A stretch of DNA of 47,862 bases from Candidatus Woesebacteria bacterium (GCA_040006915.1 JBDTWD010000002.1:108613-156474), one strand, 5' to 3'. Positions 1-47,862 are shown, numbered from the stretch's first letter. Notes: a model not told the origin generated them from the sequence alone. Translations and numbers: made by a program.

Positions 1-2146
1 AGAACAAATTTTGTTTGATGATAGTAAAGGTGCTTCGTGATAAGAGGATAGCACTGAGTAATTTTTCCAAATTCCCTTTCAGTAACGTAATATCTGCAGC
101 CTCTATCGCAACATCTGTTCCTGTTCCCATTGCAATGCCAACATCAGCTACTGCTAAAGCTGGCGCGTCATTGATTCCATCTCCTACCATAGCGACTATT
201 CTGCCTTGCTGTTGCAGCTGTTTGACCTTCTCTGCTTTTTCACCAGGCAATACTTGTGCAAACACGATATCAATTTCTAGTTGTTTCGCGATGGCGTCCG
301 CTACATCTTGATGGTCGCCAGTGAGCATGGCAACTTTAATGTTGAGAGCGTGCAGTTTTTGGATGACTTGTTTTGATTCGGGTTTGACCACATCAGCGAT
401 AGCGATTAATCCTAGCAGGTCTTTATTCTGCGCCACATACATCACTGTTTTCCCTGACTTTGATAATGTGTCAAAGTCATCATGCAAACCGATCTCAATA
501 TAATTATCTTGCAGCATTTTTTCATTTCCTATCATTGATCGTTGTCCAGTGATGCTTCCCACTATTCCTTTCCCTTCGACATTTTCAAAATTACTGACTT
601 CATTTGTCTTTATTGATTTTTCCTGTGCATGCAGAATGATTGCTTGTCCTAACGGATGCGTTGAGTTGTGTTCCAAGCTTGATGCTATTGTGAGAATTTG
701 CTGCTCAGATACTCCTTGAGCTGGGATGACATCAGTGACGCGAGGCTCTCCTTTTGTGAGCGTTCCTGTTTTATCAAAAACGATGGTGTTCACTTTTTGA
801 AGTATTTCTAAGCTTCCTGCATCTTTGATCAAGATTCCCCTACTTGCTCCTTTCCCTGTGGCGACAATTATCGCTGTCGGAGTAGCTAGTCCCAAGGCAC
901 AAGGACACGCAATGACGAGTACGCCAATGGCACTGACGAGCGCCATTGAGAAGTTGCCTGCGATCATCCAAATGATTAAAACAGCAAGTGCAATGAGCAA
1001 AACAATCGGCACAAAAACAGCTGATACGTTGTCCGCTAAATCTTCAATTGGTGCTTTTGAGCCTTGGGCTCGTTCGACCATCGCGATGATTTGAGAGAGT
1101 ACGGTATCAGCACCGATTTTAGTTGCCTTCACGTGCAACAGACCTTGTTTATTGATTGTCGATCCGATAACCTCATCATCGATATTTTTTTCGACAGGGA
1201 TGCTCTCTCCGGTAAGCATCGACTCGTCGACAGTAGAGCTTCCTTTGACAATAATCCCATCAACTGCCACTTTATCTCCTGGTCTGACCACGAACACATC
1301 ACCGACAAGCACTTGATCTATAGGGACTTGAATTTCTTGTCCATCACGAATCACGGCCGCAGTTTTCGCTTGAAGCCCTAACAATTTTTCAATTGCCTCT
1401 CCAGTTTGGAGTTTACTTTTTGTCTCCAAGTATTTACCAAATAAAATAAATCCGATGATCACAATTGCAACATCAAAGTATGTATGAACTGGGATCGATA
1501 ATGACATCGCCAGGCTTGGGAATAGCGTGACAAATGCACTGTAGAAGAAGGCGGACAGTGTTCCGATTCCAACCAACGTGTCCATATTGGCAACTCTGTA
1601 TTTGATAAAACGAATCACACCTTGGATAAAGATCCTGCCACTAGGGCCAAACAAGATTGGTATTGTAATTACAAGCAAGATTAAATTAAAAATTGGCATG
1701 GGAATTGGATTTTCTGGAACCAAAGGCGAAAGTGAGCGAGCAATATCCCAAAACGTGATGGCAAACATAAGCAAGGAGATGGGTAAGACGAATTGTATAA
1801 GTCGTTTTTGGTGAGCTAATTCCTGTAGTTTTTTTTCTTTGCTCTGCCCAATGCCCATATGTTCACTGTGATCCATTCCGGACATGACACTTCCATCCGG
1901 CATTACGTGTTTCGACTTTCCTATTTCAGAAATTTCCTGGTCCAATGAATATCCTAGTTTCCCTATTTCCTCATTCATTTGTACTACACTGACATGATGG
2001 GGATCATAGGTCACAGTTGCTTTCTCGGTGCCAATATTGATCTGAATATTTTTTATTCCTGAGAGCTTTTTTATTTTTCGTGTAATGATATTTGCGCACG
2101 ATGCACAATGCATGCCGCTGACTGGAAGTATTTCTGTTTTTGTCAT
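1..2146 (-). CDS. copA: Heavy-metal (Cu+-type) translocating P1B-ATPase; 3' end runs off the window (absent from the ORF track)
   Basis: Hand translation from ATG 2146: MTKTEILPVSGMHCASCA (HMA CxxC), His/Met linker KHVMPDGSVMSGMDHSEHMG, VDESMLTGES, IACPCALGLATP, FDKTGTLT, MVGDGINDAP. ATGA overlap with the upstream ArsR gene. Confidence 0.93.
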   Translation of the reverse strand, partial: MTKTEILPVSGMHCASCANIITRKIKKLSGIKNIQINIGTEKATVTYDPHHVSVVQMNEEIGKLGYSLDQEISEIGKSKHVMPDGSVMSGMDHSEHMGIGQSKEKKLQELAHQKRLIQFVLPISLLMFAITFWDIARSLSPLVPENPIPMPIFNLILLVITIPILFGPSGRIFIQGVIRFIKYRVANMDTLVGIGTLSAFFYSAFVTLFPSLAMSLSIPVHTYFDVAIVIIGFILFGKYLETKSKLQTGEAIEKLLGLQAKTAAVIRDGQEIQVPIDQVLVGDVFVVRPGDKVAVDGIIVKGSSTVDESMLTGESIPVEKNIDDEVIGSTINKQGLLHVKATKIGADTVLSQIIAMVERAQGSKAPIEDLADNVSAVFVPIVLLIALAVLIIWMIAGNFSMALVSAIGVLVIACPCALGLATPTAIIVATGKGASRGILIKDAGSLEILQKVNTIVFDKTGTLTKGEPRVTDVIPAQGVSEQQILTIASSLEHNSTHPLGQAIILHAQEKSIKTNEVSNFENVEGKGIVGSITGQRSMIGNEKMLQDNYIEIGLHDDFDTLSKSGKTVMYVAQNKDLLGLIAIADVVKPESKQVIQKLHALNIKVAMLTGDHQDVADAIAKQLEIDIVFAQVLPGEKAEKVKQLQQQGRIVAMVGDGINDAPALAVADVGIAMGTGTDVAIEAADITLLKGNLEKLLSAILLSRSTFTIIKQNLF

Positions 2147-2652
2147 AGCTTCCTCTCCATTGTAGTGGCGATGATCGGAAATGATGTACCAGATTGTGCA
2201 GAGAAGTTTCTCTTGAATTTTTTTTCACATCCATGTGCACAAAAGTAATAGTTTTTACCCTGATGTGAGAGATGAGCCACTGCTGTGTGCGCAGTCACTT
2301 CCATTCCGCAGATAGGATCTGTATATACTTGCAACTTTGAGAGATCTTCTTCAATCGTCAGCCCGGCTCGCTCAATCAAAGCTCTCCTGGCTGCTTCCTC
2401 AATTCTAGCGATATGTTTACTCTGCAAAGAGTAAATTCGCTGTTGATGTTGATTGGTACTTTTGACTACCCCTACTTTACGCAACACCATCAAATGTTGG
2501 GAGATATTTGATTGTGATATCCCCATCATCTCAGTCAGCGCAGAGACAGATTGCGGTCCCGTAGATAACAAATGGATAATTTCTAGACGCTTAGGATTAG
2601 CAAGACTCGCAATAATTTTCGCTTGCATGCGATACAAACTCTTTATATTCAT
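2143..2652 (-). CDS. ArsR/SmtB-family repressor fused to a C-terminal YHS/TRASH metal-binding domain
   Basis: N-terminal LANPKRLEII...SQSNISQHLMVLR wHTH; C-terminal DPICGMEV...YYFCAHGCEKKF. Confidence 0.88.
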   Translation of the reverse strand: MNIKSLYRMQAKIIASLANPKRLEIIHLLSTGPQSVSALTEMMGISQSNISQHLMVLRKVGVVKSTNQHQQRIYSLQSKHIARIEEAARRALIERAGLTIEEDLSKLQVYTDPICGMEVTAHTAVAHLSHQGKNYYFCAHGCEKKFKRNFSAQSGTSFPIIATTMERKL

Positions 2653-2666
2653 ACTATTGAATATAA
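2643..2666. promoter_or_regulatory. Inverted repeat (probable ArsR operator) over the extended -10 and start codon of the ArsR-YHS gene
   Basis: TTATATTCA-N6-TGAATATAA. The minus strand reads TG-T-TATATT-N7-ATG. Confidence 0.6.
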
Positions 2667-2729
2667 CACTCCTGATTAGGATAGCAACGTGAAGTTTGTA
2701 CTGAAGGGAAACGGGAAAAAAAGATTTTG

Positions 2730-2802
2730 CAGGGCTACCTGGACTCGAACCAGGACGGAGGGTTTTGGAGACCCTAATGCTAACCAGTTACATCATAGCC
2801 CT
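2730..2802 (-). tRNA. trnW: tRNA-Trp(CCA)
   Basis: AGGGCTA/TAGCCCT acceptor stem, anticodon loop CTCCAAA, T-loop GGTTCGAGTCC; CCA not encoded. Confidence 0.95.
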
Positions 2803-2806
2803 ATGA

Positions 2807-3460
2807 TCAAATCATAGTATGCAGCGTAGTATAAAGCCAAGTAAGCTCTTTCGCAATTTTTACGTCATAGTAGTAAATAGTAATACATCCCATATATCCC
2901 TCTTTTTTTGATAGGCCTGCATTCAGCTTTCGATATGATCTATTAAATTGAGATAAAGGAATCCCAGTTATTTTTGACCAGTATTCTTTTACTTTTTCGT
3001 CGTCATGATAGTGATGGATATGCACATTAACTTTAAACTTGGAATCATTAATTTCGAAGCCTTTTCTCAGCAGAGTTAGGAATGTATGAATCATTAATGG
3101 GTCTGAGTTAATAAAACGCATTGAAGAACTTTTCTTCGCTCCTTGAGCCCAATATAATAATGCACAGAAAATTTTTATAGAAGATATATCGACAGACAAG
3201 CTCTTGAGGCTTAAATTGGCCTTCACCTTAATGAGTTCATTTTCTTTATCTCTTCTTTTTTTTAAAGTAAGCCTGCCTAACCTCCTCCCTTCAATCGTAT
3301 TGTTCATTAATTTTCGTTTTGCGTCATCCGATAATATAATATTTCGTACCCAGTAATACACTGTCCCTCTCGGCACAGCATAGAGTTTTGCTAACTCTAC
3401 TGCGCTCGTTCCTTGTAGACGTTTTTCCTCTATTTCTTTCCGCTTTTTTAAATCATGCAT
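2807..3460 (-). CDS. HTH + single-motif LAGLIDADG-like protein, immediately upstream of tRNA-Trp
   Basis: N-terminal HTH (AVELAKLYAVPRGTVYYWV); CALLYWAQG, RFINSDP..I..F, YWSKITGIP..QF. Homologous to 6033..6635. Confidence 0.65.
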   Translation of the reverse strand: MHDLKKRKEIEEKRLQGTSAVELAKLYAVPRGTVYYWVRNIILSDDAKRKLMNNTIEGRRLGRLTLKKRRDKENELIKVKANLSLKSLSVDISSIKIFCALLYWAQGAKKSSSMRFINSDPLMIHTFLTLLRKGFEINDSKFKVNVHIHHYHDDEKVKEYWSKITGIPLSQFNRSYRKLNAGLSKKEGYMGCITIYYYDVKIAKELTWLYTTLHTMI

Positions 3461-3528
3461 AAGTCTTATGTAACACTTTATGTATATTCATAATAATCAA
3501 AATAGTTTTCTCGTGCAATACTTACTAC

Positions 3529-4839
3529 ATGGACATTTTTGAAAATAATTCGCTGCTTTTAAAAGACAAAAAAAACTTGGAACAGACTCCTATCCCCGTG
3601 GTCACTGTAGCTGCTAGCTTTCGAGATGAACTCGCCCGCTATCATGGTGTCAAAGAATATTTCGGTGACGTTGAAGATGAAGTACTGTTCTCTCGTGCGC
3701 ATTACAGCATGGCACTCGCTGCTCTCGTTTGCGCTTGGGGAGGAATTAAACCTGATCCTAAAAAAGCCTGGGGAGTAGATCCTACCAATTATGTGACCAG
3801 ACAAGATTGGGGAAAACTCGAATTTACTGAAGAAGTGGGACAACTTATGGCGCGAAACAGTTTCTTAAAATGGGTCAAGGACCTTATCGATACTAAAGTC
3901 CGCCAAAAGTTACCGATTACAGGAGCGATCGCCACTCCCCTCCTTATGCTGTTTGAACGAGTTCATCGTCCTATCCTCTCCTTTCATTACGAGACTGGGA
4001 ATCTCTTGATTGGTGCCGGAAAACAAGTCGTGCAAGTGGTGACAGACCCACACGTACGACCCCAGTATCTAGAACATGCGGAACGACCAACCATTCGCTA
4101 CTGTGTCTTTGACGAAAAAACCAGAACCGATATGTTAGAGCTTGCAGAAGTAATGGGCAAAGATTTGGATCCTAAACGTGTGGTTGTGACTGGGCCACCG
4201 GTTGATCCTCGAATTGTGGCGGCCAGAAAAAAGAAATCACCGACTGCATATACAAAAAGGCCAGTAAGGCTGGTTATTACAACCGGGGGATTAGGAACCA
4301 ATAAAAAAGAAATAGAAACTTGTTTTCGTTCTCTTGCTCCCCTGCTTCGTCACGCAAAGATTCAGCTGATTGTATACGTCGGAGTCCATGAGGACATTCG
4401 TGAGATGATTCATCAAATCGCCAAACAGGAAGGAATTCCTACTGCTGAAAAACATCACGTCGAAGCTCCTTTGCGCATCTTTCATTCACCTCACATCGTG
4501 CAAGCCAATGAAATGCTCATACAATATGCCTTTCCTTGGGCAGATGGCTTCATCACCAAACCAAGTGGAGATATGGCATATGATGCCGCAGCAGCAGGTT
4601 GTTTTCTGTTGACCTTAGAACCTTGGGGAGAGTGGGAACACAATATCAGAGATATTTTTGAACAACGGGGAATATCCAGACGTGCAATTCCGGAGAAATT
4701 ACAGGAACAACTGGATAGCTTATTGACCGCTCATGGATCTCCAGCTTGGGCAGAAACCGCAATCGGTAACGCTTTGGCTTTGCCAAAACTATTCACAGAA
4801 GGAATTCAAAATATTTTGGATCAGATGCCTACAAGCTAA
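3529..4839 (+). CDS. GT-B glycosyltransferase (MurG/UgtP-like C-terminal domain)
   Basis: VVTDP, VTGPPVDP, ITTGGLG and DGFITKPSG motifs, typical of the UgtP/MGDG-synthase fold. Confidence 0.65.
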   Translation: MDIFENNSLLLKDKKNLEQTPIPVVTVAASFRDELARYHGVKEYFGDVEDEVLFSRAHYSMALAALVCAWGGIKPDPKKAWGVDPTNYVTRQDWGKLEFTEEVGQLMARNSFLKWVKDLIDTKVRQKLPITGAIATPLLMLFERVHRPILSFHYETGNLLIGAGKQVVQVVTDPHVRPQYLEHAERPTIRYCVFDEKTRTDMLELAEVMGKDLDPKRVVVTGPPVDPRIVAARKKKSPTAYTKRPVRLVITTGGLGTNKKEIETCFRSLAPLLRHAKIQLIVYVGVHEDIREMIHQIAKQEGIPTAEKHHVEAPLRIFHSPHIVQANEMLIQYAFPWADGFITKPSGDMAYDAAAAGCFLLTLEPWGEWEHNIRDIFEQRGISRRAIPEKLQEQLDSLLTAHGSPAWAETAIGNALALPKLFTEGIQNILDQMPTS

Positions 4840-4847
4840 TCTTCTTT

Positions 4848-5579
4848 TCACAATTTTCTTTCAATGGCACCCACAATTGCACAATGATCACTCACCCCAT
4901 CAATGACACGAACATCATTTACTGTGATGGACTTGTCTGTAAAGAAACCATCAACCATATACTGCAGACCTTTAACTCTATGTAAATTTTGATCAATAGA
5001 AGTTGTTATATCTTTAGGGACATTGTCCGTAAAATGAGTTGCAAGTGTATCAAAGATTTCTTTTCCACGCGGAGCATTAAAATCTCCACAGAGAACATCT
5101 GGTTCTACATCTTGAAGAGATTCAAGCAAGTTCTTCAAATCACCACGCTGGAGAGCAGTAACGCTGCCATTAGGAGACCAGGTAAAGTGGGTAGTGGCTA
5201 TTCTAAAGGTTTCTCCATCTTTCTGTACATCTACCCACAACAATCCTCTTCTTTCCCCTCCTGGTGATGAGTCATGAATTGACGTATCAACAGGCTGACT
5301 TTCATAGTAGCAAGATCCTGATTGAACAACCGGAAGTTTAGAGAAAACGACAACCCCCTCGATCCCCTTTTTGGCTTTGCGATACGGATTATCGGCTGTC
5401 ACGTTGCTTAATGGCAAAAAAACATACTCCATATGGAGCTGTTCTTGAAGATGAGGAAGATCTACTTTATAGACTTCCTGCATGCAAATCACATCAGGGT
5501 TTTCTTTTTGAACAAACGGAAAAATTGTATCGTAGTGATTATCACCTTCGATATTGAGAGTCAGAAGTTTGAGCGCCAT
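4848..5579 (-). CDS. Endonuclease/exonuclease/phosphatase (EEP) family protein
   Basis: TLNI, PDVICMQEV, TTH, LCGDFN and SDH motifs. Confidence 0.9.
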   Translation of the reverse strand: MALKLLTLNIEGDNHYDTIFPFVQKENPDVICMQEVYKVDLPHLQEQLHMEYVFLPLSNVTADNPYRKAKKGIEGVVVFSKLPVVQSGSCYYESQPVDTSIHDSSPGGERRGLLWVDVQKDGETFRIATTHFTWSPNGSVTALQRGDLKNLLESLQDVEPDVLCGDFNAPRGKEIFDTLATHFTDNVPKDITTSIDQNLHRVKGLQYMVDGFFTDKSITVNDVRVIDGVSDHCAIVGAIERKL

Positions 5580-5591
5580 AACGACAACTCA

Positions 5592-5783
5592 TTATTTTAA
5601 CTTCTCTACCTCTTTGTGCAACACATGTTTACGCAGGATGTTATCATACTTCATTAGCTCGAGTTTCCCCTTGCCTTTTTCCTGTTGGTTTCTTTTGTTG
5701 CGTGTCGTGTAGTGAGTAATGTGACCACTCTCAGTGCTTTTTAATGCAACTGTTCCGCGTGGTCCCTTTTTTGCTTTAGCCAT
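5592..5783 (-). CDS. rpmG: 50S ribosomal protein L33 (Cys-free form)
   Basis: LKSTESGH..YTTRNKRN...KLELMKYD..LRKHVLHKE. Confidence 0.95.
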   Translation of the reverse strand: MAKAKKGPRGTVALKSTESGHITHYTTRNKRNQQEKGKGKLELMKYDNILRKHVLHKEVEKLK

Positions 5784-5844
5784 AAAAATCCTTCTGTACT
5801 GTAATTCTCAAGAGAATGTATTGTATCACACCTCTAGAGAAGTG

Positions 5845-5917
5845 AGCCACCTCAGGGACTCGAACCCTGGACCACCTGTTTACAAAACAGGTGCTCTACC
5901 AGCTGAGCTAAGGTGGC
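5845..5917 (-). tRNA. trnT: tRNA-Thr(TGT)
   Basis: GCCACCT/AGGTGGC acceptor, anticodon loop TTTGTAA, GGTTCGAGTCC. Confidence 0.95.
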
Positions 5918-6032
5918 AAGTACGAACCAGTATTCTACCAGAGAAAGTCACAACCAAAAAGGGAGAAATCGTTTGACAGCAAATCTAGAAACACATATTC
6001 TATATCTATTATAAGTAGCACTCTACCAAACA

Positions 6033-6635
6033 ATGAGTGAGGATTTCTCAAGCACTATACGGGATCTTTATAACTCTGGTTTATCTCTCGGAGGAATCAG
6101 CTTAAAACTCGGCTGTTCTCCCCATAAGGTAGTCTACTGGATGAGGAAACTTGATATCCCTCGAAGAAAACCGAGCGAAGCTCTTTATCTTAAATACAAT
6201 CCAAATGGAGATCCTTTTTTGATAAAAAAGATAACCACTACGGAAGATGCAAAACTCTTCGGTTTAGGGGTTGGCATATACTGGGGAGAGGGAGACAAAC
6301 GTTCAATCCATGCAACTAGAGTAGCAAATAGTGATCCAGAGTTAATTTTAACCTTTATTCACTTTTTAACAGCGCTTTGTGGAGTAAAAAAGGACAAAAT
6401 AAAGTGCAATATTGTTTGCTTTAATGATAGCAATATCCCAGATGTCGGAAGGTATTGGTCACAACTTCTCCAGATTCCAAAAGAGAAATTTGGTAAAATA
6501 GTACAAATCCCACCGCAGGGAAAAGGAAAATACCGCCGAAAATCTCAGTACGGTGTTTGCACAGCTAGCGTATATAATACAAAGTTCAAGCAGTGGATAA
6601 TGCAAGAAATCAGTGGTTTCTATTCGCCCAGATAG
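6033..6635 (+). CDS. HTH + single-motif LAGLIDADG-like protein whose stop codon lies inside tRNA-Thr(GGT)
   Basis: HTH (SLGGISLKLGCSPHKVVYWM); GVGIYWGEG, RVANSDPELILTF, YWSQLLQIP..KF. TTGACA-N17-TATTCT promoter at 5973..6001. Confidence 0.7.
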   Translation: MSEDFSSTIRDLYNSGLSLGGISLKLGCSPHKVVYWMRKLDIPRRKPSEALYLKYNPNGDPFLIKKITTTEDAKLFGLGVGIYWGEGDKRSIHATRVANSDPELILTFIHFLTALCGVKKDKIKCNIVCFNDSNIPDVGRYWSQLLQIPKEKFGKIVQIPPQGKGKYRRKSQYGVCTASVYNTKFKQWIMQEISGFYSPR

Positions 6636-6696
6636 TTCAGTGGCAGAACGTTTCCTTGGTAAGGAAATAACGGGAGTCCGATTCTCCCTCTGGGCT
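6626..6696 (+). tRNA. trnT: tRNA-Thr(GGT)
   Basis: GCCCAGA/TCTGGGC acceptor, anticodon arm TTTCC-TTGGTAA-GGAAA, T-arm GGGAG-TCCGATT-CTCCC. Confidence 0.9.
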
Positions 6697-6721
6697 CATC
6701 AAAGTATATACTGTATTTATT

Positions 6722-6804
6722 GCTGAGTTACTCAAGCGGTCAACGAGGGCAGACTGTAAATCTGCTGGCTTTAGCCTACGAAGGTTCGAATCCTTCACTC
6801 AGCA
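6722..6804 (+). tRNA. trnY: tRNA-Tyr(GTA)
   Basis: GCTGAGT/ACTCAGC acceptor, GCAGA-CTGTAAA-TCTGC, long variable arm, GGTTCGAATCC. Confidence 0.95.
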
Positions 6805-7026
6805 CAAACACCTCCGTCTCTCTTCAATATGAAAATGGCTCCCGTGAAGCTGAAGGGAAAAAGAACGTTTCCCCGCAAACAATCAGGTGGGTGCGCTGCC
6901 ATCATCAAAAAAGAATCCGGACTCCGCGCTCCCTGCGAAAGAAACTATCCGAGGAAAAATGGTTCCTTTTCCTTTTATTCATGCTCACGAGAGCCGGCCT
7001 TAGAATACGAAAAACCTCCTGAAAAA

Positions 7027-8274
7027 TCAAGACGAAATGACAACAACGACTTCAGCTTGGGGTAGTTTCACTTTACGTTTGACGATGAAAAATAAAGCGA
7101 CGGAATAGATTACCAATACTGCTCCCCAAATCCCAAACACTGCTTGCTCTCCGAACTGATCATTTAACACTCCATTGAGGATTGGCCCGATGATATAGGC
7201 AAAGCTTCCCGACATTGCCGTTAACCCGATTAAATCGTTCCCTGTGGCTCCAGACCTCGCAATAAAGTCTTCAAAGACGGCTGAGAGCGCTGGCTGTAAT
7301 AGACATAACCCGATAGAGGCAATAAACGTGAGCATCAAAATCATACCAACAGAACTCGTAATACTGACAGCCACCAGCCCTAAGCCGGCTAAAATTCCGG
7401 CAGAATAAGCTAAACGCTTTTTCCCAAAGGGTTTGGCAAGTGACATCACCAAAAATCCAGCCACAAGTCCGGGAATGCTATACATACTGACAAAGCTCCC
7501 ACCCCATATGTTTTGGGCTTTTAAGTGCTCGGCAAACAGTGGACCAACGGAAAAGAAAGCTGATTCAATAATGTAAAATAGAATATTAAGTACAAGGAGC
7601 GGCCAAATTACTCGTCCATATTTCTTCCAAACAGCAAGCTCGGTGCCAAAAGAACGAGAAACCACTTGCTCAGCATGATGTTCATGATGTTTTTTCCCTG
7701 AAGTCACCCAAACATACAAACCTGCGATCACGAGACCGAAAGCGTAAATACCAATTGCGACTCGCAGTGGCAAAATGTCTTCGACGGCAATCAGAGTTGT
7801 GGCAAGAAGCGGTCCGATAATCCAGGCAATGTTGCGCAAAATTGAAGCCGTTCCCCACGCCCATCCATGATCAGCTGCAGCAACACGTTCGTGGATGGCA
7901 TGAAAGTTCGCAAACACCATACCTTCAAAATATATCCCCCACATCACCATGCCAAATAGCGCTGCTGGGATGGAATGGAACACCAACAAGGAGAGAGGGA
8001 AAAAGAAAACCAGGGAAAATAAGATTGTGAGAAAAAATCCGGATTTCTTCTGAGGAAAATATTTGGCAAACAAAAAATCACAGATGATTCCAGCGGTTGA
8101 TGAAGTGGCAAGAATCAGACCCATCTCCGTTGAACTACCAGTAATTTTCTCTAAATAGATGGGAGAAATGTATCCCATTGCGGCATCAGCCATGTCGACA
8201 ATAGCAATCACTACCACAAAAAAAAGATAGAGAGTGCGGGTGTTATGAAAAGAGTTATCAGATCGCCACAACAT
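7027..8274 (-). CDS. MFS transporter
   Basis: 415 aa with about 12 hydrophobic segments in a 6+6 arrangement; central His-rich loop; IIGPLL/IIGPILNG repeats. Confidence 0.85.
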   Translation of the reverse strand: MLWRSDNSFHNTRTLYLFFVVVIAIVDMADAAMGYISPIYLEKITGSSTEMGLILATSSTAGIICDFLFAKYFPQKKSGFFLTILFSLVFFFPLSLLVFHSIPAALFGMVMWGIYFEGMVFANFHAIHERVAAADHGWAWGTASILRNIAWIIGPLLATTLIAVEDILPLRVAIGIYAFGLVIAGLYVWVTSGKKHHEHHAEQVVSRSFGTELAVWKKYGRVIWPLLVLNILFYIIESAFFSVGPLFAEHLKAQNIWGGSFVSMYSIPGLVAGFLVMSLAKPFGKKRLAYSAGILAGLGLVAVSITSSVGMILMLTFIASIGLCLLQPALSAVFEDFIARSGATGNDLIGLTAMSGSFAYIIGPILNGVLNDQFGEQAVFGIWGAVLVIYSVALFFIVKRKVKLPQAEVVVVISS

Positions 8275-8308
8275 GGATTCTCAGTGTGACGGATAGACAA
8301 ATCATTTG

Positions 8309-9178
8309 TCAAGAAAGGGCTGTTTTGACTTTGTCTGCGTATTTCTCATTCTCCAAGACAAATTTCAAGTGGGCCAAGAAATAGTTCTCGGGATCTCCCG
8401 TCGTCATCCATTCACCTTGAGTTTTACCCACCACAATACGTTGGGTTTTGGCAACATGAGTAATTGCATCAACGGTCCATAATTCTCCATCTTTACCCAA
8501 ACTTGTAGGGTTTAAGAATTCAAAGATAGTCGGTTTTAACAAATATCGACCGTAGGAAGCCAAGAGTGAAGGAGTTTCTTCTTTCTTTGGTTTCTCAATA
8601 ATATTATCTAATTCATTTTCAGTCCCGGCTTTCATGGAAATGATGCCGTATTTATCGACTACATTTGGGTCGACTGGTTGAGACATAATGATTCCCGCCA
8701 CACTTGGGTCACTGTCATACATATCAACCATTACTTTGGCATCTCCGACTGCGCCAAAGACAACGTCGTCAGAATACAAAACCAAGAACGCTTCTTCGGC
8801 TTCAACAAAAGCCTGAGCCGAAGCCACTGGTGATCCGTTTCCATAGGGAAAGGAAGGATCTTGAATGATCACAGAGATTTTCGGGAAATCCAAAACGTGT
8901 TGTACAGGCTCGTAGCGATCCTCTTTCCCTTGGCTTGCCAGAAGTTTTCGAATACGATTTACTCCATTATTAAAGTAATCTTCATAAATCGGTTTTCCTT
9001 CAGGAGTAGCGACAATGATGATCTCTTCAATTCCTGCATTGACGCACTCTTCAACTACAAACTGCATCACCGGACGATTACCAAATGGAAGCATTCCTTT
9101 CGGCACCGTCTTGGTCAACGGGAGGTAACGACTGGCAAATCCTGCGTCAGTGATAATAGCTTTTTTTACTTTGCTCAT
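8309..9178 (-). CDS. galU: UTP--glucose-1-phosphate uridylyltransferase-like sugar nucleotidyltransferase
   Basis: KKAIITDAGFASRYLPLTKTVPKGMLP, YGII, IEKP, GRYLL, GELWTVDAI. Confidence 0.8.
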   Translation of the reverse strand: MSKVKKAIITDAGFASRYLPLTKTVPKGMLPFGNRPVMQFVVEECVNAGIEEIIIVATPEGKPIYEDYFNNGVNRIRKLLASQGKEDRYEPVQHVLDFPKISVIIQDPSFPYGNGSPVASAQAFVEAEEAFLVLYSDDVVFGAVGDAKVMVDMYDSDPSVAGIIMSQPVDPNVVDKYGIISMKAGTENELDNIIEKPKKEETPSLLASYGRYLLKPTIFEFLNPTSLGKDGELWTVDAITHVAKTQRIVVGKTQGEWMTTGDPENYFLAHLKFVLENEKYADKVKTALS

Positions 9179-9305
9179 AACGATGCTCCTTTACATACGG
9201 GAGAGAGAAATTTATTATACCCCATTACTAATTCCACTTGCATTATCACTCTCATTCTTGCTACTGTTGATGAGTAGGATACTATATGTCTTGTACGTAA
9301 CTGTT

Positions 9306-10358
9306 ATGGATAAACGCATCATCATTGTTTTGGTTTTGGTTATTGTCATCGTTGCAGGTGTTGGCGGAGCTATGCTTCTCTTAAACCGCACACCGGCCAC
9401 GCCAGTAGCGACGCCGTTTCCATCCGCAACTCCTGCCGTCTCGGCCCAAACGCAACCTACATTAACAACCCAAATCTCATCACCACTTACTGCCAGTGGA
9501 TCCGCAACCATTGATGTGTACTTGGATACAAAAGCCACAAAAATTGATGGCTTCCAATTCATTGCAACGCTTAATGGTACCGCACTTCCAACGATTTCAG
9601 ATGCTGATTCGGGAACGGAAGGGACTCAAATCAGTCCAGAAAATATTCCAGAACTTACCACCTCGACCAATAATGTAACCGAACAAGATGGGGCTTTTGT
9701 AATTCGCTTCGCGATGGTTTCTAGTGACAGCACCCTCGGGTACTCCAACACTTCACCAACTAAAGTAGCGAGTATTCCCGTGTTAGCCGGATCGGGAGGA
9801 AATGTTACGCTCACCTTTAATCAGCAAAATTCCCGAGCTAGACTCTTAAGTGGTGGGGAAGACACCTTGGTCACCACGACAGATGGGACGTTCCCAGTCG
9901 CGAGTAGCGGAAGTAGCAGTACCCAAACCAGTGTCAGTACAGCATCTTCATCATTGCTTGCCCAAACCGCTGTTACGACCACACCAGCGCCAACAACTGC
10001 TGCGACGGCAACCACTTCACCGTTCTGTCTTGCTTCTTGTTTCTCTGATGGAGACTGTGCTGCAGGTCTCGCCTGTGAAACGGATCGTTGTGTAAATCCT
10101 GCTTGTCCAACCTCACAGACTTGTGGATGTGGAGCCAACCAAACCGCTCAAACCGTCACTACCACGCCTGTACCCACAGTGGTCGCTAGTGCTGCCGCCA
10201 CTCCTATTGTTGCCACTTCGGCTCCAATTGCTGAAGCTTCAAGCTCAGCGCAGGATTTGCCTACATCTGGTTCAGTAGAATATACGCTACTTGCCATTGG
10301 CGCGGGTTTGTTCCTCATTGGAGGAGGAGTACTCTTAACCGCTAAACAAGAAGCCTAA
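9306..10358 (+). CDS. Cell-surface protein: N-terminal TM, cohesin-like beta domain, Ser/Thr linkers, 8-Cys module, C-terminal LPTSG + TM
   Basis: Start moved to ATG 9306 (MDKRIIIVLV) to avoid overlap with galU; CLASCFSDGDCAAGLACETDRCVNPACPTSQTCGC; DLPTSG followed by a hydrophobic helix. Confidence 0.7.
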   Translation: MDKRIIIVLVLVIVIVAGVGGAMLLLNRTPATPVATPFPSATPAVSAQTQPTLTTQISSPLTASGSATIDVYLDTKATKIDGFQFIATLNGTALPTISDADSGTEGTQISPENIPELTTSTNNVTEQDGAFVIRFAMVSSDSTLGYSNTSPTKVASIPVLAGSGGNVTLTFNQQNSRARLLSGGEDTLVTTTDGTFPVASSGSSSTQTSVSTASSSLLAQTAVTTTPAPTTAATATTSPFCLASCFSDGDCAAGLACETDRCVNPACPTSQTCGCGANQTAQTVTTTPVPTVVASAAATPIVATSAPIAEASSSAQDLPTSGSVEYTLLAIGAGLFLIGGGVLLTAKQEA

Positions 10359-10417
10359 AAAGAAAGTCAAACCGACAGTTGGATCTAATCCAGTTCTCGT
10401 GTTACAATACCCAAATC

Positions 10418-10639
10418 ATGAATTCGCTTGCATCCATTGGAGCAGTGGTTTTATTCCCAATACGATTTTTACGAGAAGTAGGAACGGAACTGAAAAACGT
10501 TACCTGGCCAACCAGAGCAGAAACAATCCGCTCGACCTGCATCGTCATTGTCATTAGTCTTGGAGTAGGGCTCTACATTGCGGCATTAGATCTTGGCTTT
10601 ACCAAAGGATTCGAACTTATTTTGTCATTAAAGAAATAG
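10418..10639 (+). CDS. secE: Preprotein translocase subunit SecE
   Basis: FLREV..ELKNVTWPTR.E plus one TM; located before nusG; TG-T-TACAAT 9 nt upstream of ATG 10418. Confidence 0.95.
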   Translation: MNSLASIGAVVLFPIRFLREVGTELKNVTWPTRAETIRSTCIVIVISLGVGLYIAALDLGFTKGFELILSLKK

Positions 10640-10646
10640 AAAAAAT

Positions 10647-11276
10647 ATGTCTGATACAACTGATACACCTGTACAAGTCCCAGAAGTTCCCGAAGTACAA
10701 GAGGTTGTTACCTCAACCCCAAATCACATCGTAATCACCTTAAGTGAAGATAAACGGGCTCGCTGGTACGTTGTTCATACCTATTCAGGCCATGAGAACA
10801 AAGTCGCTGAAACCTTAAAGCAGCGTGCTGAAACTATGGGACAATTGGACAAGATCCTCGAGATGTTGATCCCCACCCAAGAAAAAATTCAGATCAAACG
10901 CGGCAAGAAGCAAACGGTTCGAGAAAAAATCTTCCCAGGGTACATGATGATCAAGATGATCCTCACTGATGAATCTTGGCTTTTGGTACGTACTACTCAA
11001 GGTATCACTGGTTTCGTCGGTATGGGAAACAAGCCCACTCCAATTTCACAACAAGAAGTCCAAACCATTCAAAAGTACATGAGCCAAGGAGCTCCAAGCT
11101 ACAAAGCCAATTTCGAAACAGGCGAAGCCGTCAAGATCGTGGAAGGTCCATTTGCAGACTTCATTGGTACTGTCGATGGTATCAACGAGCCAAAAGGCAA
11201 AGTCACTGTTTTGGTCTCAATCTTTGGTCGCGAAACTCCTGTGGAACTTGACTTCTTACAAGTTAATAAACTTTAG
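10647..11276 (+). CDS. nusG: Transcription factor NusG
   Basis: WYVVHTYSGHE, KIFPGY, GPFADF, IFGRETPVELDF. Confidence 0.98.
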   Translation: MSDTTDTPVQVPEVPEVQEVVTSTPNHIVITLSEDKRARWYVVHTYSGHENKVAETLKQRAETMGQLDKILEMLIPTQEKIQIKRGKKQTVREKIFPGYMMIKMILTDESWLLVRTTQGITGFVGMGNKPTPISQQEVQTIQKYMSQGAPSYKANFETGEAVKIVEGPFADFIGTVDGINEPKGKVTVLVSIFGRETPVELDFLQVNKL

Positions 11277-11288
11277 TTTCTTCAAACT

Positions 11289-12053
11289 ATGGTAGAAAAA
11301 CCGACAACTATTGTTTGGATCGATGACGATGACCCAAGCTTTTATTTGGCGAACGCACTTTTGGTTTCTCAAAGAAATAATGTAATTACGATCGGTGCTC
11401 CTCAAGAAGTTGTCGATTCCGATGCCATCGAGCAACATCTCATCCGAGCAATGCAGAGCCTTCAACAAAGCAAAATCACTGAAATTGGCGCTATAGTCAC
11501 AGACCAGCTCCATTTCGATGCCTCCAAGAAGCTCGAACAACTAATAGAGACAGTACGCAAGATAAATCCTCAAGTTTTCATTGCAGAATTAACAGGTGGG
11601 AATATTCCTCGTTATGCTCCAGACACGTTCGTCCAAAAACCAACTGAACCAGGGCTACTAAAAGTTTTCTATGAGGCAACCGACACGCCTGAGGGAAAAC
11701 TGATGGCGCTCAGACACTATCTTTCTAACTCAGCATTCGTGATTGCTCAGAATGCTGAATCCAAAGACGATACATTCTCTATACATAAGGATGGATATGT
11801 ACGGAGGTTATTTAGCACTGCCCATCGAGAAGCTACGCAACTGATATTAAACGTTCTTTTTGGAGATAATTGTCCGGAAGCACACATTGTCCAAAAGCAA
11901 TTCTTGGCTCTGCCTGATCATGAATTACAGGAAATTCTTCATAACTTCTTTAACTCTATTGGCTGGATTGAGAATGATCCTGACAAAAGTATTCCCAAAA
12001 CGATGACGTTTCAGCGTTTAGAAGCTCAACTTCGCTCTATTTTTGGCCAATAG
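11289..12053 (+). CDS. Orphan protein with a receiver (CheY-like) N-terminal domain
   Basis: IVWIDDD, AIVTD, ELTGG and FVQKP occur in receiver order; C-terminal helical domain unrecognised. Confidence 0.55.
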   Translation: MVEKPTTIVWIDDDDPSFYLANALLVSQRNNVITIGAPQEVVDSDAIEQHLIRAMQSLQQSKITEIGAIVTDQLHFDASKKLEQLIETVRKINPQVFIAELTGGNIPRYAPDTFVQKPTEPGLLKVFYEATDTPEGKLMALRHYLSNSAFVIAQNAESKDDTFSIHKDGYVRRLFSTAHREATQLILNVLFGDNCPEAHIVQKQFLALPDHELQEILHNFFNSIGWIENDPDKSIPKTMTFQRLEAQLRSIFGQ

Positions 12054-12073
12054 CGCCCGGACTACGGTTCATG

Positions 12074-12082
12074 TGTTATAAT
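12074..12082 (+). promoter_or_regulatory. Extended -10 promoter of the rplK-rplA operon
   Basis: TG-T-TATAAT followed by a ~140-nt leader. Confidence 0.6.
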
Positions 12083-12226
12083 AATCATCTTACCCTTACC
12101 TCGGGTAACCAAATATTGAGGTAGTATTGCCAAAAGGGCATTACGAGTTAAGCTTCTTCCACCACTGGTGGACTTTCTCTTTTTCCCTTTTTGCATTTTT
12201 TATATAGGTATTTTTAGGAGTATTTT

Positions 12227-12649
12227 ATGGCAAAAAAGATCAAAGTCATCTTTAAGTTAAATCTTCAAGCTGGCGCTGCTAACCCTGCACCTCCCGTTGG
12301 ACCAATTTTAGGTCAACACGGTGTCAATATCATGGAGTTCTGTAAAGCATACAATGCCCAGACCCAGGATAAAAAAGGCCAAACCATCCCAGCTGAAGTA
12401 ACCGTCTTTGAAGACCGTTCCTTTACTTTTGTCTTAAAACTCCCTCCAGTCTCTGCCATGATCAAACAGGTTTTAAACATCAAATCCGGCGCCAAGACTC
12501 CAAGTAAAGAAGTGGTTGGAACTCTTTCGAAAGCCCAAGTCAAAGAAATCGCGGAAAAGAAAATGGCTGACATGAATACTACTTCAATTGACCAAGCAAT
12601 GAGTATGGTAGAGGGAACCGCCCGCAGTATGGGAGTTACAATCGCTTAA
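12227..12649 (+). CDS. rplK: 50S ribosomal protein L11
   Basis: [29 protein letters not shown]; GTARSMG. Confidence 0.99.
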
Positions 12650-12663
12650 AAAGGAATACATAT

Positions 12664-13485
12664 ATGGCAAAATCAAAATACAAAGTAGCAGTCATGGACG
12701 AACTTCCAACCGAAGAGCAATTAGCAATGGAAGAAATGGAAAAAACCTCGGCACGCAAGAACACGGCCAGTAAGAAAAAAGCTGATAAAGAGCCAGAAGC
12801 TTTCGGAGAAGAATCATTGGATACCGGTACAACAGAAGAAAACCAAACTTCTGAAGAAACCGTTGAAGAGGTCGTGCCCGCTAAACCAACTAAAACCGTC
12901 GGTTTCCGCAGCAATCGATATAAGACAGCAAAATCTCACATTGATCGAACTAAAACCTATAGTGTAGCTGAAGCTTTAAAACTTTTGAAAGAAGCTGCCA
13001 CTGCAAAATTTGATGAGACTGTTGAAGTTCACTTAGTAACCAACGGAGTTTTGGGTAATATTGAGGTGTCATACCCCCACAGTATTGGCAAGACTATCAG
13101 AGTACAAATTGTGAACGAAGAAGTCATTGCAAACCTTGATAAGGGAATAATTGACTTCGATGTATTAGTTGCTTCACCAGATCAAATGAAGCAACTAACC
13201 AAATTTGCCCGTCTGCTTGGACCAAAGGGAATAATGCCAAATCCAAAGAATGGAACCTTGGTTGCTGATCCTGCTAAACGCGCAAAAGAGCTTGCCAGTG
13301 GAAAAACCAGTGTAAAGAGTGAAAAAAAGTCTCCACTGGTACATACCACTGTAGGAAAAATGTCACTTGGTGCCGACAAATTAGCAGAAAATATTCAAGC
13401 GTTACTCGCAGCTTGTGGCCAGGGAAAAATCTTCAAGGCTGTGATTACCTCTACCATGAGTCCGGGGATTAAGATCCAGATCTAA
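12664..13485 (+). CDS. rplA: 50S ribosomal protein L1 with an acidic N-terminal extension
   Basis: KFDETVE, LGPKGIMPNPKNGT, STMSPGIK. Confidence 0.97.
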   Translation: MAKSKYKVAVMDELPTEEQLAMEEMEKTSARKNTASKKKADKEPEAFGEESLDTGTTEENQTSEETVEEVVPAKPTKTVGFRSNRYKTAKSHIDRTKTYSVAEALKLLKEAATAKFDETVEVHLVTNGVLGNIEVSYPHSIGKTIRVQIVNEEVIANLDKGIIDFDVLVASPDQMKQLTKFARLLGPKGIMPNPKNGTLVADPAKRAKELASGKTSVKSEKKSPLVHTTVGKMSLGADKLAENIQALLAACGQGKIFKAVITSTMSPGIKIQI

Positions 13486-13492
13486 AAAAGAT

Positions 13493-13702
13493 ATGGCTGA
13501 AACTTTACGAAAGACTGTGCACCAGCCGGTGTTTCTGACTCAGTTACATCTGGTTGATATCGAATTTGTCCAATCTATTCAAGATACTGAAGCATTGCTG
13601 TCAGCAGGTCATAGGAAGCATGGAGAAAAAAGAAAGACTAGAATTCGGCCCATAGATGTGAAGTTCGCCCAGATGTTGAGTAGAAACAAAAGAAAATTGT
13701 GA
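13493..13702 (+). CDS. Small hypothetical basic protein between rplA and rplJ
   Basis: ATG 7 nt after the rplA stop; fills the gap up to the rplJ promoter; no recognisable motif. Confidence 0.4.
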   Translation: MAETLRKTVHQPVFLTQLHLVDIEFVQSIQDTEALLSAGHRKHGEKRKTRIRPIDVKFAQMLSRNKRKL

Positions 13703-13714
13703 TATACTACATAT

Positions 13715-13822
13715 AGATCCAGAGACCACGGACAATCCGAGAGGATGTAAGTTCCGTCGAGGACATGAAAAAGTGCTGTTTTGACAGCGTTCACCTCGTT
13801 TCTTTGGAAAGGAGGTTTTTTT
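13715..13822 (+). promoter_or_regulatory. rplJ (L10) leader, autoregulatory RNA structure
   Basis: Follows TG-A-TATACT (13700..13708); AGAC...TAAG...GAGG pattern and hairpins ending in a U-run just before ATG 13823. Confidence 0.6.
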
Positions 13823-14332
13823 ATGCCAAATGCAAAAAGCATTGCCAGTGTAACTCTCTTGCAAGAGAAATTTTCTCGCGCAAAAGCTGTTATCCTCGCC
13901 AACTTTGCCGGACTCAATTCTAAACAGCAAGTAAAATTGCGACAGGACTTGAAAAACGCAGGTGGTGAATTCATCGTTGCTAAGAACACACTCGTTGCTC
14001 GAGTTGTTGGAAAAGCCGAGATGGATCAATCTTTTACAGGTCAAACTGGAACAGTCTTTTCTTACGAAGATGAAATCGGAGCCTTGAAAGCTTTAGTCAA
14101 ATTTGCCAAAGAAAATGATGTCGTTCAACTCAAACAAGGATTGGTTGGAAAGAATGTTTACGACGCGAAAGCTCTTGAGGAGCTCAGTACCTTGCCAGGG
14201 AAGACAGAACTCATTCAGATGTTGCTTGGAAGACTCAATGCTCCTGCCAGTAAATTGGTCGGAGTCCTCAAAGCCTCACAAAGAGATTTGGTCTATGCAT
14301 TGCAAGCAATCGCTGACAAAAAAGGAAACTAA
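13823..14332 (+). CDS. rplJ: 50S ribosomal protein L10
   Basis: LRQDL...VAKNTL, LSTLPGKTEL; start ATG 13823 preceded by GGAGG. Confidence 0.97.
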   Translation: MPNAKSIASVTLLQEKFSRAKAVILANFAGLNSKQQVKLRQDLKNAGGEFIVAKNTLVARVVGKAEMDQSFTGQTGTVFSYEDEIGALKALVKFAKENDVVQLKQGLVGKNVYDAKALEELSTLPGKTELIQMLLGRLNAPASKLVGVLKASQRDLVYALQAIADKKGN

Positions 14333-14428
14333 TAAGCATAATAAAGTTACTCAATTTATTTTGAGAACATTGTAAAAATATAATATAAAAGGAGAGCGAT
14401 TATCTCTATATAGAAATCGCTAAAAAGT

Positions 14429-14800
14429 ATGGCAGATATACAAAAACTCATCGAAGAGATCGAAAAGATGTCTCTTCTCGAAGTATCAGAGCTCGTTAAA
14501 GCTTTGGAAGAGAAATTTGGCGTGAGTGCATCAGCACCAGTCATGATGGCAGCAGCTGCAACTTCAGCCGCTCCAGCCGAAGAAAAGACGGAATTCACAG
14601 TGGTTATTACAGCCGCTGGTGACAAAAAGCTCGAGGTTATCAAGGCAATCCGCTTGATCAAACCAGAACTCGGACTTGGTGAAGCTAAAGCTGCTTCAGA
14701 AAAGCTCCCATACATTCTCGTCGAGAATGTGAAGAAGGAAGTTGCTGAAGATGCAAAAGCCAAACTTACAGCTGCAGGTGCAACTGTAGAGATGAAATAG
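14429..14800 (+). CDS. rplL: 50S ribosomal protein L7/L12
   Basis: ELVKALEEKFGVSA, EEKTEF, KKLEVIKAIR, LGLGEAK. Confidence 0.99.
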   Translation: MADIQKLIEEIEKMSLLEVSELVKALEEKFGVSASAPVMMAAAATSAAPAEEKTEFTVVITAAGDKKLEVIKAIRLIKPELGLGEAKAASEKLPYILVENVKKEVAEDAKAKLTAAGATVEMK

Positions 14801-14821
14801 TCATTCATTCAAACGACTTTG

Positions 14822-14853
14822 AAAAGTCCCGTATTGCTACGGGACTTTTTTTT
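14822..14853 (+). terminator. Intrinsic terminator after rplL
   Basis: AAAAGTCCCGTA-TTGC-TACGGGACTTTTTTTT. Confidence 0.92.
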
Positions 14854-15279
14854 GTGCCCAAATTCAAATGACTATATATTCAGGTGAATGAATGAAAAAC
14901 CGATTTTGAGGCTTTTAGAAGGTCAGATTTTCGTGGGAATCGTCAACCAAAATAAGTCTCGATAGAATACTCAAGCTGAAGCCCTGGTAAAAATAAGTTA
15001 TGTTTTTTTCCATCAATTTACAAAAATATGGATTGAATAAAGTGTCACATGGGCTTTCGGAGTAAAAATATCCGTTCCGAAGAAAACAAATATACATTTC
15101 ACATCAAATTTATTTGCACACATGTTTTCCACATCTATTTTTTCAATCTTTATTGTGCGACATACATTACCCCTTGACCCATTTTGATCTTTCATGCTAG
15201 GTTGTTATTAGATATGATGTGCTGAAGAATTCGTTTTTTACTGCATCAAAATATATATTACCTTTTCATAGGAGTTCAA

Positions 15280-15528
15280 ATGGCGAAGACGGATGACACC
15301 ACAACTACACAAACCCCTGCTCCGGTTGTGAAGAAAAAATTAAGTTTGAAGGATCTTCCCGATTTACTTACCATTAAAGAAGTAAGTGAACTGCTGCGCG
15401 TTTCACCGTTAACATTAAAGCGGTGGGGGAAAAGAGGTAAACTTGCCGCCATCAGAATCAATTCCCGAGGAGATAGACGATATAAGAAAGAAGCGGTTCT
15501 CTGGATTCTAGGAATGACTGCTGAATAA
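15280..15528 (+). CDS. BldC/excisionase-like (MerR-type wHTH) DNA-binding protein
   Basis: LLTIKEVSELLRVSPLTLKRW...G.L...R...GDRRY; AGGAG RBS; TTGACC-N18-TAGGTT promoter at 15174..15203. Confidence 0.85.
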   Translation: MAKTDDTTTTQTPAPVVKKKLSLKDLPDLLTIKEVSELLRVSPLTLKRWGKRGKLAAIRINSRGDRRYKKEAVLWILGMTAE

Positions 15529-16287
15529 TTCTTCAACAAAGAACCAAACCCCCTTGAGTTGCCTTCTCCATCTCCAGGGCTCGAGAATGAGTCGTTGCAA
15601 CCACTCAAGATGTAGATTTTCCACCAGAGGAGAGATTGAAGGTATCTTTCCACTTTCATACTCGAAAGCTCCTCCTACAACCATGGCTATCTTAACTTCT
15701 GCTTTCTCTAGAATATCTTGATGTCTCTCGATCCATAGTTCTTGCCAAGGAGCACCGTATGCGACAAATAAGAGATCAGGCTGATATGCGCGAATTTTCT
15801 CAAGAGCCTGGATAGAGTTCTCTTTTGAGCCATCATCGTATTGCCAAGTAATAGTCTCATCTCCAGTTTTCTTGATCCATTGATCGAGTACTGCCTTGGC
15901 TGATCCAGAACTTCCCCCAAGCAAGAATACTTTCCACTTTTTATCTGTAGAAATTCCTAAAAGATCATGGAATACTTCCCTGCCTGGGATCCTCTGTACC
16001 TTCATTGCTTCTTCACTCTTCAATCCTTGCTGCCGATGAATTGCCCATACTAGACCAGCTCCATCTGGAAGTAAAATGTCTGCCTCTAGGAGCGTATGGA
16101 AAAATGCAGGGTTTTCTCTTGCCAAAACCATTTGCTCCGGGTTTGGTGTGTATATCTTGAGGAAAGAAGAGGTTTTTGGATGAAAATGCTGTACAAAAGA
16201 GGTAAGAGCACTTAGCAACCGTGCCTTATCACCGCTATACAGCGATACCCCTCTAAATGGAGCGGTTGGTCCGATTATTTGCTTCAT
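15508..16287 (-). CDS. WecB/TagA/CpsF family glycosyltransferase
   Basis: TPNPE, LPDGAG, PDLLFVAYGAPWQELW, VGGAF, LEWLQRLILEPWRWRR. Confidence 0.92.
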   Translation of the reverse strand: MKQIIGPTAPFRGVSLYSGDKARLLSALTSFVQHFHPKTSSFLKIYTPNPEQMVLARENPAFFHTLLEADILLPDGAGLVWAIHRQQGLKSEEAMKVQRIPGREVFHDLLGISTDKKWKVFLLGGSSGSAKAVLDQWIKKTGDETITWQYDDGSKENSIQALEKIRAYQPDLLFVAYGAPWQELWIERHQDILEKAEVKIAMVVGGAFEYESGKIPSISPLVENLHLEWLQRLILEPWRWRRQLKGVWFFVEELFSSHS

Positions 16288-16702
16288 ATGTATCCCTCCT
16301 CACCCTCACTCTTTCCAAAACAATAGACGAATATTTGAACAGTGACAACCTCCTCGGGTTGCTTTATTTTTCATATCTAGCCTATTTATCACTATAGGAC
16401 GGAATAAAACCCGATCTTTACACGACTCTAACCCAAATATCCAACCTCTCTCCAAAATCTCATAGTAGTATGCAATCTATACCGTATGTAACCCGAATCA
16501 AGCTACTTCCCCTCTTCACAGCTTCTTCTTTTTGTTAAAATAATGTTCAATGCAATATAATGATATTGAGCACTTTTTTTCTATCCTAAAAATCAATTAA
16601 ACGTCGATTTTTCGCTTATTCGTTTTTCTTCTAAAAATTATCTTTATCTCGGTTTTCTTTTCTCGCGTCCTTTTTACCACAGACATCGTCCTAGATTTTT
16701 TA

Positions 16703-17692
16703 TTATTTAGCCACGTCATTTCCACTTGATAACTCCTGCATCAGGGAGACGACTCCACGAATTGCGCTGACATCTGGTTCACTGGCTGGATACACTGGCA
16801 TATGAAGCATCGAAGACAGATACGAAGCAACGCCTTCTGCTTTTGCCAATCCCCCTGTCAAGACGATACCATTGCTGACGCAGGAAGACAATTCATCAGC
16901 CGAGAGTTCTTCTAGAGTAAGAAGGAGTTGGGTAGTCATCATTGATGCGGCTTGACTAATTTTCTCAATTAAAAACTCCTCTGGAATCTGCCAAGTCGAT
17001 GACACCTCATCTAAGAAAGAGAGATACTCGCTATGATTTACTCCTTTTTGAGCTTGAGGCAAGAACCCACCGACGCTAGAGAGCAGCTTTTCCCAAAAAC
17101 TGGCTGTTAGTTCTTTCCCATAGATCCGGAAGATTTCTGCTTCGAGATTGGAACGAATTTTGTCTCCAGAGAACTCCAAATCCTTTGAAAACAAACACTG
17201 CGTAAATGAGACTCCCGCGACTTCACTGCGGGAGTACCCCAGATGAATAAGGAGTGCAAAACTAGGAATCGGGAAAGAGAAGCCCGCACCTACTGCACAA
17301 CTGATGGCGTTTGCACACAGAGTCACACTCGAGACGCCCAAAGATTCTAATATGTGTACCCAGAGCTGTTTTGTTGTTTGTGGCGCATTACTGGCTACAT
17401 TCACATATACCTCTAGGCGTAAAAGAGGATGATGTGTGATTCCTGCTTCAAGAAAGACAAACCGCAAATACTCAGAGAACAGTTTTTGATCCAAGATAAC
17501 ATCTTGATCATACATCGAGGCAAACGTGGGAATTTTCTTCCTTTTTTCGAATACAGTGGCTTTTCGCCGTTTTAAGAAGAGAGAAAATAGTTGGGATTGC
17601 GGTTGATTGAAAATTTCAGTGGAGTCCTCGAACCCTATACGCATCTCAAATTCCCCGAAATCGAGCGCGATCCTTTGTAAAAGCCGTGGCAT
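16703..17692 (-). CDS. Divergent MreB/Mbl-like actin-fold protein
   Basis: IALDFG (phosphate 1), AVGAG, IHLGYSRSE (phosphate 2), GIVLTGGLA, LHMPVY.A.EP..SAIRG. Confidence 0.75.
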   Translation of the reverse strand: MPRLLQRIALDFGEFEMRIGFEDSTEIFNQPQSQLFSLFLKRRKATVFEKRKKIPTFASMYDQDVILDQKLFSEYLRFVFLEAGITHHPLLRLEVYVNVASNAPQTTKQLWVHILESLGVSSVTLCANAISCAVGAGFSFPIPSFALLIHLGYSRSEVAGVSFTQCLFSKDLEFSGDKIRSNLEAEIFRIYGKELTASFWEKLLSSVGGFLPQAQKGVNHSEYLSFLDEVSSTWQIPEEFLIEKISQAASMMTTQLLLTLEELSADELSSCVSNGIVLTGGLAKAEGVASYLSSMLHMPVYPASEPDVSAIRGVVSLMQELSSGNDVAK

Positions 17693-17709
17693 GTTGGTAT
17701 GATAACAGA
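17693..17709. promoter_or_regulatory. Bidirectional overlapping extended -10 promoter driving two leaderless mRNAs
   Basis: + strand TG-G-TATGAT-N6-ATG(17710); - strand TG-T-TATCAT-N6-ATG(17692). Confidence 0.7.
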
Positions 17710-19035
17710 ATGAATCGGCGCCTGCTCACCACTACCTTCTCACTCGTCGTTATTGTGGCAGGTACTATCGCTGTTATTCGCTTTGCCAAAGGATACCGAC
17801 CGACCTCAACTGGGAATGTCCGTGCTACTGGACTGTTGGCCGCGAATTCTTTCCCCAATGGCGCCAGCGTGTATATTAACGGTGACTTAAAGACTGCTAC
17901 GGACACAACCTTAAATCTTGAACCAGGTGAATATGATATCGAAATCAAAAAAGATGGGTACACACCCTGGAAAAAGAAGATCCACATCGAAAAAGAACTT
18001 GTCACTCAAACCAATGCAGTCCTGTTCCCCATCGCACCCAGTTTGACTCCCCTGACATTCACTGGAGCCGCCAACATTACTCCCTCTCCTGATGGTCAAC
18101 AACTCCTCTTTACGACAGCTTCTGCTGCGGCCAGTAAAAGCAATGGGATTTATGTCATGAATTTAGCTGATAGCCCGATCTCACTGCAACGCGGTCCATT
18201 TCAAATCGCTCTATCAAGTACTAGCGTTGATTGGAGTAACAGTACCTTTGTCTGGTCTCCTGACTCTTCGCAAGTTATATTGAAGACCACTGGGAGAACG
18301 TACTTGCTTGTCACAAACAAGGTGAACAACTTAGATACTCTTCCCGATGTCACTGCTCGCCAATCGACTATTCTCTCGGAGTGGAACGATTTGTTTGAAA
18401 AAAAGTTCACCGCGGCTCTGGCTCTTTTCCCGAAAGAAATTGTTACAATCGCAACCCAGTCAGCTAAAAACATCTATGTCTCACCCGACCAAGAACGCCT
18501 TCTCTATACCGCAACGGCTAGTGCTCATCTCTCAGAGACCCTCCTTCCACCAGTCGTCGCTGCCAACTCACAAACTCAGTCACGCGACCTGATTGCTGGA
18601 AACACGTATGTCTATGACCGTACAGAAGATCGAAATTTTGAAGTGATCAAAGGAAAAGAAGTCGTACTCGTATCTCCATCTCCAACCCCAAAAACAGGGA
18701 TCGTACGTCGTGTCCTTCCCGTTGCTAGTCAGTCTGCAACACTCGCTCCAGTTTCAACCTTCATGGATACCTTGCTTGCCTTCCGCAACAAGACGTCAGG
18801 ATTGTTTACAGGATCTCCACAGTGGCTGCCTGACTCCAAACATATCATCGCAGCTACTCCAACTGGGATTAGTATCAGTGAATATGATGGGACGAACCGA
18901 ACCCCGATCTATGCAGGTCCATTTGAGAAGCAATTTGTCTATCCCTGGCCAAATGGGAGCAAGCTTATTATCTTAACGAACTTTAACCAGTCAGACTCCG
19001 GTGGGATTAACCTTTACGCTCTTGGGTTGAAATAA
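17710..19035 (+). CDS. PEGA-domain membrane-anchored protein with TolB/beta-propeller-like C-terminus
   Basis: N-terminal TM; NSFPNGASVYING...LEPGEYDIEIKKDGYTPW; repeated SPDG/WSPDS/WLPDS motifs. Confidence 0.85.
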   Translation: MNRRLLTTTFSLVVIVAGTIAVIRFAKGYRPTSTGNVRATGLLAANSFPNGASVYINGDLKTATDTTLNLEPGEYDIEIKKDGYTPWKKKIHIEKELVTQTNAVLFPIAPSLTPLTFTGAANITPSPDGQQLLFTTASAAASKSNGIYVMNLADSPISLQRGPFQIALSSTSVDWSNSTFVWSPDSSQVILKTTGRTYLLVTNKVNNLDTLPDVTARQSTILSEWNDLFEKKFTAALALFPKEIVTIATQSAKNIYVSPDQERLLYTATASAHLSETLLPPVVAANSQTQSRDLIAGNTYVYDRTEDRNFEVIKGKEVVLVSPSPTPKTGIVRRVLPVASQSATLAPVSTFMDTLLAFRNKTSGLFTGSPQWLPDSKHIIAATPTGISISEYDGTNRTPIYAGPFEKQFVYPWPNGSKLIILTNFNQSDSGGINLYALGLK

Positions 19036-19076
19036 GTTACTGCGTTAAACAAGAGCTCTTCGCTATCTAGATCGTG

Positions 19077-19148
19077 TGTCCCCGGTAGGAATCGAACCTA
19101 CATTAGAGATTTAGGAAACCTCTGTTCTATCCATTTAACTACGGGGAC
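19077..19148 (-). tRNA. trnR: tRNA-Arg(CCT)
   Basis: GTCCCCG/CGGGGAC acceptor, anticodon loop TTCCTAA, GGTTCGATTCC. Confidence 0.93.
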
Positions 19149-19160
19149 AAAAAACACGTG

Positions 19161-19232
19161 TCGGGGTGGTGGGAATTGAACCCACTATCTCCTGGTCCCG
19201 AACCAGGCATCCTACCGATGGACCACACCCCG
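19161..19232 (-). tRNA. trnP: tRNA-Pro(CGG)
   Basis: CGGGGTG/CACCCCG acceptor, CCTGG-TTCGGGA-CCAGG, GGTTCAATTCC. Confidence 0.93.
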
Positions 19233-19292
19233 CCTTCACAATCTCTTGATTATACCCTACCAGCTCGCCTTCTATCGAAGAAATGGAATGGA

Positions 19293-22200
19293 CTAGTGCC
19301 GTTTAGAGAATATCCCAGAATGAGAATTCATAGTTTTCCAGTCAGCCATCGTCTTTTGCCAAACTGGAGAAACAACTTCATGAGAAAACTCTCTAAGCAG
19401 CGCACGATCAATGCCTTTTATTCCCAATGATGTGAGATTTGCATAGAGATCTGCTTCTATCCGCACTTCGAAAGCTGATATATCACCTATCACCAGTTCA
19501 TTGGATCGGAATGAGCGGATGCTTTGACCATCTACGGAACCTGAAAGGCCTTGTTCTAGAGTGGTTTGAAGAAGCGATTCGACACTTTGCTTCATCGCCA
19601 TACTCTGTGCCTCTGTGAGGAGAGATGCATAGTCACTCAACACTCCAGTTTGAGAAATATCGCGGGTCAAAATACTATATGTTGGAGGAACCTCTCGAGA
19701 ATTCCACGGATTATCGGCTTTTTCTCCTCGAAGAGATCCAAAGGGAAAACTTTTCTCCCCTCTTGAATGCAATCCTTGAACGAGCGCTTCTCTTTGGACT
19801 CTGCCTTGAATAGTAGTGAGCCCTTCTTCTGAATTCTTCCAGCTCTGATCCAACAAGCGAGCAACAGAACGGGGATTCTGCAACATCCCTCGTACCCAGT
19901 CTTTGGTTTTCCCATCCAATAAAAGCTCTGATCCTAAACGATCGACTAATTCCTCTGTGTTTCCCCGGCTTTTATATCGACTCCAACGTCGTCTTTGCGC
20001 AATCCCTCGCATCCCAAGATACAACACGATACTCAACGGTATAGTCAGTTGTATCCCCTTTGCAATTGCTTCCTGTACATACCAACTATATGTTGCACTT
20101 TGTTCAATAGCGAATTGATCTTCAAGGTTTTGCATTATTTCGTCTGTAATAACAAATTTAGTCTCTCCATTGTTCTCGTTTGCCGCCTTATTTTGCAATT
20201 CCACCATCAGGCGTAATCGAGCATATTCATTGGTCGGATCTACTCCTTTTCCAGTTATATCTCCCCAGTTTTCGTAGTCATTTGAAAAAAAAGAAAGGTC
20301 ATACTCGCGCGTATCTATCCCAAGATAGGTTTTACCATTCTCATCAAGCTCAATGGTATTTAATGCCGATTGATCCGAAAATGCTTTATAGACAATATTC
20401 CGCATCCAAGCAATCATAATCTGATTTTTATATGGCGCTCGTAAAAAACACTGGATGATTCCCTCATCTTTTTCAGTTGCCATACAATATTTATAGGTAC
20501 CGTCTTCTTGAGAATAGTTTTCATTACCAAAAGCCCTATCTTCAAATGGAAGAATTGTATTCAATTTCTTGGTAGTGTAATCATCCAGCAGGTTATTAAA
20601 ATCAGAAAGTGCACCATACGGGTCGTCCTCAAAATTCCCTTGCGAACGTGCTTCCAGGTATTCACGTATAGTTACACGTTCACCGTTCTTGAGTCGAACG
20701 TGGAGTGGCTTAAGTTCAGGAGTTTCTAAAATGTGATCGTATGGATACAGTAAATAAATTTCTTGCATCATGTCTGGAAACTTTTGATCCATGGAATCAA
20801 TAAAAACGGGAATTTTTTCCAGGGGCGCGTTTCGTGCGATCGTGTCTAGTTGCACAAATGCGTCTGCTATGTCTAACAGTTTCTGGTCGCTCGTCATTTC
20901 TTGGATATTCTTGACAATTTCCGGTGTGAATTCCGCAGATCTATGTAGTCTAACCAAGGTGTAATACTCAAAATATAATCGTTCGATCAAATTCTCTGAG
21001 AAGTTATATTTTGCCAATCTCTCTTTCACTGTCTCGTACGGAAAAATTGGGTTCTCCAGACTCTCAGGATAAAAAGAGGACTTAACAAGATTCATATCTC
21101 TTGGGTACGCTCCTGACTGGAATGAGACATGGTAGGTCTTTCCTCCCACTTGTTCAGCTGGAAGATCGAGTACAAGGTATCTCGTAAATTCCCTCTGATG
21201 CCGATCAGATTGATATTTTTCGACTCGAAACGGCAGGTCAATTCCTTCTTTTGTCTGGACATGAATTGAGGAAAGGAGAATTGAACTGTACTGCTGTATA
21301 TTAAAAACCGGAAGCATGTTCGTTCCGTCAGGAACAAACATATCATAAGAGGAAGTCGTCCAGAATTCTCCTAGCTTAGGCATAAAATCACCTGAAGGGT
21401 TAACACGAGTTCCAAGTGTGGTATGCGCTGTTCCATTCGCTTCCAGCGAAATAAATCCTACTGGCACGCTAAAGTCCTCTTCTGTGTATCCTACAAAAGG
21501 AGGGACTGCCTCTACATTTTTCACCTTCCAGTAATCTCTTAGAGGCTGTAAAAGGGGATACTCATTTTCCAGATAATTTCCATATGAATCTGGTATCGGT
21601 TGTGATGATACTCTTTCTAAAGGAATCTCTGTCTCTTGAAACACACTCGGGTATTTTAATACTTCTGGAGATGGCTCATATACCCAATCGATGATCGGCC
21701 TATGTTCATTGGGAGCACTAATCTCGGTACTCGTTGAATTTGCGTCAGCCACCCCTGCTCCAATACTATTAAAGGCTGCGAGTTCTTTGCCTGTTAGTTC
21801 ATCTGTACGTGGAGCACTCGTAACATCCAGGTTAAGTTTCTCACCATTGGGTCCATACGCGACAGTTCGCATGTGTGCAGTGTTTCCTCGAATCAGATTG
21901 GTATCACTACTATAAATTCCACCTACAACATTCCCGCTTTCAAGTACAACAGACCAATGAGATTGAAGCTGTAGATATGAGAATGCTAGCTGAGCTGCAC
22001 CATTGCGACGATTGCATTCCCCTGCTCCAACGCTTGGAGTATTTGGAGGAAGGCCCAAATCATCCTGGAACGTGCCATAAAAGAGTCCGTAGAATGCTTC
22101 TACTCTTTGGCTTGAATCGATGACGTTATTGGCAATAGCGTTGTTCACATACAGCCATTGATCATCTTTAGAATTAAAAGAGTAACTTCCAAAAGAGTTG

Positions 22201-24353
22201 AACCAGTGTTGGACTGATACCAATTTTTCTTGATCAGTTTTTGAGGTATCACTATTCAAACTTGTGATCAAATTTTGTAAATCCACTGGCAGAATCTCAA
22301 ACGGAGCCAAATCCTCCTGATCATTAATTCCTTCTTTAGGAATACTCAGCACTTGTCGACGCCCATACGAATAATCTAGCTGTACAGAAATATGGTTTTT
22401 ATTTTGAGCCAGCCAATCTTTGTCTTCGGGACCCAAGAGCGCACGCGCATACATTTCCGGACCACTAGGAGAAGTGAGGAGCTCAATCGGATATTGTCCG
22501 ATAAACGTATTGTCGTCAGTGCTGTATACCAAGACAGATCCAGATGTTGGAACCATATCTGTAGTAACTGGAACCTCCATCCAAGCATCAGATACCATAT
22601 CTCTTTTCCCGATCAGTTCGTTTGGCAGTGCAGTATCACTGCTAGGGTTTACGGGCGGTAAGACTGTTCCCTTCATCTCTGTAGTTGGCTGAAAATGACG
22701 AAATCCTCCACTAACCATATTAATTGAAGTGTAGGTATTGGTGATAAAGAAATCTGGTTGCACCTCCCAAGCTGAAGGCATTTCCCATAGAACGCTGGCT
22801 GCCATCTGTGGATACCCTTCGATTGATACGGAGCCTGGAACAAAGTCACCTGCCAGCCCATCTTGAGCGGGGTGTGTAAGATCCGCATCGGTCAGAGGTT
22901 TCAACACTTTATCTTTCGCATCTTCAGCTTTCCGTTCCAGAATTTCCGTTAACGAACTTTGAGATAAGCTTGATACCTCTTCACCTCCTTGAGTACTTTC
23001 GCTGCCTGACTCGACACTCCCAGATAAATTTAATGAACTGATCGTACTCACCATGTCTGGTAAGTGAGATATCGTTGAGGCAGACTGTCGGACCAAATCA
23101 AGAGTTTTTTTAACTATCTCTGGAGCATTGGGAATTTGTGACGCAAGTGCGACTGCCAAGAGAGCCAAAATTACCTTCTTGGGGAGCTTGCGGGTCTTTT
23201 TCCCTGTTTTTTCCGTACTCGTTTGGCCCTTCTGTATTTCAGTCTCCGGATATCCTTGGATAAAATCCATGTAGGAATCCAAGAATGCAGTGGAGAGCGA
23301 GTGTGACTCGGTGTTTCCAGTTCGTACATCTGCATGGATTTCCCGAGCCAAGGCAGGAGCCAGCTTCCCTTGTGAAACTAAAGAAAACAGAAACGTGGCG
23401 ATGGCCTTTTGAAATTCAATTTGGGTTGGAAAGCGTGCACGCAACTCCAGAATCGTTGCATCAATTTGATGATAAACATCTGTAGCTTGAAAGAATTCCC
23501 CATCAAAATCTTGGAGACTCTCTTTTCTTCTTCCCGAAAATTCTGGATTGCCTGCTGTCATATCCAGATGGAGAATTGAAGTGAACAGTGACGACTTGGA
23601 GAGAGTCCCAAGTACCTGAGAACAAATACTTTGGACATCTCTCATCGACTTTCCATTCAAGCTCCCAATCAGTGCTAGCGATTCAGCTCCCACTACATCG
23701 TGCAAAAGAAGCACTTCCCCATCTAAACTGAGAGTACAGCTGTTCCAAAGCGTCACAATGTTTTTGGCTTGTTCTTGGGTTGTAACGGAAGCTAATGCAT
23801 CATGAAGCTTGAGAATTGAAGAAACCCAAGCTCGAACGGTTTCGCTTTTGATTTCGTTTTCAGTGAGCAACGCCCGAATCTCAGGTATGTAGGACAATTG
23901 CTCTTGTACCTGAATTTGCACGTTTCGCACTTTTTCGGTTTTTTTGCTCTCGCTAAAAGCGTTTTTACGCAAGTATAGGAGTTCCCCATGCACTTGTTTT
24001 TGTTCTTCATCGGTTTGTATCCGTAGATCCGAGAGAACGGTCTTGAGCTGTTCAACGGAAAGTGTGTGAATTTTCACAACCCCACCTCTTGGGAGTTCAA
24101 CCTCAAAGTTCTCCCATTCTTTTTGCGCATTCTTTGAGAAAAACGGCAAAGAACTCCTCCCAAAGAGAGTCGGTTCATCGGCAAACAGTGCATATACTTC
24201 AAGACCCATCTCTGTAGGGAGGGGAGAAGAAACGGGAAGACGTGAGAGTAGTGAACGAATGTATACCGATTTTAACTCCAACCATCGACTCACATCTAGG
24301 AGTGAGTCTTTGCGAGAGTGCGTAATTTCAGAATATCCAGTAAGCTCTTTCAT
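19293..24353 (-). CDS. Giant two-TM protein with a transglutaminase-like domain
   Basis: TMs KKVILALLAVALA and LTIPLSIVLYLGM; between them GSYS...GAGECNRRNGAA...AHMRTVAY...NLDVT (Cys-His-Asp order of the TGase-like fold). Confidence 0.6.
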   Translation of the reverse strand: MKELTGYSEITHSRKDSLLDVSRWLELKSVYIRSLLSRLPVSSPLPTEMGLEVYALFADEPTLFGRSSLPFFSKNAQKEWENFEVELPRGGVVKIHTLSVEQLKTVLSDLRIQTDEEQKQVHGELLYLRKNAFSESKKTEKVRNVQIQVQEQLSYIPEIRALLTENEIKSETVRAWVSSILKLHDALASVTTQEQAKNIVTLWNSCTLSLDGEVLLLHDVVGAESLALIGSLNGKSMRDVQSICSQVLGTLSKSSLFTSILHLDMTAGNPEFSGRRKESLQDFDGEFFQATDVYHQIDATILELRARFPTQIEFQKAIATFLFSLVSQGKLAPALAREIHADVRTGNTESHSLSTAFLDSYMDFIQGYPETEIQKGQTSTEKTGKKTRKLPKKVILALLAVALASQIPNAPEIVKKTLDLVRQSASTISHLPDMVSTISSLNLSGSVESGSESTQGGEEVSSLSQSSLTEILERKAEDAKDKVLKPLTDADLTHPAQDGLAGDFVPGSVSIEGYPQMAASVLWEMPSAWEVQPDFFITNTYTSINMVSGGFRHFQPTTEMKGTVLPPVNPSSDTALPNELIGKRDMVSDAWMEVPVTTDMVPTSGSVLVYSTDDNTFIGQYPIELLTSPSGPEMYARALLGPEDKDWLAQNKNHISVQLDYSYGRRQVLSIPKEGINDQEDLAPFEILPVDLQNLITSLNSDTSKTDQEKLVSVQHWFNSFGSYSFNSKDDQWLYVNNAIANNVIDSSQRVEAFYGLFYGTFQDDLGLPPNTPSVGAGECNRRNGAAQLAFSYLQLQSHWSVVLESGNVVGGIYSSDTNLIRGNTAHMRTVAYGPNGEKLNLDVTSAPRTDELTGKELAAFNSIGAGVADANSTSTEISAPNEHRPIIDWVYEPSPEVLKYPSVFQETEIPLERVSSQPIPDSYGNYLENEYPLLQPLRDYWKVKNVEAVPPFVGYTEEDFSVPVGFISLEANGTAHTTLGTRVNPSGDFMPKLGEFWTTSSYDMFVPDGTNMLPVFNIQQYSSILLSSIHVQTKEGIDLPFRVEKYQSDRHQREFTRYLVLDLPAEQVGGKTYHVSFQSGAYPRDMNLVKSSFYPESLENPIFPYETVKERLAKYNFSENLIERLYFEYYTLVRLHRSAEFTPEIVKNIQEMTSDQKLLDIADAFVQLDTIARNAPLEKIPVFIDSMDQKFPDMMQEIYLLYPYDHILETPELKPLHVRLKNGERVTIREYLEARSQGNFEDDPYGALSDFNNLLDDYTTKKLNTILPFEDRAFGNENYSQEDGTYKYCMATEKDEGIIQCFLRAPYKNQIMIAWMRNIVYKAFSDQSALNTIELDENGKTYLGIDTREYDLSFFSNDYENWGDITGKGVDPTNEYARLRLMVELQNKAANENNGETKFVITDEIMQNLEDQFAIEQSATYSWYVQEAIAKGIQLTIPLSIVLYLGMRGIAQRRRWSRYKSRGNTEELVDRLGSELLLDGKTKDWVRGMLQNPRSVARLLDQSWKNSEEGLTTIQGRVQREALVQGLHSRGEKSFPFGSLRGEKADNPWNSREVPPTYSILTRDISQTGVLSDYASLLTEAQSMAMKQSVESLLQTTLEQGLSGSVDGQSIRSFRSNELVIGDISAFEVRIEADLYANLTSLGIKGIDRALLREFSHEVVSPVWQKTMADWKTMNSHSGIFSKRH

Positions 24354-24362
24354 AGGTATGTG

Positions 24363-25004
24363 TTATGGCTGCCAGAAGAAATATCCTGACGGGTCATATC
24401 CCACAATCCGTGGTTCGTTTCCCTCAAAAATTGTTTGATCAAGAGAAATTTTCGTGGCATCTGTGGGTTTACGCGCCAATACCAAAACAACCTCGCCAGT
24501 CCGTATATGTTGGAGTCCTTTCTCCAACGCAACTTCTGAAAGGGCTCGATCATCGTGGAACAGTTGTTGAAACGAATTCTCACCTTCTGTTGCCAACCGA
24601 TAGCCCACTCTTCCGTTCTCCATCGTTGTAGAGATATTCATCTGCTGTACGGTGGAATGCTCACTTACCTTCTCAATCTGAGAGGAAAAAGCTGTCGAGG
24701 CACCGCGTGCTAGCGGCAGCGTATTCACGAGAAAAAATCTGTCCGTGACGTCTCGTTTTCCTTCGTTGTTTGGAGGAGCGACAATGCGATCCCGATTTGA
24801 TCCTGCAGCCCGCATCTTTGCGAGTACATTCAATCGTCCTAACAAATTACTTCGAATACCAGAACTAAATGGAAGGACATCTGTGTCTTCTGCCAACGTT
24901 GTATCGCCTAAACGGCGTGTGGTTTGGAGAATCTGAAGCAATCTAGAAATCGCTTCCTCATGAGAATGGAAATCTCGCTCACCGTTTATGTTTGCCTCAG
25001 CCAT
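24363..25004 (-). CDS. Hypothetical protein (positional DUF58/VWA-like partner)
   Basis: Overlaps the AAA gene by 19 nt and ends 9 nt before the giant gene; no clear motif. Confidence 0.55.
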   Translation of the reverse strand: MAEANINGERDFHSHEEAISRLLQILQTTRRLGDTTLAEDTDVLPFSSGIRSNLLGRLNVLAKMRAAGSNRDRIVAPPNNEGKRDVTDRFFLVNTLPLARGASTAFSSQIEKVSEHSTVQQMNISTTMENGRVGYRLATEGENSFQQLFHDDRALSEVALEKGLQHIRTGEVVLVLARKPTDATKISLDQTIFEGNEPRIVGYDPSGYFFWQP

Positions 25005-27187
25005 AAGGCTCCCGTCTTACCATCAGGAGTACGGACAGTGACAGTAACACCAAATTGCTTCTGTGAAAAATCCTCAATTTGGACTCCAGCTGGGATTCCT
25101 ATAAGTCCCAAAGGTGCAGCATGGGTTGTAGAACTATGTGACCATAAAGTGTGTTCTGAAGCTTCATCATCACTTGCCCCTTTTCTTCGTCGCTCAATAT
25201 GGGTTATTCCATTGGCCGTATCAGCATGTATCTCTCCATTTCCAATCTTTTCCTGACCTTCGAGAATATAGACTGGATTCACCACTGATGCCCCGGCCTT
25301 CGCCGGCAAGAGTTCCCGAGAAAATTGAGATAAAACATATTCATCACCGAGTTTATGAATTGCTATGAAAGTATTTTCTCCTGCCCAAGCGGCATGAAGT
25401 ACTTCATCAGAAATATGATATTCCCGTCGCTCCAATACTGCATCTTGTGTGCGAACATTTTCTTTCATATGAATAATTTGTGAAGTCGGCAAATCAAAAA
25501 GAGTCAAATTTTTCCCTTCCGCTGTTGTTAAGGCAGCAGTTTGTCCAGTTGCCGAGATTCCACTTACCCGAGTCACACCTTTTGCCAATAGGTCAGAAGA
25601 CACTTCTGTATCTATCACGACTTCCCCTGTCTGATTATTGTTCAAACGGAATCTATCTCCCACTATATCCCCTTCAAATAATCCTTGCGTCCCTGCATTT
25701 GCACCTGAAGAGTTTTCTATCAGTTGAGCACCAAGGGTTGGCTCACCGATAAACTCTTTGTTCATCATCCAATTTAGCTCGGCTAAAGAAAGCCCATCTT
25801 GAAATGATGCTGCATCAAATATTCCCAAGGTACGAATATGTTGAGAATGATTATGGGTACGATTAAACTGCCGATAGGCATCGATTGCGCCCTCTGTAGA
25901 TCCCAGTACTTCTGAAAGCGCTTTATCAAAATCTACTTGTTTTGCTCCAGTCATTTTGGCACATATTTCTACAAGCACATTGGTATTGAACGCAAAATCA
26001 CGATGCCTCCCCATTGATTCCCAGGTCAAAATAAATTTTGCCAATGTGTGCTCATTTTTGGGACTCAAAAGCGATGCTCCATTTTCATCGCTGGTTAAGA
26101 CCCGTGCCTGGAAAATAAGATCTGCAATATTTGGATCTTGGCGAACTTCCAAAAAGCGTCTTCTGATATGAGGAGCCAAGTTTTCTTGATAATTAGCGGT
26201 AGCTAAAACGATCAGCTCTGGGCTCACTTGGATTTCTTTTCCTGCCACCGTAATAACCGTTTCTTCGTTCCTAGGTTTTAACAATTCTTCAAGTCCTGTT
26301 CCCCACTCTCCTACGAGAGTGCTCACTTTATCGATCTCATCAATGACAACAATAGAACCCTCGCGCGCGGCTTTCGCTAAAACTCCTTCAATAGAAGTTG
26401 CCAAACCTGCAGCTACCTCGCTTACCTCCTGCCCCTGAAAATACGATAGAACAGCCTCCGTTGAGAGATGAACGTATGACTGTATTTCTTCAAGTGAAAT
26501 ATCTCTATCCTCTGGGCCTAAATCTTCTCCGACCTCTCTCTTGGTCATCGCTGCTAAAAGAATCAGTGATTTCTCTCTTCGTTCTCTAGCAACTGGAATT
26601 CCACGAACTTGTTCCGCTAGGTTCTGGAACAAAAACTTGGCGACACTTTCGCTAACCTGAGATTCATCTCCTTTACTCTCCTCCACTATTTTATTGAGCG
26701 CGTTCACTGCATTCGCCGAAGGAGTTTCTCTTTTGGTAAGGAGCGGAAGACTGATAAGATCAGTAGAACCCGCTTGTGGATCTGTCGTAATATGAATAAT
26801 TGCTTGTCCCTCTTTTCGCAGTCTGTGCGCGACAGACATGGCTAACATGGTTTTCCCAATTCCGGGTGGACCAAAAAAAAGTGATCCGATACGTGTCTTT
26901 TCCTTAATCTGTCTGGTTGTCTCTTCGACCGCTCGCTCTTGCAAGGGGGATAAAATTGCATCGAAGGTTTTTATACGCTCTTTTTCGTGAAGGATCCACG
27001 CTTTCTCAAATGTCCGTACAGCTTCTGGGTACGCAGCAAGATGTTCATCTATTCGCGCACACGCTTGGCTTTGCTCCTCAACCGACAGCTCTCCAGCAAG
27101 CAGGTTTTCCCAATCGACAAGAAGCGATGAAGATATAGTCTCTTGAGAAGAAAAATGTTCTTGGGATGGAAAATTATCGTGGTCCAT
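24986..27187 (-). CDS. MoxR/AAA_5-like AAA+ ATPase with a large insertion and a C-terminal beta-rich domain
   Basis: Walker A GPPGIGKT, Walker B VVIDE, sensor-1 VLATAN, Arg finger HIRRRF. Confidence 0.8.
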   Translation of the reverse strand: MDHDNFPSQEHFSSQETISSSLLVDWENLLAGELSVEEQSQACARIDEHLAAYPEAVRTFEKAWILHEKERIKTFDAILSPLQERAVEETTRQIKEKTRIGSLFFGPPGIGKTMLAMSVAHRLRKEGQAIIHITTDPQAGSTDLISLPLLTKRETPSANAVNALNKIVEESKGDESQVSESVAKFLFQNLAEQVRGIPVARERREKSLILLAAMTKREVGEDLGPEDRDISLEEIQSYVHLSTEAVLSYFQGQEVSEVAAGLATSIEGVLAKAAREGSIVVIDEIDKVSTLVGEWGTGLEELLKPRNEETVITVAGKEIQVSPELIVLATANYQENLAPHIRRRFLEVRQDPNIADLIFQARVLTSDENGASLLSPKNEHTLAKFILTWESMGRHRDFAFNTNVLVEICAKMTGAKQVDFDKALSEVLGSTEGAIDAYRQFNRTHNHSQHIRTLGIFDAASFQDGLSLAELNWMMNKEFIGEPTLGAQLIENSSGANAGTQGLFEGDIVGDRFRLNNNQTGEVVIDTEVSSDLLAKGVTRVSGISATGQTAALTTAEGKNLTLFDLPTSQIIHMKENVRTQDAVLERREYHISDEVLHAAWAGENTFIAIHKLGDEYVLSQFSRELLPAKAGASVVNPVYILEGQEKIGNGEIHADTANGITHIERRRKGASDDEASEHTLWSHSSTTHAAPLGLIGIPAGVQIEDFSQKQFGVTVTVRTPDGKTGALWLRQT

Positions 27188-27401
27188 TTGATGCCGTTCT
27201 ATGAATAATAGATAGCTCTTATCCTTTCAGAAATAGTCCTCTTTTTCAAGGTCGAGGTTCTTACCTTTTCAAGATTGAATGAAGATATGGGGATGCACTA
27301 GGATCAGAGTGCACCTGTCAAAGAAATTACGCATTGCGTTGACATATGCGGTCGATTTTCCAAATTCAGTTTTCTCTCAGACTGGGAAAAGAAGAGCTCC
27401 C

Positions 27402-27872
27402 CTAATTTAACTCTTCGTCAGAGTACACCAAAAAGTCCATGGCACTGACATATTGATACACTTCAGTTGGTTTGAAAATCAAACTTTTTTCTTTTTCGGC
27501 ATTTTCTGCTGAATCAGAAGCGTGAATCAAGTTATTGGATTGGCTCATAGCAAAATCACCGCGAACACTTCCTCCTTCAGCAGCTCTCCCTTTGGTTACT
27601 CCAATTAACTTACGAATGGTATCGACTGCCTCAACTCCCTCCCACACCATAGCGACAATTGGAGTCTTCATCATAAAGCCTTTCAGTGACGCAAAAAAAG
27701 GCTTTTCTGCATGATGTGCGTACCATTGATCCAAGATCGAATCATCTAAACGCATCATCTTGAGAGCAACCAACTTCAAGCCCTTCTCTTCAAATCGAGA
27801 AATAATTTTCCCAATTAAGCCACGTTGTAGCCCGTCAGGTTTTACCAAAACAATACTGTGTTCCATTGCCAT
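27402..27872 (-). CDS. ndk: Nucleoside diphosphate kinase
   Basis: VKPDGLQRGLIGKII.RFE, KPFF, GSVRGDF, NLIHASDS. Confidence 0.98.
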   Translation of the reverse strand: MAMEHSIVLVKPDGLQRGLIGKIISRFEEKGLKLVALKMMRLDDSILDQWYAHHAEKPFFASLKGFMMKTPIVAMVWEGVEAVDTIRKLIGVTKGRAAEGGSVRGDFAMSQSNNLIHASDSAENAEKEKSLIFKPTEVYQYVSAMDFLVYSDEELN

Positions 27873-27899
27873 AGAGAAACTCCTTTAATTTTTGAATAA

Positions 27900-30800
27900 C
27901 CTTTTCTATAGTTTAACAGAAAATCAGTCGTTTGTAGACAACATCAAACTAATGATTAATAGATATTACTTTATAAAAGAATATCATCTAGCTCTTTTTA
28001 TTGCAGATTTGTTCACATCCATACAGCTGAACGTATATATTCACTTCCCCATGCCACTTTCTCTTAACAGAGTCTTAGAAATCATGAGCTTGTATAAAGC
28101 CTAAAAACGTTTTTGAGAATACCGACTGACGTGAAACCACAATGTAGTACTACTGAGCCGTTTCGCACTCCCCCTACATCCAAACCTACCAACTTCATAT
28201 GTACATATAACACCTCGTCTACACAAAATGACATTTGCGGCAATTTACTGCCTAAATAACACGAAGAAGAATGGTTAATTGAAACAATTTTGTGTTCGAT
28301 GAAAGATATTCATATTCTTTTTATTACTATAAAAAAATGATTATGACTAAAATATTAACTGATTAATACGTCTATTTTGAAGAGTAGTTTTTATATCCTA
28401 TTTTTGCATTTTAGAAACATCTCTAAAAGATTATAATTTTGCTCATGACTATGGGTTGTATATCGCCGCTAACGTGCGGAAATCATATTTGCCTTTTGCC
28501 AATACAACCAACCACAACAAAAAAAAGATCATACGAATGGCAAAACAGAAGAGCTCCAGCAATACGGTTTCCCTTTTCTCATATAGATGCTGCCACACAT
28601 TCAGATCGCTTCCAAAAAGAAGGATATCGCGATGATGTATATCGTCATTCCCTTTTTCAACTAATCACAACTGCCATTTGAAACCTAACAGCACAGTTTC
28701 TTGTTTTCAAAAAAATAGATACAAGTATTACCTGCAAAATGAAGTCAACTTTTTTTAAAGACAACATGCTAGGTATTGATGTGAGGATTTCAAAAAAACG
28801 AACGAAAATAGCGATCCTGTGGGGTCGATTTTTCCCCAAGAACAAGAATTTTTTTCTTCTTCATCCTCTTACTCTTGTCTTCCTGAAACGAGGCAAGTGC
28901 CTAAGCATTTTCTGAGAAAATCCCCGAGAGTATATGCTATTGAGACGGAAAAACACTTCGGTGGTATGAGTAGTCGCTCCTGAGGTTAAAACACAACTAT
29001 CGATTGATCAATCAACCTAAATAGACTGCTTCCATCATTACCTCTTTTAACTCAAGACTGCTAGAGAAAAACACTTTTACAGAGGAAGAAAAAATCTGGA
29101 AAATGAAAACCCGAAAATAAAGAGTGCAGGCCTATAGAATACATAGTCTACATAGACAAAGCCCTTTCTTCATCATTCTTTTATATGTTCCCAAACAAAC
29201 ATCGACCCAGTCTTTCTTTTTTATGTACGTAAAAAAGAAAGAAGAGTCCATTCCCGCTTACCATTCGTTGTATACCAAAAAAAGTGAGAAAATAATAAGA
29301 AAATAACACAAACATGTTTTTATGCGTTTAATATTCGCAGTCGAATTAAATCAAAAATGCGGTCGTGAGATGCTTTATCCATTTGTATAGCAAAAAGACA
29401 AAAGTGGGTAAATATATATGCCTATCTAATTCATTGTTTTCAGCAATGCGTTTGAAAAAAAACCTAAAATAGCAGGAAAGGTCAAAAACAAAAATCCTTC
29501 CCTTCTTCTTTTCTATCATTTGTTCGAAAGCATTCACGCCAAATTAATTTCAGTTTAAATTGTGTCTCTCACGTCTAGCTCTCATTTTTTATTGGGAAGA
29601 AACTGAGTGAAAAAGAACCATATTCAGAGTCAAAAAACCTCTTTTTCCCTCGAGTAGAACTCATGAGAACACAACCCGTATATAAACCCGTTATACATTG
29701 ATGATTGGGACATAAAGACCTGTTGTTTTACTTAGCACTAGATACTTTCTTTTGCTACTCGAGATAAACGGTGTGCAAATGGCACTAAATAATGAATGAT
29801 ATCTCCAATAATGCGTGGTAGTCTAATCTCTAGAAGTGGCAGGAAAATAATAAAATAGATTGATCAATCGACCAAATAATTAAAAACAATTGAGTTCAGA
29901 ACCGCTAGAAGCTGTAAAAGAATATCAATCACACTATGATCAAAGGAATGTACGCGACTATAAGCATGGACAATCAAAAAAATTGCAGCAGCATAAATAA
30001 TTGTTATACGGTTTATGACAACCGCTGAAAAGAAAAAAATGGGCGTGGTGAAAAAAAACTCACATTGATGTGAAAAAAAATCTTACGTATACTCGAGTAG
30101 TTACTCCTCACCTTTCGATATCGGAGCTATCATCTGCCCCTAAGACATAAGACAATAGAAACTGTTGATTAAAAATCAACTAGTCTAAAAAGACTGATAA
30201 ATCAATGTTAATGAGGGGTTTTCGTGCGAGAATATTAGAAACTCCATATCGTAGTCTAAACATGATTCTGTATCTTTCGAGGCGCTGCATTACGAAGACT
30301 TCAACACATATGCCCGTAGTTCCATAAATACCGCACGTGTAATTGTTGTTATTAACGCTGAATTAAGCTACCATTTTCTAGAGAATATTTTACGCATTAC
30401 CGCATGCGTTAATTCAACACATTGTGCACTATTTGTTCTACTAAAGACTACACCATTGATGAGACTGACAATGAATAAAGAGTGCAGTATCTCAGACCAA
30501 GACTCTGCTTCTTGCCAAAAGGATTCCACACAGAATGGAGAACTTCTATGTAGCCAGGAATCGGCTTAGACTGATTTCGCTGGTTGTTCGGAGCTTGTCC
30601 AGAAATATGAACGAATTTCGAATATGAACAGAAACCGAATCTTGCTTTACATTAATTTGAACAAAAGACTGAAATTTCAAGGTGATTTTATCTATATTTT
30701 TATATTGCATTGACTCAATTACATTGCTAATCGTTTGCTACTCCACTTCTCGCCTGGGGTGAAAGTTTCGTGAAAAAAGATCGCAAAATTTTCGCCCCTC

Positions 30801-31100
30801 ATGAAGCTACTTACTCGACCTTTATAGCTGTTGATTCATAATCTGCACATTGCCTCTGCATTTTCTGATCACCGCACGCTATTTGCCGCATTTTCGATTC
30901 TTTCGTATTTCGCGTTTAATATATTGAGGAAAACAAAATTGGCATGCTGATGAAAAAAGAAAGTTTATAAGGGGTTTTTTGAACGAACAACCAATACTGA
31001 AATTATTATTCCAAAAGATTGGGATGAAAGGAGCAAACGGACTGATAGTTCTCGTCGTTCCTCTGCTCCTTGGACAAAAGAGTCATACTTATCCATTTTT
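27900..31100. other. ~3.2-kb AT-rich non-coding region
   Basis: No credible ORF over ~80 aa in any frame; many A-tracts and scattered palindromes. Confidence 0.75.
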
Positions 31101-31113
31101 CTAATGGTGGTCT

Positions 31114-32052
31114 CTACTCGTTTGATGCGTAATCACGAAGGCTTGTCTGTAGTGATAACTCTCGAAGCTTTCCAAGAGCACGTGCTGCCACTTGACCAAC
31201 TGCTGTTCCACTCACTCCATACTTAAGTCCAATTTCTTCAAATGTATATTCAATGCCATCAAGCAAACCATATCGCAATTTGAGAATTTCAGCTTGTTTG
31301 GGAGTAAGAATATTCATTGCTTCCGTAAGAAGCTCTCTCAGTTCAATCGCTTCATACGTTTCGTCAGGACGAGTGTTTTCTGAGGATTCCAAGAAATCAC
31401 CAAAGACTGATCCATTCAAATCTTCATACACAAGACTTTCTAAACTCAATGTCCCTGGTATTACTTCTAGAAGAGTCTCAATTCTTTCCACGGTAACATT
31501 CATGGCATTCGCGATTTCTTCAGGATATGGCTCTCGTTCGAGATTTTGTTCCAATTTCTCTATTACGTGCATCATTTTACTAATTTTCTCCTCCACTTTT
31601 ACTGGATTTCGAATTGTTTTCTTTTTATTTGCGATCGATCGCAAAATGGCATCTCGTATCACTCTGAAAGCATATGTACTAAATCTATACCCTCTCTTCC
31701 CATCGAACTTGTTGACTGCTTTCATCAAACCAAGGTTTCCTTCTTGAACAAGATCCAAAAAAGGCATGCCACTATCGATAAATTTTGCCGCAATACTTAC
31801 GACCAATAACGTATTGGCACGAGTGAAGTGATCCCACGCTTCCTTCGAATCTGATCCTTTCGCAAGAACCCGAGCTGAGAGATCGGCTTCTTGCGACCTG
31901 GTAAGAAGTGGAGCCTTGCTTGCTTCGTTTAAGTAAAGACTAATGATGTCGATAGGAGGTACAGTCTCCACATACCCTTTTGTCTTCTCTTCAGATTCTT
32001 CCTCATCAAGATAGGGAGAGACGCTGCGACCAGTGTGATGTTCGAGAGACAT
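31114..32052 (-). CDS. Sigma70 (RpoD/RpoS-like) paralogue with degenerate promoter-recognition motifs
   Basis: Region 1.2 ISLYLNE..APLLT, 2.1 ANTLLVVSIA, 2.2 DLVQEGNLGLMKAV.KFD..RGYRFSTYA, 3 EREP.PEEIA, 4 LRYGL.DG..YTFEEIG. Confidence 0.9.
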   Translation of the reverse strand: MSLEHHTGRSVSPYLDEEESEEKTKGYVETVPPIDIISLYLNEASKAPLLTRSQEADLSARVLAKGSDSKEAWDHFTRANTLLVVSIAAKFIDSGMPFLDLVQEGNLGLMKAVNKFDGKRGYRFSTYAFRVIRDAILRSIANKKKTIRNPVKVEEKISKMMHVIEKLEQNLEREPYPEEIANAMNVTVERIETLLEVIPGTLSLESLVYEDLNGSVFGDFLESSENTRPDETYEAIELRELLTEAMNILTPKQAEILKLRYGLLDGIEYTFEEIGLKYGVSGTAVGQVAARALGKLRELSLQTSLRDYASNE

Positions 32053-32063
32053 AGGAAAGCATT

Positions 32064-34385
32064 TTACACCACGATGTTGACGAGTTTCCCTGGTATGACG
32101 ATTACTTTCTTTGCCGCTATGTCAAAGAGAGCTAACGCTTGCTTTTCAATTTCCGCTTTGGAGGCATCTTTTGCAATCATAAATCGAGTGCGCAGTTTTC
32201 CATTCACTTGCACCACAATCTCTACCTCATCTTCGATCAATATGTGTTTATTTGTGACTGGCCAACTGGACAAATGAATACTATTCTTTTCTCCCAGCTC
32301 GTGCCATAAATCTTCAGCTAGGAACGGAGCAAATGGGGCCAGTATTTGTACAAATAGTTTTACATCTTCATGGCTCATGCTGTTTTCAGTCTCCCAGAGA
32401 TTGACGCACTCCATCATACTAGCTATCGAGGTATTAAACTTTAATTTGGGAATATCTTCTGACAATTTTTGAATGGTCAAATGCAGTTTCTTTCGAACCG
32501 TTTTTGGAGTGGACTTATCTTGAGTACTTGAGAGTACCAGATCATGAACCCGACGCAGGAAGCGATAGATACCAACCAAGCTATTGGTATCCCAAGCTTT
32601 ATCCCCTTCTAGAGGTCCCATGAACATCTCATAGACTCTCAATGCATCTGCGCCAAATTTCTCGACAATTTCGTCTGGATTAATGACGTTCCCTTTACTT
32701 TTGCTCATTTTTTTTCCATCTGGACCCAAAATCATTCCTTGATGGCGCATTTTCATAAATGGTTCATCAAAGCTCAAATACCCCTGGTCACGCAAAAATT
32801 TGGTAAAGAAGCGAGCATATAAGAGGTGCAAGACTATATGCTCTGGTCCAATCAAGTAGAGATCGACTGGGAGCAACTTTTCAGTTAGTTTTTTGTCAAA
32901 GATTTGGTCTTTTTCGTTGCGTGATGCATAGCGCAAAAAGTACCAACTTGAGTCAACAAACGTATCCATAGTATCAACTTCGCGTTTTGCTTTGCCTCCA
33001 CACTCTGGACAGGTAGTATATTTCCAAGAATCAGGAGCTTTCTCAATTGGAGATTTGCCATCATCTGTTGGGGTAAAGTCTTCTAACTCTGGGAGCATCA
33101 CAGGTAATTGCTCTTCTGGAACAGCTTGCCAACCGCACTTCTCACAAAATACCATTGGGATCGGAGCTCCCCAATATCGCTGTCTGGAAATCAGCCAATC
33201 TCGGAGTTTGTAGGTCGTGGCTTTGGAAAACACCTCTGAATGAGTCTTCAGTAAATTGTCAACTTCTTTCTGAGACAGAGTCTCAATTTCTTTTATGGGT
33301 AATTCGAACTTCTTGGCAAACGATCCGTCACGATCATCTAAAGATGGCACTCCCATTACCACTCCAGTTCCATATCCACCCAAGACATAGTCAGCAATCC
33401 ATAATGGAATTTCTTCTTTGGTTAATGGATTGACGAGTTTGATGTGGGTATCAACTCCAGTTTTGTTTTTCTCTCCCACTCGGCGTTGTTCTTCTGTCTT
33501 ATGAAACGATGCATCCAAATACGTATTCACACTGTCCTTATGTTTTTCTTCGACCTGATCAATCAATCCATATTCTTTAAATTTTTCGGGAGAAATCACC
33601 ACAAATGTCACACCATAAATCGTGTCCAAACGTGTGGTAAAACATTCTAGGTTCACTGAAGTATCTCCATTCTGGAACTTCACCAATGCTCCCTCACTTT
33701 TTCCGATCCAATTCTCCTGTTGAGTTTTGGTTGCTTTTGGCCAATCAACTTGATTCAAACCTGACAACAACTCATCTTGATATGAGGTAATCCGGATTTT
33801 CCACTGTTCTAATTCTTTTTGAATCACTTTCGATCCACACCTCTCACACTCTCCATTGACTACCTGCTCGTTGGCTAACACTGTTTTGTCTTGTGGACAC
33901 CAGTTCACCCAGCCTTTGTCGCGATATGCGAGTCCAGCTTTAAAGAGCTGTACAAAAATCCACTGGGTCCATTTGTAATATTCTGGGTGACAAGTTGCTG
34001 TTTCAGTATCCCAATCATAGGAGATTCCTAAACGCTTGATTTGCCTACGAAAAGTTGTGATGGCATTCTTTGTCGTGACTGACGGATGAATGCCGGTTTT
34101 GATAGCGTAGTTTTCTGCAGGAAGCCCAAAGGCATCCCACCCCACCGGAAAGAATGCATCTTTGCCGTTCATACGCAGAAACCGAACCAAAATATCTAAA
34201 GCAGTTTTGCTTTCCACGTGTCCTACATGAAGACCACTCCCCGATGGGTAGGCAAAGGCAAACAACGCATAGAACTTTTCTTTTTCACTTTTGGAAAGAG
34301 TTTTGGCTGTCCCTTGGAAAAGTCTGTCGGCTTCCCACTTGGCTAACCACTTCTCTTCGATAGTTTTGGGATCGTATGGGTTCAT
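32064..34385 (-). CDS. leuS: Leucine--tRNA ligase
   Basis: YPSGSGLHVGH, GWDAFGLPAEN, DWLISRQRYWGAPIP, DTMDTFVDSSWY, KMSKS; TAGAAT 7 nt before ATG 34385. Confidence 0.98.
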   Translation of the reverse strand: MNPYDPKTIEEKWLAKWEADRLFQGTAKTLSKSEKEKFYALFAFAYPSGSGLHVGHVESKTALDILVRFLRMNGKDAFFPVGWDAFGLPAENYAIKTGIHPSVTTKNAITTFRRQIKRLGISYDWDTETATCHPEYYKWTQWIFVQLFKAGLAYRDKGWVNWCPQDKTVLANEQVVNGECERCGSKVIQKELEQWKIRITSYQDELLSGLNQVDWPKATKTQQENWIGKSEGALVKFQNGDTSVNLECFTTRLDTIYGVTFVVISPEKFKEYGLIDQVEEKHKDSVNTYLDASFHKTEEQRRVGEKNKTGVDTHIKLVNPLTKEEIPLWIADYVLGGYGTGVVMGVPSLDDRDGSFAKKFELPIKEIETLSQKEVDNLLKTHSEVFSKATTYKLRDWLISRQRYWGAPIPMVFCEKCGWQAVPEEQLPVMLPELEDFTPTDDGKSPIEKAPDSWKYTTCPECGGKAKREVDTMDTFVDSSWYFLRYASRNEKDQIFDKKLTEKLLPVDLYLIGPEHIVLHLLYARFFTKFLRDQGYLSFDEPFMKMRHQGMILGPDGKKMSKSKGNVINPDEIVEKFGADALRVYEMFMGPLEGDKAWDTNSLVGIYRFLRRVHDLVLSSTQDKSTPKTVRKKLHLTIQKLSEDIPKLKFNTSIASMMECVNLWETENSMSHEDVKLFVQILAPFAPFLAEDLWHELGEKNSIHLSSWPVTNKHILIEDEVEIVVQVNGKLRTRFMIAKDASKAEIEKQALALFDIAAKKVIVIPGKLVNIVV

Positions 34386-34419
34386 GACCACTATTCTACA
34401 TCATGACAAAGAAAAGTAA

Positions 34420-34794
34420 TTATCGGCGTTTGGGCACTGTACCGGAGTATGGCTGCATCAACCATTGCGCAAAGATGTGTACTTCTGCACAAAATTGTTT
34501 GCACGACGTTTCTCCCAAGGCTTTTTTGAGCTTAAAATCACTTTCATACTCGCGAAATACCACCGCATCTAACGCTTGACCGATGAGACCATTACACAGA
34601 TGAGGAGTCATATTCTCAAGGATCTCACCATACATGAGTCTGAATTTTTTTCTCTCCCATACAGGAATACCGTTGTCTATGGATCCACTCAAAGTGATTC
34701 GAATAATATCGTCATAAAATTCCTGTAAAGACCCTCCTTTGCTTTCAAAAAGAATTTCAACATGGACTGGTGCGTAGAGTTCAATTATTTTCAT
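34420..34794 (-). CDS. Hypothetical protein
   Basis: ORF-track ORF, shortened to ATG 34794 because the upstream part is a terminator hairpin. Confidence 0.5.
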   Translation of the reverse strand: MKIIELYAPVHVEILFESKGGSLQEFYDDIIRITLSGSIDNGIPVWERKKFRLMYGEILENMTPHLCNGLIGQALDAVVFREYESDFKLKKALGETSCKQFCAEVHIFAQWLMQPYSGTVPKRR

Positions 34795-34825
34795 AACGTG
34801 TTGTGTCTTGTGAGAAGGAAGAGAA

Positions 34826-34954
34826 ATAAAAAACCGACCCATCAAGAACACTGTTGTTCTCTCTGGCCGGTTATAAATACGATGTCCGCTTTCCCAAGCA
34901 ATACCATGATCTCGAGGAAGCTTTTTTGGACATCGTCAAGGCGATGTTGAGATA
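34826..34954 (-). ncRNA. Candidate structured sRNA or attenuating leader
   Basis: Bounded by TTGACA-N16-TATAAT (34988..34961) and a hairpin plus U-run (AACCGGCC...GGTCGGTTTTTT); internal ACGATGTCC/GGACATCGT stem. Confidence 0.45.
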
Positions 34955-35013
34955 GTAATTATTATAGCAAGGGAACGGGTGCTGTCAACAGTTTTATAGG
35001 CCTAGATAGAACA

Positions 35014-35049
35014 AGCGTCTCGGATCTTTTTAGAAAGACACGAGACGCT
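35014..35049 (-). terminator. Terminator-like hairpin after the 36-aa ORF
   Basis: AGCGTCTCG...CGAGACGCT followed by TGTTCT on the minus strand. Confidence 0.6.
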
Positions 35050-35063
35050 CTAGTGTTATCCCA

Positions 35064-35174
35064 TTAGTATTTTAACCATGGGATAACATTTAGATTGCTG
35101 ATCGCTTCTGCCATCGCATATGTGCAGACCAGAATCAGCACTCCCATCGACACAAACTGCCACCTCTTCATCAT
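35064..35174 (-). CDS. 36-aa single-TM peptide (not in ORF track)
   Basis: MMKRWQFVSMGVLILVCTYAMAEAISNLNVIPWLKY; GGAGG RBS, TATAAT at 35243..35238, downstream hairpin. Confidence 0.6.
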   Translation of the reverse strand: MMKRWQFVSMGVLILVCTYAMAEAISNLNVIPWLKY

Positions 35175-35246
35175 TTCCCTCCAACTTTTTGTTTACAGGG
35201 ATGGATCCACAACCACGCAATGTGGGTGAATACTACGATTATATAC

Positions 35247-35274
35247 AGAGTACCAGAATTTATTCTGGTACTCT
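35247..35274. repeat. Perfect 13-bp inverted repeat (operator or terminator)
   Basis: AGAGTACCAGAAT-TT-ATTCTGGTACTCT. Confidence 0.8.
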
Positions 35275-35344
35275 CCTCAGGCTACAAATTATTTTGTAGA
35301 CTCAGGTTTTGGGATACATCTTTTAGATATACCCCCAAACAAAG

Positions 35345-35668
35345 TCAAATGAAAAAAGGAGTCAGGCGCATAACAACGCCCGCGGGAAAAAGGATTACGA
35401 AAGTAAGCAAGAACGTCAGTATCCGGCGACGATTAAACAGTCGAGGTTTTCCTATAAACCAATCTGAAATTCGCCGCTTCAAGATAAAGAAAACCCCAAC
35501 AATTACTGCCAGAGGTGGATAGAGAACAAATGCTAAGATCAGTATTGCTACTCCTCCCAGATCTGCCCAAATACCACCTTGCCAAACTGCCGCTAATGCG
35601 ACGAAAAAGATTATTGCCATTGATAGCGCATCAATCCCCGACGGAACGTTTACCACCAAGAAATTCAT
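35345..35668 (-). CDS. Small multi-TM membrane protein
   Basis: 107 aa, 3-4 hydrophobic segments, basic loop; GGAGG 8 nt before ATG. Confidence 0.65.
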   Translation of the reverse strand: MNFLVVNVPSGIDALSMAIIFFVALAAVWQGGIWADLGGVAILILAFVLYPPLAVIVGVFFILKRRISDWFIGKPRLFNRRRILTFLLTFVILFPAGVVMRLTPFFI

Positions 35669-35914
35669 TTCTCATTCCTCCGCTGCATATAAGGCAGCAT
35701 TCATACCCGAGACATTCTCGAGCAGTTTTAACTTTGTTTGTGAAAGGATCTCTCCGCTTCCCCTCAGATGCGCCAGAGGCACATAAGATTCAAAAACGAA
35801 GAGTTACAGATTATCCAAGTTGCCTTGGGTAATCTCTTGAATCAACTTTTTTCAAAATTGGCTCAAGTATGGTGCGGAATCTCGAGTAGAGAGTCCGCAC
35901 ACAAATAAATGTAG

Positions 35915-36070
35915 CTACGATACTGGCATCGGGACGAGGGTTATCTGAAATTCAGATATGTTTGTGGGTGCTACTTGCGCCGTAGCGCAGGCTCCCACAA
36001 ATAGCCCAAGCAATGCCAGACAGATCAAGATTCCGACGAACACCTTGTCCACTTTCCGCTTCTGCTTCAT
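35915..36070 (-). CDS. 51-aa membrane/lipoprotein-like peptide (not in ORF track)
   Basis: MKQKRKVDKVFVGILICLALLGLFVGACATAQ...; basic N-region, hydrophobic core, VGAC lipobox-like motif; GGAG RBS; hairpin at 35872..35900 downstream. Confidence 0.6.
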   Translation of the reverse strand: MKQKRKVDKVFVGILICLALLGLFVGACATAQVAPTNISEFQITLVPMPVS

Positions 36071-36382
36071 CTTGGATTCTCCGTATGAAATAAACTTCAG
36101 TTGCCAGGAAAAGAAAAACTCTAGTCCTTTCCCGGCAACTGATGTACTGAAAAATCACGTCGTAGCTATTTACTTGTAAAGGACTGTAATGATCCAATAT
36201 TTCTCGAGTGTTTCGAGAATATCAAATCACCACATATTTCAAGGTTATTGAAATTACTTTCGGCAATCTCCTTAGATAAAACATCTAATTTCAAGCTCAA
36301 AAAGAGCACTGAGAGACGAGCCTATATTATATAGAGGAAAGACCCTAAAGTCAAAAAGGAACAGAAATGCTACACTTTTGGT

Positions 36383-38527
36383 ATGCCCGAGAACGTATCT
36401 ATCACCTTTGAGGTCCGAAATCATCGAGAAAGCCTCGAGGGGGCGGCAGCTGCTGGACAACTCTTTGCCAGCCTTCCTGCTACCCCAACTGGTTTATTAA
36501 ACCTCTTTTCCCATGCACCAAGCATTACTATCGAGTTTTTTAGCCAAGGACAGACAATCTATACTTTCTTGACTGTTCCTAAGCCTCTTGAGCACTATAT
36601 CCATGCTCAACTTACCTCAAGTTATCCTGAGGCTCTGATCACCCCTCTCGCTCATAACCCTCTGGATGAATTCAAAAAAGAGCTGCCGAAGGCAATATAT
36701 CCAGTACGTTTATCCGCTCCGTCATACCTTCCATTGCAGACAATTATGGCTAACCCCAGTGCAGATACCCTTTCTGCTCTCTTTTCCACGCTCTCAAAAC
36801 TAATGCCTGAGGAATCAGCAATTGTGCAGTTTTCCATCCGAAAAGCTAAAAACTCGTGGAAACAAACTGGGTATCGAGTTGCCAACAGAGCTGCCACGGC
36901 AGAGAGTACACCCCACCCACACAAAGAAGCGATTTTAAAGAAGATTGGTCAGCCTGGATTCGACGTAGATCTACGAATTTTGGCTCAATCGGCGACCATC
37001 GAAAGATCCAAACAAATAGCAAAGGAAATTGGACATTCCTTGAGTATTTTTTCCAGCGAATCAAATTCATTGGTCATCAAATCCCCACTCTTAGGAAAAG
37101 ATCGGCTAGTGAAACTGACAGTGAACAGAGTACCGCAGTACGGCAAATTGTATCTCTCCCAAGAAGAGCTATCACTTCTCTGTCATCTCCCTAACAAGTT
37201 AACGGCATCTGTGCGTAACATCGCCTGGGGCAAGTCTCTGCGCGGTGAACCACCGGATACTCTGCCGACCTTTACCAGTGTTCCAGAGGCTGAGCGCAAC
37301 GATGTCAATTTGTTTGCCAAGACAGAGCTCAAAAATACTCAAGCAATCTTTGGCATCAAGCGTGAGGATCGACGCCGACATATGTATGCGATTGGAAAAA
37401 GCGGCACAGGAAAGTCTACTCTGCTAGCCAACATGATCATCAATGATTTAAAGCATGATGAAGGAATCGCGGTTATTGATCCCCATGGGGATCTTATCGA
37501 CACAATCATGGACTACATTCCAAAACATCGAATCAATGATGTTATCTATCTTGACCCTGCTGATCCAGTCGCAGTCGTTAAAATCAATTTGTTTGAAGGC
37601 GGAACTGAAGTACATCGAGAATTGATCGCCTCTGGTATCGTCGCCATCTTTCAAAAGATGTATGCCAACTCTTGGGGACCACGGCTTGAATATATCTTGC
37701 GTAATACCCTCCTTACCCTTCTGTCCCGAGAAGCGAAGCTTGAGGACGTATTAAAAATGCTGACCAATGAAAAGTATCGAGATCGAGTGGTTGCTGAATT
37801 ACAGGATGAAGTGTTAAAGAACTTCTGGGAGAAAGAGTTTAACCCTATGCAGGAGCGACTGAGAACCGAGGCCATCTCCCCAATTCTCAATAAAGTGGGA
37901 CAGTTTGTCACATCTCCGATTATTCGCGATGTAGTCAATGTCCAGCATAGTTCGATCAATATCGAGGACATCATGGATCAAGGGAAAATATTATTAATCA
38001 ACGTCTCTCAAGGAAAACTGGGAGAAGATAATGCAGCCCTACTAGGGGCTATGTTAATCACCAAGATTCAACTTGCAGCTATGAACCGAGTCTACAAGGC
38101 TGAAGCAGATCGCAAAGACTTTTATCTCTATATCGATGAATTCCAAAACTTTGCGACCACCAGTTTCATCAAGATCCTTTCTGAAGCTAGAAAATATCGA
38201 CTAAATCTCATTCTTGCCAATCAGTACATGGAACAAATCCCACCTGAAGTGAAGTCAGCTATTTTCGGGAATGCTGGAACAATCGCTAGCTTTATCTTGG
38301 GTGCTGCTGATGCAGCTCAGCTGCAGCAAGAATATGGAAATATGTATACACAAGATGACCTGGTCTCTTTAAGTCGCTATCAAATCATCACGAAACTAAT
38401 GATCGACGGAACTGTTTCCCGCCCGTTTCCAGCCACTACACTGTCTTTAGCTGCTTCAAAAAACCAAAATCGTGAGAAGGTTTTGCGTGCTTCCCGTGAA
38501 CAATACGCCAAAAAGAAGGTGATGTAG
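36383..38527 (+). CDS. VirD4/TraG/TrwB-like (HerA-FtsK superfamily) ATPase
   Basis: DRRRHMYAIGKSGTGKS, IDPHGDL, WGPRLEYILRN, YIDEFQNF, LSEARKYRL...ANQY. Confidence 0.9.
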   Translation: MPENVSITFEVRNHRESLEGAAAAGQLFASLPATPTGLLNLFSHAPSITIEFFSQGQTIYTFLTVPKPLEHYIHAQLTSSYPEALITPLAHNPLDEFKKELPKAIYPVRLSAPSYLPLQTIMANPSADTLSALFSTLSKLMPEESAIVQFSIRKAKNSWKQTGYRVANRAATAESTPHPHKEAILKKIGQPGFDVDLRILAQSATIERSKQIAKEIGHSLSIFSSESNSLVIKSPLLGKDRLVKLTVNRVPQYGKLYLSQEELSLLCHLPNKLTASVRNIAWGKSLRGEPPDTLPTFTSVPEAERNDVNLFAKTELKNTQAIFGIKREDRRRHMYAIGKSGTGKSTLLANMIINDLKHDEGIAVIDPHGDLIDTIMDYIPKHRINDVIYLDPADPVAVVKINLFEGGTEVHRELIASGIVAIFQKMYANSWGPRLEYILRNTLLTLLSREAKLEDVLKMLTNEKYRDRVVAELQDEVLKNFWEKEFNPMQERLRTEAISPILNKVGQFVTSPIIRDVVNVQHSSINIEDIMDQGKILLINVSQGKLGEDNAALLGAMLITKIQLAAMNRVYKAEADRKDFYLYIDEFQNFATTSFIKILSEARKYRLNLILANQYMEQIPPEVKSAIFGNAGTIASFILGAADAAQLQQEYGNMYTQDDLVSLSRYQIITKLMIDGTVSRPFPATTLSLAASKNQNREKVLRASREQYAKKKVM

Positions 38528-38533
38528 GCAAGG

Positions 38534-38569
38534 AAAAGCCCCCGCCTGACAGTATTGTCAAACAGGGGC
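38534..38569 (-). terminator. Intrinsic terminator between convergent genes
   Basis: Minus strand GCCCCTGTTTGACA-ATAC-TGTCAGGCGGGGGC-TTTT, with G-U pairs. Confidence 0.75.
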
Positions 38570-38604
38570 CTAAGTGTCATTTCTGGCCGTGAGGCTAGAA
38601 ATGA

Positions 38605-38901
38605 TTATGAATACGCCAATTTGTTACAGAGCCAGATAAATCCGGCAAGGAAAATAGCATACTTAACAACTACTACTACCGACCCTATCATTGCGGTCGC
38701 TGCGACCAGTTCCATTGTCTTTCTCCTTATTAGTCTGAGTTTTCGATTTTCGGACAAGGCTAGATCAAGTATCTTGGTCCACTCTTGCCCGAAAATCAGT
38801 GACGTATTCACTTGTAAAAGACAGCCTTCTTTATCCACTTCTCGAGGCAATCCCGAGAGAAATAAAGAAAGCATTCCAAGGTCTATTTTACCAAATTCCA
38901 C
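38605..38901 (-). CDS. Small hypothetical protein with C-terminal TM
   Basis: C-terminal hydrophobic stretch; followed by a minus-strand terminator. Confidence 0.45.
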   Translation of the reverse strand: MEFGKIDLGMLSLFLSGLPREVDKEGCLLQVNTSLIFGQEWTKILDLALSENRKLRLIRRKTMELVAATAMIGSVVVVVKYAIFLAGFIWLCNKLAYS

Positions 38902-39214
38902 TCAAGAAGTCAAAGCTATAGGCTTATTTCTAACGCACCAGAGGAGAAACTTCTCTTCACTCCTGACTGCTAATCAAAAATAGAGCTTTTAATACTGATA
39001 TATCAATATTAATCTGATTTTAACCTCATGTTTTCTAAAAGTGTGTTTTCCAAATCAGGTTTTGGGTTATTTGGGATTTTTCGTCTTATATCGCAAACGC
39101 ATACATGTTCTTTCACGATACCGCAAGACCTGCGTTCATCGCATGAAACACGGTATATAAGTCTGCGGAAATGCTTTCTCTGAGGATATTGATGCAAAAA
39201 TATGTATGAGACGA

Positions 39215-39907
39215 TTAGATAATCGCACGCAAAAAAAGGTGGTTCAAGGTCGATAACCTACAATTTTGAGGATAATATTCCTCTGGAATGCGGTAATTGC
39301 GTGAAAGTAAGTCGATTATTCCTTCAAAACTCTTCTTGAGTAATAGTCTGTATGCAGCAGTAACGCGGTGATTTTTCTTGGATCGAGCATCTATAAGTTT
39401 TTTCAAAAACTGTGTGACAACTGTACTCGTAGATATATATTCTTCCGTTAAATATGATGGCAATAGCTCAGGAGTCTGAGACTCTACAATCAAGAGAGAG
39501 TGATATATCTTTCGTGGTAAGAGCCCTAGTTCTTCTCGATGAAATGAACCAAAGCGCAAATATACACCTGCCTTGATGGAGAAAAATCCGAACTTAAGTA
39601 TCTTAGGAATAGATTTACCAGAGATAACGATGACACATTCCTCGGGTTTATTCTGTATTCCTGACTGAAATACAGAATAAGCTTCTAGAAGCCCTTTTTT
39701 GGTTATCTGGTAGGTTTTCCCTTCCTGACCATCCTGTTCTTCAATAAACCCAAGGTTTAGAAACTCCATGACAATCCCCCTCACCGTACTAGGCGCTAAT
39801 GGCAATCGTTCATACAACTCTATATACGCATAGGCTTTAGAAACTTTCTCACCCGCAAGAATGCCAAGAGAAAACAAATACAGAACCATGAGTTTACTTT
39901 TCTTCAT
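39215..39907 (-). CDS. Winged-helix (PaaX-like) DNA-binding protein
   Basis: STVRG...F...GFIE......YQITKKG wing; KFGFFSIKAGVY resembles the PaaX central domain. Confidence 0.55.
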   Translation of the reverse strand: MKKSKLMVLYLFSLGILAGEKVSKAYAYIELYERLPLAPSTVRGIVMEFLNLGFIEEQDGQEGKTYQITKKGLLEAYSVFQSGIQNKPEECVIVISGKSIPKILKFGFFSIKAGVYLRFGSFHREELGLLPRKIYHSLLIVESQTPELLPSYLTEEYISTSTVVTQFLKKLIDARSKKNHRVTAAYRLLLKKSFEGIIDLLSRNYRIPEEYYPQNCRLSTLNHLFLRAII

Positions 39908-40166
39908 ATGTATTTCCTGTGGATAAAGAGTTTTATTACTCTAGTAGTAGTTATAATTGTTTTATTTAACAGTAAAATAAATAATACAACACAACAATTC
40001 ACAGTACAATTGGAGTTGTGCACAGCTCCGAGAAAAACTGTATGATTGATACAGTTTGATCACTTATATATGATATGAAAACAAATTCCGAAACGAAGAA
40101 AGACCAATTTTAGTGAATGATTCTACTCATCAATGTTTTTTGAAGAAAAAAGTTTTAGCACTCACG

Positions 40167-40430
40167 TCACTGATGAACACCGATATACACTTCTACTCGA
40201 TTTTCACTTGCACGTAAGATTCCATTGCTGACTTGAATCTCTGTTTTTGTGCCATCCGGCCGCTGGAGTATTAATCTCTGCTCTACCAAAGAAATAAAAT
40301 TTCCATGAAGCGGTAGGATGTCAAAAATACCCTTTTCATTGCGTGAACTGATGGAGACAACATCTTCGTTAAATAAAACGTTTTCGCGGTTGCGTATGAA
40401 CACGTGAAGTACTTTTGAAGTATCTGACAT
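40167..40430 (-). CDS. atpC: F1 epsilon-like subunit (N-terminal beta domain only)
   Basis: GIFDILPLHGNFIS, VSNGIL; 87 aa; last gene of the operon. Confidence 0.8.
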   Translation of the reverse strand: MSDTSKVLHVFIRNRENVLFNEDVVSISSRNEKGIFDILPLHGNFISLVEQRLILQRPDGTKTEIQVSNGILRASENRVEVYIGVHQ

Positions 40431-40433
40431 ACG

Positions 40434-42676
<2,243 letters not shown>

Positions 42677-42687
<11 letters not shown>

Positions 42688-44146
42688 AGCGTACCCCCAT
42701 ACTATCTGAACTGGTCTTGGCTTTGTTGGTCACATCCTGAAAGGTGGCACTTGAAGAGATCATGTCGTCAATAGTTTTTTTAAACGTCGCATCCTTTTGA
42801 TATCGATCCACAATCGTCCGTAAGATCGGTTTCAACTTGATTCCAGTCTGATCAGACCATAGCCCTGTCCAGAGGAGAGCTAAGGTATACACATTGACTG
42901 CCATTGGGACAATTTCATTGGGAAGTTGTTGAAAGAAAACCGAGATCCGTTCCCCAAGTCCAATGGCATCACGGACACTTTGACTGACCTCTGATCCGAA
43001 GTGGGTATATTGTTTAATACGCTCGTAATACACGAGAAAGCTCGAGAGTTGCCGAGACAAATCCCGAAGCAGTGGGGTCTGGGCTTGTAAACCAACACGA
43101 GTAACGGATAAGAATGGGTTGACTGCTGGACGTCTTCCTTGATCAAATAACTGCATATCAAAAAAGATATGTCCATCAGTCATCGACATGACATTGGTGG
43201 TGATATATCCCGCCAGATCACCAATCACTGACTGGACAACTGGGAGACAGGTAATTGAAGTACTTCCGGTTCCGACTTTAAAATTTCCTCCCCGCTCTAA
43301 AAGTCTCGCATGGGTATAGAAAATATCACCAGGATATGCGCTTCTCCCTGGGAAGCGACGTAAAAGTAAACTGATCTCACGATAAATATTGGCGTGTGCC
43401 GTTAAATCATCAAATACCACCAAACTATCTTGACCCTGATCTCTAAAATACTCTGCAATCGTTATTGCACTGTAGGGAGCCAAGAACTGTAAACCCGAGC
43501 TTTCTGTTGAGGTAGCTGCCACAATCACTGTTTTATCGCGAATTCCATTTTTGCTAAAATTCTCCTCTAGATGCTTGATATCCGTTTCACGTTTCCCCAC
43601 CGCACAATAAATACAAATCACTCCCATCCTCGCTTGAGAAATCACGGTTTGTAAGAGAAACGACGTCTTTCCACTTTTTCGGTCGCCAATCACTAGCTCT
43701 CTTTGCCCACGGGCCAAAGGGACAACGGTATCGACCACGCTGACTCCAGTCTCCAGGGTTTTATCAATTGGAGCTCGGACCATGATTCCACCTGGTCTGG
43801 TATCAATCGAACGCGTCTCGGTAGCCACAATTGGTTCAATAGAATCAAGTCGATCACCCATGGGAGAGATCGTCGTTCCACACACACCCACTCCAACCGG
43901 AATTTGTAATCGTTCATTAGTACGAGCAACCTTCGTTCCTACTTTCACTGGAGTGTTGGTAAACAGAATCAGATCGACTCGATCACGAGACATACCAATG
44001 ACTTGTCCTTGGGTGTTGTCTTCCAGAATTACCAGCTCGAACAATTTCACTTTTGGCAATCCTTGAACCGAAACGATGCCAGGACGAAGTTCGACTACGT
44101 AGCCAATTTCTCCCGTCGATTCTAGATATGTTGAGAACTGCTTCAT
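42677..44146 (-). CDS. atpA: F1 ATPase alpha subunit (divergent)
   Basis: RGQRELVIGDRKSGKT, YREISLLLRRFPGRSAYPGDIFY.HARLLER, SMTDG, SVTRVG. Confidence 0.95.
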
Positions 44147-44601
44147 ACGGTTTTCAATAGCGAAATATAATTGGAGAGAATGGGTTGCAGCTTGAGTGAG
44201 TCCAAGCTTTTTCTCATCGTATGATCAAGGACAGTCCCACTCTCACTGATCATCACCCCGGCAATCACAGCTTCATCCGTTTCAATTTCTAAGAGGCATC
44301 CGCCTTTACCCTCTTGAGCTCGAATTGTCTCAGCTAACTTTTCAATCAAACTGTGACTCGGTTCAAACGCTAAGGTCAAACGAACAACAGGCGCAGCAAG
44401 TAATGTGGTTCTTAAGCCTTCTAAGGCCTTTCCAAGATCCGGAGCTCCTGAAACTAAAGCTTGGATCTGAGGATCCAGCGTTTTTTGACTGGCAGAAAAT
44501 ACTGACTCTTGGGCTGCTTGTACCTTTCCCAAAAATTCTTGTCTATCTTGTGTGGTAATCACGGTATTACTCAGTTTGACCGTGTCTGGCAAAGGCGTCA
44601 T
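44143..44601 (-). CDS. atpH: F1 delta/OSCP-like subunit
   Basis: C-terminal LTLAFEP...ETDEAVIAGVMI...LDHT; located before atpA. Confidence 0.7.
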   Translation of the reverse strand: MTPLPDTVKLSNTVITTQDRQEFLGKVQAAQESVFSASQKTLDPQIQALVSGAPDLGKALEGLRTTLLAAPVVRLTLAFEPSHSLIEKLAETIRAQEGKGGCLLEIETDEAVIAGVMISESGTVLDHTMRKSLDSLKLQPILSNYISLLKTV

Positions 44602-45214
44602 GCAGCTCCTCTACAACTATTCCTTCGTGATCTTCTTTGGACAATAACTTGCCAGTTGTTTGACTGACCACTTCAGAAACTATGGCATAGATATGCTCAC
44701 TTAATTCTTTCTTCGCTTGATCTTGTTGGGTTTTGATTTGAATATTCGCGTCTTGGCGCATTTTTTCTACTTCAGTACTGGCATCTTCGTACAGCTTGGC
44801 AATTTTCCCACGGATTTCTTCTTCACTTGATGTAACTTCGTTTTTTAAAGAGGTTGCAAACTCTTGCACTTGGACTTTTGATTCTCGTTCCAGCTCCTTC
44901 CCTACTTCGGCGATCACATGCTCATAGGCTCCTGATTCTTTCTGCGCTTGAGAAGACAAGAGCTTTGAGAGATCGTTTTTTAAATCCTCAGAAAGATGTG
45001 CAGACTGATCAATAATTTTTTGGATTTGTTCTTTTGAAGTTGCACTTAACAGGTTTCCATATTCATCCAGTTCTTTCTTCAAGTGATCACGATCCACACG
45101 TAATTGGTTGTAGCCTTTCAGAAGCCTGAAATAAAACATCGAGAATGCCACCACGGCCGAGATCCCTATGGCCAGGATAAACGCTTCGTACATCAAAAGT
45201 GGAGTCAATTCCAT
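44567..45214 (-). CDS. atpF: Subunit b-like peripheral-stalk protein
   Basis: One N-terminal TM plus long coiled coil ending GKLLSKEDHEGIV; located before delta. Confidence 0.6.
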   Translation of the reverse strand: MELTPLLMYEAFILAIGISAVVAFSMFYFRLLKGYNQLRVDRDHLKKELDEYGNLLSATSKEQIQKIIDQSAHLSEDLKNDLSKLLSSQAQKESGAYEHVIAEVGKELERESKVQVQEFATSLKNEVTSSEEEIRGKIAKLYEDASTEVEKMRQDANIQIKTQQDQAKKELSEHIYAIVSEVVSQTTGKLLSKEDHEGIVVEELHDAFARHGQTE

Positions 45215-45234
45215 AAGAATAATAGTAAATCAGT

Positions 45235-47795
<2,561 letters not shown>

Positions 47796-47862
47796 CTACT
47801 GACACAATGTGTGTTCAAGAAATAGGAATAAAAAACACGAAGCTACAGTAATCAGATTTTTC

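Follow-up and report, generated by a model that had tools for sequence, protein, structure and literature searches.

Single-motif, homodimeric LAGLIDADG enzymes of the I-CreI, I-MsoI, I-CeuI and I-Vdi141I type carry one domain of ~130 residues per chain, and the evolution of LAGLIDADG enzymes from homodimers to monomers is known. LAGLIDADG proteins can also act as group I intron maturases, and WhiA combines two degenerate LAGLIDADG domains with a C-terminal helix-turn-helix (HTH) and has no catalytic acid. Among free-standing endonucleases, T4 SegB reportedly favours inheritance of the tRNA region next to it through co-conversion, and in phage Aeh1 (mobE/nrd) and a cyanophage (F-CphI/psbA) a free-standing endonuclease and a group I intron are reported to home collaboratively.

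The window analysed here, a stretch of 47,862 nucleotides from an ultra-small CPR bacterium (Candidatus Woesebacteria; genome G000, 1,301,742 bp with 46 tRNA genes), contains two members, ORF A and ORF B, of a very large, unnamed family whose genes are almost always flush against one particular tRNA gene. A literature search found no paper on this family.

Gene and tRNA pairs in the window

The original prediction placed two related genes directly against the 5′ ends of co-oriented tRNAs, and ARAGORN together with the ORF coordinates confirmed both placements. ORF A ends 4 nt before tRNA-Trp (stop codon 2807-2809, tRNA 5′ end at 2802), the single tRNA-Trp that ARAGORN calls in the genome, and the TAG stop of ORF B (6633-6635) supplies positions 8-10 of tRNA-Thr(GGT). 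The two proteins are related, as had also been proposed (BLASTP, 28% identity over 118 aa, E 6e-12), and the shared motifs are present in both, as LLYWAQGAK, INSDP and YWSKITGIPLSQF in ORF A and GIYWGEGDK, ANSDP and YWSQLLQIPKEKF in ORF B.

Table 1 Features of the two tRNA-linked loci in window coordinates
Feature	Position	Strand	Details
tRNA-Trp(CCA)	2729..2802	-	ARAGORN; linked to ORF A
ORF A	2807..3460	-	ORF listing; 217 aa; tRNA-Trp-linked subfamily
ORF A domains	HTH residues 4-38; long helix 45-86; LAGLIDADG-like domain about 89-217		AF2 model, pLDDT 94.3
Promoter-like TTGGCT-18-TATGAT	2811..2840	-	9/12 matches; inside last codons of ORF A
Q106 codon (CAA) of ORF A	3143..3145	-	Position of LAGLIDADG-motif acid
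Spacer, 68 nt	3461..3528	-	Between ORF A and divergent gene at 3529
Extended -10-like TGtTACATA	3467-3475	-	In 68-nt spacer; ends 6 nt before ORF A ATG
tRNA-Thr(TGT)	5844..5917	-	ARAGORN; divergent from ORF B
Promoter-like TTGACA-17-TATTCT	5973..6001	+	10/12 matches; 31 nt upstream of ORF B start
ORF B	6033..6635	+	ORF listing; 200 aa; tRNA-Thr(GGT)-linked subfamily
ORF B domains	HTH residues about 8-40; LAGLIDADG-like domain 68-200		Domain model, pLDDT 94.0, pTM 0.86
E86 codon of ORF B	6288-6290	+	Motif acid intact
tRNA-Thr(GGT)	6626..6697	+	ARAGORN; first 10 nt = last 10 nt of ORF B
tRNA-Tyr(GTA)	6722..6805	+	ARAGORN; next gene downstream of tRNA-Thr(GGT), same strand

The promoter-like sequence inside ORF A could be the tRNA's own promoter, since its TATGAT -10 ends 8 nt before the tRNA-Trp +1, and promoter-like sites in this region showed no excess over shuffles. 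The extended -10-like sequence in the spacer is compatible in its placement with a leaderless ORF A mRNA. Across the whole genome, ORFs tend to start leaderless and to make weak use of Shine-Dalgarno sequences: 102 of 653 long ORFs have a Shine-Dalgarno-like core and 90 have a -10 located 6-8 nt before the ATG. A -10 hexamer ending 5-16 nt upstream of +1 was present for 27 of 35 lone tRNAs in the genome versus 21 of 120 ORF-preceded tRNAs. Because ORF A may hold the tRNA-Trp promoter and a -10-like hexamer lies 17-20 nt upstream in 32 of the 120 linked tRNAs, we put co-transcription of gene and tRNA forward conditionally.

Linkage to tRNA genes across CPR bacteria

Two further paralogues in the genome lie at tRNA-Ala(GGC) and tRNA-Gln(UUG), and all four abut the 5′ end of a co-oriented tRNA that is intron-less by ARAGORN. 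By our own arithmetic, the chance that a gene end lies no more than 20 nt to either side of the 5′ end of a co-oriented tRNA is ~7e-4, and the chance that four of four paralogues do so is ~3e-13. The enrichment at tRNAs that had been predicted for homologues was borne out in distance and orientation, as the ~150 copies found in CPR bacteria all lie, where flanks exist, at a tRNA gene with one exception, and the linked tRNA is often split by a group I intron. For order-level relatives, 26 of 30 loci fall within -93..+31 nt of a co-oriented, ARAGORN-called tRNA, the remainder being two loci before intron-split tRNAs, one contig end and the exception. Named CPR genomes gave 80 loci, of which 76 abut tRNA-Trp and 4 are locus ends; ARAGORN calls a plain, intron-less tRNA at all 76, and the ORF end falls inside the tRNA in 64. 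The four extra family ORFs in the loci from these genomes all abut tRNAs as well, one (L132_0) an intron-less tRNA-Thr(GGT) and three intron-containing tRNAs. In the ORF B-centred sample (L152-L180), every locus with an HMM match is tRNA-linked (28/28), 12 of them to intron-split tRNAs, and the closest ORF B relatives across the phylum adjoin tRNA-Thr(GGT).

The same orientation and an offset of -15..+11 nt are repeated phylum-wide. The 5′ flank, predicted as the site, is correct for most copies and fails in a G+C-rich branch, where gene and tRNA-Gln converge and the gene end adjoins the tRNA's 3′ end. The protein clades correspond to tRNA identity, a point that the original prediction had raised for checking: a tree of 75 proteins shows 27 tRNA-label changes, with a minimum of 19, compared to a shuffled mean of 54.7 and none of 200 shuffles as low.

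Predicted fold and the motif acid

Two independent AlphaFold models, of full-length ORF A and of the ORF B domain, were compared with known structures by VIA-align. The ORF A model matched I-DmoI (Z 7.4), E-DreI (7.2), an intein endonuclease (7.0) and WhiA (6.7), and the top six matches to residues 89-217 were all LAGLIDADG proteins. For the ORF B domain model the matches included the intein endonuclease 7qsu (Z 8.2), I-DmoI (7.2) and WhiA (6.9); nine of the 13 chains with Z ≥ 5 were LAGLIDADG proteins and the sole chain with Z ≥ 8 was an intein homing endonuclease. In both models the LAGLIDADG superpositions cover 80-90 residues at an rmsd of 2.2-3.6 with moderate Z (7.4 and 8.2), where the tool grades Z 7-8 as middling and warns that a common arrangement can give scores under 8. 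For neither model did Foldseek list a LAGLIDADG protein, its best rows being OmpA-like (E 1e-3 to 3e-3, TM about 0.3-0.4), and a profile search against the PDB matched I-DmoI weakly (E 0.21). The Pfam models LAGLIDADG_1/2/3 and LAGLIDADG_WhiA matched neither the two window proteins nor the 42 members of A1, in which HTH families alone were matched (weakly for ORF A), and NCBIfam gave nothing relevant for the window proteins. The claim of a LAGLIDADG-like fold has the top VIA-align matches in two models on its side and finds no counterpart in Foldseek or Pfam; the models suggest a LAGLIDADG-like fold, and its motif acid is conserved.

The motif helix spans residues 92-106 in the ORF A model and ends in (E/Q)106-G107. 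Of 262 aligned sequences, 256 have E in the acid column, three D, two Q (both ORF A) and one G; 257 keep G107, and K109, N118 and D120 are kept in 94-98%. A selfish nuclease would not usually be so strongly conserved, a point that we count against a selfish reading of these genes. With Q replacing the acid at position 106, ORF A, which is otherwise intact, is probably catalytically impaired and may be an inactive copy, and its lack of the acid is also counted against that reading.

Like the single-motif enzymes, the family has one domain of ~130 residues per chain and a domain-opening helix ending in E-G, and the ORF B model matched I-Vdi141I (Z 5.4), I-MsoI (4.7), I-CeuI (4.6) and I-CreI (4.3). 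Tandem-fused two-domain relatives also exist, P0135, P0141, P0165 and P0180 among them, paralleling the known transition to monomeric enzymes; as natural fusions of two units they are indirect evidence for dimerisation through the motif helices. Unlike the single-motif enzymes, the family has no Pfam or Foldseek LAGLIDADG match, is neither intron- nor intein-encoded, and carries an N-terminal HTH, a 40-residue helix, and an extra helix and loop (YWSxxTxIP) in the interval between the third and fourth strands; DSSP places an inserted helix between later strands in both models. Classic LAGLIDADG cores are weakly conserved, in contrast to the conserved polar K109, N118 and D120 of the family. The best structural matches were to I-DmoI, E-DreI and intein domains (TliVMA, PI-PfuI), with 2vs8 superposed at Z 7.4 and rmsd 2.2 over 80 aa and 7qsu at rmsd 3.5 over 82 aa, but those proteins are two-domain monomers or intein parts and share 9-15% identity with the family. 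WhiA, with its LAGLIDADG fold plus an HTH, was matched at up to Z 6.0-6.9, but it is a single-copy conserved gene without tRNA linkage. A WhiA-type architecture was rejected for the family, whose members have a single domain with the HTH at the N-terminus and keep the acid in 259 of 262 sequences.

Site occupancy and readings of the family

The genes are free-standing, as ORFs between genes and outside any intron or intein, beside a presumed target gene and patchy among relatives. The family was found in 22 of 41 order-level genomes, with no match at E <= 1e-5 in the other 19, and ORF B was matched in 49 of 301 phylum-level genomes, with 0 to 8 matches per genome. The empty alleles sought in relatives were found in the same-genus genome G001, which holds the Gln copy only and is empty at the Trp, Thr(GGT) and Ala(GGC) sites; at its Trp site the 68-nt spacer lies in the same place as in the window and runs straight into tRNA-Trp. 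Split or fragmentary copies are present in G002, G009, G012, G014, G024, G027 and G271.

The tRNAs were also compared between G000 and G001, a comparison of 7 tRNAs from one genome pair ~67% identical in DNA. Unlinked tRNAs are 91, 93 and 100% identical, those linked in G000 alone 63% (tRNA-Trp), 65% (tRNA-Thr(GGT)) and 89%, and the one occupied in both 79%; the neighbours of tRNA-Thr(GGT) are at 100% (tRNA-Tyr) and 91% (tRNA-Thr(TGT)). The flanks of tRNA-Ala(GGC) are syntenic, with the tRNA itself inverted, and the Thr tRNA pair of the window is inverted relative to G001. We take this divergence and inversion of linked tRNAs as signs that gene and tRNA act as a single cassette. The two tRNA-Trp sequence types are not separated by occupancy, one having 3 occupied sites and 10 empty ones and the other 1 and 2, so that a simple model of immune tRNA alleles is unsupported. 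The DNA runs listed cover the same strain alone, RNA runs are absent from the listing, and no population-level polymorphism between filled and empty sites was seen.

T4 SegB is likewise a free-standing endonuclease gene among or next to tRNA genes; it is unlike the family in being GIY-YIG and phage-borne, and it is not known to be tied to a single tRNA or to form a clade-per-isotype family. Phage relatives of the family were not found with ORF B or alignment A2 as query. SegB is termed a phage homing endonuclease in PMC13096335. As in collaborative homing, many linked tRNAs hold an ORF-less group I intron directly downstream of the family gene, but most, including all four in the genome, are intron-less, and therefore the partner of the gene is the tRNA and not an intron.

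Patchy presence, same-genus empty sites, decayed copies, the conserved acid and tandem-fused relatives lead us to favour a selfish-element reading over a regulator or maturase. We lean, by a modest measure, towards ORF A and ORF B being free-standing genes of homing-endonuclease type that move with their tRNA, and we think it just probable that the family is a new one, with an HTH and a single LAGLIDADG-like domain and each subfamily dedicated to one tRNA gene. Patchy presence, decayed copies and the replaced or inverted linked tRNAs bear indirectly on site-specific cleavage and homing. We infer nuclease activity, target site, homing and co-transcription in the following form. The protein, probably a homodimer in action, would recognise and cut its own tRNA gene, or the promoter/tRNA junction, in alleles without the gene, and repair would copy the endonuclease gene plus the adjoining tRNA allele, so that the two would act as a single cassette. 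They meet at zero distance, and the tRNA often provides the stop codon, an arrangement that would protect gene and tRNA from separation by recombination. The site would be tolerated because RNase P trims anything before the tRNA +1, and the genome has an RNase P RNA (95.8 bits, E 2.9e-30) as well as a tmRNA. Many linked tRNAs apparently no longer have a close promoter of their own, and they would be transcribed downstream of the ORF.

A domesticated, WhiA-like regulator that binds its own promoter or tRNA gene, tunes transcription of the linked tRNA and is inherited vertically with occasional loss is an unlikely alternative. In its favour, both models have WhiA among their closest structural counterparts, the HTH shows strong conservation (R14, G17, W37), ORF A is intact without the acid, and tRNA-Trp-linked copies are intact at 76 of 80 loci across the phylum. 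Around the -10 upstream of many ORFs, inspection by eye showed inverted repeats (cGAACC...GGTTcg) and palindrome-like GGTTATATAAC motifs, which could be operators. Within clades the topology looks congruent with taxonomy, members of family f1 clustering in the Ala, Gln and Trp clades, as would be expected if the genes had long been inherited vertically and perhaps served the host, and this is counted against the selfish reading. A regulator is, however, at odds with an acid retained almost throughout, which WhiA lacks, with three of four sites empty in a same-genus genome and 19 order-level genomes without a match, with common decayed copies and with varying copy number; it also leaves unexplained the replacement and inversion of linked tRNAs and the tail-to-tail placement with tRNA-Gln.

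Still less probable is an RNA-level factor, a maturase- or chaperone-like protein for the linked pre-tRNA or its group I intron that is translated from the tRNA 5′ leader. The known maturase activity of LAGLIDADG proteins, the introns at 12 of 28 ORF B-sample loci and several others, and clades that track tRNA identity are consistent with it, and the ORF/tRNA overlap, with a close promoter missing at most linked tRNAs, would mean that the protein is made beside its RNA. Against this, introns are absent from all 76 tRNA-Trp-linked loci and the four loci of the genome, the Thr clade mixes intron-bearing with intron-free rows, the convergent tRNA-Gln arrangement excludes co-transcription in the G+C-rich branch, and the N-terminal HTH, of resolvase/transposase type, points to DNA. 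Passive adjacency, in which an ordinary small gene family sits in tRNA-rich regions of compact CPR genomes with leaderless starts and abuts tRNAs through compaction, can hardly be right, as it is contradicted by family-wide tRNA linkage with one exception, constant orientation and offset, isotype-specific clades and the chance calculated above for this genome.

Returning to the selfish-element reading, the linkage gives the family the look of selfish elements that reside on tRNA genes and move along with them.

Family genes and their tRNA neighbours

The original prediction placed two related genes with helix-turn-helix (HTH) and LAGLIDADG-like parts, ORF A and ORF B, directly against the 5′ ends of two tRNAs in the window. 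ARAGORN, which called six tRNAs there, and the ORF calls bore out these coordinates, ORF A stopping just short of tRNA-Trp and ORF B ending within tRNA-Thr(GGT), whose positions 8–10 are the TAG stop of ORF B. The sequence motifs listed for the pair were present in both proteins, which are 28% identical over 118 residues (E 6e-12); comparison with Pfam and NCBIfam gave nothing beyond weak, sub-threshold HTH matches. The window's genome, G000 (1.30 Mb in 28 contigs, 96% complete, 46 tRNA genes), belongs to a CPR (Patescibacteria) bacterium, in keeping with related loci named Candidatus Woesebacteria, and holds two more paralogues, the third ending 1 nt inside tRNA-Ala(GGC) and the fourth 15 nt inside tRNA-Gln(UUG). 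All four copies abut the 5′ end of a co-oriented tRNA, for which our own arithmetic gives a chance expectation of ~3e-13.

Coordinates of the family genes, tRNAs and neighbouring features
Feature	Location	Strand	Remark
ORF A	window 2807..3460	-	217 aa; stop 4 nt short of tRNA-Trp(CCA) 5′ end
tRNA-Trp(CCA)	window 2729..2802	-	ARAGORN; contrasted with tRNA-Trp at L039:1357-1428
ORF B	window 6033..6635	+	200 aa; 10-nt overlap with tRNA-Thr(GGT)
tRNA-Thr(GGT)	window 6626..6697	+	ARAGORN
Thr/Ser/Pro-rich protein	window 9150-10358	+	402 aa
tRNA-Ser, anticodon ACT	G000:C7:46010-46095		outside the window; ARAGORN
tRNA-Ala(GGC) of G000	L002:1389-1462		family ORF at 5′ end
tRNA-Ala(GGC) of G001	L192:1988-2059		same-genus genome
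Tandem ~37-nt units	L161:2092-2230		between family ORF and intron-bearing tRNA
Palindrome/inverted repeat	L003:1420-1473		also upstream of L066, L068, L070, L090, L099 and others

Two further features of this genome were recorded. The Thr/Ser/Pro-rich protein terminates with ...DLPTSG, then a hydrophobic segment and basic residues, an arrangement that in sequence resembles an LPXTG-type signal for sortase, and a tRNA-Ser with the unusual anticodon ACT lies beside the normal tRNA-Ser(GCT).

A profile of 42 family sequences run against 1.84 billion proteins retrieved 9,852 cluster representatives at E <= 1e-3, of which 1,356 reached E <= 1e-30. The family has no Pfam or NCBIfam model, and the one member whose NCBI name was checked is called a 'hypothetical protein'. 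Genomic context was scored in four samples: order-level, named CPR, a phylum-wide ORF B search, and metagenome. Among the 30 order-level loci, 26 ORFs end between -93 and +31 nt from a co-oriented tRNA called by ARAGORN, two precede tRNAs split by group I introns and one is truncated by a contig end; the true exception is locus L036, with a DprA-like gene, not a tRNA, downstream. The named-CPR sample comprised 80 loci retrieved with a narrower tRNA-Trp-type alignment, which skews the set toward the tRNA-Trp subfamily, and includes Woese-, Gottesman-, Davies-, Roizman-, Magasanik-, Uhr- and Moranbacteria, Saccharibacteria, WWE3 and Peribacteria. Here tRNA-Trp(CCA) was abutted in 76 of the 80 loci, the remaining four lying at locus ends, and 64 of the 76 abutting ORFs terminate within the tRNA; the top offsets at tRNA-Trp-linked loci were -10 (23 loci), -15 (14) and -2 (7). 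Four additional family ORFs in these loci also abut tRNAs, one an intron-less tRNA-Thr(GGT) and three an intron-containing tRNA-Thr or tRNA-Tyr.

The search with ORF B over the phylum (300 genomes) gave matches at E <= 1e-8 in 49/301 genomes, with 0 to 8 family matches per genome; eight were found in G279, a CPR genome of 0.6 Mb, which is a very heavy load for a genome this small. Linkage was scored for the 28 loci with an HMM match among those best matching ORF B (L152-L180), and all 28 were tRNA-linked, 16 to plain tRNAs and 12 to tRNAs overlooked by default ARAGORN. Each of these 12 carries an anticodon-loop intron of ~190-250 nt, several of them group I introns (Rfam RF00028). Two of the ten metagenome loci were low in G+C, of the tRNA-Trp type and co-oriented. 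The other eight came from G+C-rich organisms (62-69% G+C), the gene ending against tRNA-Gln(UUG): convergently, against the tRNA 3′ end, in seven, and co-oriented 70 nt away in one. The expected enrichment of homologues beside tRNAs was thus near-universal in the order-level, named-CPR and phylum-wide samples, while placement at the 5′ flank holds for most loci and fails in the convergent G+C-rich branch. Since linkage persists across all four samples, including the convergent loci, the common denominator is the tRNA gene itself rather than a particular transcriptional arrangement.

ORF-less group I introns of ~190-310 nt occupy the anticodon loop of many CPR tRNA genes, with Rfam RF00028 found in 7 places. 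Intron-bearing tRNAs include tRNA-Thr GGT (L154, L155, L157, L159, L162, L163), tRNA-Tyr (L168, L070), tRNA-Phe GAA (L176, L179) and those of L012, L014 and L177. ARAGORN misses such tRNAs by default and frequently misplaces the anticodon in intron mode. Comparing by eye the anticodon stems of tRNA-Thr(GGT) genes that were occupied, intron-bearing or empty revealed no pattern. At locus L161, at least three tandem units separate the family ORF from its intron-bearing tRNA, each opening like the 5′ end of that tRNA (GCCGTTGTAGCTG...); they may have been left behind by repeated repair of breaks.

Fold and conserved residues of the C-terminal domain

The full-length ORF A model (42-sequence alignment, pLDDT 94.3) has a three-helix HTH (residues 4-38), a 42-residue helix (45-86) and an alpha/beta domain (92-216). 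The ORF B domain (residues 68-200) was modelled from a 57-sequence alignment (pLDDT 94.0, pTM 0.86). Foldseek against the PDB returned no match at E <= 1e-3 for either model, and its top rows, OmpA-like and IspF-like folds with TM 0.2-0.4, were treated as non-specific. When the full-length ORF A model was compared with 48,161 chains by VIA-align, the six best matches to ORF A residues 89-217 were I-DmoI (Z 7.4, rmsd 2.2 over 80 aa), E-DreI (Z 7.2), an intein endonuclease (Z 7.0) and three WhiA entries (Z 6.7, 6.5 and 6.2); the ORF A HTH resembles those of IstA, resolvase and Tc3 (Z about 6). In the VIA-align comparison of the ORF B domain, the intein homing endonuclease 7qsu was the sole chain with Z >= 8 (Z 8.2), followed by I-DmoI (7.2), WhiA (6.9), E-DreI (6.7) and I-Tsp061I (6.1); of the 13 chains at Z >= 5, nine were LAGLIDADG proteins. 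I-DmoI was also a weak match (E 0.21) in a profile search of PDB sequences. The predicted LAGLIDADG relationship is therefore seen in the top VIA-align matches of both models but not in Foldseek against the PDB, and the models support, with moderate confidence, a divergent domain of LAGLIDADG type into which a helix is inserted.

The helix that opens this domain closes with E-G. In 262 aligned sequences the acidic position closing the motif helix is E in 256, D in 3, Q in 2 (both ORF A) and G in 1, so that ORF A (position 106) is a nearly unique Q variant and ORF B retains E86; the tRNA-Gln-linked paralogue (G000:C1:4672-5343) has kept the acid as well. K109, N118, D120, W161 and G191 are almost invariant. 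Natural fused proteins of 396-576 aa carry two family units in tandem, and tandem fusion is a known path from homodimeric to monomeric LAGLIDADG enzymes. The main rival to a nuclease, a domesticated WhiA-like regulator, is in keeping with the strong conservation of the family, but accounts poorly for the retained motif acid.

Empty sites, divergence of linked tRNAs and the protein tree

The family is carried by 22 of the 41 order-level genomes, and split, frameshifted or fragmentary copies occur in genomes G002, G012, G009, G014, G024, G027 and G271. The same-genus genome G001 has the Gln copy only, and the empty alleles sought in relatives were found there at three sites (Trp, Thr and Ala). 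The 68-nt spacer upstream of ORF A in G000 leads, in G001, directly into tRNA-Trp. A clean insertion of exactly ORF A was nonetheless rejected: the upstream boundary is sharp, but the tRNA type and the downstream gene, which is unrelated between the two genomes, also differ, so the difference at this site is larger than the ORF alone. At the Thr site G001 has divergent Thr tRNAs 75 nt apart, and the pair is inverted relative to G000. At the Ala site, a small membrane-protein gene and obg flank tRNA-Ala(GGC) in both genomes, but the tRNA is on opposite strands. In four DNA runs from one study, same-strain fragments only, with zero differences, were recovered; no contig spanned ORF A or ORF B, and hence no empty allele was seen there. 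A tblastn search with ORF B through 50,697 phage records found no match, and the tRNA-Trp-type alignment gave no confirmed relative in IMG/VR.

Between G000 and G001, tRNAs with the family gene in neither genome were 100% (Tyr), 93% (Ala-CGC) and 91% (Thr-UGU) identical, those with it in G000 only were 63% (Trp), 65% (Thr-GGU) and 89% (Ala-GGC) identical, and tRNA Gln-UUG, with the gene in both, was 79% identical. For this sample of seven tRNAs from one genome pair, the diverged or inverted linked tRNAs and the unrelated downstream gene argue that gene and tRNA were exchanged or rearranged as a unit. Two very different tRNA-Trp sequences coexist among the genomes of a single genus and of a single family, with acceptor/D-arm AGGGCTATGATG... 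versus AGGGGCGTAGTT.... A model of 'immune' or resistant tRNA alleles is not supported, as the two tRNA-Trp types of the order do not sort by occupancy.

A maximum-likelihood tree was built from 75 near-full-length family proteins: every one found in L009-L038, L002, L005 and L152-L180, together with those of 18 Trp loci picked at random from the 80; shorter pieces were excluded. It resolved clades for Trp, Ala-GGC, Val-GAC, Gln-UUG, Ile-UAU, Tyr and Thr-GGT (with and without introns), and two or three Gly-GCC/Phe groups. The tRNA labels required 27 changes (minimum 19), compared with a shuffled mean of 54.7, and none of 200 shuffles was as low; protein clades do track tRNA isotype. Members from the window's own taxonomic family group together within clades, indicating that much inheritance looks vertical.

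A largely vertical tree is what the regulator would also predict. However, patchiness and decay, replaced or inverted tRNAs and the convergent tRNA-Gln branch fit a regulator poorly, and we regard it as unlikely. The best-supported reading, which we favour by a modest measure, is that these are free-standing selfish genes of the homing-endonuclease type, specialised per tRNA gene and moving with the tRNA.

Promoter-like sequences and a possible replacement cassette

In G000, an extended -10 (TGGTAnAAT) lies near +1 of almost every lone tRNA. A -10 ends 5-16 nt upstream in 27/35 lone tRNAs (17 with TGn) and in 21/120 ORF-preceded tRNAs (3 with TGn); a secondary cluster at 17-20 nt before the latter (32/120) coincides with conserved L-Y-N codons. 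The rarity of a close -10 before ORF-preceded tRNAs suggests, at the level of sequence, that many linked tRNAs rely on transcription through the family ORF. Within ORF A, a TTGGCT-18-TATGAT site ends 8 nt upstream of tRNA-Trp. Many family ORFs are preceded by a GGTTATATAAC-like palindrome and by an inverted repeat (cGAACC ... GGTTcg) that brackets the -10 region, a pattern noted by eye; these could be operators or target-site remnants.

Family ORFs have a Shine-Dalgarno-like core in 4/118 cases and a -10 hexamer exactly 6 nt before the ATG in 22/118. Leaderless starts were dropped as a family-specific trait because the pattern across G000 is much the same (core in 102/653 long ORFs, hexamer 6-8 nt before the ATG in 90/653); translation without a leader seems to be widespread in the organism. 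RNase P RNA (95.8 bits, E 2.9e-30, slightly below the Rfam cut-off) and tmRNA are present, so the machinery required by the leader and non-stop ideas below exists.

We tentatively raise the possibility that family gene and tRNA form a self-propagating 'tRNA-replacement cassette', in which the putative nuclease is made from the tRNA's protein-coding 5′ leader. The nuclease of a given subfamily would cut competing alleles of a single tRNA gene, and repair of the break would bring in the nuclease gene together with the tRNA allele linked to it, so that the linked tRNAs would be the fast-changing, sometimes inverted ones of these genomes. Expressed as the leader, the nuclease would take its stop codon from the conserved tRNA positions U8-A9-G10 (TAG). 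We propose that, with the stop inside the tRNA, RNase P processing would leave a non-stop mRNA and cap the nuclease dose.

The portions available of two earlier papers describe CPR rRNA genes that harbour insertion sequences and LAGLIDADG enzymes (PMC11270868) and group I introns in some CPR tRNAs with homing endonuclease genes between rRNA genes (PMC8172020); neither portion describes the family or its tRNA rule, and 'tRNA' does not occur in the text of PMC11270868. A rule welding one clade to one tRNA was not found described in the literature searched. The family is large, lacks a Pfam or NCBIfam model and is under a strict genomic rule, one clade per tRNA with the gene end welded to it; for annotation, gene callers and tRNA finders will conflict at the ORF-tRNA overlaps. 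If the proteins prove to be regulators, no earlier transcription factors of such a kind would match them in being specific to individual tRNA genes. If they are nucleases, they would be ready-made compact enzymes (about 200 aa) with differing long DNA targets, and a possible reason for the strong variation of some tRNA genes between close CPR relatives. If the cassette is true, the family would be a natural nuclease library with about a dozen or more tRNA-gene specificities, and selfish elements of a dedicated class would be shaping the tRNA genes of CPR bacteria.
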